Position numbers and translations under genes: made by a program. From Acidilobaceae archaeon (lineage in GTDB: Archaea; Thermoproteota; Thermoprotei_A; Sulfolobales; Acidilobaceae), in assembly GCA_038897215.1 (NCBI GenBank), contig JAWAWX010000001.1, forward strand, positions 64,001 to 128,000: 64,000 nucleotides of DNA. The letters are read 5' to 3'. How positions within the stretch are numbered: the first letter of the stretch is position 1; the number at the start of each line of letters is the position of its first letter. The notes under the pieces are model-generated. The model made no database searches, had not been told where the DNA came from, and worked only from the letters and a program-made list of their open reading frames with translations. Shown piece by piece: positions 1 to 64,000 of the stretch.

Positions 1-95
1 CCTACTACAGGATCGCTCTCCATGGCGGCCCTGCTCGCGATAGAGCTCTCCTCGTGGCTAGACTTGTTTCAGCATGCGGGGGCGCGAGTCGTTGA
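1..95 (+). CDS. 3' end of a hypothetical gene truncated by the window edge
   Basis: Open frame YYRIALHGGPARDRALLVARLVSACGGASR* whose TGA (93-95) overlaps the TTG of the next gene (TTGA). Confidence 0.45.
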   Translation, partial: YYRIALHGGPARDRALLVARLVSACGGASR

Positions 96-391
96 AGTTA
101 AGGAAGAGAGAGATAGCAGCAATACTGAAGTTAGTAGAGCGGTTTGGTGTAGCGAGTAGAGTGAATATAGGTCTAGCTATCGGCCTGCTCGAGGAAGAGG
201 TTTGTATGAATAAGAAAACAGCTAGGAACACTATCAAGAGATTAGCCAAGTTTGGCTTCGTGCACGTCCTCAGAGACGACGAGGAGATCCTAGTCGAGAT
301 AGAGGACCCTCTGCGAGTTTTGAAGAGGTATGTAGATGAGTATCTGGAGAAGAGGCTGAAGAGATGCAGAAAGCCGTCGGCGAAGACTTGA
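92..391 (+). CDS. Small winged-helix domain hypothetical protein
   Basis: MNKKTARNTIKRLAKFGFVHV helix-wing pattern. TTG at 92 is preferred over ATG at 74 because of the TTGA overlap with the upstream stop. Confidence 0.6.
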   Translation: MKLRKREIAAILKLVERFGVASRVNIGLAIGLLEEEVCMNKKTARNTIKRLAKFGFVHVLRDDEEILVEIEDPLRVLKRYVDEYLEKRLKRCRKPSAKT

Positions 392-569
392 GTAGCTGTG
401 TTCAAGCCGCGACCCTAGCCTCACTACTAGCTCTCTAGACGTACCGCTTAAAGCGAGTAGAGGTGGAGAGCAGAGACTAGCCTAGGCTATAGCTCGCTCT
501 ACCTTACTCCAATAGCTGGATGGAGAGAGTAGAAGCGTGACTACCTCGAGGAAGGCGCGAGAGGTTGCT

Positions 570-1058
570 TCACTGCTCGTTTATAGTGTTCGCTAGGTTG
601 TTTAAGGCCTTGTTGAAGCTAGCTGTGATTGATAGAATCACCGCATAGCCTAAGACTCGCGGGTCCGCGGTCGCATCTCTCTCACTCCATCCCAGCAGGT
701 CGGATATCACTGCTACATCGCTCTCAGAGAGTCTCCCAACCCCCTTCACAGCATCCATGGCGTTCTTCAGGATCCTCGCTAGATTCTGCCAGCCTAGAGC
801 ATCTACTACCTCGAATATGTCGAGAAGAGGGTAGTCTACGATCTTCATTGCTTCGCTGTAGAGAGGGCTCTTGACAGACTCGAGGATCGAGTCTAGAGCT
901 CTAGCAGCCACATCTACGAGTTCTAGCCGCTTGTCGAGCGATGAGACTCTAGAAGCCATGTACGTGTTGAATGCGAAGACCTCGACATCACTGCTCCACT
1001 CGAGAGCTATACCGCTCTCTACTCCAGCTCTCTCAAGGGGTGAAGTCTCGAGAGCCAC
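570..1058 (-). CDS. Hypothetical alpha-helical protein
   Basis: 162 aa ORF with typical codon usage and a GGTG SD before GTG. No recognisable motif. Confidence 0.65.
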   Translation of the reverse strand: MALETSPLERAGVESGIALEWSSDVEVFAFNTYMASRVSSLDKRLELVDVAARALDSILESVKSPLYSEAMKIVDYPLLDIFEVVDALGWQNLARILKNAMDAVKGVGRLSESDVAVISDLLGWSERDATADPRVLGYAVILSITASFNKALNNLANTINEQ

Positions 1059-1227
1059 GAAGAAGCACCATCACAGAACAGAGCAGTGAAGAGGGGAGTA
1101 AATGGGTGATCGCGCGTGAGACAAGCTTCCCCCCTTATTAGCTCCGGGCTCGCTCACTCCCCGCTATGCCTTAGCACTGTTTAAGCTTTAAGCTACGGAG
1201 TAGAAGCCGGTGTAGAGGTGTCTGTGT

Positions 1228-1608
1228 GTGAGAAAAGTCGTAGAGGTAGACCTCGGTAAATACAAGAGTCTAGAGCTGACAGTCGATGAGGCTGAGAAGC
1301 TACTGAAAGAAGTGTCCTCTATTCTAGGAGGAGAGTCTCAAGACTTAGAGGAGACGTACAGAATCCTCAGGAACTACGATGCGTTCTACGAGCTAGCTAA
1401 GAAGAAGTACAAAGACTACCTGGTCCCCTCGAAGAGCTTGAACGATATGATTAAAGGCACAGTGATAGTGGATAGAGTCAAGCTAGTAAAAGAGGGAGAC
1501 GTGAGGAAGGTCGTGCTAACTTTCGATAGACGCGTGAAAGAAGAGGTAATAGTGGCGGCTCTCCAGAAGCTAGGCTACTCGGTAGAGGTCGTGAAGCTGA
1601 GCAAGTAA
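1228..1608 (+). CDS. Hypothetical protein upstream of the rpo13-like gene
   Basis: 126 aa ORF, GAGGTG SD, charged composition typical of thermophile proteins. Confidence 0.75.
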   Translation: MRKVVEVDLGKYKSLELTVDEAEKLLKEVSSILGGESQDLEETYRILRNYDAFYELAKKKYKDYLVPSKSLNDMIKGTVIVDRVKLVKEGDVRKVVLTFDRRVKEEVIVAALQKLGYSVEVVKLSK

Positions 1609-1648
1609 TGCTTCGAGAAGCTAGTAGCTATCCCGAGGGGTTCACGGG

Positions 1649-2071
1649 ATGAGCGAGATAGAGGAGAGGATTGAGGGGGCTCCAGAAGAGGAGAGAAAAG
1701 AGGTTCTCCCAACGGCTGACGAAGAGAGCATAGTGCCAGAGGTGGGGGTAGAAGCATCTCAACTCGAGGAAGTCATAGTCTACGATGTGACCAAACCGGA
1801 GCTCCTAGAAGTGATGATAACAGCTTCAGACATACTGGAGAAAGCCGTAGCAGGAGCAATAAGTCTCGAGGAGGCTCGAAAACTATACGCTAAAAACGTC
1901 TTAGAGCCCATGAAGAAGCTCGTGGGAGAGCGCGTCATAGTCAAGGCCAAGAAGAGAGCTAGAAGAGTGAAAGCCGAAGTGAAAGCCGAGAAGCCCAAGA
2001 AAGCTAAGAAGAAGAAAACGAGCAAGAAAGCTAAGAAGAAGACCGGTAAGAAGGCTAAGACGGAAGGATAG
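1649..2071 (+). CDS. rpo13: RNA polymerase subunit Rpo13-like protein
   Basis: Acidic N-terminus, helical core ELLEVMITASDILEKAVAGAISLEEARKLY resembling the Sulfolobus Rpo13 core, very Lys-rich C-terminal tail. Confidence 0.7.
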   Translation: MSEIEERIEGAPEEERKEVLPTADEESIVPEVGVEASQLEEVIVYDVTKPELLEVMITASDILEKAVAGAISLEEARKLYAKNVLEPMKKLVGERVIVKAKKRARRVKAEVKAEKPKKAKKKKTSKKAKKKTGKKAKTEG

Positions 2072-2075
2072 AGTT

Positions 2076-3527
2076 ATGGTTTTAGAGAAGCTGAGAGAGT
2101 TCGGTCAAAGCCTAGCCCCTGAGTGGGGCTCCGGGGGGTTATTCGGGCTAAAGTACCATAAGGGCGTTCTCTACTTCACTCTAGCTTTCGAAGGCAAGGC
2201 TTTCTTCCTATCAAGTGATAGAGAACTCGTCTACGACTTCGAGCTAGTAGGCTCAGGCTTGAGCTCTGGAGGCGATACCTACAACGCTGTAGACGTTAGA
2301 GACGATGAGATATTCTTCGGAGGCTGGGTCCACAAGCCTGTTAAGTGGCTCGAGAGAAGCGGGAGGAGAGTAATAGACTTCTCGAATAAGTATAGTCACG
2401 TGCACGTCTTCAATACCAAAGAGTGGAGTGTGAGCCTGCTCTGGAGCGAGACTCTAAGAGACCCCGATAGGTGGTGTGGAGAAGTCACAGACCTTGTATA
2501 CAACCCGGTGAGAGACTCTCTCCTCGTAGCTAGAGGCGACGGCTTCGAGAATCTCGGAGTCTACGAGCTCAACCTCTCGACTAGGAGAATGCATAGAGTG
2601 TCTGAGAGCACGGCCGTAAAGGGGTCCATTGTTGGTGACAACGTGTGCTTCGATATCAGCGGAGAGCTGGAGGAAGGCGTTATCGGCATCCAATGCTTTG
2701 ATGTCTACAGCTTGCGTAAGAGCTTTGAAATCAAACTCGAGGATATAGCTAAAATATCCATCGATGGGGGTGGAGCGAGACGCAGAGGCTCGGGCTACGC
2801 TATCTCAGCCTACTCTCGCTACCTCCACTTAGTGAGAGGCGGAGTGCTCATCGTAACCCCCGAGGCCGAGGAGGTGTACTTCATCCGCCTCCTAGACTTC
2901 GGGAATGCGGCGTACACTCAGCCCACGCCCCAGAGGTCCAACGCTGTAATCGTGGGGGGAGGAGTGCTAGCCCCCTTCAGCTCTTACTCGCACTCCGACG
3001 CCTCCCACCCCCTCCCCTCTCTAGCCCCCTCTCTACTCGTCTACCTAGCCCCGCCATCAGCCAGGATCGCTAGAGCTCTCGGAGCCAGGGTCACGTCGGC
3101 GACTAAGTTTGAGTCAGGAGTCCTCCTAGGCTACACGACACACCCGAACACTATGGGTCCCCAGGCTACTCTAGTCGAGTCGGGCAAGCGTGGCTTCACT
3201 CTAGTGCCCGAAGACTCTCTGCTAACTGGAGTAGCGAGCCCTCTCGTCATGCGCTTCAGAGGCGTAGACGTCGGCAGAGAGCACTTCGGAGGAGTGCCTC
3301 TACTCGGCTACAAGAAGAGGAGCCTCAGAGTAGTCGCTGGCAAGCTGAACAAGCTGACAGTATACGAGTACGACGCCGGGATACCGCCTCAACTAATCTC
3401 GGTAGAGTCTTACGCTGTGAAGAGTGGGGAGAGAGAAGAGATAGACTTGAGCGGCTTCAGCCCCATAGTCTCATTCAAGCTAGAAGAGGAAGACCCGAAG
3501 CTCTCGATCTACGTGAGCCTTGAGTAG
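2076..3527 (+). CDS. DUF2139-like conserved archaeal protein (probably beta-rich/propeller)
   Basis: Motifs PEWGSGGLFGL, YFTLAFEG, SGGDTYNAV, FFGGWVH, NKYSHVH. Confidence 0.75.
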   Translation: MVLEKLREFGQSLAPEWGSGGLFGLKYHKGVLYFTLAFEGKAFFLSSDRELVYDFELVGSGLSSGGDTYNAVDVRDDEIFFGGWVHKPVKWLERSGRRVIDFSNKYSHVHVFNTKEWSVSLLWSETLRDPDRWCGEVTDLVYNPVRDSLLVARGDGFENLGVYELNLSTRRMHRVSESTAVKGSIVGDNVCFDISGELEEGVIGIQCFDVYSLRKSFEIKLEDIAKISIDGGGARRRGSGYAISAYSRYLHLVRGGVLIVTPEAEEVYFIRLLDFGNAAYTQPTPQRSNAVIVGGGVLAPFSSYSHSDASHPLPSLAPSLLVYLAPPSARIARALGARVTSATKFESGVLLGYTTHPNTMGPQATLVESGKRGFTLVPEDSLLTGVASPLVMRFRGVDVGREHFGGVPLLGYKKRSLRVVAGKLNKLTVYEYDAGIPPQLISVESYAVKSGEREEIDLSGFSPIVSFKLEEEDPKLSIYVSLE

Positions 3528-3625
3528 CCTCTACTCTAGAGCGAGGAGCTTGAAGACTCTCGGCTAGCATGAGTTAAAGCAAACCTATAACCTCTAATGT
3601 CTCTTAGAGCGAGAGGGGTCGATTT

Positions 3626-4246
3626 ATGGCTCAGCTGGAGGACTTCTTGAAGGCCACAGTGCTCGGCCTGAAGGTCAGAGAGGGAGTGGTTCTAGCTACC
3701 GATAGGAGGCTGACTCTCGGAGACTTCGTGATAAGCCGTAACGCCACCAAAGTCTTCCTACTCAAGGACAGAGTAGCGGTAGCCTTTGCCGGGCTCTATG
3801 GAGACATAGCTGGGCTCGTCAGGATTCTGGATTCCGAGGTGAGAGCCTACGAGACCATAGCCGGCTCTCCCCTTTCCATAAAGGCTATAGCTAAGAGGCT
3901 CTCGACGCTCCTCTACTCCTACAAGATGTTCCCCTTCGTGATCGAAGCAGTCGTAGGAGGCGTGGAGAGAACGGGAGAGCCTAGACTGTACTCGCTGGAT
4001 TCTCTAGGCTCTCTCCTAGAGGAGGAGTACGTGGCGGTCGGCTCTGGAGCAGCTACAGCACTAGGGCTCCTCGAGAGAGAGTATAGGAGCGATGTGAGCA
4101 TAGAGGAGGCAGAGAAGCTAGCGATCTCCGCTGTCAGAGCAGCCATAAGCCGCGACGTGGGTAGTGGAGATGGAATCGATGTAGTCAGCATAACCCCGAG
4201 CGGGGTTAGGAGGAGAAGCCTGTTCTTGAGGCTAGTAGAGTCGTGA
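3626..4246 (+). CDS. psmB: 20S proteasome beta subunit (probably the non-catalytic paralog)
   Basis: GVVLATDRR, AGLYGD, GSG and RDVGSGDGIDV motifs. Lacks the G-TTT autocleavage motif (KATVLG). Confidence 0.93.
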   Translation: MAQLEDFLKATVLGLKVREGVVLATDRRLTLGDFVISRNATKVFLLKDRVAVAFAGLYGDIAGLVRILDSEVRAYETIAGSPLSIKAIAKRLSTLLYSYKMFPFVIEAVVGGVERTGEPRLYSLDSLGSLLEEEYVAVGSGAATALGLLEREYRSDVSIEEAEKLAISAVRAAISRDVGSGDGIDVVSITPSGVRRRSLFLRLVES

Positions 4247-4971
4247 GCTACTGCAAAGACCCTGCTTTCAAGTTCAGCCAAGATGTGGCTTCGAGAAGCC
4301 AGAAGCTCCTATCTTCTAAGCTTCTTCTAGAAGACCGCTTAGACAGCTTGAGAGTCGTAGCCGGGCTCGACGTATCCTACGCTAGGCTCGGAGACGTGGA
4401 GCTCGGCGTAGGAGTAGTCTCGCTTGTAGAGTGGAGCAACATGAAGCCTATTTCCAGTTTCTACACGATAAAGCCTATCTGCGTGCCATACATCCCGGGG
4501 CTCCTGGCGTTCAGAGAGATGGAGGTGCTAGCTCCTCTCGTCTCAAGAGTCGTGGACGAGGTCGACTTAATAGTAGTCGACGGCCACGGCATAGCTCACC
4601 CGAGGTACTTCGGGATAGCTTCACACATAGGTCTAGCGTTCGACAAGCCAAGCGTGGGCGTGGCTAAACACAAGCTGGTGGGAGTAGTCACTGTGGACAG
4701 CGGGAGGAAGGTAGTGATCCACGGTGGCAGGATCGTAGCCGAGGTCGTAGAGAGCGGGGGGAGAGAGCTCTACGTAAGCCCCGGCCATAGGGTATCGCTA
4801 GAGACAGCGGTAGCTCTAGTCTCCAGGATGATTCTCCGACCCGGAGAGCTCCCCGAGCCGACGCGTCTAGCCGACGTTATCTCAAAGAAAATCAAAGCTG
4901 AGATTCTGAAGAAGCAGAGACTCGACTCAGCGCTCTACGGTAGGGTTTTCGAGCTCAAGCCTCTCTATTAA
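4243..4971 (+). CDS. nfi: Endonuclease V
   Basis: VAGLDVSY, PYIPGLLAFRE, DGHGIAHPR, GVAK, YVSPGH, LPEPTRLAD. Confidence 0.95.
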   Translation: MSYCKDPAFKFSQDVASRSQKLLSSKLLLEDRLDSLRVVAGLDVSYARLGDVELGVGVVSLVEWSNMKPISSFYTIKPICVPYIPGLLAFREMEVLAPLVSRVVDEVDLIVVDGHGIAHPRYFGIASHIGLAFDKPSVGVAKHKLVGVVTVDSGRKVVIHGGRIVAEVVESGGRELYVSPGHRVSLETAVALVSRMILRPGELPEPTRLADVISKKIKAEILKKQRLDSALYGRVFELKPLY

Positions 4972-5088
4972 ATGCAATAGCTCTATATACTTTAAGAGGA
5001 GAGCTATATAGACTTCTTGGCGGCTTCTCTATTCATTACTGGAAGATATAATAGGGAAAGTAGGTCAGCTCTAGCCCGGCGACTGGTC

Positions 5089-6234
5089 GTGGATAAGAGA
5101 GTAATTGTAGCCTCTATAGTTCTATTGTTACTCCTAGGCGGGCTTGTCGGCGTTCTCCTGCTAAGAGAAGAGACAACCGGCGAGGAGGAAGGCGATACTG
5201 GCGAGCAAGATAGGGGGATAAACTGTGGGGTAGCTCGAGTCACGCTAGTAGGTGCTGGAGCCTCGTTCCTCCACCCCCAGGTAGACTTGTGGGCTAGAGA
5301 GTTCTCCAAGGTGTGCCCCAACGTGAGGATAGACTATTCTCCAATAGGGAGTGGAGCTGGGCAACGACAGTTCCTCGAGAAGGTTGTGGACTTCGCTGGA
5401 ACAGATCCGCCTCTCGTAGGCGACATATTTGAGAGAGCTCGCGCTGACCCCAGGGGGCTCATCCAGATTCCCGTAGTAGTGGGTGCTGTGGTAGTAGTCT
5501 ACAATATACCGGAGCTGGGCGGCGCTAAGCTCAGGCTGACGGGCGAGGTCATAGCTCTCATCTACCTAGGCGAGATCGAGTACTGGGACGACCCCAGGAT
5601 CGCGGCTCTCAACCCCGGCCTCAGGCTCCCGAACAAGCCCATAATAGCCGTCCACAGATCTGATGCGAGCGGCACCACGAACATATTCACGCAGTTCCTC
5701 TTCAAATCATCTGGAGGAATATGGCCGAGAGAGCTCGTAGGGCTTGCGGTGAACTGGCCTGTGGCAGAGAAGGGGAGAGCTCTGGGAGGTAAGGGGAACG
5801 CTGGAGTAGCCGAGATAGTGGCTAGAACCCCCTACTCTATAGGCTACCTCGAGTATTCTCACGCAGTCCTAGCTGGGCTACCCTGGGCTCTGATAAGGAA
5901 TAGAGATGGGGTCTTTGTCGATGCTACTCCAGAGACTATAGCGGCGGCAGCGGCTGGCGCGTACGCCTTCTTCCCAGTGCATCACGACGGAGACTTCTCG
6001 AGAGCGTGGAGCGAGGTGATCTTCGCCCCCGGCAGGAACGCCTACCCGATAGCCTCATTCTCGTTCCTCATATTCTACAGAACGTACCCAGCGGAGAAAA
6101 TCGATGCTATCAAAGCGTTCATCCAGTGGATTATGACAGAGGGCTCTAAGCACATGGTCCAAGGCTATGTGGCTATGCCGCAAGAGGTGAGAGAGTATAA
6201 TTTAAGAGCTGTTGAGCTAATCAGGTCGAGCTAG
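5089..6234 (+). CDS. pstS: Phosphate ABC transporter substrate-binding protein
   Basis: GAGASF, GSGAG, DFAGTD, RSDASGTT motifs and an N-terminal membrane anchor. GTG at 5089 chosen as start. Confidence 0.95.
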   Translation: MDKRVIVASIVLLLLLGGLVGVLLLREETTGEEEGDTGEQDRGINCGVARVTLVGAGASFLHPQVDLWAREFSKVCPNVRIDYSPIGSGAGQRQFLEKVVDFAGTDPPLVGDIFERARADPRGLIQIPVVVGAVVVVYNIPELGGAKLRLTGEVIALIYLGEIEYWDDPRIAALNPGLRLPNKPIIAVHRSDASGTTNIFTQFLFKSSGGIWPRELVGLAVNWPVAEKGRALGGKGNAGVAEIVARTPYSIGYLEYSHAVLAGLPWALIRNRDGVFVDATPETIAAAAAGAYAFFPVHHDGDFSRAWSEVIFAPGRNAYPIASFSFLIFYRTYPAEKIDAIKAFIQWIMTEGSKHMVQGYVAMPQEVREYNLRAVELIRSS

Positions 6235-6240
6235 GCGGTA

Positions 6241-7242
6241 GTGTTGAGCGAGGCTTTGCGCAAAAGGCTTCCACTCTCACACTTACCCTTACACGATAAG
6301 ATCTTCTTCCTCACATTCTCGGCTCCTGTTATCATAGTCTCTAGCGTGCTCTTCCTGCTATTCATGGTGTTGCTACTCGAGAGCATCCCCGTGCTGAGAA
6401 TTCAGGGTATCTCCACCTACATATCCACAACGTGGAGGCCCTCTATAGAGCCTCCTCCCTCAGTTGGCTTCTTCGAGATCTACTTCACGGCACCCCCGGG
6501 AGCTAGTGCTTGGTACGGGTTGCTGCCAGCTATAGCTGGCACCTTCATTACTTCTCTGGTAGCCATCATGGTCTCTCTGCCGCTCTCCATATCGCTAGTC
6601 GTGTTCATGGAGGAGATTCTCCCTAAGGGGCTCAAGGAACCGGTGGCTCTAGTAGTGGACTTGATGGCGGGAATGCCGACGATCCTCTTCGGAGTCTGGG
6701 GGCTCAGCGTCCTAGGGCCCTTCCTGGCTAGGCATGTGGCTCCCCTCCTCCACGACTACCTAGGCTTCCTGCCTCTATTCTCCTGTGCTCCTCTCACCGG
6801 CTACAACGCTCTGACAGCTGGGATTCTCCTCGGCATAATGATACTGCCTTTCATGACAGCCATCATTCAAGAGTCGTACAGATCCATACCCTACACTTAC
6901 AGAGAAGCGGCTTGGAGCATAGGCTTGACTCGCTTCGAGTACGTTAGCTTGAACATGTCGATGATATCGCCAGCCATAGTCTCAGCGGTGTTGCTCGGTC
7001 TCGGGAGGGCTATGAGTGAGACAGCTGCAGTAGCTCTGGTAGTAGGGAACGTCCACAATCTAACAACATGCGTTCTAAGCCCTATGTTCACTGTGACCTC
7101 TCTCATAGCAAACAAGTTCGCTGAAGCCGCGCTATACCCCTATCTCTCCAACGCTCTCTTCGCTGGCGGCTTCCTGCTACTAGCTTTCGGCCTGGTGATA
7201 AACACAGCAGGGCTTCTCTACATGAGGAAAGTCAGGTTCTAG
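6241..7242 (+). CDS. pstC: Phosphate ABC transporter permease
   Basis: DLMAGMPTILFGVWG, EAA loop, LGRAMSETAAV. Confidence 0.93.
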   Translation: MLSEALRKRLPLSHLPLHDKIFFLTFSAPVIIVSSVLFLLFMVLLLESIPVLRIQGISTYISTTWRPSIEPPPSVGFFEIYFTAPPGASAWYGLLPAIAGTFITSLVAIMVSLPLSISLVVFMEEILPKGLKEPVALVVDLMAGMPTILFGVWGLSVLGPFLARHVAPLLHDYLGFLPLFSCAPLTGYNALTAGILLGIMILPFMTAIIQESYRSIPYTYREAAWSIGLTRFEYVSLNMSMISPAIVSAVLLGLGRAMSETAAVALVVGNVHNLTTCVLSPMFTVTSLIANKFAEAALYPYLSNALFAGGFLLLAFGLVINTAGLLYMRKVRF

Positions 7243-7252
7243 GTGGTGCCGC

Positions 7253-8095
7253 GTGGATAGGCGGAAGCTAGTCGATAAAGTCTTCGTAATCGTCGTCTGC
7301 CTGCTAGCGGTGACCGCTCTAGCGCCAGTGTTCCACATAATCTTCTACATAACCTACAGAGGCCTACCGGTCATACTAGAGAGTGGGCTAGAGTTCTTCA
7401 CGTCGATACCGGCTCCGGTAGTCTCCCCCAAGCCCGGCGGGATAGCCCCGGCTCTAGTGGGGACTATCCTGATGTCAGCTCTAGCCACGGTCATAGCGGT
7501 CCCCCTCTCGGTAGCGGCGGCGGTATTCGCCACAGAGTTTCCTAACAGCTCGCTAGCCAGGTCTGTTAGAGCTACAGCCAGGTCGCTCATAGAGATACCA
7601 ACGATACTGATAGGGATGCTAGTCTTCGTCCTCCTAGTAGTCCCCCTGGGGCAGTACACGGGCCTCGCGGGAGCCATGGCTCTAGCTATAGTCATGGTGC
7701 CCTACGTCTACACCTACACTGAGCAAGCTCTCCAGCAGGTGCCGAGAACCTACATCGAAGCAGGGTACAGCATAGGACTCAAGAGGCTCCAGGTAGTCTC
7801 GATAGTCTCTATGAGGATTGCCGCTAGAGGAGTCGCTAGAGGGGTAACAATAGGGATCTCTAAGGCTGTAGGCGAGACAGCTCCGCTGATCTTCACAGTA
7901 CTGGGTATCAGGAGCGCTGTAAACTTCAACCCGCTAGAGCCCATGGATGCAGTGCCTCTTCTGATCTTCCAGTTCATCCAAACCCCCTTCGTCAACTGGC
8001 AGAAGCTAGCCTGGGGCGCGGCGTTCACTCTGCTAGTCATGTATCTTGCGATCTTCATAGTGTCCAGGATCCTGATTAGAGAGGTTAGGCGCTAG
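7253..8095 (+). CDS. pstA: Phosphate ABC transporter permease
   Basis: GGIAPALVGT, KAVGETAPL, AWGAA. Confidence 0.93.
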   Translation: MDRRKLVDKVFVIVVCLLAVTALAPVFHIIFYITYRGLPVILESGLEFFTSIPAPVVSPKPGGIAPALVGTILMSALATVIAVPLSVAAAVFATEFPNSSLARSVRATARSLIEIPTILIGMLVFVLLVVPLGQYTGLAGAMALAIVMVPYVYTYTEQALQQVPRTYIEAGYSIGLKRLQVVSIVSMRIAARGVARGVTIGISKAVGETAPLIFTVLGIRSAVNFNPLEPMDAVPLLIFQFIQTPFVNWQKLAWGAAFTLLVMYLAIFIVSRILIREVRR

Positions 8096-8115
8096 TAGGG
8101 GGAGCCTCGGGGGCT

Positions 8116-8823
8116 CTACGCTACTCCAGGCTGGCTCCTGCAGGCTTCTCGCGCTAGGTCGGAGCTACTCCTAAGGCCTCCCGAGAAGCTCTCTCTAACG
8201 GGGTACCGTAGGACTTCTGGGCGGTAGCCTAGTCTCCTCGACGCTTCTAGAGCCAGCTCCTCTTCGTCGAAAGCCTGGTCTGGGCCTAGGAGTATCACGT
8301 GCGGCCTTATGTCTTCAACTGGTTTGAGCATGTCTCTCTCATCGCCTAAGACTGCTCTATACACGTACCTGATAGACGCCACTATCTTCAGCCTAGACTC
8401 CTCGTCTAGAACAGGTCTCCTGCCCTTCAGCCTGACTACTGTGGAGTCTCTAGCCACTATCGCGTAGACCTTCCCTAGAGTAGACGCGTACCTCAACAGC
8501 TCCACGTGCCCCGGGTGGATCAAGTCGAAGGTGCCGCCGACGACTACTCTCCTCTCCTCGCTAGACACGGATGGCCAGCGGGGCTCCAGGACTCCCAGGT
8601 ACTTCAGCGCGTCGAGAAGCCCCTCAGCGTAGGACGCGGCCGCTAGAGCTGTCTCGTGGTCTCCCAGGTCTAGATAGTACTGAGCGTCTCTCACGTACCT
8701 CTCTACAGCATCCAGTAATCTCTCGAGGTCTGCTTTGCCGAGAGTTCTCCCAGCCGCTTCGCTCAGCTCTAGAGTCTTGAGTGCTTCTAGCACATTGCGG
8801 ATATACTTCTCGGCTCTCCTCAA
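8116..8823 (-). CDS. ribL: DUF357 domain fused to archaeal FAD synthetase-like (RibL) nucleotidyltransferase
   Basis: N-terminal YVRDAQYYL...ALAAASYAEGLLDA (DUF357). C-terminal GGTFDLIHPGH, ARD, LGPDQ, SSS. Confidence 0.8.
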   Translation of the reverse strand: MRRAEKYIRNVLEALKTLELSEAAGRTLGKADLERLLDAVERYVRDAQYYLDLGDHETALAAASYAEGLLDALKYLGVLEPRWPSVSSEERRVVVGGTFDLIHPGHVELLRYASTLGKVYAIVARDSTVVRLKGRRPVLDEESRLKIVASIRYVYRAVLGDERDMLKPVEDIRPHVILLGPDQAFDEEELALEASRRLGYRPEVLRYPVRESFSGGLRSSSDLAREACRSQPGVA

Positions 8824-8901
8824 AGCCCTACCCCGCTTCCCCGCAGGCTAGGATAAGGATTAAACTCTTTGAGCACGCTCTCCTCCCAGGGACCTCCCGC
8901 T

Positions 8902-10734
8902 TTGTGCGGCATCATCGGGGTAGTGCTGAGAGACGATAGCTCCGGGCTCTACATAGCGAGAGGGTTGAGGAGGCTAGAGTATAGAGGGTACGATAGCGTT
9001 GGCGTCGCTATAGTCACGCGAAGCGGGGAGGTCCTGGTGAGCAAGCAGAGAGGAGACGTCGACTCGTTCCTCTCCATACACAAGATAGAAGAGATTAGAG
9101 GAAGCACCGGCATAGGCCACACCAGGTGGGCTACTCACGGCGAGCCTTCAGACGTCAACGCGCACCCGCATAGCGACTGCAAGAGAGAGGTCTTCATTGT
9201 CCACAACGGAGTGCTGAGGAACTACGCTGAGCTCCGAGAAGAGCTAGCTAGCAGAGGCCACGTGCTCGAGAGCGAGACAGACACAGAGCTGATAGCTCAC
9301 GTGATAGAAGAAGAGCTCGAGAACTCCGAGACCTTCCTCGAGGCTCTAGCTAGAGCTCTCACGAGGATAGACGGGACGTATGCTCTAGCCATGATATACT
9401 CTAGAGAACCCGATAGAGTGTACTTCGCCAAGAAGGGTAGCCCTCTCGTGCTAGGGCTCTCGAAGAGAGGTAACCTGGTAGCCAGCGATATACCAGCTCT
9501 CCTAGAGTTCACTCGCGAGATAGTAGTCTTAGAGGATGGAGAGCTAGGGTGGATCACCAGAGACGGCTACAAGGTCTTCAGGCTCGAGAACAGCTCTGGG
9601 CGAGTAGCGCTACGCCCCGTCTCTAAGAGCGTCATGCTGGTAGAGTGGTCTCTAGAGGAGGCTGAGAGAGGAGGCTATCCCCACTTCATGCTGAAGGAGA
9701 TCTACGAGCAGCCGCACGCTTTACGCTCTACGTTCGAGGGTCTAGTAGACGACTCGAAGACTCTAGTAGTCTCGGAGATGATAGCTACAGCTAAGAAGAC
9801 TCTAATCGTCGGAGCTGGGAGTAGCTTCAACGCAGGGCTGGTCCTAGCCTACTATCTAGCTAAGCTAGCCCGAGTCCCTGCCTTCACGGTAATATCCTCA
9901 GAGTACAGGATGCTCGAAGAGCTAGTCGACGAGGACACAGTAGTAGTCGCCATAAGCCAGAGCGGCGAGACCTATGATACTCTCGTTGCTGTTAGAGAGT
10001 ACAAGAGGCTTGGAGCCAAGATCGTGGGTGTCACCAACGTAGCCGGCTCGGCTCTATACAGAGAGTCGGACTTAGTAGTGTTGATGCGAGCAGGTCCCGA
10101 GATAGGCGTAGCAGCGACCAAGACGTACCTATCCCAAGTGCTCGTCGGGGAGATAGTCGCCGTCAAGACTAGTAGAATCCTAGGGAGACTCAGGCAGTCC
10201 GAGGAGCGAGACTATCTCGGTCTCTTGAGCTTAGCGCCATCGATAACCGAGAAGTCTGTAAGAGTATCCTGGGAGAAAGCGGACCCAGCACTCCTAGCTG
10301 AAGCTAGGAGCGCCTACATCCTGGGGAGAGGCTTAGGCGGGCTCTTGGCTAGAGAGGCTGCTCTCAAGATCAAGGAGATATCCTATATACACGCTGAAGC
10401 TTACCCAGCGGGGGAGAGCAAGCACGGACCCATAGCTCTAGTAGACCCGGGATTCCCCGTCTTCTTCATAGCTTCGAGCGACGCTGAAGAGCTGGGGGGC
10501 AACGTGGCTGAGATGGCTGCTCGCGGAGCTAGAGTGGTAGTAGTCAAGCCCGAGAATCTAGGCCTCAGTCTAGCGAGAAGCCTCGTAGTCAACATGCCCG
10601 AAGCTTTGAGTATACTGCTCGAGCCCTACTCGCTAACCCCCTTCTTCCAGATGCTAGCCTACAAGACAGCGGTCTCTAGAGGGTACAACCCGGACAAGCC
10701 GAGAAACCTGGCTAAAACCGTGACCGTAGAGTAA
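8902..10734 (+). CDS. glmS: Glutamine--fructose-6-phosphate aminotransferase
   Basis: (M)CGIIG from TTG at 8902, LEYRGYDS, GHTRWATHG, SQSGET, KHGPIAL, PRNLAKTVTVE. Confidence 0.97.
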   Translation: MCGIIGVVLRDDSSGLYIARGLRRLEYRGYDSVGVAIVTRSGEVLVSKQRGDVDSFLSIHKIEEIRGSTGIGHTRWATHGEPSDVNAHPHSDCKREVFIVHNGVLRNYAELREELASRGHVLESETDTELIAHVIEEELENSETFLEALARALTRIDGTYALAMIYSREPDRVYFAKKGSPLVLGLSKRGNLVASDIPALLEFTREIVVLEDGELGWITRDGYKVFRLENSSGRVALRPVSKSVMLVEWSLEEAERGGYPHFMLKEIYEQPHALRSTFEGLVDDSKTLVVSEMIATAKKTLIVGAGSSFNAGLVLAYYLAKLARVPAFTVISSEYRMLEELVDEDTVVVAISQSGETYDTLVAVREYKRLGAKIVGVTNVAGSALYRESDLVVLMRAGPEIGVAATKTYLSQVLVGEIVAVKTSRILGRLRQSEERDYLGLLSLAPSITEKSVRVSWEKADPALLAEARSAYILGRGLGGLLAREAALKIKEISYIHAEAYPAGESKHGPIALVDPGFPVFFIASSDAEELGGNVAEMAARGARVVVVKPENLGLSLARSLVVNMPEALSILLEPYSLTPFFQMLAYKTAVSRGYNPDKPRNLAKTVTVE

Positions 10735-10745
10735 AGGAGGCATAG

Positions 10746-10822
10746 CTCGCCTCAGCGCTTTGGCCCCACATCACCTCTCAGACAGCCCTCACTAACGAGG
10801 GCTCTCTCTCCTCATCAGCTAG
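10746..10822 (-). ncRNA. Box C/D guide sRNA, predicted target U34 of tRNA-Gln(UUG)
   Basis: Minus strand: C box (c)UGAUGA, hairpin-containing spacer, D' CUGA (10781-10778), C' GUGAUGU, guide GGGGCCAAAGCG, D CUGA (10755-10752). Confidence 0.75.
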
Positions 10823-10845
10823 CGCTAAGCCGGAGCCCGCTCTCT

Positions 10846-11088
10846 CTAGGTCTTCCTCAGTCTTATAATTCTCTCGTCTTTGGTGCTCAGCTGGACAACG
10901 ATATAGCCCTCTCTCTCGAGCACGATCAAGGCTCTAGACAGGTCGGAGAAGGAGACCTCTATTCCCTCCTTCTCGCTAAGGTAAGACTTTAGGGTCGACT
11001 CGAGAACCACTCCTTCGCTCCCCGCTAGCTTCTTGATAGCCTCTAGGATTACGTGGACGAGAGGCTGCCTAGTCCAGAGACTCGACAC
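10846..11088 (-). CDS. Small winged-helix protein downstream of cdc48
   Basis: SFSDLSRALIVLEREGYIVV wHTH pattern, same strand and 24 nt downstream of cdc48. Confidence 0.75.
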   Translation of the reverse strand: MSSLWTRQPLVHVILEAIKKLAGSEGVVLESTLKSYLSEKEGIEVSFSDLSRALIVLEREGYIVVQLSTKDERIIRLRKT

Positions 11089-11112
11089 GCGCTAGACGCC
11101 CCCGCGGCAGTG

Positions 11113-13347
11113 CTAGTAGACCATCCTGATCTCCGAGACTGCTCTCTCCCTAGCGCGAGCCTTGATCTGCCTGGCTGTCTCAAGCCACCTCATGTAGAAC
11201 TCCATCATCTGCTTGGTTATGCTCGGCTTGACCTTCTCTAGAGCTATCTCGAAGTGCCTCCTCTCGACTATGGGCTTCTCGACGTTCTCCTTGAGTGCTA
11301 GTAGAGACGCTTCTCTCACTAGAGCAGCTAGGTCTGCTCCCGAGTAGCCTTCGGTTAGCCTAGCTATCTCTCTAAGGTCTACGTCTGGAGCTAGAGGCAC
11401 GTTGCGAGTGTGTATAGCCAGGATCTCCAGCCTGCTGTGCTCGTCGGGCGGCGGGACGAAGATTATCTTCTCGAATCTACCCGGTCTGAGTAGAGCTGGG
11501 TCGAGCATATCTGGTCTATTGGTGGCAGCTAAGACCACTACGCCTTCTAGGTCGGCTATGCCATCCATCTCTGTGAGTAGCTGGCTCACGATCCTCTCTA
11601 TGACGTAGCTACCGCCCACATCGGCTCCTCTAACGTGAGCTATAGCGTCTATCTCATCGAAGAAGATCACTGCAGGAGCGTGAAGCCTAGCTTTCCTGAA
11701 GATCTCCCTTATCCTCTGCTCGCTCTCACCAACCCACTTGCTCAACACCTCAGGCCCTCTCACAGCTATGAAGTTCGCATTGCTCTCAGTCGCTACAGCC
11801 TTAGCTAGAAGAGTCTTGCCGGTGCCGGGTGGGCCGACTAGGAGAACCCCCTTTGGTAGCTTTACTCCAGCCTTCACGAATATATCGGGGTGCTTGAACT
11901 GCCACTCTACTATCATCCGGAGCTCTTGCTTAACCTCCTCTAGCCCCCCTACGTCGCTCCACCTGACCTCGGGGATCTCTATCTGCACTTCTCTCAGACC
12001 GCTTGGAGTAATGCTCTTCAACGCACTCAAGAAGTCCTCCATCCTCACAACGATCTTGTCTAGGACTTCTGGCGGTATGACCTCCTGGTCTAGGTCTATC
12101 TCCGGCAGGTATCTCCTGAGAGCATTCATGGCTGCTTCTCTAGCTAGAGCTGCCAGGTCTGCTCCAGTATATCCCTTCGTCACCTCGGCTATCTTCTCTA
12201 AGTCTACGTCTTCTGCTAGCGGCATGTGTCTCGTGTGTATCTGCAGTATCTCCAGCCTCCCCTGCTTATCTGGTAGCGGGACCTCGATCTCTCTGTCGAA
12301 CCTGCCCGGTCTTCTCAGAGCGGGGTCCACGGCGTTGGGTCTGTTTGTCGCGGCTATCACTATGACTTGGCCTCTCTCAGTGAGTCCATCCATGAGGGCT
12401 AGAAGCTGAGCCACTACTCTCCTCTCGACTTCTCCGATCACCTCTTCTCTCTTAGGGGCTATAGCGTCTATCTCGTCTATGAATATTATAGCTGGAGCGT
12501 TCTTCTTAGCCTCCTCGAATATCTCTCTAAGCCTCTGCTCGCTCTCACCATAGAACTTGCTCATGATCTCGGGGCCGTTGATAGCTATGAAGTGCGCGTC
12601 TGTCTCGTTCGCTACAGCCTTGGCTAGAAGAGTCTTCCCGGTGCCCGGTGGGCCGTAGAGGAGTATGCCCTTGGGTGGCTCTATGCCGAGCCTCTTGAAG
12701 AGTTCAGGGTGCCTCAGGGGGAGCTCTACGAGCTCTCTTATCCTCTCTATGATGCGCGAGAGCCCTCCTATATCCTCGTAGGTGACTCTAGGAATAGCTC
12801 TGCCTTGTTGAGCTGGCTGTTCTAGAATGTCTACTATGGTGTTCTCCGTGATCACGACTGCTCCTCTAGGCTTAGTGTAGACTACCTGGAACTGTATCCC
12901 CTGAACGGCTATCGATACCACGACTATGTCTCCCTCGAGAACGGGAGTCCCTACGAGCTTCTTCTTGACCTGCTCTTTCACACCAGCGTCAGCCTTTATG
13001 AACACGAGTGGAGCGAGCTTTACTCTCAACGCGGGCTTGACGACAGCCTTCCTCACTATAACCTTATCCCCCTTGCTGATACCGCATAGCTTGCGCAGAA
13101 TACCATCCATCCTAATAACATCGAGCCCAGCGTCTTCAGGAAGAGCGGGCCAAACTGTAGCCACAGTCTTCTTCTTATTCTTGCCCTCGATTTCTACAAA
13201 GTCTCCTGGCGATACCCCCAGTTCTCTCATGATATCTACGTCTATCCTTACTCTCTTCCTACCAGTATCCTTGGGCTTCGCTTCAATAACGCGTAGCGTG
13301 ACCTCTCCGACTCCTCCCCCAGTCTCGCTTCTCTCAGTCTCGCTCAA
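11113..13347 (-). CDS. cdc48: Cdc48/VAT family AAA+ ATPase
   Basis: N-domain plus two AAA modules (GPPGTGKT twice, IFIDEID/FFDEID, RPGRF twice). Confidence 0.97.
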
Positions 13348-13652
13348 GGTAGCTCCTTAGTAGATACTCGCGACACTTGGAAGTTATAAGCCTAAACCTC
13401 TTGCCGCAGATAGCTCTCTCCGCGCTCTGCTCCCTCATAAGCGATAGCCTAGTCTGGATTCATGAGTCTCAGCTTACGCCAGCCTCCACGACTTCGCGTT
13501 AGCCCACCTGGCTACTACTTGCGGAGTCTAGTCCTTTGATGCGAGAGGAGGATGCTCGTGACCTCCGCGTGAAGTGGCTAGTAGCTACGGCGAACCGCGG
13601 AGCAGAGGCTCAACTTGCTCTAGGCTGACTCAGAGAGACCTAGAGCGGGGAA

Positions 13653-13710
13653 ACGGTCGGTATTGCAGTAGCTCTTCACTACTCCGGCTGCCCATCGCTC
13701 CTCATCCCGT
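13653..13710 (-). ncRNA. Box C/D guide sRNA, target not identified
   Basis: Minus strand: ACGGG-AUGAGGA(C)-GCGAUGGGCAGC-CGGA(D')-GUA-GUGAAGA(C')-GCUACUGCAAUA-CCGA(D)-CCGU. Two 12-nt guides, terminal ACGG/CCGU stem, TATTAA about 25 nt upstream. Confidence 0.75.
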
Positions 13711-13771
13711 ACTAGCATCTAGAACTCAGAGCCTTAATATTCGGGCTTGTCTCGCTGTTAGAGCTGAGGGA

Positions 13772-14962
13772 GTGCTGTTGGAGAAGAAGGGGGAGCGAGC
13801 GAGCCCTGAGGCTAGGTTGCTTGCTTCAGTAGTCCATGAGATCTTCAGGCATAGAGTATCGATTGACGTAGCCTTCAAGAGAGTCTGCCGGGGAGCTTGC
13901 GCTAGCGGTCTTGAGGAAAGAGAGAGGCTGTATAGCCTAGCGTGGAGCTTCGTCAGAGACTACAACGCTCTACTCTGCCTGACAGGCTATAGGGGTAAGC
14001 CGAGCAAGCTGGCAGAGCTCTGGCTCTCGATGGGGGGTTCTTTGAGCGAGAACGCTCTAAGCGAGCCTCACTGCAGAGCCTCAGTCAAGAAGTGGTTCTT
14101 CGATAGAATAGCGTCTCTAGTGGGGGCTGAGGAGGCTCTGAGACTCTTCCAGGCTATGGGGAGACGCGTGTGGTGGCTTAGAGTGAATCTCTTCAAGGCG
14201 AGCGTTGAGAGAGTGCTATCGCAACTCGAGAAGGAGAGAGTAGACTTCGAGGTGAGCAAGCACTACCCCTACATGGTGAAAGTCTTGAGGTCACCGAAGC
14301 CCGTGAGGCTACTCAAGCCCGTCAGGCTCTTTGAAGCCATACCTCAAGACATAGCCTCTGTAGTCGTCGTAGAGGAGCTGAAGCCAGAGCCCGGCGACGT
14401 GATCCTAGATGCTTGCGCAGCTCCTGGAGTGAAGACTTCGCTGATCTCGATGCTAACAGAGGGCAAAGCGAAGATCATAGCGATAGACTTGAGCTACAAG
14501 AGGATCCAGGCTATGCGCAGCCTCCTCAGAAAACTGGGAGTCCCCGAGGGCTCAGTGGAGATTCGCCACGGAGACTCTAGGAGAGTCCGAGTGGAGGGAG
14601 TGACTAAGGCTCTAGTCGACGCTCCCTGCTCTAATTCGGGAGCTCTCTCGAAAGACCCCGGCCTTAGGCTAACCATAACCCAGGGCAAGGTCCTGTACTA
14701 CTCTAGGATACAGTACGAGATTCTCAGCAACGTGTTAAGCCAGGTGAGCGACGTGGTGTACTCAGTGTGCTCCATAATGCCCGAAGAGGGGGAGTCTGTA
14801 GTCGAGAGAGTGCTCGAGAGGATAGAGGTCGGCCTGAAGCCCCCCAGCTCTCCTCTATGTAGAGAAGGGTACCCGTCTGCTTACAGCTCTAGAGTCTGCA
14901 GGCTCTACCCTCACCTAGCAGACTCCGAGGGCTTCTTCGTAGCTCACTTCACAGCCAACTAG
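13772..14962 (+). CDS. RsmB/NOP2/NSUN family RNA m5C methyltransferase
   Basis: LDACAAPGVKT, DAPCSNSG, YSVCS, EGFF. Start moved from 13574 to GTG 13772 because the ORF-track extension overlaps the sRNA and its promoter. Confidence 0.9.
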   Translation: MLLEKKGERASPEARLLASVVHEIFRHRVSIDVAFKRVCRGACASGLEERERLYSLAWSFVRDYNALLCLTGYRGKPSKLAELWLSMGGSLSENALSEPHCRASVKKWFFDRIASLVGAEEALRLFQAMGRRVWWLRVNLFKASVERVLSQLEKERVDFEVSKHYPYMVKVLRSPKPVRLLKPVRLFEAIPQDIASVVVVEELKPEPGDVILDACAAPGVKTSLISMLTEGKAKIIAIDLSYKRIQAMRSLLRKLGVPEGSVEIRHGDSRRVRVEGVTKALVDAPCSNSGALSKDPGLRLTITQGKVLYYSRIQYEILSNVLSQVSDVVYSVCSIMPEEGESVVERVLERIEVGLKPPSSPLCREGYPSAYSSRVCRLYPHLADSEGFFVAHFTAN

Positions 14963-14964
14963 CT

Positions 14965-15936
14965 CTAGCCGGGCCCCGGAGTAACCGATATGACTAGAGC
15001 CTGTGGGAGCTCCCTCGGGAGAGGCCACATGACTAGAATCTCTACGCTCAAGACGTCTCGCTTAACGACTTCAGGCTTGCTAGAGGAGAACCCCATTAGT
15101 AGCTCTAAGAGAGAAGGCTCTTTCCTGATCTTCACCACGGGAGCGTCCTCAGGGAGCTCTGCTAGCTCTCTAGCTATCCTCACAGCGTCCTCGAGAGTGC
15201 CCACGTAGTCCACTAAGCCCAGCTTCTTAGCCTCATAGCCTGAGTAGACTCCAGCTCTCATGACCTCTCTCCAGTCTGTTATCCTGTCTCCTCTATGCTT
15301 CTCTACTAACGACACAAAGTAGTCGGCAACATCTCGAATAATGCGCGACAAGAGCTCCACGTCCTCGCTCTCTATCTCCTTGAATGGTGACGCGAAGTCT
15401 TTGAGATCACCGCTGACAACGACTTCAGCATCTATCCCCAACTTGTCCAGAAGCTCCTTGTAGCTCACGAGAATGCCGATGGCTCCAACAGACCCGACTA
15501 TCGCTGTAGGGTGTGCTACTATGGCGTGCGATGGGAGAGAGATCAGGTAGCCTCCCGAGGCCCCGAGGCCGGTTATGTAGACGACAACCACTCTCTCCTC
15601 GTAGAGCTTTCTCAGTATCTCGTACACCTCGAAAGCAGCAGCAGTTCCACCAGGGCTGTTGACCACTATCACAACAGCTCTAGCTCTAGGGTCGGATAGC
15701 ACCCGCTCAACGAGAGTCTCGACGCTATGCGGGGTTATCACAGGCCCCGAGAAGAGCCCCCCGTAACTGTAGTCTATGGCCCCGCTGAGTTCCACCACAG
15801 CCACGTAGTCCTCACGCAGATCGATAGCAGTTAGGCTCACAAGCAGAGCGACCAGAGCTCCAGTTGCAGCCAGCAAGACGGCTAGCAGGATCAGAGCAGC
15901 CAGCAAGAGCCTCCAGCTATTAGAGGCTCCGAGCAA
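14965..15936 (-). CDS. sppA: Signal peptide peptidase SppA (S49)
   Basis: VNSPGG, ASGGY, GSVG, SGDLKD, GLVD and an N-terminal TM. Confidence 0.93.
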   Translation of the reverse strand: MLGASNSWRLLLAALILLAVLLAATGALVALLVSLTAIDLREDYVAVVELSGAIDYSYGGLFSGPVITPHSVETLVERVLSDPRARAVVIVVNSPGGTAAAFEVYEILRKLYEERVVVVYITGLGASGGYLISLPSHAIVAHPTAIVGSVGAIGILVSYKELLDKLGIDAEVVVSGDLKDFASPFKEIESEDVELLSRIIRDVADYFVSLVEKHRGDRITDWREVMRAGVYSGYEAKKLGLVDYVGTLEDAVRIARELAELPEDAPVVKIRKEPSLLELLMGFSSSKPEVVKRDVLSVEILVMWPLPRELPQALVISVTPGPG

Positions 15937-16063
15937 CGAGCAACCACCTCTCTAGCACTTTCTACCGAGAGAGCGTATTATTCTTAAGCCAGCCGAACTC
16001 CCAGACTAAGTGCCCATACGCTAATAAAACCCCGTATCAACGACTAGGTAGCTGGAGCTCTGC

Positions 16064-16141
16064 GGCCCGGGTAGCTCAGCTGGATAGAGCGCCGGGCTGT
16101 GGACCCGGAGGTCCCGGGTTCAAATCCCGGCCCGGGCCCCA
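16064..16141 (+). tRNA. tRNA-His(GUG), intronless, with genome-encoded G-1 and CCA
   Basis: G-GCCCGGG/CCCGGGC acceptor, GCTC/GAGC D stem, CCGGG-CT GTG GA-CCCGG anticodon arm, TTCAAAT T loop, C73, then CCA. Confidence 0.97.
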
Positions 16142-16307
16142 CAGCCACTTTACTCTCTACACTTAGCGCTTTACTAGCGGCGAGCAAGCAGTAGAGGAGA
16201 GTGTTTGAGCTGATATCGTGCAAGGTTTTCCCCGAGAAATCATAACAAAACCTATATCGGAGCCGGATTTCGAGGCAGACACGGGAGCTAGGGAGGCTGT
16301 AGCCGGC

Positions 16308-17549
16308 GTGGAGCTCTTGAGGATTCTCAGCTTGTATAGCGGTCTCCACGACTACGCTAGTGTTGAGAGCTTTATCTCAAGCTTTGAGAGTGCTTTGAAA
16401 GAGTCGGGTCTCACGGGCTACTACCTGGGCGCGTTCACTGCTCTTCAAGAGTCTCTCAGAGCTAGAAATGCTGTAGTCTTCGTGGCTACTGGAGGGACAT
16501 CGGGTCTAGGCTACAGGCTTCTACGCGATGTGGAGAACGTCTATGTGGTTTACCACGAGGAGCACAACTCTCTCGCTTCAGCTCTCAATCTAGCCTCTAT
16601 GCTCAAACATGATGGTAAGCGAGTGAGAATGCTTAGCATGGAGGCTTTCTCAGGCGTAGCGCTCAAGCTGTCTAGAGCTCTAGCCGGCCTAGAGAGAGTC
16701 TACGGCGGCAAGATTCTCGTAGTAGGCTCTCTCCAGCACTGGTCTCAGCAGGTAGGAGTCTCCAGCTATCTCAAGAAGCATTTCGGTGTAGAGCTAGAGC
16801 TAGTAGAGCTAGAGGCTTTACTGAAAGAGGCGGCAGAAGTCAGTCTAGAGGATAGCGAGGCTCACGCTAGAGAGCTTGTAGCGAGAGCTGAGGAGGTCAG
16901 AGTAGGCTTCCAAGACGTGGTCTACGCTACCTCCATATACCTAGCTCTCAAGAAGATCGCTGAGTCTAGGAGAGCCAGCAACGTGGCTCTAAGGTGCTTC
17001 GATTTACTGAAAGCGCTTGGGCGCACTGGCTGCATAGCGGTAGCAGAACTCATAAGAGAAGGGATCATAGCCGGTTGCGAGGCAGACGTGGCGGCAACAG
17101 TGGTAATGCGAGTACTCAGAGAGATAGCGGGAAGAGACCCCTGGGTCGCCAACGTTTCCGGTCTTTGGGATAGAGAGCTGGAGCTCTCTCACTGCGTGAT
17201 ATCTAGGAGCATCACTAAGTCCTACAGGCTGGTGACGCACTTCGAGTCAGGCAAAGCTACATCGATAGAAGGCATAGTCGAGGAAGGGCTCCCCGCAACC
17301 ATAGTTTCATACGACCCCCCAAGGTCGCTATGGAGAGTGATAGAAGCGCGGGTCACGAGAGGGTCGCCAGCGAGCAGTAGAAAGTGTAGAACTCAAGTCA
17401 GGCTCCAGACATCGCCTCAGGCGATCAAAGAGATCCTAGAGGACCCCATCGAGGGCCACTACGTCGCGGTATTCTCGAACGTAGTCGAGGAGGCTTCATT
17501 AGCGGGAGAGCTAGCCGGTCTTAACGTGCAGACTTTAAAGATGACGTGA
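16308..17549 (+). CDS. L-fucose isomerase-related protein (COG2407-like)
   Basis: TGGT, ALRCF, GCEAD, LSHC, THFES, CRTQ, GHY motifs. GTG at 16308 follows GGAGG. Confidence 0.75.
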   Translation: MELLRILSLYSGLHDYASVESFISSFESALKESGLTGYYLGAFTALQESLRARNAVVFVATGGTSGLGYRLLRDVENVYVVYHEEHNSLASALNLASMLKHDGKRVRMLSMEAFSGVALKLSRALAGLERVYGGKILVVGSLQHWSQQVGVSSYLKKHFGVELELVELEALLKEAAEVSLEDSEAHARELVARAEEVRVGFQDVVYATSIYLALKKIAESRRASNVALRCFDLLKALGRTGCIAVAELIREGIIAGCEADVAATVVMRVLREIAGRDPWVANVSGLWDRELELSHCVISRSITKSYRLVTHFESGKATSIEGIVEEGLPATIVSYDPPRSLWRVIEARVTRGSPASSRKCRTQVRLQTSPQAIKEILEDPIEGHYVAVFSNVVEEASLAGELAGLNVQTLKMT

Positions 17550-17642
17550 GCACAGTATATAAGCTCTAGCTCGCTGCCTCTAGAGCATCCAGCACTCCGC
17601 TAATAAAAGCCTCTCAAGCAAAGCTCGAATCAGGGCGCGGGA

Positions 17643-18572
17643 TTGAGCCTTCTCCAGACCGTTATCAGAGAGGCCTCAGAGATTCTTATCGAGAGAGAGT
17701 ATGAGACGAAATGTATGCTCGCTTCTCTGCTAGCTAGAGGGCACGTTCTCCTAGAAGGCGTCCCGGGCGTGGCGAAGACCTTGACGGCTAAGGTTGTAGC
17801 TGGGCTTCTCGGCCTTGATTTCAGGAGAGTCCAGATGACGCCAGACCTCCTTCCCAGCGATATAATAGGAGGCCACGTCTACGACCAGAAAACCGGGGAG
17901 TTTAAGCTCAGGCTCGGACCCATATTCACCAACGTTCTCCTAGTAGACGAGATAAATAGAGCGTCTCCGAGAACTCAGTCAGCTCTACTCGAGGCAATGC
18001 AGGAGAGGCAGGTCACAATAGAGGGGGTCACAGTACCGCTCCCCGAGCCCTTCATCGTCATAGCGACTCAGAACCCCATAGAGTTCGAGGGGGTATTCCC
18101 TCTCCCCGAGGCTCAGCTAGACAGATTCATGGCTAGAGTCCAGGTAGGCTACCCTACGAGCAGGGGGTTTATTGATATGTTGAGGAGGATAGAGGAGATA
18201 GAGGAGAGAGCTAGGAGGATAAAGCCCGTCATGGACAAGGAGGCGATACTAGAGGAGATCAGCAGAGCGTCGTCCGTTAGAGTAGACGACTCCATACTAG
18301 AATACATAGCCCGGCTCGTGGAGGAGAGCCGCAAGCACCCCGCGGTAAAGCTAGGAGGATCTCCTAGAGCCGGCATAGCGATACTGAGGCTCGCCAAGGC
18401 GTGGGCTCACATAGAGGGTAGGAGCTACGTGATACCCGACGACGTCAAGGCGGTAGCCTACCCAGCTCTCTCTCACAGGCTCATACTGAAGCCCGAGTAC
18501 GAGCTAGAGGGCGTTCAGCCAGAAGCAGTCGTCAAAGAGCTTCTAGCGAAAGTACCCGTCCCTAGACCCTGA
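17643..18572 (+). CDS. moxR: MoxR (MRP subfamily) AAA+ ATPase
   Basis: GHVLLEGVPGVAKT, TPDLLPSD, DEINRA, ATQNPIE, LPEAQLDRF, GSPRA. Confidence 0.95.
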   Translation: MSLLQTVIREASEILIEREYETKCMLASLLARGHVLLEGVPGVAKTLTAKVVAGLLGLDFRRVQMTPDLLPSDIIGGHVYDQKTGEFKLRLGPIFTNVLLVDEINRASPRTQSALLEAMQERQVTIEGVTVPLPEPFIVIATQNPIEFEGVFPLPEAQLDRFMARVQVGYPTSRGFIDMLRRIEEIEERARRIKPVMDKEAILEEISRASSVRVDDSILEYIARLVEESRKHPAVKLGGSPRAGIAILRLAKAWAHIEGRSYVIPDDVKAVAYPALSHRLILKPEYELEGVQPEAVVKELLAKVPVPRP

Positions 18573-18583
18573 GGTGTAGCGAT

Positions 18584-18829
18584 GTGAAGCTCGGGCTGGT
18601 GAGTGTGGATAGGTGGCTAGTGTACCTAGCTCTCGGAGCAGTCTTGCTAGTACTCTCTCTAGTCTTCATCCTATGGTCTATAGGCTACATGGAGAGAGGG
18701 TACGTAGCTACATCACTCCTATCCGCTACAGCAGGCTTCACTCTCTTCTCCGGCGCGCTCTACCTACTCAGGCTATCAGCGTACGTCTACGGGGCTTCGC
18801 TCAAGAGAGAGGAGAGTGAGAAGAGCTAG
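18584..18829 (+). CDS. Small two-TM membrane protein in the MoxR operon
   Basis: Two hydrophobic segments and a GAGGTG SD. Confidence 0.7.
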   Translation: MKLGLVSVDRWLVYLALGAVLLVLSLVFILWSIGYMERGYVATSLLSATAGFTLFSGALYLLRLSAYVYGASLKREESEKS

Positions 18830-18843
18830 GAGTAGAGTACGCT

Positions 18844-20229
18844 ATGAAAGCAGATAGACGTAAAGCTAGAGTTCCCCCAATCGTGCTCTTCTCGAGCAAG
18901 CTAGCTCTAGCCTTGTTCCTGATAGCTCTAATTGCTCTCCTAGAGAAAGGCCCCCAGGTAGTCCCCCTGGCTATCGGAGCACACCCACTCAACGGAGGCC
19001 CTCTAGGTCTGAGCAGGTTCTACGAGATGCTAAGCGAGAAGCACGACGTGGTTCTCGTCACAGACTGGAGAGAGGCAGTAGAGTCGCTGGAGCGTTGTGA
19101 GAGAGCTCTCGTAGTCATAGTCTCGCCCGAGCTACGCTATGAGGAGAGCGAGGCTAAGCTCGTAGCTGAACTCGCTCGGAGGTGTAGAGAAGTCGCTCTA
19201 CTCGTAGCCGACGAGACAGGCAACTCGAACCCGGTCTTAGAAGCCTTCAACCTCACGTCTAGAATATCGGGCTACGTAATCCAGAGCTTAGTACCGGTCT
19301 ACATCGAGACCCCCTGGGGCTGGAGAGGGGCTCTAGTGCTAGACAAGCCCTCCACAGTCTACTCTAGTGGAGAGGAGGGGTTCTACGCCTACGAGACTTC
19401 AGGTAAAGCCTCCTGCTTCGTTATAGGAGACGGCTCGATATTCCTAAACCAAGTCCTGGAGTCTCAGTACTCAGAAATCTACGCTAGCTTCATCGAGTCG
19501 ACTGTAGAGAACCTCTGCGGAGGCGGCTGCGTGATCCTCCTAGAGGCGTCGAAGTACCAGTTACTCAATCCTCTTGCTGTACTCGAGGCTCTAGCTAGAG
19601 AAGACTCGGAGCTAGCGAGCTTGATAGACCCGGTAGCGTTAGCGTTATCGCTTCTCTCGATAGTACTACACCCAGCCACGTGGCTTCCACCGTTGCTCAA
19701 CGCGCTCAACATGCTTGTAAACAAGCTTCTCGAAGTAGAGCCGGCTAGATTCTTGCTCTTCCTAGGCTCTATTCTACTCCTCGCTGTCATCCTCTCTACT
19801 CAAGAGGAGAAGGCTGGAGACTCGCCGCTCAGAGACATCGCTGAGACCGGTTGGTACGGGTATGGGGAGTTCAGGAGAGTGATAGAGGAGAGAGGCTTGA
19901 GCAAGGAGGACTTCATCCAGGTGTACTCTATCGTAGACTCTGTGCTAACGTCTACCACAGGGGTCTCCCTCACTTCTCCCGAAGCCGTTTCAGTCTTGGA
20001 GGCGCATGGAGTGAGCGGAGAGAAGGCTAGAAGATACTGGGACTTCATGAACAAGTATTACAGGAGAGCTCTGGGGAAGACCCGCCTGCCCCCCATAGTC
20101 TTCTGGAGTAGAGTGGTCAAGAGGGCTCTAGTCGAGAGCGAGGAGGTTCTCGCTCATCTCGGAGCATCTCTCAAGAGGCTCGGAGGGCTAGAGGAGAAAG
20201 GGCTTGATCGAGGAGAGAGTACAAGCTGA
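18844..20229 (+). CDS. DUF4350-like membrane-anchored protein
   Basis: N-terminal TM, GLSRFYE, LLVADETG, VIGDGSIFLN, C-proximal TMs, MoxR context. Confidence 0.7.
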   Translation: MKADRRKARVPPIVLFSSKLALALFLIALIALLEKGPQVVPLAIGAHPLNGGPLGLSRFYEMLSEKHDVVLVTDWREAVESLERCERALVVIVSPELRYEESEAKLVAELARRCREVALLVADETGNSNPVLEAFNLTSRISGYVIQSLVPVYIETPWGWRGALVLDKPSTVYSSGEEGFYAYETSGKASCFVIGDGSIFLNQVLESQYSEIYASFIESTVENLCGGGCVILLEASKYQLLNPLAVLEALAREDSELASLIDPVALALSLLSIVLHPATWLPPLLNALNMLVNKLLEVEPARFLLFLGSILLLAVILSTQEEKAGDSPLRDIAETGWYGYGEFRRVIEERGLSKEDFIQVYSIVDSVLTSTTGVSLTSPEAVSVLEAHGVSGEKARRYWDFMNKYYRRALGKTRLPPIVFWSRVVKRALVESEEVLAHLGASLKRLGGLEEKGLDRGESTS

Positions 20230-21577
20230 GAGCGTTGTAGTCTCGACGTGGAGGATTCTAGCTGCTCTCATTCTAGCCTCATCGCTCATAGCGCTCGAGG
20301 TCTTCAAAGCCTACCCCACGGGGCGGCTCGGGGTCTCTCTGGTCGCGTTAATCCTAGCTCTCAGAGTCTACAGCGCTATAGCTACAGTGTCTCTAGCTCG
20401 GTGTAGAGTCACAGCTAGAGTCGAGGGGAGTGGAGTCGAGGGCAAGCCTATCAAGCTAGTCTACAGTATCTGTAACGAATCGATCACGCCCATAGCGCTA
20501 GCTGAGCTATCGCTACAGTACCCCGACTATCTGAAGATATCGAGAGGGTCTCCTGGAGCTCTCGCGATACTACCTCCTAGAGGCTGTCTCGACTACGAGG
20601 TCGAGTTCAAATCAAGAGTAGGCCGTCACACTCTAGGACCCCTTAGAGTAGTCTATAGAGACCTCTTCGGGTTCTTCAGAAGCCAGGAGTTGAAGCTAGG
20701 AGAGCAGCTCGAGGTCAGAGTTATCCCACGCGTCGATGAGAAGATTAGGAGAGCGGCTTTCTCAGCCTCAAGAAGCGCAGGGCTTGCTAGAGCGAGGCTA
20801 GCGGGTGAGGGCGTAGAGTTCTACTCTGTGAGAGAATACGAGCCTGGAGACGAGCTGAGGAGAGTGTACTGGAGAGCTCTAGCTAGGGGGAGGCTTGCTG
20901 TCAAAGAGTACGAGAGAGAGACTTTGCTCTACGTGCTCTTCGTCATCGTCGCCGACAATAGCATGATTCATGGACCGTACCTGAGCACTCCTCTAGAGCA
21001 CTCTCTCCGAATACTTGGGAGCGTGGCTAGCTATTTAGCGAGTAGAGGCGACTACCTAGCTCTAGCGATATCGACCCCCAGGAGGAACACAGTAGTGGGC
21101 TTCAAGAGAGGTAGAGCTGGTCTCGCGGCTATACTGAACGCGGTAGCGTCGATCGATATTCAAGATATGAGAGTTCAGGAGGATAGAGGAGTTGTCTCGC
21201 ATAGACTCAGCTCGCTCGAGAGAGATATAGTAGTCGCTCTCCCCAGAGATAGAGTAAACGTTATCGTAGTCAGCACAGCTAGCATGGCTGAGGCCGTAGC
21301 GGAGACTCTAGGAAAGCTGGGCTTAATCGAGGGAGTCTCACTCAACTTCTTCATACTCCTCCCCCACCTCTATGGCGTAGAGGAGCTCTCGGACTTTGAG
21401 AGAGCAGTCTACAGAGTCAGAACTTACCAGGCTACTCGCGATGCTCACCTAGTAGCTAGGAGGCTTAGAGGGAGAGGCTTCAGAGCTGTTGTAGTCACAC
21501 CCTGGGATATGGCCTCGAAGATCCTAGCACGACTCGAGGCGCAGAGAGGTGTCCTTGGTGTCTGGGCTAAGGCTTAG
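20204..21577 (+). CDS. DUF58 domain protein (MoxR partner)
   Basis: DLFGFF, EFYSVREYEPGDELRRVYWRALAR, VKEYE. Confidence 0.92.
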   Translation: MIEERVQAESVVVSTWRILAALILASSLIALEVFKAYPTGRLGVSLVALILALRVYSAIATVSLARCRVTARVEGSGVEGKPIKLVYSICNESITPIALAELSLQYPDYLKISRGSPGALAILPPRGCLDYEVEFKSRVGRHTLGPLRVVYRDLFGFFRSQELKLGEQLEVRVIPRVDEKIRRAAFSASRSAGLARARLAGEGVEFYSVREYEPGDELRRVYWRALARGRLAVKEYERETLLYVLFVIVADNSMIHGPYLSTPLEHSLRILGSVASYLASRGDYLALAISTPRRNTVVGFKRGRAGLAAILNAVASIDIQDMRVQEDRGVVSHRLSSLERDIVVALPRDRVNVIVVSTASMAEAVAETLGKLGLIEGVSLNFFILLPHLYGVEELSDFERAVYRVRTYQATRDAHLVARRLRGRGFRAVVVTPWDMASKILARLEAQRGVLGVWAKA

Positions 21578-22667
21578 GCTGGCATTCAGGCTGGTAGCGC
21601 TGGCTGTGACAACACCCATGGTCTTAGAGACTCTGCCTAGGCTCCCCGCTCTCGAAGAGCTTCAGCTAGTGGCAAATACTGGTGTGGCAAGAGAGGTTCT
21701 AGAAGCTCTCCGGCTCATTCTCGAACTCCTAGCCCCCCTATCTTCTCTAGCTCTAGCCTTGCTGAGCGCGGTCCTCCTAAACCCTGTCCTCTATGTTTTC
21801 TCGCTAGTGCTCGCCATAGGCTCCGACGTGCAGCCATCTCTAGCGCTCATTGCTCCAGTCTTCGTGCTCAGCGCTCTCAACAATCTGGAGAGCGTTTGGA
21901 GACCTCGTTTCGTAGAGTCTATACGGGTTCGCGGAATCCCCGCTTTCTTGCTGAGTTTCTCCACGCTAATCGCGGCCATGACTGCTCTATCTCTAGCTCT
22001 AGGAGCGTTCTTGTGGAGAGCGGGCTCAGCGCTGGAGAGAGCCTCGGCTCTCGCTTCAGAAGAGACTTTGGCCTACCTGCTTTACACCATAGCTTCAAAC
22101 CCTGTTTTCAAGACGCTCCTACTAGGAGCTCTTCTCTCTCTACTATACGTGGCTTTCTTCAGGATTGCCGAGGTCGTAGTCTACTTCGCTAAGCCTTCTC
22201 CGAGACTGTACGCCTCTATCTTAGCTAGCTTGGAGGAGTCTCGGATCAAGCCTCCTCTAGGCTTCGTGAAGACTCTAGCCGCTTCTCTCTTATTCTTCCC
22301 CTTCATAGCGGTCATCGCGAACGCTCTAGTAACCTCTAGACTAGCCGCTATCAGCTCGAGCCCCCTAGTGCAACTAGCTATCTCTCTAGCTGTAGCCTAT
22401 CTCGTCTTAGCTCTATCCTGGGTTCTCGTAGCTAGAGCACTAAGGCTTAGCGAAGACGGCGAGCCGTCTGTAGCCTCCATCGTAGCGGGAGCTGCTTTTG
22501 CAACAGCACTCTGTCTTGGAGCATATCTAGCGGGCTACTGGGACCCCAGCAGGGGGCTGACTGGCTTCAGGTATCTCGATAGAGTGCTGTTAGAGTCTAT
22601 CGATCGCCTCGCCTTAGTCTTTAAGATTCTGGAGGCTGTATTGAGGATAGTGGGGGCTCTGCCGTGA
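21549..22667 (+). CDS. Polytopic membrane protein in the MoxR operon
   Basis: Many hydrophobic segments, overlaps both neighbours. Confidence 0.75.
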   Translation: MSLVSGLRLRLAFRLVALAVTTPMVLETLPRLPALEELQLVANTGVAREVLEALRLILELLAPLSSLALALLSAVLLNPVLYVFSLVLAIGSDVQPSLALIAPVFVLSALNNLESVWRPRFVESIRVRGIPAFLLSFSTLIAAMTALSLALGAFLWRAGSALERASALASEETLAYLLYTIASNPVFKTLLLGALLSLLYVAFFRIAEVVVYFAKPSPRLYASILASLEESRIKPPLGFVKTLAASLLFFPFIAVIANALVTSRLAAISSSPLVQLAISLAVAYLVLALSWVLVARALRLSEDGEPSVASIVAGAAFATALCLGAYLAGYWDPSRGLTGFRYLDRVLLESIDRLALVFKILEAVLRIVGALP

Positions 22668-23776
22668 CTAGAGTGCTGGTAATCGCGCTCGCCACTCTGC
22701 TGATCGCGCTGAGCTCTATAAGCTCGGCGGAGCTCATAGCCACTCAGATACATACTCTAGGGTTCCCCGCTGGCTTCGGAGACCTACTGTCTCTACTCCA
22801 CTACCTCAGCCTACTTCAGAACGCTAGCGCGTGGCCTAGTGTAGAAGAGCTGGCTAGGCTCATCCAGGCAAACTGCACCTCGCTCTCGTGTCTCGCAGAG
22901 GACCCGAGCATCGCTCAGGCTATCGAGCAAGTGCTGAGAGAGTACAATATGACCTACTCGATGCTAGCTAATGCATCGACAAGAGACCTCATAGACATGA
23001 TATCTAGCGAAGAGTGGGCTAGGCTTCTCAGCGAGATAGCGACAGCAGAGTCTCCTAGTACAGAGGTGCTAGAGCAGCTAGCGATAGAAGCTATGCTGGC
23101 GATGGCTAGAGGAGACTTGAGTCTCGCAGATTACCTAATCGTACTGGAGGTTTTGAGGAGACTCTCTGAGAACGCGGGAGCAGAGACTCTAGCCGGTAGC
23201 CTCTCATCAGAGCAGATTAGAGCACTAACCGAGGCTGCAAGACGCCTCCTCCAGCTCCGGGAAGGCGGGGTAGCTGTGGGAGAGCCGAGCACCGGGTTCT
23301 GGAGCAGGCTCCTCCAAGTGGAGTCTCCGCCTCTACTGCCGGAGAGCTTGAAAGCGAGGCTCCCAGCGGTTAGCGCTCCTAGAGAAGCTCTAGCTTACTT
23401 GTTGCTCGCGAGCGCTCTAGTCTTGCTAGCCTACTCGCTACTAGGCATTGCGGCGAGAGGCGCCGGCATCCCCGGTCTCGCTCTCATCCTCAGGAGAGGA
23501 GACTCCAGGGTAGTGGACTACGCTCACGGCTCGAGAATCGTGCAGCTCTACTGGAGGGGAGTGAAGCTAGTAGAGAGGATTGCGGGCAAGCCGATGGAGG
23601 TTACTCACACTCACAGAGAGTACCTGAAGCTAGTCGAGAGCGACTTAGGGGATAAGGCTCAAGCGTTCAGGTCTCTCACTCTAGACTACGAGCTACATAG
23701 ATTCGGAGGCGTCCCTGACGAGCAACTTCTGCCAGATGCTGAGAGAAGCCTCAGAGTCTTGTCTTCGAGAAGCTAG
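22664..23776 (+). CDS. DUF4129 domain membrane protein
   Basis: Signal/TM segments and C-terminal THREY...FRSLTLDYELHRFGG. Confidence 0.85.
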   Translation: MTRVLVIALATLLIALSSISSAELIATQIHTLGFPAGFGDLLSLLHYLSLLQNASAWPSVEELARLIQANCTSLSCLAEDPSIAQAIEQVLREYNMTYSMLANASTRDLIDMISSEEWARLLSEIATAESPSTEVLEQLAIEAMLAMARGDLSLADYLIVLEVLRRLSENAGAETLAGSLSSEQIRALTEAARRLLQLREGGVAVGEPSTGFWSRLLQVESPPLLPESLKARLPAVSAPREALAYLLLASALVLLAYSLLGIAARGAGIPGLALILRRGDSRVVDYAHGSRIVQLYWRGVKLVERIAGKPMEVTHTHREYLKLVESDLGDKAQAFRSLTLDYELHRFGGVPDEQLLPDAERSLRVLSSRS

Positions 23777-24903
23777 CCGCCACCGCTCTCGCGCGCGATT
23801 CGCGTTAGCAAGACTAGCACGGATATCGCTAGAGTAGCAACGTATACCAGCAACCCTTCCTCAAGCCCGTATCCAGCCATGTAGAAGAGAGGATAAGCTG
23901 TAGCGGGGAGGCTGTACGTGAGCGTCACAACGCCCGCTGCTGTGTTTTGAAGGCTTCTCGGCAGAGACCTGCTTACAGCCATGGTTTGCGCTATCTCCCT
24001 GAAGGGGTATAGAGGTAGAACCCAGAGAGCTAGGAATAGCAGGCCGCTCACGTGGTAGAGTAGTAGCCCGTAGACTAGGTAGGCTGCGTACGCTACAGTG
24101 AGGAGCCTCACTGGGTTGAGCTTATCGGCCACAACTCCTGCTATGGGGCGAGCTATTGTTGAAGCTATTGTTGTAAGAGTGCCCCCCACTAAACCGAAGA
24201 CTAGGAGACTCTCGGTGACCTCGTAGAGCTTTATCGAGAGGAGATTCCAGTAGAGAGTAAGCCCGGCTCCAGCTAGCAGTAGCCCTGCTAGAAGACTCTT
24301 GGGTAGAGCTGAGAGAGAGTCGAGCGCATCGCGATACCTCGCTCCACTCGAGTTGTTGTCACCGAGCAGAGCTAGTAGTAGCGATGCCAGAAGAGCGGTT
24401 GCCCCCACAGAAGAGAATATGAGCGTGTAGCCTCCGAGAGGCTCTAAGAGCCCCGGGATTACTGAGCCTACGCTCCAAGCTAGAGGGAAGACCATCGTGA
24501 CTGTCGCGTAGACTCTACCAGAGCCCCTAGCTCTGTGGAGTAGAACTCCTAGAGCGTTGGAGTAGAAGATGTTGCTGAAAACACCTCCAACGAATGCTGG
24601 GACGAAGAGAAGCCTCGGGTCGTAGGCTGTAACAATGGGGATCGATAAGTAGACCGGGGCTCTCAGCAACGAGAGGAGAGCTACGGCTCTCCTCCCGTAG
24701 ACGTCTCCCAGAACCCCGCCTAGAGGAGCGGCTAGACTCGCTATCCCCTCGAAGCCCACTAGTAGCGCCACGTACCTGTAGGCTTCTAGCTCTCCTAGAG
24801 AGTCTCTAACGTAGGCTCTCGATGCGAAGAAGTACGCGGCGAAGGAGACAGTGTCGAGCCACAGGACCAGGGCTATGAGAGCGTACTCTCTGAGACTCTT
24901 CAA
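23773..24903 (-). CDS. MFS transporter
   Basis: Motif A GVLGDVYGRR, repeated as GVVADKL, about 12 TM. Confidence 0.88.
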   Translation of the reverse strand: MKSLREYALIALVLWLDTVSFAAYFFASRAYVRDSLGELEAYRYVALLVGFEGIASLAAPLGGVLGDVYGRRAVALLSLLRAPVYLSIPIVTAYDPRLLFVPAFVGGVFSNIFYSNALGVLLHRARGSGRVYATVTMVFPLAWSVGSVIPGLLEPLGGYTLIFSSVGATALLASLLLALLGDNNSSGARYRDALDSLSALPKSLLAGLLLAGAGLTLYWNLLSIKLYEVTESLLVFGLVGGTLTTIASTIARPIAGVVADKLNPVRLLTVAYAAYLVYGLLLYHVSGLLFLALWVLPLYPFREIAQTMAVSRSLPRSLQNTAAGVVTLTYSLPATAYPLFYMAGYGLEEGLLVYVATLAISVLVLLTRIARESGGG

Positions 24904-24927
24904 GGAGCCAGCGCACCTAGCGCGTTT

Positions 24928-26043
24928 CTATCTCGTCACGTGGCTCTCAATCTCTCTAACCAGGTCTCCTCTAGACTCCAATAGCCTTCTAGCAGGCTCT
25001 AGGAGCTTTGCCAACGCTTCGGCTACAGCGTTCTTCAAGTCTAGTGGGTGTATGTCGCCTCTAGCGTAGGCTTCTCTCAGCTCGCTGACGCTACTCACAA
25101 CCAGGGGGCCTCCGTACTTCGCGGGCCTCTCTATCTCGAGCTCCAGCCTGCCTCTCGCGCCGAGCACGTAGCTGGCTATCTCGACCACAGGATTGTAGTC
25201 TAGCTGTCTTGGGGGGCAGTAGGCTTTTCTCAGCTTCTCGGCTATGAGCTCGGGCGGGTCGTGGAGAAAGATAGCGGACTCGGGCTTCGACTTGCTCATC
25301 TTGACGTCTGAGTAGACCTCGTCTATCTCGACTCCAGCAACATCCATGCGGGCTCCGGGGCCCTGGAGGCTGGTGACTATCGGCGTGTGTATAGCGATCG
25401 GCTTCTTCAAGCTCCTGCCTAGAACTCGCTCGCAGAACTCCCTTATCCTCTTCTTCTCAGCAGTATCTCTAGCCAGCATGTGCGCCTTCCTCTGGTCTAT
25501 CCCTCCGAGAGCAACGTCTAAGTCTAGGTAGTATATGTCGGCTACCTGCATAGCCGGGTAGACGAGCTTGGAAGCGTCTAGCTCAGCTTCCTCAGCCCTC
25601 CTACCCATTATCGTCAAGCTACGCTTGATCCTAGCAAGGCTGTTGTTCTTCATGACCTCCAAGACTAGAGCCCAGTAGCCGGGGTCTGAGGCTATCTCTT
25701 CAGCGTCTACGAACCTGATCTTATCAACGGGGACTCCCATAGCCTCCATGACTTCGCGCGTGAGTCTAGCAGACTTCCTTATCAAATCCATGTCTCCTCC
25801 TAGCTTATCGTTTATGAAGGCGTGCCAAGTGGCCTCTAGTATCGTGAAGTCCACGCCGGCCTCCACCAAGTCCCACACCTTGAAGATCCAAACTAGCCAG
25901 CCTACGTGAACGAGACCGCTCGGCTCGTAGCCTATGTACCCTCTGAGCTTCTCCCCGCTCTCCAGCTTCTGCCGTAGCTCCTCTACCGTGACGACCTCGA
26001 CTGTGTTCCTCGTGATTAAGCTCATCTTAGCGTCTAAGTCCAA
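24928..26043 (-). CDS. tyrS: Tyrosine--tRNA ligase
   Basis: YIGYEPSGLVHVG, YPAMQVAD, GGIDQRK, KMSKS, HPLDLK. Confidence 0.97.
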   Translation of the reverse strand: MDLDAKMSLITRNTVEVVTVEELRQKLESGEKLRGYIGYEPSGLVHVGWLVWIFKVWDLVEAGVDFTILEATWHAFINDKLGGDMDLIRKSARLTREVMEAMGVPVDKIRFVDAEEIASDPGYWALVLEVMKNNSLARIKRSLTIMGRRAEEAELDASKLVYPAMQVADIYYLDLDVALGGIDQRKAHMLARDTAEKKRIREFCERVLGRSLKKPIAIHTPIVTSLQGPGARMDVAGVEIDEVYSDVKMSKSKPESAIFLHDPPELIAEKLRKAYCPPRQLDYNPVVEIASYVLGARGRLELEIERPAKYGGPLVVSSVSELREAYARGDIHPLDLKNAVAEALAKLLEPARRLLESRGDLVREIESHVTR

Positions 26044-26130
26044 GACTCGAGCCCTTAGGCTCTCGGGGAGAAGAGGCTAATAACGTTTATAAGGCGGACT
26101 CTAGCGTGAAGAGCTGAGGGTAAGCGGTAA

Positions 26131-26592
26131 ATGAATAAGCGTAAGAAGAAGGGGAGGTCTGGGTCCACGAGGCCAGCTAGGCCCACTCCGCCGACGTGGC
26201 TGACCTACACTCCAGAGGAGATAGAGCTGGTCGTGGAGGAGCTCGCTAAGAAAGGCTACGGTCCCAGCATGATCGGGCTGATCTTGAGAGACCAGTTCGG
26301 AGTGCCTCTAGTCAAGCCTATCCTAGGCAAGTCTATAACTGAGATCCTCGAGGAGAAGGGGCTTGCTCCCAGCATTCCCGAAGACCTCTTCTACCTGATA
26401 AAGAAAGCAGTCAATCTGAGAAGGCATCTGCAAGAGCACCCCAAGGACACACACGCTAAGAGAGGCTTGATCGACGTAGAGTCCAAGATACACAGGCTGG
26501 TGAAGTACTACAAGAGAACAGGCAAGCTACCGGCAGACTGGACTTACGACCCGCAGAGAGCAGAGCTACTAGTAGCTGGAGCAGGGCTCTAG
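26131..26592 (+). CDS. rps15: 30S ribosomal protein uS15 (S15/S13e)
   Basis: [32 protein letters not shown]. Confidence 0.97.
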
Positions 26593-26724
26593 CCACGTTC
26601 TCGCGTAGCCTCGGCTCTACACTCAGGCCTCTCCCACTCCAGGCTTGCGGGTCCTACCTCGCCTCAGCGGCTCTATGATGAGCCCAGATCGACTCTCTTT
26701 AACTCCACGCGCTCCTCCTCCTAT

Positions 26725-28035
26725 ATGGTGCTCCTCTTGCTCAAGCTGACTCTGTCTCCTACCGCTAGAGACCTCGATAGAGCTCTGGAGGCAGCATACA
26801 AGTCGCTCTACCAGGTTCTAGAAGCGTCGTCAGCTGAGGGCAGGCTCCTCGTCAGAGTCTACCCTAACCTAGACCCTATAGTCGCCGGAGTCATAGTCGC
26901 TACTCGAGCTCTCCGCGCTGGCGTCAGAGTATCCTTCAAGACCTCGCTAGAGCCTCCTCTCGAGATTCGAGAACCCTCCGTTCTAGTCGGCTACAGTAAG
27001 CTAGACTACTCGGCTCAAAACGTGACTAAGCCCATGATAGCTATAGCCTCAGGGTCTATAGACTCGATCCCCGTCCACGGAGCCACCTTCGTGGGAGGCC
27101 AGGGTAGCAATACGGCGGTAGCCGCTCTCATCGCGACGAGTGGAGTGTTCAGCGCTGGGACTGATATCGTGTCTCTAGCTCTACTAGGCGTCTACTCTGG
27201 GAGCTACGTGGACCCCGTTGGTAGATTCGCTGGGCTAGATAGAGTGCTAGTGGACAGGCTGTCAGCTAGCGCACCGAGCCTCGATGTGATCACCACGATC
27301 AAGGTGTATAAGCCCCACCTCTTCGACGTGTGTGAAGCGATATCGAGAACAGCGCACCCCCTCTACCTAGGGCTAGCCGGGAACCCTTGGAGATGCCAGG
27401 AGATCCTGGGGGTCGAGAAGTATAGGAGTGTCGCCGGGAAGCCTCTCTCCTCTATAACAGACCTGAAGGAGGTAGAGAGGCTAGCCAGGCTGGTCCTAGA
27501 CTATATGCATAGTAGCTTCAAGTCGAGGATCTCGGCTAAAGACATAGTAGCAGGCATCATGGTGTCCAAGAGTAGAGAGTCTATAGTCCAGGACTACAGG
27601 GAGGCGTCCGACGCAGTAGTCTACGTGTCGGACGCGGAGAAGAGCCTAGCTAGAGCAGTCGCCACTCTACTAGACTACTCGATAGAGTTGCCTCTAGCCG
27701 AGTCTCGTCTAGAGCTTCACGCGAAGAGCCTCTCCGACGCCGTCATAGGAGGGTCTATAGCGAGACTGGGAGGACCCCAAGGCCCTAAAGTCTACTTGGT
27801 CAGCGCTAAGCCAGAAGTCTCGCTGACACTACTCTGGAGAGCCTTGAAGACTCACGGCTTGATAGAGCCTGACTCCATTCTAGTCGTGGAGGAGAACGGA
27901 GAGCTTTCAGCCTCCCCTATTCAAATAGAAGAAGCTCTAGGCTACGGGGCTCTCAGAGAGCTCGCTAGAGCCGGTCTAGTATCATTCGATGGTGATAGAG
28001 CCTGGGTGGAGAGGAAAGCGCTAGGTGCGAGGTAG
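26725..28035 (+). CDS. Degenerate DHH/RecJ-like protein (Cdc45/GAN ortholog by context)
   Basis: Occupies the RecJ slot of the conserved rps15-recJ-pcc1-rps3ae string. Remnant motif I (YPNLDPIVAG), no DHH. Confidence 0.7.
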   Translation: MVLLLLKLTLSPTARDLDRALEAAYKSLYQVLEASSAEGRLLVRVYPNLDPIVAGVIVATRALRAGVRVSFKTSLEPPLEIREPSVLVGYSKLDYSAQNVTKPMIAIASGSIDSIPVHGATFVGGQGSNTAVAALIATSGVFSAGTDIVSLALLGVYSGSYVDPVGRFAGLDRVLVDRLSASAPSLDVITTIKVYKPHLFDVCEAISRTAHPLYLGLAGNPWRCQEILGVEKYRSVAGKPLSSITDLKEVERLARLVLDYMHSSFKSRISAKDIVAGIMVSKSRESIVQDYREASDAVVYVSDAEKSLARAVATLLDYSIELPLAESRLELHAKSLSDAVIGGSIARLGGPQGPKVYLVSAKPEVSLTLLWRALKTHGLIEPDSILVVEENGELSASPIQIEEALGYGALRELARAGLVSFDGDRAWVERKALGAR

Positions 28036-28286
28036 AGCTAGAGGTAGAGAGCGTCTACGCTGGGGCTCTCGAGAAAGCCCTGGCTCCAGACAACGCTACA
28101 GCGCCTCCCTGGCTTAGCGTGAAATGCGAGGCAACAGAGTCCAGGCTAGTCTGCAGAGTGTCTGTAGACTGCGAGGAGCCCCGTAGAGTACTCAGTCTAC
28201 GCAACACCATAGACGACCTCATAGTCTCCCTGAAGAGCGCTCTCGACTCTCTCAGAGAGCTAGCGGATTTGAGTGATAAAGCTTAA
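28002..28286 (+). CDS. pcc1: KEOPS complex subunit Pcc1 (absent from the ORF track; CUG start)
   Basis: 94 aa frame with ALEKALAPDN and SLRNTIDDLI motifs in canonical position. In-frame TAG at 27996, CTG at 28002, GGTGAT SD at 27991. Confidence 0.88.
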   Translation: MGGEESARCEVELEVESVYAGALEKALAPDNATAPPWLSVKCEATESRLVCRVSVDCEEPRRVLSLRNTIDDLIVSLKSALDSLRELADLSDKA

Positions 28287-28324
28287 TTAAGCCCTGGGTG
28301 TGCAAGGCTGGGGGGTAGAGGGGG

Positions 28325-28978
28325 TTGTCTAAGAGGGTCGCGGTCAGGGATAAGTGGAAGCTCAAGAAGTGGTACACGGTAGTAGCGCCTCAGGTCTTCG
28401 GAGAAGCCCCTCTCGGCACGACTCCAGCCGATGACCCCGACAAGCTTATAGGGAGGACTATGGAGGTCACTCTCTTCGACCTAACAGGAGACATAGCGTA
28501 CGTTCACGTCAAGCTGAAGTTTCAGATAGTGAGAGTAGACGGGACAACAGCCTACACCTGGTTCAAGGGGCATGAGCTCCTCAGAGACTATGTTAGAAGC
28601 CTAACTAAGAGGAAGACCAGCAAAATCACGGGGATCTTCGACGTGTGGACTAAGGATGGCTATGGTCTCAGATTAACTTGTTGTGCATGGACCCGGTTTA
28701 GGTGTAACACCAGCCAGAAGAGGGAGATCAGGAGGAGGATGAGAGAGGTAGCTATAAACTATGCTAAAGAGCATACTCTAGACGAGCTGGTGAACGCCAT
28801 GGTGTTCAGCGACAAGGAGGGTAGTCTCGCTAAGCTCGTGGAGGAGCAAGCTAGGAAGATATACCCTCTGAGAAAGGTCGAGGTGGTCAAGTCTAAGCTA
28901 CTCTGGGCTCCTGGACCCGAGGGCCCGAGGAGAGCCGTCGTAATCTCCCCCGTTCAGATGAAGAAGGAGCTCAAGTAG
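28325..28978 (+). CDS. rps3ae: 30S ribosomal protein eS1 (S3Ae)
   Basis: RDKWKLKKWY, GRTMEVTL, DYVRSL, IYPLRKVEVVKSKL. Confidence 0.97.
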   Translation: MSKRVAVRDKWKLKKWYTVVAPQVFGEAPLGTTPADDPDKLIGRTMEVTLFDLTGDIAYVHVKLKFQIVRVDGTTAYTWFKGHELLRDYVRSLTKRKTSKITGIFDVWTKDGYGLRLTCCAWTRFRCNTSQKREIRRRMREVAINYAKEHTLDELVNAMVFSDKEGSLAKLVEEQARKIYPLRKVEVVKSKLLWAPGPEGPRRAVVISPVQMKKELK

Positions 28979-29072
28979 AGCTCCTCCCCCCACCACACTC
29001 TAGCTCTAACTCCTAGAGCGAGCTACTTTTAGCTCGCATACCACACGCTCCAGCACTGGTGGAGAGAGAGTA

Positions 29073-30311
29073 GTGAGGATCCTGGCTATACTAGCTGGAG
29101 GCAGAGGAGAGAGGCTGAAGCCTCTCACCGAGACCAGGCCCAAGGCTGTCCTCCCTGTTCTCGACGAGCCCCTAGTGTGCAGGCACGTGAGGCTAGCGAG
29201 CTCCTACTCGAGCTTCGACAAGGTCGTAGTCGTAGTATCCTACGAGGCTACTCAGGTAGCTAGAGCTCTCGAAGAGTGCGGAATCGAGGCAGAACTCGTG
29301 AACCAGGGGGGAGAGCTGGGCACGGGTGATGCCATAGCTAAAGCCATGGAGGCAGGGGGTCCCGGGGACTACACTCTGATTTACGGTGACGTCTACGTGA
29401 AAGAGGAGGTCTACGAGCTCCTCTCTAAGCTAAGAGCTCCCAGCGTGCTCCTAGCAGAAGCCAGAGACCCCTCTAGCTACGGGGTCGCTAGAGTGAGCCC
29501 CGACGGCTTCCTCGAGAGCATAGTAGAGAAGCCCTCGAGTCCTCTCGGCTCCTCTCTGGTTTTCGCTGGACTACTCAAGCTCAGCTACGAGCACTCAAGC
29601 TTCTTCAAGAACCTCAAAGCATCCCCCAGGGGGGAGCTAGAAGCCACAGATGCTCTAAACGAGATCTCGAAGAGCTACGAGGTCAAAGTAGCGGTAGCTC
29701 CTAGAGACTCGTGGGTAGACGTAGGCAGACCCTGGGATTTCCTCAGAGCAAACATCATGGCTCTCTCCGAGCTGAGAGAACAGGTGATCGAGGGCGATGT
29801 GAGCGAGAAAGCGGAAATCTCGGGGCCTGTGCTCGTGAAGAGAGGTAGCTCCATAAAGCCCTACACGGTCATCGAGGGACCAGCCTATGTGGGCGAGGAG
29901 GCTGTAGTAGGGCCTCTGGCTCACGTCAGAGGCTACACAGTAATCGGCAAGAGAGCCTTCATCGGGGCCTTCACAGAACTCAAGGCAAGCGTGGTGCTCG
30001 AGAGAGCGCGCTTACCACACTTGAACTACGCTGGGGATAGCGTGATAGGAGAGTACGCGAATCTAGGAGCTGGAACCAAGATAGCTAACCTCAGATTCGA
30101 CGAGCAAGAAGTCGAGATGACCGTCAAGGGAGTTAGAGTCAAGACGGGGCTCAGGAAGCTCGGCGCGGTGATAGGAGGGTACGCTAAGACTGGGATAAAC
30201 GTCTCGATAATGCCAGGCGTCAAGATAGGCTCCTACGCTATCATATACCCGGGGTGTGTTGTGAGTAGAGACGTAGAGCGAGGAGAGGTGCTCAACTGCT
30301 GGTCACGGTAG
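29073..30311 (+). CDS. glmU: Archaeal bifunctional sugar-1-phosphate nucleotidyltransferase/acetyltransferase (GlmU-like)
   Basis: LAGGRGERLKPLT, EKP, SPRGELE, hexapeptide LbH region with HLNYAGDS and NLGAGT. Confidence 0.88.
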   Translation: MRILAILAGGRGERLKPLTETRPKAVLPVLDEPLVCRHVRLASSYSSFDKVVVVVSYEATQVARALEECGIEAELVNQGGELGTGDAIAKAMEAGGPGDYTLIYGDVYVKEEVYELLSKLRAPSVLLAEARDPSSYGVARVSPDGFLESIVEKPSSPLGSSLVFAGLLKLSYEHSSFFKNLKASPRGELEATDALNEISKSYEVKVAVAPRDSWVDVGRPWDFLRANIMALSELREQVIEGDVSEKAEISGPVLVKRGSSIKPYTVIEGPAYVGEEAVVGPLAHVRGYTVIGKRAFIGAFTELKASVVLERARLPHLNYAGDSVIGEYANLGAGTKIANLRFDEQEVEMTVKGVRVKTGLRKLGAVIGGYAKTGINVSIMPGVKIGSYAIIYPGCVVSRDVERGEVLNCWSR

Positions 30312-31840
30312 GCCTAGCCTACCCGAGCGAGGAGCGAGTAGCGCTATCAAGCCTAGCCTATCATCTAGTAGGGGGGCTTCTCGAAGAGCTAGGAGTAGGA
30401 GTCAGAAGGTACTTCCTAGAAGATGGGAGCGTGAGGCATAGAGGCAGGTACAGAGAGAGCCCTAGGTCGAACGATGCGGTGATGGTGAGCATATCCTACG
30501 AGCTCCTCTACCTAGACGCAGCCAAAATGCTCTACTCTATGGGAATCCCCCCAGCTAGAAATGCGCGCTCCGAGAGCGACCCTATAGTCATCGCGGGAGG
30601 CCCGGCTCCCACGGGCAACCCTCTACCCCTATGGGAGATAGCGGACGCAGTAGTGATAGGCGAGTTCGAGGAGATAGCGGACAGCATAGTCGACGCTCTC
30701 TCCAAGCCCACTAGGCACTCTAGGCTGAGAGCTCTCTCCGAGATCGAGGGGGTTCTAGTTCCAGACTACACAGCTAGCCGAGTGAAGAGAGCCTACGTGA
30801 GAGACCTCGACTCAGCCTGGTACCCTCTCAGGCAAGAGCTCCCCCAGGGAGTAGAGCCCGTGTGGGGCAGAGTCTTCATGCTCGAGACTAGCAGAGGGTG
30901 CTTCAGAAAGTGCAGGTTCTGCCTGGAGGGGTGTATATTCAAGCCTAGGAGAGACAGGAGCTTCACCAAGCTTAGAGAGCTCTTGGAGACAGGAGTCTCC
31001 ATCAACAAGGTAGGCAAGGTATCCTTCTACAGCCTCTCATTCTTCGATAGCCCTAGCGGAGAGCGCATACTAGAACACGCTGTATCCCTCGGTCTCGAAG
31101 TCTCAGTGCCCAGTCTGAGAGCAGAGACTCTGACCGATAAGAGAGCTCTCCTCCTCGCTGAGGGGGGTCAGAGAACGGTCTCCATAGCCCCCGAGACTGG
31201 GAGTAGCGTGATAGCTAGAGCTATCATGAAGCTATCGGGGCGAGCGGGGGCTCTGAGAGCAGCCGAGATCCTGGCCTCAGCCGGAGTCAGGCAGGTCAAA
31301 GTCTACCTGATGGCGGGATTCCCGGGGGAGACCGAGGAAGACTTGAGCGACACTATCGGCATGATGCTTGACGTCAAGAAGATTCTGGAGAAGCGCGGAG
31401 CCAGAGTCAGAGCGTCAGTGAACCCCTTCATACCCAAGCCCTCAACCCCCCTTCAGTGGTTCGGCTTCAGCAGAGAGAGAGCCGAGAGAGCTCTAGAGCT
31501 CGCCCGGGCTCTCTCGAAGGCCGGCGTCGAGGCAGATGTTTACCCGCTAGACTACGCTGAGCTACAGACAGCTCTCGGGAGAGCGGACGCTACATCGTCT
31601 AGAGCCATAATCGAGACAGCTCTCGCTGGCGGAGGCTACAGGAGCCTCTTGAGAGCTCTCAAAGCGAGGTCGCGAAAGCCTCTGGTAGACTGGAGCCCTA
31701 GCGAGGAGCCAGCTTGGTCGATGCTGATAGAGGACTACTACACGAGCTCAGAGAGGCTCAGAGGAGAGCTACGAGAGTATGTGGATACTCTATCGAGCGC
31801 GGGTAGAGATGTGAAGCGACTCCTCCCCCAAGACTTCTAG
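30296..31840 (+). CDS. Radical SAM protein with N-terminal B12-binding-like domain (CUG start proposed)
   Basis: ETSRGCFRKCRFC, SISYEL, IAGGP, APETGS, FIPKP. The conserved-looking N-terminus VGLAYPS...ALSSLAY lies upstream of the ORF-track start at 30431. Confidence 0.85.
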   Translation: MLVTVGLAYPSEERVALSSLAYHLVGGLLEELGVGVRRYFLEDGSVRHRGRYRESPRSNDAVMVSISYELLYLDAAKMLYSMGIPPARNARSESDPIVIAGGPAPTGNPLPLWEIADAVVIGEFEEIADSIVDALSKPTRHSRLRALSEIEGVLVPDYTASRVKRAYVRDLDSAWYPLRQELPQGVEPVWGRVFMLETSRGCFRKCRFCLEGCIFKPRRDRSFTKLRELLETGVSINKVGKVSFYSLSFFDSPSGERILEHAVSLGLEVSVPSLRAETLTDKRALLLAEGGQRTVSIAPETGSSVIARAIMKLSGRAGALRAAEILASAGVRQVKVYLMAGFPGETEEDLSDTIGMMLDVKKILEKRGARVRASVNPFIPKPSTPLQWFGFSRERAERALELARALSKAGVEADVYPLDYAELQTALGRADATSSRAIIETALAGGGYRSLLRALKARSRKPLVDWSPSEEPAWSMLIEDYYTSSERLRGELREYVDTLSSAGRDVKRLLPQDF

Positions 31841-31986
31841 CTCGAGCCGAGCTACTCGGCATCAGCGAGTGGGAGAGAGTGAGAGTAAGCCTCGCTGCGG
31901 AGACTAGAGCTGAAAGAGCTCCCTCTAGAGGCTCTATTTAAGCCTTGAGTTCAGCTGTGTTTAGAAGAGCCTCAAGGTGTAGAGGA

Positions 31987-32634
31987 GTGGCTATCTCAGC
32001 ATACCAGCATATGGAGGAGTGGTGGAAGAAGCCCTACGAGGGGGAGCACGCTGAGGTGATGAGACTCAGGCTTATCGAGTGGAGGAGAGAGCCCGTCGTA
32101 GTCAGAGTAGAGAAGCCGACGAGGCTGGGGAGAGCTAGAGCTTTAGGCTACAAGGCTAAGCAGGGAGTAGTAGTAGTCAGAGTGAGAGTCAGGAAGGGGG
32201 GTAGGAGGAAGGCTAGACCGAACAAGGGTAGAAGGCCTAAGAGAATGGGGGTCTACGGCTTCGCTCCAGCAAAGAGCCTGAGGCTCATAGCCGAGGAGAG
32301 AGCTCAAGCCAAGTACAGAAACCTAGTAGTCCTCAACAGCTACTACGTTGGAGAAGACGGGAAGTACAAGTGGTACGAGGTGATCCTAGTAGACCCCCAC
32401 CATCCCGCTATCAAGAGCGACCCTGAGCTGAACTGGGTATGCTCCGGCAAGCACAAGGGGAGGCCCTTCAGAGGGCTCACTAGCGCTGGGAGGAAGATGA
32501 GAGGCTTGCTGAAATCGAGAGGGCTCAGAGGAACGCACAAGCACAAGTGGAAGAAGAAGGCTAAGGAGAGAGAGCTCAAGAAGAGGCATGAGGCTAGCAG
32601 AGGAGCAAGGCTCATAGAGGAGAGCAGAGAGTAG
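31987..32634 (+). CDS. rpl15e: 50S ribosomal protein eL15
   Basis: [39 protein letters not shown]. Start GTG 31987. Confidence 0.97.
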
Positions 32635-32663
32635 CCCTCCCTGCTCTCAGGGAGCGCGTAGCT

Positions 32664-33098
32664 ATGTCTGTATCCTCAGCAGTCCTCAGAACTCACGTTC
32701 ACGCTACGGAGGACAGAGAGAAGGTCCTAGCTGCTCTCAGAAACACTCTCCCCCCGTCTCTCAGAGAGACCGTGGAGGTCGAGAGCGAGTCTTACGAGGG
32801 GCACTACGGGAACAGGATCGAGGTCCTCACAGTGGAGCTGAGAGACTCCGAGGAGGCCGGAGCGCTCCTCTCCTACCTCCTAGAGTCTCTAGGAGACGCG
32901 GATAGGAGGCTACTCCTCGCTACTCTAGCAGAGAGAGTGGATGAGAGCGGCTCGCTCTACCTGAGGCTCGACAAGCAGAGCGCCTACAGAGGCGTGCTTG
33001 AGCTAAGCGATGGAGACGACGTTATCAAGATTGAGATACGAGTAGAGGGCGGCAGGAGAGGAGCTCTAAGGATACTCAAAGAGGTGCTCTCGAGATAG
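32664..33098 (+). CDS. Conserved archaeal RNA-binding protein (COG1325/DUF54)
   Basis: HATEDREKV, GHYGN, LYLRLDKQ. Canonical position between rpl15e and rnp3. Confidence 0.9.
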   Translation: MSVSSAVLRTHVHATEDREKVLAALRNTLPPSLRETVEVESESYEGHYGNRIEVLTVELRDSEEAGALLSYLLESLGDADRRLLLATLAERVDESGSLYLRLDKQSAYRGVLELSDGDDVIKIEIRVEGGRRGALRILKEVLSR

Positions 33099-33778
33099 GG
33101 GGCTTCGCCGACCTAGGCCTCAGGCCTAGAGACGTTGACGCTGCTCTAGAGATGGTCAAGCTAGCCAGAAGGCTGGGCTACAGGCTTCTCTGCATTGAGG
33201 CCAGCGAGACTGTGGACTACGAGGCGGTAGCCAGGCTAGCTGGAGAGCTGGGCGTGAGACTATGCGTTAGAGTCACGGTCGAGGGGAGGAGCAGGAGGGA
33301 GGTCAGAGCTGAGATAGAGAGAGTGAAGAAGAGCTCGGGAAACCGTCTCCCGCTGATAGTGGTGAACGCTAAGACCGTGGACTCTATGAGGTACTCAGCT
33401 ACATGCAAAGAGGTAGCACTCACTAGAGTAGAGCCTGGCTTCGAGAAGCTCATAGACAAGTCTCAAGCGCGACTCTTCGCTCAAAGAGGCTGGGGAGCGG
33501 TAGAACTCACACTCAGACCCCTGCTAGCCGGGAGCGGTCTCGACTACCTCTACTCAGCTGTCTCTAGAGCGTTGGAGGCAGGAGTAGACGTAGTCGTCTC
33601 AAGCGATAGCAGAGAACCGTGGGAGATGTGGAGCCCCTATCATGTAGTAGGGCTACTTGTCACCATGGGTGTTCCCGAAGCCACAGCTAGAACCTGGGTC
33701 TCCTCGGCTCCAGCTAGAGTGTCGGAGAGAACTCTCGCTGAGAGCATGCAGCACTCTCAAAGACTGTATCAGAGTTAG
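33095..33778 (+). CDS. rnp3: RNase P protein component 3 (Rpp30; AUA start proposed)
   Basis: PHP-like pattern GFADL...ARRLGY...VVSSDS...SP in conserved context. The first strand lies upstream of ATG 33152. Confidence 0.82.
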   Translation: MGGFADLGLRPRDVDAALEMVKLARRLGYRLLCIEASETVDYEAVARLAGELGVRLCVRVTVEGRSRREVRAEIERVKKSSGNRLPLIVVNAKTVDSMRYSATCKEVALTRVEPGFEKLIDKSQARLFAQRGWGAVELTLRPLLAGSGLDYLYSAVSRALEAGVDVVVSSDSREPWEMWSPYHVVGLLVTMGVPEATARTWVSSAPARVSERTLAESMQHSQRLYQS

Positions 33779-33834
33779 AGTTTTAGGCTTGGAATTCAAC
33801 AATTTTTGATAGCGTTGTCAGGTGATACAGTTAA

Positions 33835-34671
33835 TTGATAGAAGCGGAGATGATTGAGGCTCTCAGAGAGATCGCTGGCAGAGTAAACGTCTACTACGCG
33901 CTAGCCAGTATCGCGCTCTACTTCCTCTCACTCTTCATATGGAGCTTTAGATGGGCGCTAGCTTCTCGCATAAGACTCAGCGTCTACAACGTAGCGCAAT
34001 TACTAGAAGGGATACTAGTAGGGATCCTGGTCAACAACCTCGTAGGCTTCTATAGCGTTGGAGGAGAGGTAGCTAGAGTAGTCTGGGTTTCCTACAGGGG
34101 TAGCGCTGAGTCAGCTAGGCTTCTCGCCGGCGTAGCAGTAGAGAGAGTCTCAGAGGTCCCCATAGCTCTAGCTTACCTCGCGTTCTTCACGAGTCTGGTG
34201 AGAGGAGAGCTAGCACTACTACTCCATATTCCAGCAGTCGCTAGCAAAGCCGGTAGCTACGCTCGCCTAACTCTCAGAAGTCTTAGGGAAGCATTATCGA
34301 ACCCATTGCTCCTCGCGGCTCTAGCAGTATTGTCCACTATGCTCTGGCTCATCGACAGCCTGAGGCTACTACTGCTCGCTAGGTCTGTCGGCGTCCCTAT
34401 AGACATAGCTACAGCTGCTTCGCTAACGCTTCTCGGCATAGCCTCTAGGATAGTGCTACTCACTCCAGCAAACCTAGGGATCTTCGAGGGAGTCTACCTA
34501 GGCTTCCTCAAAGCCTCAGGCTACAGTCTAGGAGACTCTCTAGCCGTAGTCCTCGCCGAGAGACTGCTAATCTCTCTCATGCCCTCTATCCTGGGCGCTC
34601 TCATAGTCTTGAGAGAGGGGGGCTTCGAGGTACTCAAGAGAGTGAGCAGAGATGGGGGGAGGCTTGCGTGA
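33835..34671 (+). CDS. Lysylphosphatidylglycerol synthase TM-domain (UPF0104) flippase-like protein
   Basis: FRW, NNL, GGEVAR, ER, TPANLGIFE motifs in a multi-TM protein. Confidence 0.88.
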   Translation: MIEAEMIEALREIAGRVNVYYALASIALYFLSLFIWSFRWALASRIRLSVYNVAQLLEGILVGILVNNLVGFYSVGGEVARVVWVSYRGSAESARLLAGVAVERVSEVPIALAYLAFFTSLVRGELALLLHIPAVASKAGSYARLTLRSLREALSNPLLLAALAVLSTMLWLIDSLRLLLLARSVGVPIDIATAASLTLLGIASRIVLLTPANLGIFEGVYLGFLKASGYSLGDSLAVVLAERLLISLMPSILGALIVLREGGFEVLKRVSRDGGRLA

Positions 34672-35804
34672 GGATAGCCATAGTGACTGATTCCTATAAG
34701 CCTAGAGTAGGCGGTATAGAGAGCTTTCTCGAAGACTTCACGAAAATCCTGGCTAGAGAGCATGAGGTGATAGTGGTTACTCGAGTGAGCTCTCTCCAGA
34801 GGCACAACGGGAGAGAGAGCTCAGCCATCGCTGTGAGAGAAAACGGGGTTAGCGTCGTGAGGCTACCCTCATCGTACATAGACTACCGGGGGGTAACATT
34901 TAACCCTAAGTCTATAGCTATGATGAGCAGGATTCTCAGAGCTCTAGACCCCGACGTAGTCCACGGTCACAGCCTATACTCTACTCTAGCTCTGCTAGGA
35001 GCTTACTCGAGCTGGAGGTATCTAGAGAAGCCCTCGGTTCTCACAGCACACTCATTCCTAGACAAGGACACTCCCCGGTATCTAGTGCTCGGACTCAGGC
35101 TACTAGTCAGAAACGTGGGGGTCGTCACGGCGGTTAGCAGAAGTCTAGCGGAAGAGCTGTGGAGGAGGCTAAAGCCCCCCCGTCTAGCTGTAACCTACAA
35201 CTGCATCATATGCAGAGAGTGGGCTGAAAGCGAGGAGGAGAGCTCTCTCGAAGGAGACCCCGTGCTCGTCTCAGTGCTGAGGCTAGCTCATAGGAAGAAC
35301 CCGCTGGCTCTAATCGCTCTAGCCGAGGAGCTGGCTAGAGTAGCCCCGAAGGCTAGACTCTACGTGGTGGGAGAGGGGGAGCTGAGAGGAGTCATGGAGA
35401 AGAGAGCTAGGAAGAAAGGTTTAACCAACATAGTCTTCTTGGGAGCTCTAGACAGACGTGGAGTCATGAGAGTCCTGAAGAGGAGCCAAGTCTTCCTGCT
35501 ACCCAGCAGAACTGAAGCCCTCGGTCTCTCAGCTCTCGAAGCCATGGCTTCAGGAGTCCCCGTCGTAGCCATGAGAGTCGGAGGCCTCCCCGAGGTTGTC
35601 GCTCACGGAGAGAGCGGTCTCCTAGCAAGCTCCACTAGAGAGTTCATAGAGCACGCTCTGAGACTCGTGAGCGACGAGCAGACCAGGAGGAGGCTCGCAG
35701 CGGGGGCTCTCGAGCGCGCCAAGCTCTTCGACTGCGAGAAGCAGCTCCCCAGATACCTGGCTGTCTACAGGCTCGCGGAGAGAGCTCTGGCTGAAGCGAG
35801 ATGA
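34668..35804 (+). CDS. GT4 glycosyltransferase, PIG-A-like
   Basis: DSYKPRVGGIE, VHGHSLYS, VLTAHS, RLAHRK, EALGLSALEAMASG, VGGLPEV. Confidence 0.92.
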   Translation: MRIAIVTDSYKPRVGGIESFLEDFTKILAREHEVIVVTRVSSLQRHNGRESSAIAVRENGVSVVRLPSSYIDYRGVTFNPKSIAMMSRILRALDPDVVHGHSLYSTLALLGAYSSWRYLEKPSVLTAHSFLDKDTPRYLVLGLRLLVRNVGVVTAVSRSLAEELWRRLKPPRLAVTYNCIICREWAESEEESSLEGDPVLVSVLRLAHRKNPLALIALAEELARVAPKARLYVVGEGELRGVMEKRARKKGLTNIVFLGALDRRGVMRVLKRSQVFLLPSRTEALGLSALEAMASGVPVVAMRVGGLPEVVAHGESGLLASSTREFIEHALRLVSDEQTRRRLAAGALERAKLFDCEKQLPRYLAVYRLAERALAEAR

Positions 35805-36535
35805 GGAGCACGGCAACGCTCACGGTAGACGTTGAGATGGACGCGCCGCCCTGTCTCAACACCTGGAGGGGTGTAGAGGAGGGCCTCCCCCTTCTCCTAG
35901 ACGTTCTCAGCGTTATCGGAGCCAAAGCTACCTTCTTCACTCTCGGGATCGTAGCAGTCAAGTACCCTAGAGCCGTCTCCAGGATAGTAGATGAGGGGCA
36001 CGAGCTCGGAAGCCACGGGTGGGACCACTCGAGACTAGACAAGCTCAGCCCCAGAGAGGCGGTGGAGAACGTCAAGAGGAGCCTGAGAGTTCTGAGAGAC
36101 TACGGGGAAGTCAGGAGCTTCAGAGCCCCCAACTTCAAGCTACCACACTGGCTCCTAGGCTTCCTCAAAGAGGAGGGAGTCGAGGTAGACTCGAGCATAG
36201 CCAGATACAAGCCCCCGTTTCCTCGAGGCATCGCCGTAGAAGAGGGGCTCGTGCGAGTCCCCGCCAGCTATCCTAGTAGCGTCTTCAGGCTACCCTTCCT
36301 CATACTGAAGCCCCTCCTCCTAAGCGCGGGCTCTCCAGTGGTTCTCGACCTCCACCCCTGGGAGCTAGCAGAAGTCAGGTGCGCGAGCAGACCGGACCTC
36401 ACGGCCGGCGTTGGGAGAGAGCTAGCGGTCAGAGTAGCCAGGTCTCTAGCCTACCTCGAGTCAACGGGCTACTCCCTCCTCTCCCTGGGAGAGCTAGTGA
36501 GAGCTCATCTCGAGAGAGCCCCCGCGCTAAGATAA
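35801..36535 (+). CDS. Polysaccharide deacetylase (NodB/CE4)
   Basis: LTVDVE, ATFF, GHELGSHGWDH, FRAP, LHPWE. Confidence 0.92.
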   Translation: MRSTATLTVDVEMDAPPCLNTWRGVEEGLPLLLDVLSVIGAKATFFTLGIVAVKYPRAVSRIVDEGHELGSHGWDHSRLDKLSPREAVENVKRSLRVLRDYGEVRSFRAPNFKLPHWLLGFLKEEGVEVDSSIARYKPPFPRGIAVEEGLVRVPASYPSSVFRLPFLILKPLLLSAGSPVVLDLHPWELAEVRCASRPDLTAGVGRELAVRVARSLAYLESTGYSLLSLGELVRAHLERAPALR

Positions 36536-36574
36536 GAGCCCCCCAGCTCGGCTGGAGAGCTGGGAGAGTGATGC

Positions 36575-37345
36575 TTGCGAGCAGCTAAAGCCAGGAGGCT
36601 AGTGTTGGCAGCGCTAGCAGCGCTCGCTCTAGCGTCGGTAGCAGCTCTCCTAGGGGGCCTCCACCTAGAGGAGCGAGTCCTCAGCGACGTAGAGCTAGCC
36701 GGGGGGAGCTACAGAGTAGAGCTGGCTAGTGGAGCGGTCGAGGTCGTGGTCTCGGAAGGCTACACGGTCGAGTGGCGCCTGGTCTACTCCCAGCTAGACG
36801 TTGGCGGCTTCATAGCAGTCTACGTGATCGGCAACAGCACAGGCTATGAGCTACTCGAGGGGCGGAGCGGTGTTGCTGACCTCCCTCTCGGAGCAAAGCC
36901 CTCGAGCTTCATACCAATGACCTCGGAGGGCAACGTGATCCCCAGAGAGGCGGAGACTGTCGAGAAGGGGCGGTTGCGCGTAACCTACGCTGACCTTCTG
37001 ACGGGGCGCACGGTCATAGCCGAGTTCACTCTACTCTACAGGGATATACTTCTGAGAGCAGAGGGAGCGGCCGGGTTCAGCTTGGCTCTCAAAGCGGTAG
37101 CACCGAGCGGAGAGACTAGAGTGGAGAGAGCCTCCTGCAGTCTAGGAGTTTGCGAGCTATCACTCAGCGGGGTCCACGCTCAGAGCTACGAGGTCTCGGT
37201 CACGGCCGAGAAACCGCTTGCTAAGACCCTCCTAGTCTCTCTCTTAGCCTTATCCTCAGCAGGACTCGCTCTAGCGTTACTCCTCGAGGCTCGAGAGACC
37301 GCGCTCGCCAAGAGGTTCTCTAAAAGCGCTTCCCACAAACCTTAA
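36575..37345 (+). CDS. Hypothetical surface/membrane protein
   Basis: N-terminal signal/TM, beta-rich middle, C-terminal TM followed by a basic tail. Confidence 0.65.
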   Translation: MRAAKARRLVLAALAALALASVAALLGGLHLEERVLSDVELAGGSYRVELASGAVEVVVSEGYTVEWRLVYSQLDVGGFIAVYVIGNSTGYELLEGRSGVADLPLGAKPSSFIPMTSEGNVIPREAETVEKGRLRVTYADLLTGRTVIAEFTLLYRDILLRAEGAAGFSLALKAVAPSGETRVERASCSLGVCELSLSGVHAQSYEVSVTAEKPLAKTLLVSLLALSSAGLALALLLEARETALAKRFSKSASHKP

Positions 37346-37396
37346 GCTTAAAAGCGCTCAACTCAACCGTAAACCCAGTAGTAGTTAGGGGGTGTA

Positions 37397-40357
37397 ATGA
37401 GAGCAATGAGTAGATGGTTCTTAGCGCTAGCCTCCCTACTCCTCGTGGCAGTGCTACTATCGATAGCCCCCACTCCAGTGGACGCGCAGGCCGCTATTAG
37501 AGGCCCAGCCTCCGAGAGACTGGTCTACACGAGAGTACCCATCGAGAGAGCGGCTAGCGCTCTAGCAGCCGGCGAGATAGACCTGTACATATTCGGTCTG
37601 AGAGGAGGAGCTATAGCAGACGTGGCTAAAGTGCCTGGAGTCAAGCTGGTCTTCACCCCCACGGGTCTATTCAACTTCGTGCTCAACCCGGCCCCGGTTC
37701 ACATCATATCGCTACCGGGAAGACACACTATCGAGACCGCTGCTCTAACTCTGGGAATCAAGCCAATACTCATCAGTCACGTCAGCTACGATGAGGCGAC
37801 TCGCAGGAGCACTGTGGAGCTCTGCGGAGTCCTAACCAGGCCTCTGCCAACTGGCGCTACCGAGGTGTGGAGGCACCCCGAGGACACCTTCAACCCGTTC
37901 TGCATCAGAGAAATAAGGTTCGCGCTACACTATGCTCTCGACAGAGACAGGATAGTTAGAGAGATCTTCCATGGCTTCGCCTTCGTGAAGTATACTCACT
38001 ACGGTGTCGACGATCCTGTCTATGTCGATATAGCTGATGTAGTCGCTAAGTACAGGTTCGTCTACGACCCAGACTACGTCAAGAAGGTGGTTACTGAAGC
38101 CATGACCGACGCTGGAGCAACGCTCGTGGGAGGAGAGTGGCACTACGCTGGGAAGCCCGTAGTGATAAAGGCTCTGATCAGAGTCGAGGACGAGAGGCTA
38201 GACATCGGTAGAGCTTTCGCTCTAGAGTTAATCAAGCTAGGCTTCAGAGTCATCAGGACCGAGACAACCTTTGGTCCAGCTATAGCGATAGTCTACTACA
38301 CTGACCCCAAGGAGCTCCAGTGGAGTTACTACACTGAGGGCTGGGGCAGAGGAGCAGTTGTCCGCTACAACGCCGGCCCGCTAGCCCAGTTCGGCGCAGA
38401 CTACTACTGCTACCTGCCCGGCTGGTGCGAGCCCGGTTATTGGAACTACAAGCACCAAGTAGCGATAGATGGCAGGAACGCCTCAGACTACGCTAGACAA
38501 GCTATACTGATGAATGTAAAGAACAAGGAGGAGTGGCTCGACGCGCTGAGGAAGGGCACAGAGCTAGCGATCAAGGAGGCCATAAGGCTGTGGGGATGGG
38601 CGCGCCTAGATGCTCACGCTTACAGAGCAGAGGTTAGAGGAATAACGGAGGACCTGGGAGCAGGGCTCAGGAGCCCGTTTGTCTGCAGAGGCATACATGT
38701 GCCGGGCAAGCCTGAGCTCACCATAGGCCACCTGTGGGTCCACACTGCCACCACGATCTGGAACCCCTACAGAGGCTTCGGAGACGTCTACAGCGTAGAC
38801 CCTGGCAGGTGCACCTGGGACTTCGCTATGTGGTGGCACCCGTTCACAGCAATGCCTATAGAGTTCAGAGCTAGAGTGGTCAGCGTCGAGACAGCAGGCC
38901 CGGAGGGCAAGCTAGCGGTCCCCGCTGACGCCTTCTGGTTCGACCCCGTGAGGAACACGTGGGTGCCGGCTCACGAGCTCGGAAGGAGAGAGGCTACGAG
39001 CAAGGTCGTGATAGACTACTCGAGATTCCTCGGAGCCAGGTGGCACCACGGTCAGCCAATAACGTGGGCTGACATACTCGGAGGCTTCGCGCTCCTACTC
39101 GATGCAGTCTACGATGAAGAGAAGGTGAGGATAGAGCCTACTGTTAGCGGCTACTACAAGAGCACTCTCGACACATTCGTGGCTCTAAGAATAGTCGGCG
39201 ACACCAGGCTAGAGATATACGTCAACTACTGGCACTTCGAGCCATCCTTCATAGCTAGCTGGGCCGTGCTAAGGCTAGACCTGCCGTTCGAGATATGGGT
39301 GGCTCAAGATTATGCAGCATTCGTAGCTAAGACTCACGCTCTGGATAGACCTAGAGCTGATAGAGAGAGGATCCCGTGGCTCTCGCTGACTCTGAGAGCT
39401 CACGCTGAGGCCCTGGCAGGCATGCTCACTGGAGCGATATCCTTCGCTGACTACGCTAGCTTCGTGACGCTACCCGGCGGCAGAGTCCTCATGACGGAGT
39501 CCGAGTGGAGAGCCAGGACGAGCGCTGTAGCGAGCTGGTTCGCGAGCTATGGCAACCTCTGGATATCCAACGGTCCATTCATGGTGACCGAGTACAGCCC
39601 AGAGCTCCAGAGACTAACCCTCACAGCGTTCAGAGACCCGACGTACCCGTTCGGCCCCACAGACTGGGTCTTCGGAGCGGCTACCCCAGCTAGAGTCGTC
39701 GGAGTAGAGGCCGGGCTACTGGCTGTCGGCAGAGACTCCACTATAGCTGTTAGAGTGACCGGGCCTGGAGTGATAACGCTGAGATACCTGATAGTAGACC
39801 CGCAGACAGGCGAGGTCATAGGTAGCGGTGTTGCGGAGGGAAGAGAGGGAGTGATCTCCATCAATGTCCCAGCAGACATCACCTCGAAGCTAGTCGGCTT
39901 CGCTAGCTACAGACTCATAGTGGTAGCCGTCTCCAGCGAGGTAGCGATACCCTCAGAGTTCACGGCGCTAGTCCAGGCTGTGCCCGCTCAGTTCATAGAG
40001 CAGTACGAGGAGATAGTGAAGAGCGTCGAGGAGCTCGCCAAGGACATAGCACGCATAGAGGAGAGGATAGGCGGGCTCTCTAGAGAGATAGCTGAGGCGA
40101 TAAGAGGCCTGGGAGTAGCTCTATCCGACGCGATATCCAGGCTGGGAGTGACCCTGACGGATAGGATAGGCGAGCTTGGAACAACTCTCGAGAGCGAGGT
40201 CAGGAAGTCTAGAGCAGACATAGTGGATAGAGTAGAAGACTCCAGAGCAGTCAGCGATGCTGCGAAAACGTACGCTACCTACGCTCTAGTGCTATCGCTC
40301 ATCAACGCAGTGTTACTACTAGCGGTGATAGCTCTAATATTCACTAGAAGGAGCTAA
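37397..40357 (+). CDS. Peptide/nickel-family (family 5) ABC substrate-binding protein with coiled-coil stalk and C-terminal TM anchor
   Basis: Signal peptide, NPF...IRFALHYALDR, WHHGQPIT, SNGPF, C-terminal TM followed by RRS. Confidence 0.92.
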   Translation: MRAMSRWFLALASLLLVAVLLSIAPTPVDAQAAIRGPASERLVYTRVPIERAASALAAGEIDLYIFGLRGGAIADVAKVPGVKLVFTPTGLFNFVLNPAPVHIISLPGRHTIETAALTLGIKPILISHVSYDEATRRSTVELCGVLTRPLPTGATEVWRHPEDTFNPFCIREIRFALHYALDRDRIVREIFHGFAFVKYTHYGVDDPVYVDIADVVAKYRFVYDPDYVKKVVTEAMTDAGATLVGGEWHYAGKPVVIKALIRVEDERLDIGRAFALELIKLGFRVIRTETTFGPAIAIVYYTDPKELQWSYYTEGWGRGAVVRYNAGPLAQFGADYYCYLPGWCEPGYWNYKHQVAIDGRNASDYARQAILMNVKNKEEWLDALRKGTELAIKEAIRLWGWARLDAHAYRAEVRGITEDLGAGLRSPFVCRGIHVPGKPELTIGHLWVHTATTIWNPYRGFGDVYSVDPGRCTWDFAMWWHPFTAMPIEFRARVVSVETAGPEGKLAVPADAFWFDPVRNTWVPAHELGRREATSKVVIDYSRFLGARWHHGQPITWADILGGFALLLDAVYDEEKVRIEPTVSGYYKSTLDTFVALRIVGDTRLEIYVNYWHFEPSFIASWAVLRLDLPFEIWVAQDYAAFVAKTHALDRPRADRERIPWLSLTLRAHAEALAGMLTGAISFADYASFVTLPGGRVLMTESEWRARTSAVASWFASYGNLWISNGPFMVTEYSPELQRLTLTAFRDPTYPFGPTDWVFGAATPARVVGVEAGLLAVGRDSTIAVRVTGPGVITLRYLIVDPQTGEVIGSGVAEGREGVISINVPADITSKLVGFASYRLIVVAVSSEVAIPSEFTALVQAVPAQFIEQYEEIVKSVEELAKDIARIEERIGGLSREIAEAIRGLGVALSDAISRLGVTLTDRIGELGTTLESEVRKSRADIVDRVEDSRAVSDAAKTYATYALVLSLINAVLLLAVIALIFTRRS
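40076..40207 (+). repeat. Four degenerate 33-bp (11-residue) tandem units in the binding-protein stalk
   Basis: LSREIAEAIRG / LGVALSDAISR / LGVTLTDRIGE / LGTTLESEVRK, starting at 40076, 40109, 40142 and 40175. Confidence 0.75.
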
Positions 40358-40358
40358 C

Positions 40359-40419
40359 GGCTAGACTCTCGCAGAGTCTCCCTAGCCTCTACTCTTCCTC
40401 ATCTCCTTCTTTCTCCTTT
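40359..40419 (+). terminator. Hairpin plus pyrimidine tract after the binding-protein gene
   Basis: AGACTCT-CGC-AGAGTCT stem enclosed by GGCTAG/CTAGCC, followed by about 30 nt almost purely C/T. Confidence 0.5.
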
Positions 40420-40470
40420 AGTAAGTTTTTTAATCGCTCCTAGTAGAAGAGTAGAAGACCCTCGAGCTAA

Positions 40471-41586
40471 GTGTTACCTGTGGTGAGGTTAGTGTATCCT
40501 AGGGTTGCTCGAATACTAGCGTTTAGAGCTTTAACGCTACTATTCACGCTCCTCATCATAGTGCTACTTACAGCTCTCATAGTCACAGGCACAGGCTACG
40601 ATAGGATCATCATAGAAGCACAGATAAGGATGGAGATTCAGGCTTTCGTTGAATCTATCAAGAGACAAGGAGTCCAGGTTGACGAGACTGTTGTGAAAGC
40701 GTATGAGGAGGAGCTTAGAAAAGTGTACGGTCTTGACGCCTCTCCTCTCTATAGGGCCTGGAAGCTGGCTGTCAGCACTGTAACGCTTGATCTCTACGTG
40801 AGCCAGCCCTCGGTAGCTGACGCTGTCGGGCTAACGCCCCCAGTCAAGGTCGTAGACGCTATCAGGATAGCTTTGCCTAGAACCATAGTCATGATAACAA
40901 CAGCCTACATACTAGCCTTCCTCATAACTATACCGCTAGGCACCTTCGTAGCCTACAAGAGGGGGCGAGTGCTAGATAAGGCCGTGGTATCCTACGCAGC
41001 GCTCACTAACGCTCTGCCGGCTTGGTGGATAGCGATGCTCGCTATACTCGTCTTCGGCTTCGGGCTAGACGTGGCTCCGAAGAACTACAGGCTCGTGATA
41101 GCCCACCTGGGTGACCTCTCCAGGTCTCTCGAAGCACTAGACCTCTGGGGCTTCCTCGTAGCGCTCAAGGAAGTCTTGTACTACGCTTACCTGCCGGTAC
41201 TCGTGGTCTTCTTCGCTATATCAAACAACATAGTCTACGCTTCTAGAGCCATCACGCTCAGAGTAGTGACCGAGGACTTCGTGAACGTAGCTAGAGCCAA
41301 GGGGCTCAGCGAGAGGCTAATCCTCTGGAGGTACGTTCTTAGAGCAGCAGTAGGCCCCATACTCACCATGGTGATCTTGGGTCTAGCTGGTAGCATAGGA
41401 GGCTACATAATAACAGAGGCTATATTCGACTGGCCCGGCATGGGTCTACTGACCAGAGAGGCTATAACGAGTGGAGACTCGCCCACAGTACTCGGCCTAG
41501 TCTACGTGACGACAGCAGTATACATTGCGGCTAGGTTCTTGCTGGAGGTGCTCTACGTACTCCTAGACCCGAGAGTCAGGCTGTAG
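40471..41586 (+). CDS. Peptide ABC transporter permease (OppB/DppB-like)
   Basis: LPRT, DFVNVARAKGL, ITEAIFDWPGMG, LDPRVR. Confidence 0.93.
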   Translation: MLPVVRLVYPRVARILAFRALTLLFTLLIIVLLTALIVTGTGYDRIIIEAQIRMEIQAFVESIKRQGVQVDETVVKAYEEELRKVYGLDASPLYRAWKLAVSTVTLDLYVSQPSVADAVGLTPPVKVVDAIRIALPRTIVMITTAYILAFLITIPLGTFVAYKRGRVLDKAVVSYAALTNALPAWWIAMLAILVFGFGLDVAPKNYRLVIAHLGDLSRSLEALDLWGFLVALKEVLYYAYLPVLVVFFAISNNIVYASRAITLRVVTEDFVNVARAKGLSERLILWRYVLRAAVGPILTMVILGLAGSIGGYIITEAIFDWPGMGLLTREAITSGDSPTVLGLVYVTTAVYIAARFLLEVLYVLLDPRVRL

Positions 41587-41599
41587 GGGGTGGCGGGGA

Positions 41600-43111
41600 A
41601 TGGTGAAGGAGATACTCAGAGAGGCTCTCTCATCCGGTCTGGGTAGGGTCGGTGCAGCTATACTAATCTTCATAGTAGTGATGTCGGTATACGGCTACCT
41701 AGTGCTACCTCGAGACTTCCCCAAGCTCTGGATTGACACTACTGGAGTCAAGGGCTCCACATGGCACCTGAACCCGGAGAGAGCTCAACCCTCCTGGGTC
41801 TGGATCCTGGGCTTCGATGTGGCTCCGACTAGAGTATACTCTGAGCTGAAGCCGGCAGAGGAGAGAGTCATCATCAGGCCCGGGGACTTCGAGGTACTGG
41901 TCCCCGAGCTGAGAACGACAACAGTGCTCGGCACTGTTAGACCTATGCTTGGGTACACTCAGCTCTACGTGGCCACCTACGATCTTCAATCGAGAGCAGT
42001 CCCCCAGAACGTGGTCCTGGTACTCAAGCCCGTCAACGTGGCTGAAGACGCTCCCTCGATAACAGCCAAGGTTCTCTTGCTACTAGTACGCCCCGACAAC
42101 ACCACGGTGAAGCTGCTCGAGAAAGACACGAGCACTCGGAGAGAGCTAGTGGAGAAGATCGACTGTAGAGCCTATGCTCTAGACTACATAAGGTTTTACG
42201 AACTCGATATGAGAGTAGAGGATATCTGCGCTATGCGTTTCGAGAGTCCAGCGTTCATGAAGCCATCCGAGGACGGCTCTAGACTAGAGGCTCTACCCGG
42301 GAGGTACGTGCTGAAGCTAGTCATCGTATACCTCTACGATATCGAGGAGGTGAAGAGGATGATCGAGAGAGGAGAGACAGGGTTCCGAGTGGAGATAAGG
42401 GTCTTGGGGAATGCTTACGGGCTAGCGGGAACTGACATATACGGAAGAGACCTCTACCAAGGCCTGCTCTTCGGCTTCCACATAGCTCTCCTCGTGGGAC
42501 TCTTCGCTGCAGTAGGGACAGTAGTCTTGGGCATGTTACTAGGACTCCTCAGCGGCTACTTCGGTGGAGTGATCGACGAGATAGTCCAGAGGACAGCAGA
42601 CGTGATAGGCAACATACCCCTCCTACCTATATTGATGCTCATAGGTGTAGCTCTCCAGCAGCTAGGCTATTCAGGCTACGTGATACTCTTCGCGATAATA
42701 AGCTTCCTGATAGTATTCGGCTGGGGCGGGACAGCGATCATGGTTAGAAGCATGGTTCTATCCATCAAGAGTGAGGCCTACGTTGACGCGGCTAGAGCAG
42801 TAGGAGCCTCGAGCTTCAGAATAATATTCAGACACATACTCCCCCAAGTGCTACCCTACACTGTCGCTGTTCTAGTCTTCGCTGTGCCGAGCGCTATAGT
42901 GGCGGAGGCTGGGCTCAGCATTCTCGGTGTCCGCCACGACCTCCCCACGTGGGGCGCTATCCTCGCTGAGGCTAACAGAAACCTCGTCGTAGCCTACAGG
43001 ATGTGGTGGTGGATACTCTTCCCCGGGTCTCTCCTCGCACTATTTAGCTTCGCCTTTGTGGCTCTAGGCTACGCCATAGAGTCAGTAGTAGACCCGAGGC
43101 TTAGGAGGTGA
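41600..43111 (+). CDS. Peptide ABC transporter permease (OppC/DppC-like) with a large extracellular insert
   Basis: GTDIYGRD, YVDAARAVGAS, HILP, EAGLSILG, WWWILFPG. Confidence 0.93.
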   Translation: MVKEILREALSSGLGRVGAAILIFIVVMSVYGYLVLPRDFPKLWIDTTGVKGSTWHLNPERAQPSWVWILGFDVAPTRVYSELKPAEERVIIRPGDFEVLVPELRTTTVLGTVRPMLGYTQLYVATYDLQSRAVPQNVVLVLKPVNVAEDAPSITAKVLLLLVRPDNTTVKLLEKDTSTRRELVEKIDCRAYALDYIRFYELDMRVEDICAMRFESPAFMKPSEDGSRLEALPGRYVLKLVIVYLYDIEEVKRMIERGETGFRVEIRVLGNAYGLAGTDIYGRDLYQGLLFGFHIALLVGLFAAVGTVVLGMLLGLLSGYFGGVIDEIVQRTADVIGNIPLLPILMLIGVALQQLGYSGYVILFAIISFLIVFGWGGTAIMVRSMVLSIKSEAYVDAARAVGASSFRIIFRHILPQVLPYTVAVLVFAVPSAIVAEAGLSILGVRHDLPTWGAILAEANRNLVVAYRMWWWILFPGSLLALFSFAFVALGYAIESVVDPRLRR

Positions 43112-44190
43112 TGACTGTGAAGCCTCTCTTAAAGATAGAGAATCTGAGAGTCTGGTACCCTCTGAGAACAGGGTTCTTCGGCTTTCTCGGGCGCAGAAAG
43201 TACGTTAGAGCAGTAGATGGCGTAGACTTATCAGTAGGAGTCGGGGAGACCTACTGCCTAGTAGGCGAGAGCGGCTGCGGTAAGTCCACGCTACTCAGAG
43301 CAGTCATGATGCTAGTAGATAGAGATAGCATAGCTGGAGGCAGGATACTCTTCAGGCCTCACGACGAGGTCCTGAACGTAGCCATGAAGATCCAGCCCTC
43401 AGCAGTAGTCGATGGGGAGTACGTGGACCTCTATAGAGCTAAAGGGAGGCTCTCTAAGCTTATGAGGAGAGAGATACAGATAGTCTTCCAGGACCCCTAC
43501 AGTAGCCTCAACCCCAGGATGAGGATAAGAGAGATACTAGAGGAGCCTCTGGTAGTCCACGGAGTCAAAGACTCTAAGGCTCGCCTCAAGACAGTACTAG
43601 AGGCTATGAGGCTAGCGAGGCTAGACCCTCCGGAGGAGTTCCTCGAGAGATACCCTCACCAGCTCTCAGGCGGCCAGAGGCAGAGAGTAGCTATAGCTAG
43701 AGCAATGGTTCTAAACCCTCGACTGCTTCTAGCCGACGAGCCTGTCACGATGCTCGATGTCTCGATAAAAGCCGAGGTCCTACAGGTGCTCGATAGGATC
43801 AAGAGGGAGAGAGGTCTAAGCGTTCTCTTCGTGACACACGACCTAGCGCTAGCCAGATACGTGTGCGACAGAGTAGGCATAATGTATCTAGGCAAGATAG
43901 TCGAGGAGGGCAGAGTAGACGAGATACTAGAGAGTCCCGCGCACCCGTACACCAAAGCGTTGATCAGAGCGGTCCCAGACGTGGCCCCAGAGCTCAGGAA
44001 GGCTCTGAAAGACTTGCCGATTAAGGGCGAGGTGACTAGCGCAGTAGACATACCTCAAGGCTGCAGGTTCAGGCCGAGGTGCGTAGCATACGATGCCAAC
44101 GAGTGGGTTAGGCCTCGCTGCGAGAGAGAAGAGCCCCAGCTGAGAGAAGTCTCTCCAGGGCATAGAGCAGCGTGCTGGCTTAATGTCTAG
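43108..44190 (+). CDS. Peptide ABC transporter ATPase (OppF-like)
   Basis: GESGCGKST, LSGGQRQR, ADEP, HPYT, GCRFRPRC. Confidence 0.93.
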   Translation: MMTVKPLLKIENLRVWYPLRTGFFGFLGRRKYVRAVDGVDLSVGVGETYCLVGESGCGKSTLLRAVMMLVDRDSIAGGRILFRPHDEVLNVAMKIQPSAVVDGEYVDLYRAKGRLSKLMRREIQIVFQDPYSSLNPRMRIREILEEPLVVHGVKDSKARLKTVLEAMRLARLDPPEEFLERYPHQLSGGQRQRVAIARAMVLNPRLLLADEPVTMLDVSIKAEVLQVLDRIKRERGLSVLFVTHDLALARYVCDRVGIMYLGKIVEEGRVDEILESPAHPYTKALIRAVPDVAPELRKALKDLPIKGEVTSAVDIPQGCRFRPRCVAYDANEWVRPRCEREEPQLREVSPGHRAACWLNV

Positions 44191-44363
44191 CGCTTCTTCT
44201 CCTCCTCCAGGACTCTCGGGTTCAGAGCTTCATCTATTATCCTGTTCACGTCTCTCACTGCTCGCCCAAGCTTTCTAGCCACCTCAGCTGTCTCACGAGG
44301 CCCCAGGACTAGGAGGAGGATCAGTAATATCAGTACGAGCTCTCCGTAGTCGATACCGAGCAA
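44187..44363 (-). CDS. tatA: Twin-arginine translocase TatA/TatE family subunit (58 aa, below the ORF-track cutoff)
   Basis: MLGIDYGELVLILLILLLVLGPRETAEVARKLGRAVRDVNRIIDEALNPRVLEEEKKR: TM, GP hinge, amphipathic helix. GGGGAG before TTG. Confidence 0.88.
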   Translation of the reverse strand: MLGIDYGELVLILLILLLVLGPRETAEVARKLGRAVRDVNRIIDEALNPRVLEEEKKR

Positions 44364-44449
44364 CGGGCTCCCCGAAGTGAGTTAGAGTCTTCCCGACACC
44401 AATAAAGCTTTCCAGCTACTCCAGCACGCAGAAGGGAGGAGCCGAGCCC

Positions 44450-45331
44450 TTGATCTTGGACGCTAGAGCGGTAGACGAGCTGGTAGATGTTCACGAACTA
44501 CTCAGAGACATAGAGAGAGTCCTCCTAGAAGCCCCCAAGCCTCCTCAGCGAGTAGCGCTAGAGATGGAGAGCTCCTGGCTTGGAGTAATGCCGGCGTCAT
44601 GCCCGGGCTTCTACTCGGTGAAGATCGTTGGAGTCTACCCCAGCAACCCGGCTAGAGGCCTTCCGCTCGTCAGAGGAGTGCTCTTCCTAATAGACTCAGA
44701 GACAGGGGAGGTTCTCTTAGAGGCTGACGCAGGGCCCGCTACAGCGTGGAGAACAGCAGCAGCCTCAGCTCTAGCTCTCAGACTTCTAGGCTTCAAGAGG
44801 GGCGCTCTAGGGGTTGTGGGAGCGGGGGTTCAAGGGAGATACCATGTCTTGGTGTTCAAGAGAGTGTTCGACGTAGAGAGGCTACTCGTCTACGATATCG
44901 ACGAGAGGAAGGCGGAGAGGCTCGCTACCGAGGCCGGCGGCTCTGTGGCTAGAAGTGCTAGAGACGTACTAGAAGAGGCTGATGCAATCGTGGCCGCCAC
45001 CACGAGCAAGACCCCGGTAGTGCAGGGGGGCTTGCTCAAGCCCGGCTCTCTAGTCGCGAGCGTCGGGGCCCCCAGGCCCGTTAGAGAACTCGACGAGGTA
45101 GCAGTCAAGAGAAGCAGGTGCATTCTAGTAGATAGCATCGAGGGGGTGACGAGCGAGAGCGACGACTGGATCGGGGCTGAGAAACTGCTCTCTCTAGCGG
45201 ACGCGCTTAGAGGAGAGAGATGCGAGTGGGGCGATATCAGAGTCTACAAGAGTGTAGGCTACTCTCTCTTCGACCTAGCCGTAGCGATCCACCTATACAA
45301 GAGAGCTAGAGAGAGGGGCTTCTTGAAGTGA
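44450..45331 (+). CDS. Ornithine cyclodeaminase/mu-crystallin family protein (archaeal alanine dehydrogenase-like)
   Basis: MPA, VKIVGVYPSN, TAWRTAAAS, GAGVQG, YKSVG. Confidence 0.9.
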   Translation: MILDARAVDELVDVHELLRDIERVLLEAPKPPQRVALEMESSWLGVMPASCPGFYSVKIVGVYPSNPARGLPLVRGVLFLIDSETGEVLLEADAGPATAWRTAAASALALRLLGFKRGALGVVGAGVQGRYHVLVFKRVFDVERLLVYDIDERKAERLATEAGGSVARSARDVLEEADAIVAATTSKTPVVQGGLLKPGSLVASVGAPRPVRELDEVAVKRSRCILVDSIEGVTSESDDWIGAEKLLSLADALRGERCEWGDIRVYKSVGYSLFDLAVAIHLYKRARERGFLK

Positions 45332-45828
45332 GCGAGGAGAGCGTTAGGAGAGCTGCTCTAGCTCCAGCTGTAGCTTTAGTGGTAGCAGGCCTCCTAGGGC
45401 TACTCCTAGCTCTCGCTCTAGCTATCCTAAGCCAGCCTTCTCTAGCAGAGTTCGAGAAGACTCTAGACGTCATGTCGCCGCGCGTTATAAAGGCTAGAGA
45501 GCTGGTAGAGGGAGCTAGGCTAGTCCGCTACGTGCACGTAGTCATAGTAAATGAGGGAGACGCGGAGCTCGTGGTAGAGTATAGGGGAGCAAGGCGCGTC
45601 CTCGGCCCCCGAGAGTCTCTGAGCTTGGAGCTAGAGAGCTTGGAGGATGAACTCTGGCTCTCGGGAGAACGAGAGGTCAAAGCCAGAGTCTCTGCTAGAG
45701 TATCGGTCTACGAGGGGGGTAGCTTGGCTCTCTCGATTCTAGCGGCTCTCGTATTCATAGTCTCGGCTACGCTAGCTCTAGCGGGAGCGGCTCTCGCCTT
45801 CTCCATAATCTCCGGCAGGCTAGGCTAG
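45328..45828 (+). CDS. Hypothetical membrane protein
   Basis: N- and C-terminal TMs, GTGA overlap with the upstream stop. Confidence 0.65.
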   Translation: MSEESVRRAALAPAVALVVAGLLGLLLALALAILSQPSLAEFEKTLDVMSPRVIKARELVEGARLVRYVHVVIVNEGDAELVVEYRGARRVLGPRESLSLELESLEDELWLSGEREVKARVSARVSVYEGGSLALSILAALVFIVSATLALAGAALAFSIISGRLG

Positions 45829-46836
45829 CTCTGCTCTAGCGGCTACGCCCTCTAGCTTCTGCTCTATCCCATATGGTGCCTCCTCTAGCCAGCAGGCTAC
45901 CAGCCTACCTCCTCCTCTCTTCTCCAGCGGGGGCTCCTCGGAGAAGCACTTAGGCATCGCTACAGGGCAACGTGGAGCAAACCTGCAGCCCTTTATCGGC
46001 TTCGAGAGGTCCGGAGGCCTCCCGGGTATGTATACGAGCCTCTCCTTCCCCCCTCTTAGCTTCGGCACTGCCTTGATGAGGAGGTACGTGTAGGGGTGCA
46101 GGGGTCTGTAGAATATGTCCTCGTTGCTCCCAACTTCTACTATCTTGCCTCCATACATCACAGCTACTCTATCAGAGACCTCCGATATCACAGCTAGGTC
46201 GTGCGTTATGAAGAGATAGCTGAGATTCCTCTCTCTCTGGAGCTTCTTCAGCAAGTTGAGTATCTGAGCCTGGATGACCACGTCGAGAGCTGTGGTTGGC
46301 TCGTCAGCGATCACTACGTCCGGCTCTAGAGCTAAAGCCATAGCTATGACTACTCTCTGCTTCTGACCACCGCTGAGCTCATGGGGGTAGCGGTCAGCGA
46401 GCTTCCTGTCTAGCCCTACGCTCTCGAGGAGCTCGTAGACTCTCCTTCTAGCCTCAGACTTGCCGAGCTTCCCGTGGTAGACTAGGACTTCCTCTATCTG
46501 GCTACCTGCGGTCATAACGGGATTCAGGCTGTTTAACGCTCCCTGGAATATCATGCTAACCTTCTTCCACCTAATCATCCTCCTGACCTCAGACTCGCTA
46601 AGCTTCATTATGTCAATGCCATCCACTACAATAGACCCGCTCTCGATCCTGCCTGGCGGGGGAGCCATTCCTAGAAGAGACCAAGCTAGAGTACTCTTGC
46701 CGCAACCGCTCTCTCCAGCGAGCCCCAGAGTCTCTCCCTTCTCGATAGTCAAGTCTACACCATCGACTGCTCTAATCTTCCCCCTCATAGTGAAATAAGA
46801 TACCCTAACGTCTCTCATCTCGACGATAGCCGGCAA
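45820..46836 (-). CDS. Peptide ABC transporter ATPase (OppD-like)
   Basis: GESGCGKST, LSGGQKQR, ADEPTTALD, HPYT, GCRFAPRC. Confidence 0.93.
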   Translation of the reverse strand: MPAIVEMRDVRVSYFTMRGKIRAVDGVDLTIEKGETLGLAGESGCGKSTLAWSLLGMAPPPGRIESGSIVVDGIDIMKLSESEVRRMIRWKKVSMIFQGALNSLNPVMTAGSQIEEVLVYHGKLGKSEARRRVYELLESVGLDRKLADRYPHELSGGQKQRVVIAMALALEPDVVIADEPTTALDVVIQAQILNLLKKLQRERNLSYLFITHDLAVISEVSDRVAVMYGGKIVEVGSNEDIFYRPLHPYTYLLIKAVPKLRGGKERLVYIPGRPPDLSKPIKGCRFAPRCPVAMPKCFSEEPPLEKRGGGRLVACWLEEAPYGIEQKLEGVAARAELA

Positions 46837-47030
46837 GTTACTCTCCCACCCTGGGCTCTCTCGTGAGTCTCACTCCAGGACTTAATAACTTAGCTTCAGC
46901 TACACTCTCACCATAAACGCTACCAGCGACCTTCCAGGTCTCGATCGTGAGACAAGAGACTCTAGGCTTTGGCGGTCTAGCGTAGCTCAGTAGGCTCCCG
47001 CTTATCGCCCACTCGTTCGCGCACAACACT

Positions 47031-47816
47031 CTAGAGCCCTCTAGGTCTTCTGTACGCAGTCTCAGCTATCCATAGTGTTGCATAGACTGTGAAGCCTAGA
47101 GTGCAGACGGCTATTATGCCAGCGTAGACGGTCTCGTAGTCGTAGACTCTGTGAGCAGTCTCTATTAGCGCTCCGAGCCCGTATCTCCCGAGACCGTGCG
47201 GGCTTATGACGATGCTCTCTACGACGAACGTCAGGCTTAGAGAGACCCCTACGCATATCCTCAAGCTGGTTAAAAGAGGCATGAATATACCTGGTAGTAT
47301 CACGTACCTGATTAGGTGAGTGAAGCCGGCACCCATGCTAGCCAAGACCTCCTCGTATTCTCTCGGCAGTCTAGAGATGGCTTCAATGACCCCGATGGAT
47401 AGGATAGGGTAGAGTATGGCTGAGATGAGAGCTATCTTGATGACCTCGAAGCCGAAGAGAATCATGAAGAGCGGTAGTAGAGCCAGTGTGGGCACGGGGA
47501 TCAGGAGAGCTACCAGCACTCTCAGAGGCTTACCCAGCCTCGTTCTAGTAGCTATGATGCCTGAAGCGACGGCCGCTACTGTTGCTATCGAGAGAGCAGC
47601 AGAGACTCTGAGCAGAGTTGCTCCAGCGTGTAGAGCCAGCTCTCCGCTTAGAGCCAGCTCCTTGAGCTCATCGAGCACAGAGCTAGGCTCTGGGAGAATG
47701 TAGGGCTTGCCTAGAGCAGAGCTAGCTAGATGCCAGAACCCCAGGATGACTATTAATGATAGTAGAGTGATCAAGACCCATAGTAGAGCCTCGCGAGCTC
47801 TACTACTCTCCAGCAA
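47031..47816 (-). CDS. NitT/TauT-family ABC permease
   Basis: LPEP, PVPTLALLP, GLGAL motifs, about 6 TM. Confidence 0.85.
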   Translation of the reverse strand: MLESSRAREALLWVLITLLSLIVILGFWHLASSALGKPYILPEPSSVLDELKELALSGELALHAGATLLRVSAALSIATVAAVASGIIATRTRLGKPLRVLVALLIPVPTLALLPLFMILFGFEVIKIALISAILYPILSIGVIEAISRLPREYEEVLASMGAGFTHLIRYVILPGIFMPLLTSLRICVGVSLSLTFVVESIVISPHGLGRYGLGALIETAHRVYDYETVYAGIIAVCTLGFTVYATLWIAETAYRRPRGL

Positions 47817-48475
47817 TCATCGACACCCCCAGCCACCCTAGCCGCTATCCTGGCAGGTCTACCGCTGAGCACGTAAGCCTCCCCAGCTTCTCTCAAAGCC
47901 TCTAGGATGTCGTGAGAAGATGTGATCACGAGCTTGTCGGAAGCCACTCTCTTGATCAGACTCCAGATCTCTCTCCGAGCCGGGGGGTCGACGTTAGACG
48001 TGGGCTCGTCTAGTAGGAGTACTCGCGAGGGGGATACGAGAGCTCTAGCTATAGCCGCTCTCTTCCTCTCACCCCCCGAGAGAGTCCTAGGGTACCTCCA
48101 TGCTAGCTTATCTATCCCGACTTCTCTCAGAGCCTCTAGAGCAGCCTCTCTAGCTCTAGCCTTGCCGCGCCCCGAGACTATGAGGGGGAGCGCTACGTTA
48201 TCGACTACTGTAAGCCACGGTAGGAGCTCGTTATCCTGAGGCACGTAGAGAGCCTCGCCTCTCCTCAAAGGCCTCCCCTCCAGCTCCACGGAGCCTTCCT
48301 GGGGCTCGAGGAGTCCAGCTATGATCTTTAGTAGCGTTGACTTCCCGACTCCGTTAGGCCCCAGGATAGCCCAGAGACCCGGGCCTCTGAACTCTATCTC
48401 GAGACCGTCGAACAAGAGATCCAAGCCGTAGCCGAAGCGAAGCCCCCTCACTGTTAGTAGCACTCGAGAAAGCAC
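47771..48475 (-). CDS. NitT/TauT-family ABC ATPase
   Basis: GPNGVGKST, LLPWLTVVDNV, LSGGERKR, LLLDEP, LSGRPA. Confidence 0.9.
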   Translation of the reverse strand: MLSRVLLTVRGLRFGYGLDLLFDGLEIEFRGPGLWAILGPNGVGKSTLLKIIAGLLEPQEGSVELEGRPLRRGEALYVPQDNELLPWLTVVDNVALPLIVSGRGKARAREAALEALREVGIDKLAWRYPRTLSGGERKRAAIARALVSPSRVLLLDEPTSNVDPPARREIWSLIKRVASDKLVITSSHDILEALREAGEAYVLSGRPARIAARVAGGVDDCWRVVELARLYYGS

Positions 48476-48662
48476 CCCCGAGCCTGAGAGCCTGAGAGTG
48501 GTAAAAGCGGTTCAGATAGAGCCCACCTGGAGCTCGAGTAGAGACTCGACTTCGCCAAAACAGGCTTCAAGAAGGTCGAGTCAAGCGGTCGTAGAGCCTA
48601 GCTGGTCGCGTAGCTTAAATAGCCTTGAGAGCTGGCTTCTCCAAGTACTGAGGAGGCGTGTA

Positions 48663-49646
48663 TTGGCTAGAGTGTGGGCTTCTCCTCTAGGAGGCTATCC
48701 TAGGAGCAGGCTTGTGAGACGGGCTCTGAGAGACTTCGAGACCGGGCTGGTGAGCGTTGGGGAGCTCGAGTCCGTCCTCTACGGGGCCTCCTCGGCCATC
48801 ATTGGAGCCCAGCTGGCCTCTGGTCTAGATTACGTCGTTGACGGGATGCTAGACTGGCACGACTTCTTCAGACCATTCGTCTCAGTCTGGCGCAACGTCA
48901 CCTCCTCAGAGCTCCTGAGATACTTCGACAACAACTTCTTCTACAGAGTCCCGGTCTTCACAGACCTCCCCGAGGCTTCCGGTATGGTTTGGCCTCAGAG
49001 AGTCAGAGCATTCAAGCAGCTAGCTGAGCCAGCTGGCTTCAAAATAGTCCTACCAGGCCCCGTCACGTTTTCTTTGATGAGTAGAAACGCCTCCGGGAAG
49101 AGCTTCGAGGAGCTAGCCTACTCTATAGCCAAGCTTTTAGCTCGAGAGGCTAGAGCGTCGGCTGAAGCCGGGTGCTCTCTCATCCAGGTCGACGAGCCGA
49201 CTCTAAGCGACCCAGACGCTACCAGAGACCACGCTATACTGGCTAGCGAGCTGGTCTCCATGATAGCTCGTGAAGCGGGCTCCTCCAAGACTGTTCTAGC
49301 GGTCTACTTCGGAGCGCCAAAGCCAGAAGTCTACGAGCACCTCCTCTCAGCAAGAGTCTCCTGCCTCTCGCTCGACGTGGCGGACTCTCCTCGCGATGCC
49401 GTCAAGCTCATAGAGTCCAAGGGGTTTCCGGGTTTCTGCCCTGTTCTCGGCCTGGTCGACGCTAGAGTAGTCTACGACGATGACTTAGAGAAGCTAGCCG
49501 AGCTAGCAGCCAGGCTAGCGGGAGGAGCGGACGAGCTGGGATTGACTACCTCCACGTGGCTCGACCTGATACCCTATGAGTACAGCTTGAGGAAGACAAG
49601 GCTTCTGGGAGCTCTAGCTGAGAGAGTGAGGAGTCTCGCGAGGTGA
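48663..49646 (+). CDS. Cobalamin-independent methionine synthase, N-terminal-half homolog (split MetE)
   Basis: [37 protein letters not shown], no Zn ligands. TTG at 48663 after GGAGG. Confidence 0.85.
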
Positions 49647-50647
49647 GGAGCGTGGAGGAGTACGCTGTGCCCAAGAAGTTCCCCACGACTGTAGTTGGTA
49701 GCTACCCGAAGATGCCTGAGGCTGAGGAGGCTCTGAGAAGGAGGAGAGCTGGCTCGATAACAGAGGAGGAGTTCAGGTCTCTCGTTGAGAAGGCGATCAA
49801 GGCTGTGGTAGAGGACTATCTGTGGGCTGGCGTAGACATAATCAGCGATGGTGAGCAGAGCAGAGAAGACATGGTTGTGTTCTTCGCTGAAAACATCAGA
49901 GGATACGAGCCAGGCGACTGGGTCAGGGTATTCGATAACGTGTACTTCAGGAAGCCCGTGATAGCGTCTAAGCTCGAGTGGGTCAAGCCGATGACTGTGA
50001 GCGACTGGCTCTACGCCTCCTCGATATCACGAGGGAGACCAGTCAAGGCCATACTAACGGGGCCATACACTATGTACGAGTGGAGCTTCGACCTACACTA
50101 TAGAGACAGGAGGGAGGCCGTCCTAGAGCTAGCTAGGATACTCAGGAGAGAGGTAGAGGAGTACGTGAGGCTAGGAGCTCGCTACATCCAGGTAGACGAG
50201 CCAGCGCTCTCCACGAGGCCTACTAGAGAGGATGCTGAGCTCTTGAAGGAAGCGCTAGACGTGATGCTGAGAGGAGTCGAGGCTAAGAGGATACTCCACG
50301 TGTGCTACGGGAGGCTCGAGAGGATACTCCCCTACATACTAGACTATCCCGTAGACCAGTTCGACTTAGAGATGAAGAACAGCGGCTTCAGGCTCCTCAG
50401 GTACCTAAAGGAGTACGGCTACAACAAGGAGATCGGCTACGGTGTCGTAGACGTGCACTCAACTAGAGTAGAGACAGTGGCTGAGGTCAAGGAGGCTATA
50501 GACTTGTTGATGAAGGCAGACATAGTGGGCCCCGAGAAGGTCTACGTAGACCCGGACTGCGGGCTCAAGAGGCTCCCTAGAGGCATCGCTAGAGAGAAGC
50601 TCAGAGTAATGGCTGAAGCGGCTCGATTAGCTAGAGAAGAGTGGTGA
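49643..50647 (+). CDS. metE: Cobalamin-independent methionine synthase, catalytic half
   Basis: [36 protein letters not shown] and PDCGLK Zn ligands. Confidence 0.92.
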
Positions 50648-51357
50648 GCGCTCTGAGGAGACTCTACGGGAGTCACTTGGTGGATGCTGACGAGTACAGG
50701 ATACAGCTAGACGAAGCGGGGGCTCTAGTAGTCGCCAGAGAGCAAGGCGACTTCATCAGAGTCTTCTACGAGAGCAAGTGGGGCTCGAGGAGCCTCGGCT
50801 TGATACCAGTGAGCATCTGGCCTCTCAGGCTAGACGTGAAGCCACACCCCCCGAGAGGGTGGAGGGTTCAGGTTAAGAGAGCCCTGGTGAGGCTGAGAGA
50901 GCCCCTCAATATGCTGAAAGGCTCCTACGCTCGGCTAGCGGTAGAGCTCCCCGTAGACCTGGGGGTCTACGTCAACGGGGCTCTCGCAGGATCTCTTCCA
51001 GTAGGTAGAGTCAAGTACGCTGTCTACGGCACTCCCGACCTGGGAGACCCCTGTAGGTACGTCGACTTCCGGATACTCGAGGAGATCCCCGGCTACCTGA
51101 GGGGGTCGCTGGTGGTAGACGTGCACTCCAGATTCGAGGAGGACTCCGTGCAGATAGCTAGAATAGTGGTCCCTACTCTAGGCCTCGGGTCTTACCTAGC
51201 TAGGGGGGAGAAGCCGGTGTTCAGCAGAGTCTCTCTAGAGGTTCACAGCAAGACCACGGGGCTCGTTAGAGCTAAGCGCGAGCCATCAGTGGAGGCCGAG
51301 GAGGAGGTGCTAGCCCTCCAGCCCGACAGCTTCTACTTGATGAGGTTCGGGTTCTAG
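50641..51357 (+). CDS. DUF432-like protein
   Basis: [16 protein letters not shown] motif, terminal YLMRFG, typical adjacency to MscS. Confidence 0.75.
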
Positions 51358-51372
51358 CGTGGTCTGAGAGCC

Positions 51373-52242
51373 ATGGCTGAAAGCTGGCTCGCGGGAGCTC
51401 TCACGTCTCTAGCTGCATGGGCTAGCGGAGCGCTCAGAGAGTACATGTTCTACTTCGTGGCGCTAGCGGTCTTCCTCGCCTCACTGTACCTCTCGGGCTA
51501 CGTGGCTCACAAGATCATGAAGAGCCACTCTCTCAGAACCACTCTCAGACCAGAGGTCCTGTACAACGCTGCTCTAGCAGCCCGGCTCGCTGTCATAATC
51601 CTCGGGGCGCTCCTAGCCTTATCGATAGCCGGAGTGGACCTAGGCAATCTACTGCTGGCAGCGGGCATCCTGGGCATAGTGATAGGACTCGCTGCTCAGC
51701 AGACTCTAGGCAACCTGTTCGCCGGGATAGCTCTACTGCTAGAGGGCAGGATCAGGGTGGGGGACACTGTTAGAATAGGGAACGATATGGGGGTCGTGAG
51801 AGCAATAGGGCTCATGTCGAGCCAGATAAGGCTGCTCAGCGGGGAGCTCTTAACGCTACCCAACAGCATCCTGATGAACTCACAGCTCTACAGCATAAGC
51901 GCCCCCATAGCCAGAAGGGGGGAGGTGCAGATCGGCGTGTCCTACGAGACCGATGTAGACAAGGCTCTAGACGTCATAAGGAGAGCCCTCTGGGATAACG
52001 AGCTCGTGTTCGTCGAGCCAGAGCCAATGCTCATCGTGGAGAACGTGGGAGATTCGGTGGTAAACATAAGGGTCCTCTACTGGGCTCCGGCCAGAGAGTT
52101 CTTCGCCGTCAGGAGCACCATACTGAGAGACTTGAAGAAGTCCCTCGAAGCAGAAGGGATAGAGATACCCTACCCACGCAGAGTAGTCGTTGTCAGAGAG
52201 GGCCGCTCGACTGCTCCAACAGTAGCTGGGGGAGGAGACTAG
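51373..52242 (+). CDS. mscS: Small-conductance mechanosensitive channel
   Basis: GLAAQQTLGNLFAG, GDTV, LPNS, GIEIPYP. Confidence 0.93.
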   Translation: MAESWLAGALTSLAAWASGALREYMFYFVALAVFLASLYLSGYVAHKIMKSHSLRTTLRPEVLYNAALAARLAVIILGALLALSIAGVDLGNLLLAAGILGIVIGLAAQQTLGNLFAGIALLLEGRIRVGDTVRIGNDMGVVRAIGLMSSQIRLLSGELLTLPNSILMNSQLYSISAPIARRGEVQIGVSYETDVDKALDVIRRALWDNELVFVEPEPMLIVENVGDSVVNIRVLYWAPAREFFAVRSTILRDLKKSLEAEGIEIPYPRRVVVVREGRSTAPTVAGGGD

Positions 52243-52736
52243 CCCAAGACCCTCTTAGCTATAGCGTAGCCCGTTGCCAGCGATAGCAGCCCGAGAACCA
52301 CCTCCGGTCTGGCGGCCTCTAGGAGAGCGCCCCCGAGCCCTCCCCCGTCCTCCTCCGCTCCACCGCTAGCCGCCTCGAGCGCGACGGAGGCGAGCCCCGC
52401 GATGCCAGCCGCCGTGTACGATACCAGGAGCGCTGCGGCTAGAGCCACGCCAACGACCGCGTAGCCCACGCTCTCTGCTCTCGACCTCTTCAACACGGCC
52501 TTAGCGTAGAGACCGGCCACGGTAGCGCAGGCTAGCGCATCGAAGAGCCCGGGGCTCCAGTAGACTCCCAGAGCCTCGCGGTCGAGAAGCCCGGCTACGG
52601 TAGACGCTAGCGACGTGGCGGCAACTAGAGCGTAGAGCAGAGCTAGAGCGGCTATCGCGGCATGTATGTCTCTGCTCCTAGCCCAGGTCTCGACGTCTCT
52701 CTGGTCTAGGTAGAGTCTGCGCCTAGCCATCTTCAA
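52239..52736 (-). CDS. Hypothetical membrane protein coupled to feoB
   Basis: 3-4 hydrophobic segments, TTGA overlap with the feoB stop. Confidence 0.65.
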   Translation of the reverse strand: MKMARRRLYLDQRDVETWARSRDIHAAIAALALLYALVAATSLASTVAGLLDREALGVYWSPGLFDALACATVAGLYAKAVLKRSRAESVGYAVVGVALAAALLVSYTAAGIAGLASVALEAASGGAEEDGGGLGGALLEAARPEVVLGLLSLATGYAIAKRVLG

Positions 52737-54724
52737 GCCACCATTGCTCTAGCCACAGCGTAGACCAGGAGGGAGACCGAGTAGGCTACGAGCAGCGAGA
52801 GCGCTATGGAGAAGAGAGCCCACTTCACGGACCTGGTCTCACTCCAGATAGCTGCCACGGTCGCGACGCAGGGAGTGTAGAGGAGGACGAAGGTCATGAA
52901 AGCAAGCCCCACAGCCGGGTCCATGGCTTCTCTCAAGCCCTCTATGACCCCCTCTTCTCCCACTCCTAGTATCACTGCTAGAGCCGCTACCACCACTTCC
53001 TTGGCTAGAAAGCCTGAGACGAGAGCTAGAACGAGTCTCCAGTCGAAGCCCAGAGGAGCGAAGAGAGGCTCGAGGACTGAGGCTAGCCTAGCTCCTAGAG
53101 AGCTCTCGACGGTACCCCCCTCTGGGACGCCTACGCTTAGGAGAGCCCACACTCCAACGGAGGCTAGTACGATGAGTGTCCCAGCTTTCTTCAGAAAGTC
53201 GGCCGTCCTGTCTACCACGAAGTTCTTAACGTTGACGATAGCGGGTAGAGTGTACTCGGGGAGCTCTACCACGAGAGGCCGCAGGCCTCCCGATAGCAGA
53301 GTCCTCCTCAAGCCAGCAGCTACTCCGAGAACTACGAGGAACGATAGGAGATACATTAGAGCAACAGGAGCCAGAGAGCCTCCTAGAACAGCGAACGACA
53401 CAGCCACGTAGACCGGGAGTCTGGCGGGGCAGGAGACGAAGGGAGCGGCTAGGATAGCGGCCAGTCTCTCTCTAGCATCGGGGATCACTCTAGCCGCCTT
53501 GACCCCCACCACGTTGCAGCCAAGGCAGACGGCTAGAGGTAGAGTAGACCTGCCGGAGAGCCCCGCTCTAGAGGCTATAGGGTCTAGGAGCCCCGAGACT
53601 CTAGCCATGTACCCGCTATCGTCGACCACGGCTAGTCCTAGGAAGAAGAAGACGAGAACAGGAAGGAGCGCTAGAACAGCCCCCACGCCTGGGAGGACTC
53701 CCTCGACTATGAGCATCGACAGAGCGCTCTCTGGGAGAGCCTCTGCTAGAGCCTCAGCTAGACTCGCTACAGCGGAGTCAGCGAGCTCAACAAGAGGCTC
53801 GGAGGCTCTGAAAGCGAAGACGAAGAGAGCCCAGAAGACTGTCAACAGTACGGGGACTGCTAGATGCTTGTCTAGGACAGCCGCGTCCACCAGGTCCGAG
53901 AGTCTTCTGAGCGGTGCGGCTCTACGCTTCTCTACTCTAGACGCTATAGAGCTCGCCAAGTCAAGCCTAGCCTTGGAGACTACTAGAGAGCAGTCGCCCC
54001 CACACTCTAGCCTAGCTTCCTCCAGCTCCCTCTTGACCCTCGAGGCTCCGGTCTTCTCGACGACGCTTAGAGAGTACGGGTCGTTCTCCAGTAGCCCTAC
54101 AGCAAGCCTCCTAGAGGAGAGAGACCCGAGGCTCTCCTCCGACTTGACAGCGGCCTCTAGCTTCTCCACAAGCTCCCCGGCTAGCCCACTGTACCTCGGT
54201 GGCGCTGGCTTCTCTCCTCTCTCGTAGGCGTCGATGATAGCGTCTAGGAGCTCTCGCAACCCTAGAGCTTTCGTAGCCACCATCGGCACGACTGGACACG
54301 ATAGGAGTCTAGAGAGCTCCCAGTGGTCGACCTCGACTCCCAAGCCCTCAGCTAAGTCTATCTTGTTTAGAGCCACTACTAGCTTATGGCCTGCTTCTAG
54401 TAGCTGTAGCGCTAGATAGACGCTCTTCTCTAGATTCGTGGCGTCGAAGACAGCGACTACGACGTCCGGCTTCTCCTCGACCAAGAACCTGGCGGCAACC
54501 TCCTGCTCCGGGCTCCAGGCGGTCAGAGAGTAAGCTCCCGGGAGGTCTACGACCTCCAGCCTATAGCCTCTATGCCACCTGTACCCTACTCTCTTCTCCA
54601 CAGTAGTCCCGGGCCAGTTAGAGACTCTAGCTCTAGCCCCCGTGATCAGATTGAATATGAGGGTCTTCCCAGCATTGGGTACTCCAGCGAGCGCGACGCG
54701 CACGAGTTTAGAAGTCTCGCTCAA
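52733..54724 (-). CDS. feoB: Ferrous iron transporter B
   Basis: GVPNAGKT, NWPGTTVE, DLPG, NKID, SGYMAR, GCNV, SCPARL, YTPC. Confidence 0.96.
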   Translation of the reverse strand: MSETSKLVRVALAGVPNAGKTLIFNLITGARARVSNWPGTTVEKRVGYRWHRGYRLEVVDLPGAYSLTAWSPEQEVAARFLVEEKPDVVVAVFDATNLEKSVYLALQLLEAGHKLVVALNKIDLAEGLGVEVDHWELSRLLSCPVVPMVATKALGLRELLDAIIDAYERGEKPAPPRYSGLAGELVEKLEAAVKSEESLGSLSSRRLAVGLLENDPYSLSVVEKTGASRVKRELEEARLECGGDCSLVVSKARLDLASSIASRVEKRRAAPLRRLSDLVDAAVLDKHLAVPVLLTVFWALFVFAFRASEPLVELADSAVASLAEALAEALPESALSMLIVEGVLPGVGAVLALLPVLVFFFLGLAVVDDSGYMARVSGLLDPIASRAGLSGRSTLPLAVCLGCNVVGVKAARVIPDARERLAAILAAPFVSCPARLPVYVAVSFAVLGGSLAPVALMYLLSFLVVLGVAAGLRRTLLSGGLRPLVVELPEYTLPAIVNVKNFVVDRTADFLKKAGTLIVLASVGVWALLSVGVPEGGTVESSLGARLASVLEPLFAPLGFDWRLVLALVSGFLAKEVVVAALAVILGVGEEGVIEGLREAMDPAVGLAFMTFVLLYTPCVATVAAIWSETRSVKWALFSIALSLLVAYSVSLLVYAVARAMVA

Positions 54725-54730
54725 CTTCTC

Positions 54731-54949
54731 TCAATCCTCTACGATAACGTGCTCAGCTACCTCTCTGCTGAGGCAGAGCTTGGAGCCCCCGACTGAGACA
54801 ACTACCACGCTCCCTTTCAGCAAGACTTCTACCGCTCTGCCCGGAGCTAGGCCCATCTCGCACAAGAGTCTCTTCTCTCCGTTTCCACACTTAACGTTAA
54901 CTATTCTCACAACTCGCCCCTCCTCGATGTCAGCCAGCTTTCTAGCCAC
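54731..54949 (-). CDS. feoA: Ferrous iron transport protein A
   Basis: SH3-like RLLCEMGLAPG, directly upstream of feoB. Confidence 0.9.
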   Translation of the reverse strand: MARKLADIEEGRVVRIVNVKCGNGEKRLLCEMGLAPGRAVEVLLKGSVVVVSVGGSKLCLSREVAEHVIVED

Positions 54950-54975
54950 GGGTACTCCCCGGTTGTGGTATTAGT

Positions 54976-55009
54976 CGTTAGGCATTATTTATAGGTTAGC
55001 CTAACGAAA
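54976..55009. promoter_or_regulatory. DtxR/IdeR-type operator overlapping the feoAB TATA/BRE region
   Basis: ATAGGTTAGCCTAACGAAA (54991-55009) matches TTAGGTTAGCCTAACCTAA at 16/19. Inverted repeat CGTTAGGC...GCCTAACG brackets the minus-strand TATAAATAA. Confidence 0.72.
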
Positions 55010-55148
55010 TTTTTTTCGCTACATCTAAATCTCTAGTAGCAGTAGCGCAGTGAGAGCGAAACATACCCTAAAGCTATTAGCTTCTAGAACTTAGCTCAAG
55101 CTTTAAAATTCGAGAGCCCCCTAGGCGGCTAGCGGGGTGTAAGCAGAG

Positions 55149-55439
55149 ATGTCTCTAAGACTCAAAGATAAGCTCGAGGCTGCTGTGAGGAGGTATAACG
55201 AGCTCAGAGCTCCCGAAGCCGTAGCTGAGGTTGTAGAGGTCGATAGAGGCAGAGTCTACGTAGTCTTCAGCGGGAGATTCTGCCACACTTGTGGAGTCGT
55301 AGACTGGATAGAGGACCTAGCTTACGTGATGGAGGAGGAGGGTCTTAGAGCTAGGCTCGTAGACGTCCTGGAGCCCGAGGATGCTAGCGAAGACTACAGA
55401 GTGGGGGTCTTCGAGGTCGAGGAGCTAGAGTCCGAGTAG
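55149..55439 (+). CDS. Small CxxC protein resembling the NifU/Nfu C-terminal domain
   Basis: EVVEVDRGRVYVVFSGRFCHTCG. Confidence 0.7.
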   Translation: MSLRLKDKLEAAVRRYNELRAPEAVAEVVEVDRGRVYVVFSGRFCHTCGVVDWIEDLAYVMEEEGLRARLVDVLEPEDASEDYRVGVFEVEELESE

Positions 55440-56609
55440 CTCTGCTATGATGTCGACGTACTTGAACCCCATGTCTGGAAGCACTAGCACCACGTCTCCG
55501 CCGCTCAGCTCTCCTCTCTCGAGAACCTCCTTGTATGCTCTCACAACAGCCCCGCTACTGAGCCCCACGAAGACCCCCTCTTTTCTAGCTAGCTCTACGC
55601 TCTCTCTCGCGGCCTCTTCTGCTCCGACTTCTACTACGCCGTCGAGCTCAGCGTACTTCACCCACTTCATCCCACTCTCTACTCTCCTTATGCCCTGTAT
55701 TGCTTCACCCTCTCTCGGTACTGCTCCGTAAACTCGAACTCCTCTCCATCTGCTCTTGAAGTATATGCTTATAGCCGAGAGGTGCCCCGATGTGCCGAGA
55801 CCTCCGAAGACTGCAGTGACGCGGAGCCCGCTTCTCCTAGCCTGCAGGTCTAGCTCTTTCGCTGTGTATCTGAGGTGAACCTCTAGGTTGGCGTCGTTCT
55901 CAAACTGGTTCAGGTTGACCGCTCCCAGTCTTCTAGCCTCCTCCACGACCTCTCTCAGTATCTCGACTGTCAGTTGCTTCTCTGACCTCACGACCTCAGC
56001 GCCGAAGATCTTGAGTAGCATCTCGCCGGTCTTCGAGACGCTCTGTGGGATGAAGGCTCTCAGCTTAGAGCCGTAGAGAGCACACATCGCGGCTACAGCT
56101 AGACCCGTGTTGGTCGACGTGGCCTCCACTACCAGCTTAGGGGGCTCGCCGCGCTCCTCCACGGCTCGCCTGAACATGAGCCAGCCTACTCTATCCTTGA
56201 CGCTCATACCCCACGGGTTGAAGCCTTCCAGCTTACCCCAGACTCTCACTGAGCCTCTCTCGAGACTCTTGAGCCTGACGAGGGGAGTAGGCCACCCTCT
56301 ATAGAGGAGTTCTTCAGTGCTCCAGAAGACTCTAAGCGGGTCTCCTAAGACCTCATCGTAGAACCCTAGCTCTTCGAGCTCGTAGAATACCCTTTCTGGA
56401 GAGTAGAACGACACAGGAACCCTCCTAGCTCCCAGCTTTAAGAGAGTACTGCAGAGAGCCTGATTCTCCACAACTCTGAGCCCCGAGTCTACAGCTACAG
56501 TCTCCTCGACGCCGCCAGCACTCAAGACTCTTCTAGCGGTCTCCACGAAGACGTCTAAGTCGATAGTAGCGGGGCAGTCGAGCTTCTCGACTTCAACAAG
56601 CAAAGCCAC
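55425..56609 (-). CDS. cysO: Cysteine synthase, Aeropyrum CysO-type (O-phosphoserine sulfhydrylase) with N-terminal extension
   Basis: PTPLVRL, KLEGFNP, SVKDR, NQFENDAN, LGTSGH, IQGIRRVESGM, PDMGFKY. Confidence 0.88.
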   Translation of the reverse strand: MALLVEVEKLDCPATIDLDVFVETARRVLSAGGVEETVAVDSGLRVVENQALCSTLLKLGARRVPVSFYSPERVFYELEELGFYDEVLGDPLRVFWSTEELLYRGWPTPLVRLKSLERGSVRVWGKLEGFNPWGMSVKDRVGWLMFRRAVEERGEPPKLVVEATSTNTGLAVAAMCALYGSKLRAFIPQSVSKTGEMLLKIFGAEVVRSEKQLTVEILREVVEEARRLGAVNLNQFENDANLEVHLRYTAKELDLQARRSGLRVTAVFGGLGTSGHLSAISIYFKSRWRGVRVYGAVPREGEAIQGIRRVESGMKWVKYAELDGVVEVGAEEAARESVELARKEGVFVGLSSGAVVRAYKEVLERGELSGGDVVLVLPDMGFKYVDIIAELLGL

Positions 56610-56830
56610 TGCAGAACCCCCTCATAGGCTCAAGCTCCGGAAGCCTAAAATCGGAAGGAGCGATCGCCTACGCGAGCCCCCAGTCCAGTATAGTATTTAT
56701 CCAGGTGTAGTAGAGAGTAGCGGAGAGTGAGAAGAGACCCTCTATACCGGTGAGAGGGCTTCAGCTAGGAGTATAGCTAGCACAAATATAATCCTTCCTT
56801 AACGAATAACCTTACACTCTGGGGAGAGCT

Positions 56831-57298
56831 ATGGAGGCTAGTGAGGCCACTATTGTAGAGAAGATCGCGAGCTTGATGAAGGAGAGAGGGTTTAGAGCTA
56901 CGCCTCAGAGAGTAATGATAGCTAAGCTCATAGTAGAGAATGTAGCGAGCCACCCATCGTTGAAAGAACTCCACGAGATGGCGAGCAAGGTGCTACCGGG
57001 TGTGGGAGTATCTACGGTATACAACACTATAGTGATGCTGGAGTCCATGAATTTGATTAAGACCTTCTACGTAGAAGGCAGACTCCACGTAGACAAATTC
57101 GAGACTCATCTCAACATCTACTGTAAAGATGAGGGGAGGATCTTGGACCTCGAGGGGGAGGCTGGAGAGGAGATAGTGGGAGTGCTGAGAAAACACGGAG
57201 TCATCATCGAGAACCCCGTGATACTAGTAACGGGTAAGTGCAAGCCATCCTCAGCTTCTGAGAGCTCTCCTAGCGTCGAGTTCTACGAGGAAGGCTAG
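56831..57298 (+). CDS. fur: Fur family transcriptional regulator
   Basis: RATPQR, HPS, STVYNTI, HLNIYC. Confidence 0.88.
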   Translation: MEASEATIVEKIASLMKERGFRATPQRVMIAKLIVENVASHPSLKELHEMASKVLPGVGVSTVYNTIVMLESMNLIKTFYVEGRLHVDKFETHLNIYCKDEGRILDLEGEAGEEIVGVLRKHGVIIENPVILVTGKCKPSSASESSPSVEFYEEG

Positions 57299-57859
57299 GG
57301 TATCGTCTACCAGCCTTCTAGCAGCATCAACCTTCCGCCTCACTCCAGGGATTAGAGCATCAGGGTAGTCTAGCTGCTGGAGAGCCTCTAGTATCGCCTC
57401 CATCCACTCAGCCAGCCTCCAAGCCTCACTGAAGTCTCCCCTCTTGACTGCTAGAAGAGAGAGTCTTCGGAGCTCTCCCACGGCATCGGCTACCCCCTGG
57501 AGGTATGGAACGGGGGGCACTAGGAGCTCCTCATGGCTCTCAATATCGCTCCCTTCAGCTATCTTGAGGACTATCGATGCCTCCACGTACTCGCAGAGAG
57601 CGTTGTAGACTAGCCCGGTGTAGAGCAGGTCGGGGTATGGCTCAAGCCTCTCTACTAGCTCAGCGACAGTCCTCTTCAAAGCCCCCCATGTCTCTCTAGC
57701 TTTAGCGATATCCCTCTCTCTAACGTGCTTGAGAACTCTCTTGGATAGCCTCACTATCTCTCTAGAGGCTCTAATGGCGTCTTCTCTCACAGCATCTCTC
57801 TCATCGAGATAAGAGGCTATCCTGGTTATGGCATCGAATAGCTTGCCGCGCGCAGCCAT
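57251..57859 (-). CDS. Translin/Trax family RNase (archaeal C3PO-like)
   Basis: EYVEA, YLQGVADAVGELRR, RRKVD. Confidence 0.88.
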   Translation of the reverse strand: MAARGKLFDAITRIASYLDERDAVREDAIRASREIVRLSKRVLKHVRERDIAKARETWGALKRTVAELVERLEPYPDLLYTGLVYNALCEYVEASIVLKIAEGSDIESHEELLVPPVPYLQGVADAVGELRRLSLLAVKRGDFSEAWRLAEWMEAILEALQQLDYPDALIPGVRRKVDAARRLVDDTLAFLVELDARRALRS

Positions 57860-57936
57860 CAGCTCTCTCCTCCAAGCCTCGCTGACTCTCGAGCTTAAAG
57901 CTCTAGGCTCACTCTTAGGGAGAGCGGGCGGTTCTC

Positions 57937-58344
57937 GTGGGAGAGCTCGTGAAGACTGGCGTGTCTCTACCTGCTGAACTCGTCGAGAAGCTAGAGGAGA
58001 CCATGAGAGCCTTGGGGGTGAGGAACAGGTCTCAGGCTATAGCTATGGCTGTGAGAGAATTCATAGCTAGACAGGCGTGGAGTATTGATGAGAGCAGACG
58101 CGTAGCTGGAGCGGTCATGGTTCTCTACGACCACACGAAACACGATGTAGAGGAGGAGCTTACAGACACTCAACACGAGTACCTAGACGTAATAGTCTCC
58201 GTTCTCCACATCCACTTATCCAGAGAGGAGTGCATAGAGATAGTAGCCGTGAAGGGCAACGTGGGGAGAGTCAGGGAGCTCGTCAAGAGACTGGGCTCGA
58301 TAAGAGGAGTCAAGGATATCTCCACGTCTCTCACAGTCTTCTAG
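57937..58344 (+). CDS. nikR: NikR family nickel-responsive regulator
   Basis: RHH domain GVSLP...NRSQAI, YDH, QH, HIH, C ligands. Confidence 0.93.
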   Translation: MGELVKTGVSLPAELVEKLEETMRALGVRNRSQAIAMAVREFIARQAWSIDESRRVAGAVMVLYDHTKHDVEEELTDTQHEYLDVIVSVLHIHLSREECIEIVAVKGNVGRVRELVKRLGSIRGVKDISTSLTVF

Positions 58345-58364
58345 AAGATTCGGGGGCCGCGTGC

Positions 58365-59567
58365 TTGCACCTTACTCGAGAAGAGGAGAGGATACTAAGG
58401 GGAGAGGAGGGCTGGGCTAGAGCCAAGGCTCTAGAGGTAATAGTGAGAGTAGGAGAGGCTCTAGGAGCTGAGAGGCTAGTCGAGATAAAGCATGCTCACG
58501 TCTCCGGAGTATCCTACGAGAACATAGGGGAGGAGGGGCTCAAGTTCATAGAAGACCTGGCTGAGAGCGGTGCTAGATTCAAGGTCCCCGCGTCAGTGAA
58601 CCCTGTCAGCTTCGACGTGGACGAGGGGGGGCTCCCGGGGCTCTGGCAGGCTTCTCGAGTTGAGGCGGAGAAGCAGGCTAGGATACTGAAGGCTCTCTCC
58701 TCCATGGGAGCCAGGCTTACTCTCACGTGCACGCCATACTATGAGACAGCGCTCCGAGACCTAGCTCTCAGAGTCGGGGATAGCGTAGCCTGGGGCGAGT
58801 CTAGCGCTGTGGCTTACGCTAACAGCGTTCTAGGGCTTAGAACGAACAGAGAGGGGGGCCCCATAGCTCTCCTAGCCGGCATAGCCGGGAGGACGTACTA
58901 CTACGGGATGCACGTAGAGGAGGAGAGGCGCTCCAGAGTAGCCTATGAGATAGACTGGGTTGTGGAAGATGAGGCAGAAGCCGGGGTCCTGGGCTCGATC
59001 ATAGCTGAGAGACACGAGGACTCGAGACCTCCCATGCTTAGAGGGCGCGTCTCAGGAGAAGGAGCTCTCAGAGAGCTCCTGGCATCACTAGGGGTAGCGG
59101 GAGACATACCGATGATCTACCTGCCAGGCGTTAGCCCCGAGCCGGAGCCGCAGGCACTCGAGCGAGTCGAGAGAGTCTCGAGGAGAGAGGTTGAGGAGAA
59201 GCTAGAGGAGCTAAGCCCGCCCGACTCCGTGGACGTAGTCTACCTGGGATGCCCTCATCTGAGTCTCGGAGAGCTAGACCGTCTAGCTCGAGAGCTGGAG
59301 GAGAGAGGAGGAGCTAGAGCTAGAGTGATTCTCACAGCATCCCCGGAGACCTACAATCTGGCTAGAGCTCGAGGACTCATCGACAAGCTCGAGAGATACG
59401 GAGCCAGGATAGCTAGAGGGACGTGTCTCGTCGTGAGCCCCTTCTGGAAGCTGGGGCTTAGTGTTGCAACTAACAGCTTCAAAGCTTACTTCTACCTGAA
59501 GAGGAGGGGTGTGAGAGCGTACCTAGCTAGAACCAGAGACCTCTTGAGTCTGGTGGTCTCCAAGTGA
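58365..59567 (+). CDS. Aconitase X large subunit (DUF521), probable phosphomevalonate dehydratase subunit
   Basis: LTREEE, HVSGVSY, TCTPY, WGESSA, TNREGG, GCPH, TCLVVSP, TNS. TTG at 58365. Confidence 0.9.
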   Translation: MHLTREEERILRGEEGWARAKALEVIVRVGEALGAERLVEIKHAHVSGVSYENIGEEGLKFIEDLAESGARFKVPASVNPVSFDVDEGGLPGLWQASRVEAEKQARILKALSSMGARLTLTCTPYYETALRDLALRVGDSVAWGESSAVAYANSVLGLRTNREGGPIALLAGIAGRTYYYGMHVEEERRSRVAYEIDWVVEDEAEAGVLGSIIAERHEDSRPPMLRGRVSGEGALRELLASLGVAGDIPMIYLPGVSPEPEPQALERVERVSRREVEEKLEELSPPDSVDVVYLGCPHLSLGELDRLARELEERGGARARVILTASPETYNLARARGLIDKLERYGARIARGTCLVVSPFWKLGLSVATNSFKAYFYLKRRGVRAYLARTRDLLSLVVSK

Positions 59568-59950
59568 CCCCCAGAGTCTTCAAGGGGAGGCCTGTAGTCC
59601 CGGGGAGGAGCGAGGGAGAGGCTCTGGTAGTCGACTCTATAAGCTTCTACGGCGACGTAGACCCGTCTACAGGCAGGCTCTACGACGGGAGGAGCGTAGC
59701 TGGTAGAATAGTGGTAGCCGGCAGGTCTAGGGGGAGCACTGTAGGCCCCTACGTGCTCTACTCTCTCAAACAGAAAGGCTTAGAGCCTAGAGCTATCCTG
59801 CTAGCTTCTAGAAGCGACTCTGTTCTCGTAGCTGGAGCTGTTCTCGCTGAAGTCATTCTAGTCGATGAACTGCCTAGAGGTATCCTAGAGGTGAGTGATG
59901 GGGCTCGAGTAGTAGTCGAGAGAGACGGGACGGTTATAGTCTTCTCTTGA
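59564..59950 (+). CDS. Aconitase X small (swivel) subunit (DUF126)
   Basis: ISFYGDVDP, RGSTVG, GTGA overlap with the large subunit. Confidence 0.9.
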   Translation: MTPRVFKGRPVVPGRSEGEALVVDSISFYGDVDPSTGRLYDGRSVAGRIVVAGRSRGSTVGPYVLYSLKQKGLEPRAILLASRSDSVLVAGAVLAEVILVDELPRGILEVSDGARVVVERDGTVIVFS

Positions 59951-60581
59951 TAGCATCCACGGTCACAGAGTATATCTCCTCGTGGACCTCGCTCACAGAC
60001 CTAGGCTCTCCCGATTGCTTCACTCCTCTGACTCTAGCTACTCTGACTCCTCTAGCCTCCGCTCTAGCTAGAGTTGCTTCGAGAACTCTCTTGACCTCCT
60101 CGAGAATCTCTCTCTTCTCGTAGAAAGCTCTAGCTCCTCTAGCCTCTATCCTAGCTAGAGCCACTTCGACGGGGACGTCTACGTAGACCACTAGGTCTGC
60201 GTCGGGAGCTCTAGAGTTCAGAGCCTCAACCCACTCTATGCTACTCCAAGAGCCCTGGTAGGCTATGCTCGAGTACTTGTACCTATCGCTGACCACGATG
60301 TAGCCCTCCTCTAGTAACCTCAAGACCCCGGGCCCAGCGCAACTAGAGACTCTCAGATGCCAGAGCCTGTCTGCGGCGTAGAGGAGAGCCATGATGTCGC
60401 TATCTAGACTCTCCTCTCTGTAGAGGAGCTCTCTGATAAGGGAGCCTATAGGCCCCCACGTTGGCTCCTTAGTGTAGACTGCTCTATACCCCTCGCTCTT
60501 CAGCCTCTCAGCGAGTAGCCTGGAGTGAGTAGTGAGCCCCGAGCCGTCTATCCCCTCGAGTGCTACCAGGAAGCCTCTCAC
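59934..60581 (-). CDS. tmk: Thymidylate kinase
   Basis: EGIDGSG, KEPT, LYAADR, DRYKYSSIAYQG. Confidence 0.95.
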   Translation of the reverse strand: MRGFLVALEGIDGSGLTTHSRLLAERLKSEGYRAVYTKEPTWGPIGSLIRELLYREESLDSDIMALLYAADRLWHLRVSSCAGPGVLRLLEEGYIVVSDRYKYSSIAYQGSWSSIEWVEALNSRAPDADLVVYVDVPVEVALARIEARGARAFYEKREILEEVKRVLEATLARAEARGVRVARVRGVKQSGEPRSVSEVHEEIYSVTVDAIKRRL

Positions 60582-60650
60582 TAGGCTAGCACCTAGACCG
60601 AGTGCTCGATATTAGCCTCTTTACTGTTAACGCTCTCAAGGGAGCTCTCT

Positions 60651-62600
60651 GTGGCTAGAGACTCTATGAGTAGCCTGGACCTCCACGTCTGGGTTTCTCG
60701 AGGAGAAGCTGTAGACTGCTGGATCGACAACCTCTACGGAGGCTCCTCGCTCTTCTACGCTAAGCTCAGATGCAGGGAGGAGACGCGGATTCTAGCGCTA
60801 GAGCCCTCTAGGAGGCTCCACTTCACGCGAAGACCGTACCCTGAGGGAGCGGAGGGCTTCGTGGTTATGTTGAGGAGACTCGCTAGAGATAGGAGGATAG
60901 TCGGGGTCTCCCAGCTAGGCTTCGATAGAGTGGCGGTGCTAGAGCTCACGGGAGGCTACCGTCTCTACATAGAGCTCCTGCCTCGAGGAGTAGCAGTGCT
61001 CGTAGACGACGCGGGCGTAGTAAAAGCTCTCTCCCGCTCTCTTAAGACGAGAGACAGAGAGCTAGCAGTAGGCAGAGAGTACACTCCCCCTCCTCTCCAG
61101 CAACTCAACCCATTCCTCCTAGACGCTGAGAGATTGTTGAAGGCTGTGAGAGGAGGGAGAGACTTGGTGAGAGGGCTTGTGAGAGGGCTCGGGCTACCGG
61201 GAGAGGCGGCTGAGGAAGCAGTGTACAGAAGCGGGGTCTCAGCGGAGTTGAGCCCCGCGGCTTTGAGTTCCAGCGATGCGGAGAGAGTAGTGAGAGCTCT
61301 CAGCGAGATATACGGAGAGTCTCTGCAGGGAAGAGGCTACCTAATTCTAGACGAGAGAGGGAGTCCTCGAGAAGCCTCTCCCTTCAAGCCTCTGAGAGCT
61401 CCCCCGGAGAGAGTAGTTGCTCTAGAGACTCTAGACGAGGCTCTCGATGAACTCTTCTCAGCTAAGCTAGTAGAGCCACTCAGCGTCTCCGAGGAGGTGT
61501 CGGCTGAGAGAGCTAGACTAGAGGCTAGCCTAGAGGAGGCTAGGGCTAGAGCTGAACTCTACCTAGAGGAGGCTAGGAGGCTAGAGGAGGCTGCGGAGAG
61601 GCTGGCTTCTAGCTACGAGCTAGCTGAGAGCATAGTGGAGTGCGTCTCTAGACTCTGGAGAGCTAGAGCAGCGAGAGAGTGTAGTGGGGTAGTCGCCGTA
61701 GACTACTCCAGAGGCGTCTACAGCTTTGAAATCCAGGGGTTCAGATACGATGCTAGATACGGTGAAACCCCCCAGTCTATCATAACGAGACTCTACAAAG
61801 AAGCCGGCGAGGCTAGAGCTAGAGCCGAGAAGGCTCTAGAAGCGAGCGCTGAGATAGAGTCGAGGCTTAGAGAGCTGGAGACCAAGGCTAGAGTTAGAGC
61901 AATCCAGGCTAGAGCTAGAGCTAGGAGCGTGTTCTGGTTCGAGAAGTACAGGTGGAGCGTTACAACCAGCGGGCTCCTCGTGCTAGCCGGGAGAGACGCT
62001 AGCCAGAACGAGTCGCTCGTCAGGAAGCACCTCGAGGACAGCGATATATTCATGCACGCTGACATTCAGGGAGCTCCAGCAGTAGTCATCAAGACTCGGG
62101 GAGCCGAGGTTAGGAGAGAAGATGTGGAAGACGCTGCAGTCATAGCAGCATGCTATAGCAAAGCTTGGAAAGCAGGGCTCGCGTTGATAGACGTATTCTG
62201 GGTTCGGGGAAGCCAGGTCTCCAAATCCCCCCCTCCAGGCGAGTATCTGAGAAGAGGGAGCTTCATGGTATACGGGAGGAGAGAGTACGTCAAGACAGAG
62301 CTAGCTTTAGCTATAGGGGTAGCCCTAGACCCCGGGGGAGCTCCGCTAGTCCTAGCTGGTAGCGAGAGAGTAGTCTCGAAGCACTCCATAGCCTACGCTA
62401 TCATAGTTCCGGGGAGGAGGAGCTTGGAGGAGGCGGAGCTCTTGAGGAAAGCTCTCGCAGAAGCTGTCGATGAGCAGGATAGAGTCTACGTTCTAGCTGT
62501 TAGAGAGCAGGAGCTCAAAGACAAGATCCCGGGGGCCTTCAGCATACTCAAGGTCTCGAGAGGCGGGAGAGAGGTTTTCGACCCGAGGCTCTACGCTTAG
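60651..62600 (+). CDS. rqcH: NFACT/RqcH (Rqc2/NEMF homolog) ribosome quality control factor
   Basis: FDR, IEL, coiled coil, WFEKYRW, GRDASQNE, HADIQGAP, QVSKSPPPGEYL. Confidence 0.92.
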   Translation: MARDSMSSLDLHVWVSRGEAVDCWIDNLYGGSSLFYAKLRCREETRILALEPSRRLHFTRRPYPEGAEGFVVMLRRLARDRRIVGVSQLGFDRVAVLELTGGYRLYIELLPRGVAVLVDDAGVVKALSRSLKTRDRELAVGREYTPPPLQQLNPFLLDAERLLKAVRGGRDLVRGLVRGLGLPGEAAEEAVYRSGVSAELSPAALSSSDAERVVRALSEIYGESLQGRGYLILDERGSPREASPFKPLRAPPERVVALETLDEALDELFSAKLVEPLSVSEEVSAERARLEASLEEARARAELYLEEARRLEEAAERLASSYELAESIVECVSRLWRARAARECSGVVAVDYSRGVYSFEIQGFRYDARYGETPQSIITRLYKEAGEARARAEKALEASAEIESRLRELETKARVRAIQARARARSVFWFEKYRWSVTTSGLLVLAGRDASQNESLVRKHLEDSDIFMHADIQGAPAVVIKTRGAEVRREDVEDAAVIAACYSKAWKAGLALIDVFWVRGSQVSKSPPPGEYLRRGSFMVYGRREYVKTELALAIGVALDPGGAPLVLAGSERVVSKHSIAYAIIVPGRRSLEEAELLRKALAEAVDEQDRVYVLAVREQELKDKIPGAFSILKVSRGGREVFDPRLYA

Positions 62601-63832
62601 GTTATAGCCGAGTCTTTACATACAGTCCCTCTCCGTACTACTCTATGAGGCCACACCTTGCACCTCGAGAGAACAGCTCCATCCTCTATTATCGCGTTAT
62701 CGCCTACAACGCTATCCTCAATTCTCACCGACGAGCCTATCGTCGCGTGCCTCCCGATAACGCTGTTCTCGATCGAAGTCTTGCTCCCAATGCTACACCT
62801 ATCCATTACTATAGACCTAACTATTGAGACCTCGTCCCCGACTATCACGAAATTGTCTATCACAGAGTCCTCTAGAGCTACTCTAGAGCCTAGCTTGACG
62901 TGTCTGCCGAGGAGCACGTCACCACTCACTCTCAAATCACCCTCCTCTACTCTCTTCACGACCTCAGCTTGGAGTCTCTTTGAGAGCGCGGTTCTACCCT
63001 GCATCTTGAGACCCCTGTACTCTGTCTCCACATCTAGGAGGTCTCTCGTGAAGCTCTTCACGACGTAGAGCGAGGCTTCTATCAGCCTCTCGGGAGTCCC
63101 CACATCGAACCAGAACCCCTCCAGCTTGTAGCCCGCTACTCTCTCCCCCTTCTCGATCACTCTCGGTATCACGTGCATCCCGAAGTCTCCCTCTCCTCTC
63201 TCGATCATCTCGGAGAACTCTCCGGACAGCAGGAACTCGACCATCTCTCTCGATAGCAGGTATATGCCTGTATTGGCTAGATTGGAGGGAGCTTGACTGG
63301 GGTCTTTGGGCTTCTCTACAAACCCTCTAATCAAGCCCTCTGAGTCTAGCTTGGCGACACCGAAGTGCTTGAGCTCTCTCGGGTCGCTGATCTCTTTGAG
63401 GGCTATCGTCATGAAAGCCTTCTTAGACTCGTGGTACTCATACATGTCTCTAACGTTCACCGAGGCCAGAGTGTCGCACTGGACTACGAGAACCGGCTCT
63501 CTTATGCTGTAGTACTCTAGGAGTAGCCTCACGGAGTGAGCGTTGCCCACAGTGCTCGCGTTGGGCTGGTAGCGGACTCTGACCACCTTGTACTCTCTCC
63601 CCCCGAGAGGGACTCTGAAGTAGGAGCCTAGGTGGTCGTGTAGAGTCTTGTAGTTAGTATACCCGCTGACGCCCAGATAGAACTCCTCGATTCCCTCTAG
63701 AGCTAGGAGCTGTACTATGAAGTCTATGAGGAATCTGTTGGCTAGCCTCACCATAGCTTTAGATGTCTCTACCGTGAGCGGGTAGAGGCGAGTGCCGAGC
63801 CCGCCCACCGGGATCAAGGCTTTCGTGATTAT
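62597..63832 (-). CDS. NDP-sugar pyrophosphorylase family protein with LbH domain (AUA start proposed)
   Basis: KALIPVGGLGTRLYPLT, FVEKP, NTGIY, WFDVGTP, hexapeptide tail. The ORF-track TTG at 63817 cuts the first beta strand. Confidence 0.88.
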   Translation of the reverse strand: MITKALIPVGGLGTRLYPLTVETSKAMVRLANRFLIDFIVQLLALEGIEEFYLGVSGYTNYKTLHDHLGSYFRVPLGGREYKVVRVRYQPNASTVGNAHSVRLLLEYYSIREPVLVVQCDTLASVNVRDMYEYHESKKAFMTIALKEISDPRELKHFGVAKLDSEGLIRGFVEKPKDPSQAPSNLANTGIYLLSREMVEFLLSGEFSEMIERGEGDFGMHVIPRVIEKGERVAGYKLEGFWFDVGTPERLIEASLYVVKSFTRDLLDVETEYRGLKMQGRTALSKRLQAEVVKRVEEGDLRVSGDVLLGRHVKLGSRVALEDSVIDNFVIVGDEVSIVRSIVMDRCSIGSKTSIENSVIGRHATIGSSVRIEDSVVGDNAIIEDGAVLSRCKVWPHRVVRRGTVCKDSAIT

Positions 63833-64000
63833 GACTCGAGCACCTCTCCCCGCTCTTCACTCATTAGATCGCCTCGCTCAGCTAATATACTTCTCCTTTC
63901 TCGTCTCAGGAGGCTCGATAGCTCTCTGTAGCCGCATCTCTCTAGAGCCTCAGCGGGCTCTCTGAGAGCGAAGACTTCTCTGAGCCACCTCTCGAAGTCT
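63829..64000 (-). CDS. 3' end of a gene truncated by the window edge (DUF5752-like DFxxW motif)
   Basis: Frame DFERWLREVFALREPAEALERC...GEVLES* ending at TAA 63831-63829. Confidence 0.55.
   Translation of the reverse strand, partial: DFERWLREVFALREPAEALERCGYRELSSLLRRERRSILAERGDLMSEERGEVLES

Follow-up and report, generated by a model that had tools for sequence, protein, structure and literature searches.

In the Acidilobaceae archaeon studied here (GenBank assembly GCA_038897215.1), translation of the RNase P subunit Rpp30 almost certainly starts at an AUA codon and not at AUG, GUG or UUG, as judged from comparison with related genomes and from a structural model. The gene lies on the window, i.e. 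the whole stretch of 64,000 nucleotides that was analysed (contig JAWAWX010000001.1, positions 64,001 to 128,000 of the forward strand), and it is very probable that Rpp30 is produced as a 227-residue protein from the AUA at 33095, with the ribosome placed at this codon by the motif GAGGTG 8 nt upstream. The features of the locus, in window coordinates, are the following.

32664 to 33098, plus strand: upstream gene for a PF01877 'RNA_binding' protein of 144 aa, with ATG start and TAG stop (ORF; PF01877 E 8e-39).
33081 to 33086, plus strand: Shine-Dalgarno sequence (SD) GAGGTG, within the 3' end of the PF01877 gene, 8 nt upstream of the ATA.
33095 to 33097, plus strand: ATA, the proposed Rpp30 initiation codon, the sole near-cognate codon common to both sister species and the codon called by NCBI in the sister.
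33096 to 33098, plus strand: TAG stop of the PF01877 gene, overlapping the ATA (ATAG); TAA in the sister species (ATAA).
33095 to 33778, plus strand: complete coding sequence of Rpp30, made up of 227 codons followed by a TAG stop (PF01876, AlphaFold, Foldseek).
33104 to 33121, plus strand: codons 4-9 (F-A-D-L-G-L), which lie ahead of the first canonical start and form strand beta1 of the TIM barrel (DSSP on the model, strand at 4-9).
33152 to 33154, plus strand: first canonical codon, ATG (Met20), within helix alpha1 (14-27), which is the call expected from a gene finder working on the ORF list.

At the junction of the two genes the sequence reads ...AGAGGTGCTCTCGAG ATA G..., with GAGGTG at 33081-33086, a spacer of 8 nt, the ATA at 33095-33097 and the TAG at 33096-33098. 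Stop and start thus share nucleotides, and the SD lies inside the upstream ORF. An earlier note on this DNA had described just this arrangement, in which the ATA is in the Rpp30 frame and shares its TA with the upstream TAG, and reading of the sequence confirmed it. The nearest in-frame stop upstream of the ATA is the TGA at 33032-33034, and the frame is therefore open for 20 codons ahead of the ATA in this genome, but from that TGA until the ATG at 33152, which is 19 codons downstream of the ATA, it contains not a single ATG, GTG or TTG. Translated from the ATA, it begins I-G-G-F-A-D-L-G-L. The motif GAGGTG is complementary to the 3' end of the 16S rRNA, ...GGATCACCTCC, which was located in the same genome, and canonical starts peak genome-wide at 6-8 nt past GGTG; the ATA, a codon one base away from AUG, is found at this canonical distance and has no canonical alternative. 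Three features make this ATA stand out: its distance of 19 codons to a canonical start, which is the longest, the 6-nt SD at canonical spacing, and the homology upstream of the ATG. Ten other couplings of the ATGA/GTGA/TTGA type, to which the junction had been likened, are real as well, nine of them reading [AGT]TGA on the plus strand, and the one at 52736 reading TCAA, which is TTGA on the minus strand.

There is little doubt about the identity of the gene. The PF01876 profile (RNase P subunit p30) matches with 49.9 bits against a cut-off of 35 and covers profile positions 15-212 of 214, and the gene order L15e (PF00827), PF01877, Rpp30 corresponds to the rpl15e/PF01877 operon context of the archaeal exosome/proteasome superoperon, with the neighbours L15e and PF01877 likewise kept at related loci. 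Pop5 is not adjacent to Rpp30 here, and the next gene downstream is a PF03706 gene. By tblastn and profile searches, Rpp30 is present in nearly all genomes searched (41 related genomes, then 67 of the family), and in about 60 Acidilobaceae genomes the match sets in at query residues 1-6, which is the F/Y-x-D-L strand. In an alignment of 27 sequences, F4-A5-D6-L7 forms this N-terminal strand, and the conservation of D6 and P11 reaches 90% or more. A search of the PDB with the profile of these 27 sequences (E 1e-13) aligned human Rpp30, which begins M-A-V-F-A-D-L, from its residue 4, so that the human Met, three residues ahead of the F, has the same position as the ATA here. The AlphaFold model built from the alignment (pLDDT 95, pTM 0.90) forms strand beta1 with residues 4-9, and its helix alpha1 spans residues 14-27 with Met20 inside it (DSSP); the best 12 Foldseek matches are all Rpp30/Rpp1 proteins, including PH1877 and those of M. 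jannaschii, T. kodakarensis, yeast and human (TM 0.60-0.71). The proposal that the N-terminal strand of Rpp30 is encoded upstream of the first canonical start is thus strongly supported by homology and by the model, and the alignment of orthologues that had been called for in order to locate Met1 places the beginning of homology at F-x-D-L, ahead of Met20.

Further support comes from the sister species, a public Acidilobaceae MAG (G001) whose genome has a GC content of 45% versus 54% here and whose Rpp30 protein is 64% identical. It keeps the ATA, the GAGGTG and the 8-nt spacing, while the upstream stop is TAA (ATAA) and the two codons after the ATA differ. In the sister a stop closes the Rpp30 frame as few as 8 codons ahead of the ATA, and this interval contains just one more near-cognate codon, an ACG 5 nt from the SD, which is GAG in the present genome, and therefore the ATA is the sole near-cognate candidate common to both species. 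Of the 19 residues before Met20, 10 are identical between the two species, 4 of them with synonymous changes only. Taking homology, model and this conservation with synonymous changes together, the 19 codons before Met20 are predicted to be coding. The sister protein is recorded on 17 contigs, and the four assemblies that were read are identical over the stretch; this agreement rules out a sequencing or read error at the putative start codon. NCBI annotates the sister gene from the ATA, as M-K-S-F-A-D-L... with 223 aa (MEM0340210.1 and others, 'RNase P subunit p30 family protein'), and the AUA start on Rpp30 is thereby already implicit in public annotation. It is the same gene with the same SD and the same ATA, but the call is automatic and made without comment, and the upstream stop there is TAA and not TAG as here. 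No paper describing this ATA-start gene of the sister species was found in the literature searched, and a protein-pattern scan of metagenome contigs yielded no more members of the genus. The use of AUA as the start of a core gene, which the earlier note had proposed from one sequence, is strongly supported by this comparative and structural evidence, and it can be regarded as a real and well-supported predicted start in an uncultured lineage, the organism being known only from assemblies.

As to how such a start may work, the 6-nt SD in the end of the PF01877 gene would position the ribosome 8 nt from the AUA, with the spacing found at canonical starts, and it would be the unusual length of this SD that makes initiation at AUA possible. 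Pairing of the initiator tRNA with the AUA would leave the third base of the codon mismatched, and the protein would then carry Met at position 1. The weak codon probably holds the output of Rpp30 low relative to that of the upstream gene, and this low expression may be the benefit of having an AUA. The ATAG overlap sits where terminating ribosomes arrive, which may help but would not be needed. An unusual initiator tRNA was considered as an explanation and was set aside, as the initiator tRNA of this organism looks ordinary: its A1:U72 pair is normal, and its anticodon stem has three G:C pairs.

Rpp30 is conspicuous in this respect in the whole family. Its 5' junction was read in 62 Acidilobaceae genomes, and the predicted start is TTG in 24 of them, ATG in 13 and GTG in 13, while in 12 the interval from the in-frame stop to the conserved strand contains no canonical codon. 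The 12 non-canonical cases comprise the 2 genomes of the present genus (ATA), 5 of 8 in genus g7 (ATC in three, ATT in one, and ATA or TTA in one), 3 of 4 in g13 (ACG) and 2 of 4 in g6; as the counts come from related genomes, they represent about four lineages and not twelve independent events. Where the near-cognate start can be named, it lies 7-8 nt past the GGTG of the SD, the same distance as that of canonical codons elsewhere in the family. The SD match extends over 6 nt in 7 of the 9 near-cognate Rpp30 genes with an assigned start codon versus only 1 of the 50 canonical ones. The adjacent PF01877 gene, taken as a control, has a canonical start in all 29 loci that contain it, whereas Rpp30 has none in 6 of 27 (Fisher p 0.009, with the reservation that kin are not independent), and L15e apparently also has canonical starts in the same set of loci. 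On this sequence evidence, Rpp30 is a recurrent site of predicted near-cognate starts in Acidilobaceae.

Two g6 junctions differ from the others, L008 (G006) and L092 (G061), as they have neither a canonical nor a near-cognate codon ahead of the Y-I-D-L strand. They carry a TTC 7 nt past GGGGGGTGA, at the place where sister genomes carry TTG, and the ATA of Y-I-D shares bases with the upstream stop.

A wider reading of these data can be put forward tentatively, with slightly less in its favour than against it. Start-codon selection may be relaxed in Acidilobaceae in such a way that any codon one base from AUG is usable behind a long SD, with Rpp30 as the hot spot. The AUA, AUC, AUU and ACG starts would then have arisen in at least four genera, where they would set a very low synthesis of this RNase P subunit and be compensated by the 6-nt SD. 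The recurrence on one low-abundance subunit of a ribonucleoprotein, together with the stronger SD, suggests selection on the translation rate and not an accident. If this tentative reading is true, Acidilobaceae are a natural system for studying how aIF1, aIF2 and the initiator tRNA control the fidelity of archaeal initiation.

The Rpp30 codon has company elsewhere in the genome. With crude gene calls on the 1.16-Mb genome and a sister genome rebuilt from 20-kb pieces, stop-to-stop ORFs of the two were compared, and filters on identity and overlap removed conserved TATA-like promoter sequences, overlaps with other genes, and genes that are split by in-frame stops in this genome. After filtering, 48 genes remain whose first canonical codon is preceded by 8 or more residues with homology to the sister. 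In such genes with extended homology, near-cognates account for 13 of the 39 in-frame codons that lie 5-9 nt past an SD, versus 8 of 86 out-of-frame codons at this distance (p 0.0016). The clear cases are mainly CTG, in a RidA-like gene, a radical SAM gene and the gene at 28002 of the window, and further candidates are ACG (3), TCG (2), ATC, ATT and ATA. About 15 genes, or about 1-2% of the genome, thus have a near-cognate start candidate, about half of them without a neighbouring upstream gene. So far as the compared sequences can tell, the Rpp30 AUA belongs to a use of near-cognate starts that is sparse and extends over the lineage. Gene finders would shorten or miss these about 1-2% of genes in this genus in a similar way as they do Rpp30.

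Two more general counts gave no signal. A census of trinucleotides by their offset past GGTG has peaks for ATG, GTG and TTG and no visible ATA peak, and is too noisy for rare ATA or CTG starts, and a column-wise comparison of start codons between this genome and G001 was swamped by starts shifted by a few codons. The missing ATA peak in the census and the lack of ATA enrichment in xTA[AG] overlaps mean that ATA starts are rare.

Some of the individual genes deserve a description of their own. In the radical SAM gene (window 30281-30433, plus strand), the first GTG (30431) comes after about 45 conserved codons, and a CTG CTG at 30296/30299 lies 5 and 8 nt past GAGGTG in both species. At 28002 (plus strand), a CTG 7 nt past GGTGAT is aligned with a TTG of the sister and stands at the start of a small conserved ORF. 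A second ATA candidate lies near the end of the window.

63830 to 63832, minus strand: second ATA start candidate, of a 411-aa sugar nucleotidyltransferase, with GAGGTG (63846-63841), 8-nt spacing and an ATAA overlap.

Outgroup orthologues of this transferase carry ATG in exactly the ATA column. The orthologues in G003, G007 and G017 have no canonical start there and have ATT or ATA instead.

An alternative, favoured when the AUA was first pointed out, is that this codon can be used only through reinitiation by a ribosome that has just terminated at the overlapping TAG, whereas de novo initiation at this AUA would fail. In its favour, each of the two ATA candidates in the window forms part of an exact ATA[AG] overlap and has the same SD spacing, PF01877 and Rpp30 overlap or directly adjoin each other in most of the family genomes that were read, and reinitiation at overlapping gene pairs has been demonstrated in Haloferax and E. 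coli, with one group of Crenarchaeota making ample use of SD sequences for it (PMC6728339). The near-cognate starts as a group do not follow the overlap, however. A co-directional gene ends nearby at 8 of the 15 candidates, compared with 47% of all genes, and the RidA-like CTG and several of the ACG, TCG and ATC candidates have, by the crude gene calls, no upstream gene within 1 kb. Of 195 junctions with the geometry of a 4-nt overlap, 123 involve a TGA stop, and the codon on it is ATG, GTG or TTG in 111; in the remaining 72, which are of the xTA[AG] type, the codon is ATA in 10, which is no enrichment. The genome-wide scan for ATAG and ATAA overlaps behind an SD, which had been proposed as a check, turned up the second GAGGTG-8 nt-ATAA junction in the window, but it lent no support to a general preference for ATA at such overlaps. 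Also the related Rpp30 genes with ATC, ATT and ACG have other overlap lengths or none. Since the candidates are no commoner at co-directional junctions, ATA is not enriched and the overlaps of related Rpp30 genes vary, it is the strong SD that appears as the constant feature of the predicted near-cognate starts, and not the 4-nt overlap. Reinitiation as a requirement for AUA is thus unlikely, and the role of the overlap is unproven and probably incidental, not that of an enabling factor.

Very improbable is a start at the ATG at 33152, which would give a protein of 208 aa and make the upstream homology a non-translated remnant. This ATG is the first canonical codon and the choice of a standard gene finder, as gene finders accept only ATG, GTG and TTG and call a truncated Rpp30 without the first barrel strand. 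Met20 lies inside alpha1 of the AlphaFold model, and a start there would therefore delete beta1 and half of alpha1; the strand that would be lost is encoded in every relative, the 19 codons in question show amino-acid conservation with synonymous changes, and no SD precedes the ATG. Still harder to believe is an N-terminus that comes from a frameshift fusion with the PF01877 protein or from another upstream non-AUG codon (AGG, AAG or ACG), for which the 20 open codons ahead of the ATA would leave room in this genome, but the sister frame is closed 8 codons upstream and its ACG, 5 nt from the SD, is GAG here, and the fusion in particular was rejected because there is no slippery heptamer at the junction and relatives differ in the frame of one gene with respect to the other.

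The preferred reading, a direct start at AUA behind a long SD, can be set beside several known systems. Initiation at AUA and AUU is known from animal mitochondria, where AUA is also an elongator Met codon that is read by a modified tRNA-Met. The likeness to that system is the AUA initiation itself, whereas ATA in the present genome is an ordinary in-frame sense codon, assumed to stand for Ile as in the standard code. In E. coli, the only confirmed non-canonical starts are the AUU codons of infC and pcnB, and initiation from AUA, AUC, AUU and CUG reaches about 1-2% of the AUG level in that species, which counts against an AUA start here (10.1101/063800). With infC and pcnB, Rpp30 shares an AUH codon behind an SD, a housekeeping role in RNA metabolism or translation and a weak codon that is thought to limit expression, but the Rpp30 case is archaeal, with discrimination by aIF1/aIF2 and not IF3 and with no known autoregulatory loop, its codon overlaps the upstream stop, and one and the same gene shows the trait repeatedly within a family, with four different codons. 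With the ATGA/GTGA/TTGA coupling (Huber et al. 2019, PMC6728339) it has in common the 4-nt overlap, the SD in the upstream ORF and the co-directional conserved operon pair, but the start is ATA, the shared stop is TAG or TAA and not TGA, and the genome-wide data suggest that it is not the overlap that permits the near-cognate codon.

Current reviews accept only AUG, GUG and UUG for archaea, as does a 2020 review of archaeal initiation (PMC7531240), which also counts against an AUA start here, and profiling hits at near-cognate codons are discarded as noise. In ribosome profiling of Haloferax volcanii, near-cognate codons made up about 30% of the putative alternative initiation sites, but they were put aside because they might be false positives (Gelsinger et al. 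2020, PMC7261190). Those sites resemble the present one in that archaeal initiation would take place at codons one base from AUG, but they are mostly alternative or internal, whereas Rpp30, a conserved essential gene, has its near-cognate codon as sole start. The literature searched yielded no paper that deals with near-cognate starts of Crenarchaeota or with such starts on Rpp30. An essential, conserved archaeal gene with AUA as its only start would be a clean natural case of near-cognate initiation driven by an SD.

Several other genes attracted attention during the comparison of the two genomes. An isopropylmalate/homocitrate-synthase-like gene outside the window (C1 780764-780800, plus strand) has its conserved N-terminus D-T-T-L-R-D-G after an in-frame TAG in both species, and there is neither a canonical nor a near-cognate codon between the TAG and D-T-T-L-R-D-G in this genome. 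A ThiI-like gene (C1 730204, plus strand) and a GlmS-like gene (50068, minus strand), both also outside the window, contain in-frame TAG stops in this genome and continue for 112 and 430 more codons, respectively, in the sister species. These interruptions may reflect split genes, pseudogenes or assembly errors, and they may be related to the completeness estimate of 89.7%. The L15e ORF of the window (31945-32634, plus strand), which is listed from a TTG at 31945, is probably over-extended, as relatives align from about residue 12-18 and have an ATG start there.

Follow-up and report, generated by a model that had tools for sequence, protein, structure and literature searches.

In the window, by which we mean the whole stretch of 64,000 nucleotides that was analysed, the NDP-sugar synthase gene on the minus strand (62597-63832) probably starts at AUA 63832-63830, give or take one codon, and it is still more probable that the start, whichever codon it is, is a non-canonical one lying upstream of TTG 63817, from which the public gene call begins. 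The AUA stands at the optimal distance behind a strong Shine-Dalgarno (SD) sequence, and its use would place this gene in a genus-wide group with SD-led near-cognate starts. [quoted passage not shown]

The host is an uncultured hot-spring archaeon of the Acidilobaceae; its genome is a single contig of 1.16 Mb with 54% GC, the window being bases 64001-128000 of it. The features considered here are the following.

62597..63832, minus strand: gene of the NDP-sugar synthase, 411 codons and a stop, encoding an NTP_transferase domain and a left-handed beta-helix; PF00483 plus Hexapep/LbH domains
63815..63817, minus strand: TTG, from which the public gene call (406 aa) begins; it more probably encodes Leu-6
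63829..63831, minus strand: TAA stop of the GH57 gene, in overlap with the ATA (ATAA)
63830..63832, minus strand: ATA, the proposed initiation codon, which would be read as Met by the initiator tRNA; the sole codon at the optimal SD spacing
63840-63833, minus strand: spacer ctcgagtc between GAGGTG and ATA
63841..63846, minus strand: Shine-Dalgarno GAGGTG, within the 3' end of the GH57 gene and 8 nt ahead of the ATA
63857..63859, minus strand: in-frame TGA that closes the frame upstream, from the reading of the sequence
63829..64000, minus strand: 3' end of the gene of a GH57 glycoside hydrolase (PF03065, E=3e-73; 507 aa), which continues beyond the window end
33081..33098, plus strand: GAGGTG-8 nt-ATA-G (ATAG overlap) of the RNase P p30 (rnp3) gene, from a motif search and the comparison with the sister species

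The minus-strand reading is TGA(63859-57) AGA GCG GGG AGA GGT GCT CGA GTC ATA(63832-30) ATC ACG AAA GCC TTG(63817-15) ATC CCG GTG GGC GGG CTC GGC ACT CGC. Since the 16S rRNA of the same genome ends with ...GGATCACCTCC (...CACCUCC), to which GAGGTG is a perfect 6-nt complement, the GAGGTG at 63846-41 is a perfect six-base SD. Genome-wide, the first canonical starts peak at 7-8 nt behind the SD 6-mers, and the spacing of the ATA here is 8 nt; the distance from the SD to TTG 63817 is 23 nt. No ATG, GTG or TTG is present between the in-frame TGA at 63859-63857 and TTG 63817, the latter being left as the sole canonical start. The GH57 ORF reads ...GEVLES at its C-terminus and is then ended by the TAA at 63831-63829, which shares bases with the ATA at 63832-30 on the same strand, giving the 4-nt overlap. 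This arrangement, with the GAGGTG, the 8 nt, the ATA, the ATAA overlap with the upstream TAA and the in-frame TGA, had been described in a first-pass annotation of the DNA, and every one of these elements is found where it was placed. The pattern GAGGTG-N8-ATA occurs 3 times in the 64-kb window versus 0.47 expected, a count of 3 being reached by 1 of 100 shuffles. Two of the three matches are the NDP-sugar synthase site and the rnp3 site (33081-33097), and the third, at 12170-12186 on the minus strand, falls within an ORF of 744 aa.

It is noted that the codons between the ATA and TTG 63817 evolve as a coding sequence does. The comparison was made with the whole genome of the sister species, G001, which belongs to the same genus and has 44.6% GC. 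The five-codon stretch and the TTG, ATA ATC ACG AAA GCC TTG here, read ATA ATA ACG AAG GTT CTC in the sister species. The differences ATC/ATA, AAA/AAG and TTG/CTC are synonymous and the difference GCC/GTT is the conservative one of Ala and Val, and these three synonymous changes together with one conservative change argue that the codons upstream of the TTG are coding. The ATA at 63832-63830 is itself kept as ATA in the sister species, where it lies 7 nt behind the SD (SD+7). TTG 63817, by contrast, is CTC in the sister species and CTC, CTG, TTC, ATC or TTA, i.e., codons for Leu, Phe or Ile, in other relatives; as read from this alignment, it is a Leu codon like any other, without conservation among relatives. 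Position 1 of the PF00483 profile aligns to the Lys codon AAA that lies two codons upstream of TTG 63817, and in the PDB homologues having chains from Met-1 it is residue 2 that is aligned to the same Lys. Conserved coding sequence is thus present ahead of all the canonical starts, with the in-frame TGA at 63859-57 as its limit. From the synonymous changes and the Pfam and PDB alignments, the proposition that a start is needed upstream of TTG 63817, as had been put forward from the sequence of the window, is borne out, with the ATA at SD+8 being the best candidate.

The starts of the orthologues are consistent with this reading. The 5' regions of 75 orthologues across the order were gathered, the related genomes among them being non-independent samples. 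In the families f5, f7, f3g35 and f8, the codon aligned to the ATA, or else the one just before it, is ATG, GTG or TTG, in agreement with the N-terminus proposed at first reading. In the Sulfolobaceae-type genomes (f13), the ATG lies mostly five codons further upstream, with a range of 3-6. In the family to which the window belongs, ATA, ATT or ATC (ATH) is present 4-10 nt behind an SD-like motif in 16 of the 23 genomes; in 8 of the 23 it is there without any canonical start, and in another 8 it is accompanied by a further-upstream GTG, mostly within the SD itself. A canonical start at the expected place is seen in 5/23, with one genome being ambiguous and one unclear. Within this family, the genus g7 has ATA in 4 genomes and GTG or TTG in 3, at the same place within a codon. 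Nine genomes of f3/f10 have neither a canonical start nor an SD-backed ATH candidate, and in one more f3 genome the sole candidate is an ATC behind a weak SD. The SD-backed ATH codons of the relatives occupy the aligned positions -2 to 0, the exact N-terminus varying by a codon or two.

The public gene calls differ in how they treat this region. The public protein for this genome, P0002, has 406 aa and begins MIPVGG, which means that it was started at the TTG, and the NCBI record of one relative, P0006, begins MAVSKALIP, which means that the ATA was accepted as the start. Several other public records of relatives start at an internal Met and have 385-386 aa without the GGxGTR loop, and these calls cannot be correct because this loop is essential.

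We then consider the whole genome, where near-cognate initiation is predicted, by two independent tests, to be a general habit. The genome-wide counts relied on 1204 ORFs that were crudely selected for this analysis and span 90% of the genome, and not on a trained gene finder. For the SD test, the in-frame codons behind perfect 6-mer SDs were taken from the upstream stop to the first ATG, GTG or TTG of each ORF, with the spacings of 7-8 nt being compared with control spacings of 13-26 and with the class being the 18 one-base neighbours of ATG, GTG and TTG. These neighbours account for 33/53 codons at the spacing 7-8 versus 77/240 in the control (p=5e-5), and CTG, ATA, ATT and ATC together for 11/53 versus 10/240 (p=2e-4), the choice of peak spacing and of codon classes having been made in part after inspection of the data. 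For ATA alone the enrichment is weak (4/53 versus 4/240, p=0.04), and one of the four ATAs at SD+7/8 fails the sister-species test; the ATA at genome position 1021329 (SD+8) was rejected, an in-frame stop being there in the sister genome. The top single codons at SD+7/8 are CTG, TTA, ATA and ACG. When the SD motif is reversed, reverse-complemented or scrambled, no enrichment is obtained (p of at least 0.17). The sister species replicates the near-cognate enrichment, with 9/33 versus 12/161 (p=0.003). In 800 kb of a related genus (G106) the class-level enrichment is not significant (p=0.25-0.34), and there ACG alone stands out post hoc, with 6/28 versus 3/177. An annotation-free histogram of the triplets behind SD 6-mers near ORF starts was discarded, the ATA signal in it being swamped by internal Ile codons.

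The pairwise test used stop-to-stop ORFs of this genome against the whole genome of the sister species, giving 1120 pairs with a median identity of 70%. A naive count gave 253 genes with a BLAST match to the sister species starting at least 4 codons upstream of the first canonical start. This count was dropped, many of the matches being conserved SDs, TATA boxes/promoters or a tRNA gene read as protein, and because of this inflation 3 or more identical residues with differing codons were then required. With at least 3 such synonymous differences upstream of the first canonical start there are 56 genes, 54 of them having at least 100 codons, and a few of the 56 are something else, namely split genes, a frameshift in a T7 run, and cimA, in which an in-frame TAG is conserved. 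A codon table aligned to the first canonical start of the partner genome was too noisy for use because the N-termini shift by a codon or two. The candidate starts include the following.

HypA: start CTG here, TTG in the sister species
AP-endonuclease-fold protein: TCG here (GGAGGTG + 7 nt), TTG in the sister species
RidA: CTG here, CTG in the sister species
Radical SAM protein: CTG CTG here, CTG CTG in the sister species
Aldo/keto reductase (AKR): CTG here, ACG in the sister species
Two small genes: ACG here, TTG or ATG in the sister species
TGT: TTA here (SD+7), no alignment in the sister species, which has a GTG some codons further upstream

The start codon of HypA directly precedes the His of the N-terminal metal-binding (M-H) motif, and the Pfam domains in such proteins (HypA, RidA, TGT and the AP-endonuclease-fold protein) begin 20-70 residues before the first canonical start. 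CTG, TTA, ACG and TCG are found as starts at least as often as ATA in this genome. The first-pass annotation had spoken of a lineage-wide and unannotated mode of translational coupling. What is supported of this by the genome comparisons is a genus-level habit of putative non-canonical starts that gene callers have missed; the part that made it a mode of coupling by ATA plus stop does not hold, the habit not being specific to ATA.

Now we turn to the other ways in which the site can be explained, of which the coupling just mentioned is the one that gives the stop codon a role. According to it, the AUA restarts translation only by the overlap with the upstream stop (AUAA/AUAG), as a dedicated and lineage-wide device. 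In its favour, two SD-8 nt-ATA-stop sites are present within one 64-kb window, and the canonical overlaps are very common in this genome, with ATGA, GTGA and TTGA each being used in 37-46% of their occurrences at gene ends. The rnp3 site has the architecture that had been remarked upon, with GAGGTG, 8 nt and ATA plus stop, and the sister species retains the SD and the ATA as well as the overlap; PF01876 (RNase_P_p30) starts at residue 17 and the first canonical start is residue 20, and on these alignments rnp3 is read as a genuine second case of an ATA start in the same window. However, when the gene stops that reach into the open frame of the following gene by a single base are counted in the 1204-ORF set, no excess of ATA(A/G) overlaps is obtained (14/116, 12%), the control codons giving 35/220 (16%) for GTA(A/G), 9/94 (10%) for TTA(A/G) and 25/396 (6%) for CTA. 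The ATA(A/G) overlap was therefore rejected as the defining feature, and with it falls the coupling mode of the first-pass annotation, which had itself named the lack of such an excess as a refuting outcome. When an ATA(A/G) site is required to have an SD of 5 nt or longer, to lack any canonical start upstream and to be followed by a canonical start five or more codons downstream, two sites alone qualify, those of NDP-sugar synthase and rnp3. Nor is the overlap at NDP-sugar synthase conserved among relatives: an upstream ORF ends at the start codon in only 2 of the 75 orthologues, this genome and one other, and in the remaining 73, the sister species among them, the overlap is missing with the SD-ATH retained. 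The GH57 gene of the sister species, with 77% identity, stops 74 nt upstream, and the SD-ATA is kept there within an intergenic leader; the overlap here arises because the C-terminus of the GH57 protein is extended by ~30 aa relative to that in the sister species. Most of the other near-cognate starts found, such as those of RidA, AKR and HypA, are also away from overlaps. A restart that depends on the overlap is thus very improbable, and the GH57 stop would not be what makes the AUA work, the four-base overlap probably adding some translational coupling in this genome.

The remaining explanations concern which codon is used and whether the gene is sound. Translation could begin at TTG 63817, either by ribosomes that terminate on the GH57 gene, slide 12 nt and reinitiate or by de novo initiation, with the upstream codons left untranslated. 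TTG 63817 is the only canonical start in frame, TTG is a common start codon in this genome, the database protein was called from it, and post-termination reinitiation within a short window is documented (PMC6728339). These points are outweighed by the 23 nt that separate it from the SD, versus the canonical peak at 7-8 nt, by its replacement in the relatives, by the coding evolution of the five codons before it, by the Pfam and PDB alignments that start two residues upstream of it, and by the sister species having no nearby upstream stop from which to reinitiate, and we regard this start as unlikely; it would cost five residues only and would not necessarily inactivate the enzyme. There is also a slight chance that the real start is an adjacent near-cognate codon, GTC 63835-63833 (SD+5) or ATC 63829-63827 (SD+11), both of which are in frame and are one-base neighbours of canonical starts, as the spread of SD-backed ATH codons over the aligned positions -2 to 0 in relatives would allow. 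But only the ATA combines the optimal spacing with conservation in the sister species, in which it is flanked by ATT (SD+4) and ATA (SD+10). That the ATA results from an assembly or sequencing error, or that the gene is decaying and has lost its start codon, can practically be dismissed, although the genome comes from an uncultured organism and has at least one homopolymer frameshift elsewhere, close to genome position 730205 in a T7 run. An independently assembled genome of another species has the same ATA, as do many further genomes, and the 411-codon frame is intact, with 75% protein identity to the orthologue of the sister species; sequencing error had rightly been discounted already at the first reading.

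In the preferred reading, the initiation at AUA 63832-63830 would proceed as follows. The GAGGUG Shine-Dalgarno located 8 nt upstream would position the 30S subunit, and the ordinary initiator tRNA (anticodon CAU) may then pair with the AUA despite the mismatch at the third position, so that the AUA would be read as Met and the product would be a 411-aa protein starting with M-I-T-K-A-L-I-P-V-G-G. This would be an instance of SD-directed near-cognate initiation, used by perhaps several dozen genes of this Acidilobaceae genus. Changes of start-codon fidelity in aIF1 or the initiator tRNA, to which the earlier reading had pointed as a possible cause, are not seen: aIF1 is present, intact and ATG-initiated, and the initiator tRNA is normal, with CAU as its anticodon, A1:U72 and an anticodon stem that contains three G:C pairs. 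The idea that the relaxed start selection originates in the initiation machinery was accordingly rejected. Because aIF1 and the initiator tRNA explain nothing, we infer that it is the strong SD that would hold the 30S subunit and let the mismatched codon be accepted. A more general statement, to which we give about an even chance, is that start selection is relaxed at SD-led cistrons in this Acidilobaceae genus and, with another codon preference, in at least one sister genus, with CUG, AUA, ACG, UUA or UCG being the sole start of ~40-50 conserved genes (~4%) despite the intact aIF1 and the normal initiator tRNA, and with the weak AUA/AUU on NDP-sugar synthase being kept family-wide as an expression set-point.

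Near-cognate starts behind an SD are known from bacteria, the examples being the AUU of infC and pcnB in E. coli, and they are usually thought to set a low translation rate; NCBI genetic code table 11 gives ATA, ATT, ATC and CTG as alternative initiators. The present site is like those of infC and pcnB in its strong and normally spaced SD, in a codon one base away from AUG, in the ordinary initiator tRNA and in being conserved among relatives. It differs from them in that the organism is an archaeon with the eukaryote-type factors aIF1, aIF1A and aIF2 and in that this genome also uses CTG, ACG, TTA and TCG, and, in contrast to infC, no autoregulatory logic is evident here. For archaea as well as bacteria, termination-reinitiation was shown for pairs overlapping by ATGA/TGATG (Huber et al. 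2019, PMC6728339), the overlaps tested being of the AUG/GUG type only. The site shares with those pairs the four-base stop/start overlap, the SD inside the upstream gene and a genome rich in ATGA/GTGA/TTGA, whereas the restart codon would be non-canonical here and the overlap is not conserved for NDP-sugar synthase. In the ribosome profiling of Haloferax volcanii, ~30% of the putative alternative initiation sites were AUG near-cognates, which were left out of consideration as potential false positives (Gelsinger et al. 2020, PMC7261190). This proportion suggests that archaeal ribosomes may visit such codons; those are alternative sites, whereas here conserved housekeeping genes would have no possible start other than the near-cognate codon. 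Only AUG, GUG and UUG are named in a review of archaeal initiation from 2020 (PMC7531240), and in the archaeal literature searched we found no direct report of AUA or near-cognate starts in Thermoproteota.

If it is true that a few percent of the genes in crenarchaeal lineages start at near-cognate codons, the annotations of metagenome-assembled genomes (MAGs) and the counts of pan-genomes and pseudogenes would be biased, and start selection based on aIF1/aIF2 would be more tolerant of mismatches behind a strong SD than has been assumed. Most gene finders keep to the AUG/GUG/UUG rule. By this rule NDP-sugar synthase would be trimmed by five residues here and, in the relatives with the 385-386-aa calls, the whole nucleotide-binding loop is lost; in this genome the same rule would also take away the greater part of RidA and, from the domains of HypA, TGT and the AP-endonuclease-fold protein, the initial 20-50 residues. 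The near-cognate starts, if real, can be put to a direct experimental test in the cultured strains of Acidilobus and Caldisphaera, which have orthologues with the same ATA/ATT, placed at SD+6-7 in genomes of this type.

Finally, we note some points on the gene product. The PF00483 match of the NDP-sugar synthase (E=1e-37) covers residues 4-256 and is followed by C-terminal PF25084, PF00132 and PF24894, and the G-G-x-G-T-R-L nucleotidyltransferase loop is present (PVGGLGTRLYPLT). The protein falls below every NCBIfam equivalog cut-off; for GlgC (glucose-1-phosphate adenylyltransferase), TIGR02091 gives 155 bits versus the 424.9 needed, and this assignment was rejected. Orthologues number 114 among 251 genomes of the order, and the GH57 neighbour hints at a role of the NDP-sugar synthase in alpha-glucan metabolism.

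The GH57 protein encoded upstream of the NDP-sugar synthase gene (window 63829-64000, minus strand, and L001:1630-3153) has about 30 more C-terminal residues (RRERRSILAERGDLMSEERGEVLES) than that of the sister species, and it is because its C-terminus is extended by these residues that the ATAA overlap is present in the window genome. It is noted that a third match to GAGGTG-N8-ATA occurs at window 12170-12186 (minus strand), within a 744-aa ORF (11113..13347, minus strand), where it is probably a chance Glu-Val...Ile internal to the ORF.

Public gene calls of NDP-sugar synthase orthologues can be shortened. The records P0017, P0020, P0069, P0078, P0083 and P0089 are called from an internal Met, giving proteins of 385-386 aa that begin 'M[VI]RFLN...' and from which the GGxGTRLYPLT nucleotide-binding loop is missing, and their source genomes are without a canonical start (ATG, GTG or TTG) for the orthologue.

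Codons one base removed from a canonical start are also seen at the following genes of the window genome (contig G000:C1):

Window 28002-28004 (genome 92002), plus strand: CTG of a 94-codon gene, 7 nt after GGTGAT.
Window 30281-30301 (genome 94281-94301), plus strand: GAGGTG-ctcaa-CTG CTG of a radical SAM gene.
G000:C1:679371-679769, minus strand, outside the window: HypA gene, with a PF01155 match over profile positions 2-108.

In HypA, CTG in the window genome and TTG in the sister species stand directly before the codon for the His of the N-terminal metal-binding motif, so the CTG must, judging from the sequence, be read as the initiator Met. A TTG in the sister species is likewise aligned to the CTG of the 94-codon gene, where the first canonical start lies 39 codons downstream and the conserved extension carries 14 synonymous differences between the two species. 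For the radical SAM gene (domains PF19864 and PF04055), every base of GAGGTG-ctcaa-CTG CTG is identical in the sister species, with the first canonical start about 45 codons downstream in the window genome and about 30 in the sister species. The ORF as called in the public style (30431..31840) would lack 45 residues.

In 800 kb of a genome of a related genus (G106:C1:1-800000, loci L167-L206), ACG follows a perfect SD 6-mer by 7-8 nt in six genes, five of them at 7 nt (6 of 28 at this spacing versus 3 of 177 at control spacings), with the first canonical start located 8-36 codons further downstream. The favoured near-cognate codon seems to vary between genera.

Three further sites lie outside the window. 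A cimA-like gene (G000:C1:780750-780800, plus strand) reads GTG GTG GTT TAG AAA TCC...; in the sister species the in-frame TAG is conserved together with the sequence on either side. After it come 39 conserved codons, LDTTLRDG among them, and 43-53 codons pass without a canonical start, a pattern that suggests either read-through of the TAG or a restart after a leader ORF of three codons. At G000:C1:730180-730230 (plus strand), a 7-T run interrupts a frame that is unbroken in the sister species, which has TTT CTT T at that place; the run is an assembly error at a homopolymer or else a -1 slippery site. A 279-codon gene (site at G000:C1:342330-342400, minus strand) has 54-60 codons without a canonical start in both species. 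Its conserved block opens with 20 nt (GATGGAATTCCGCCAATATC) that are the same in both and have an out-of-frame ATG inside; this may be a recoding or frameshift site.
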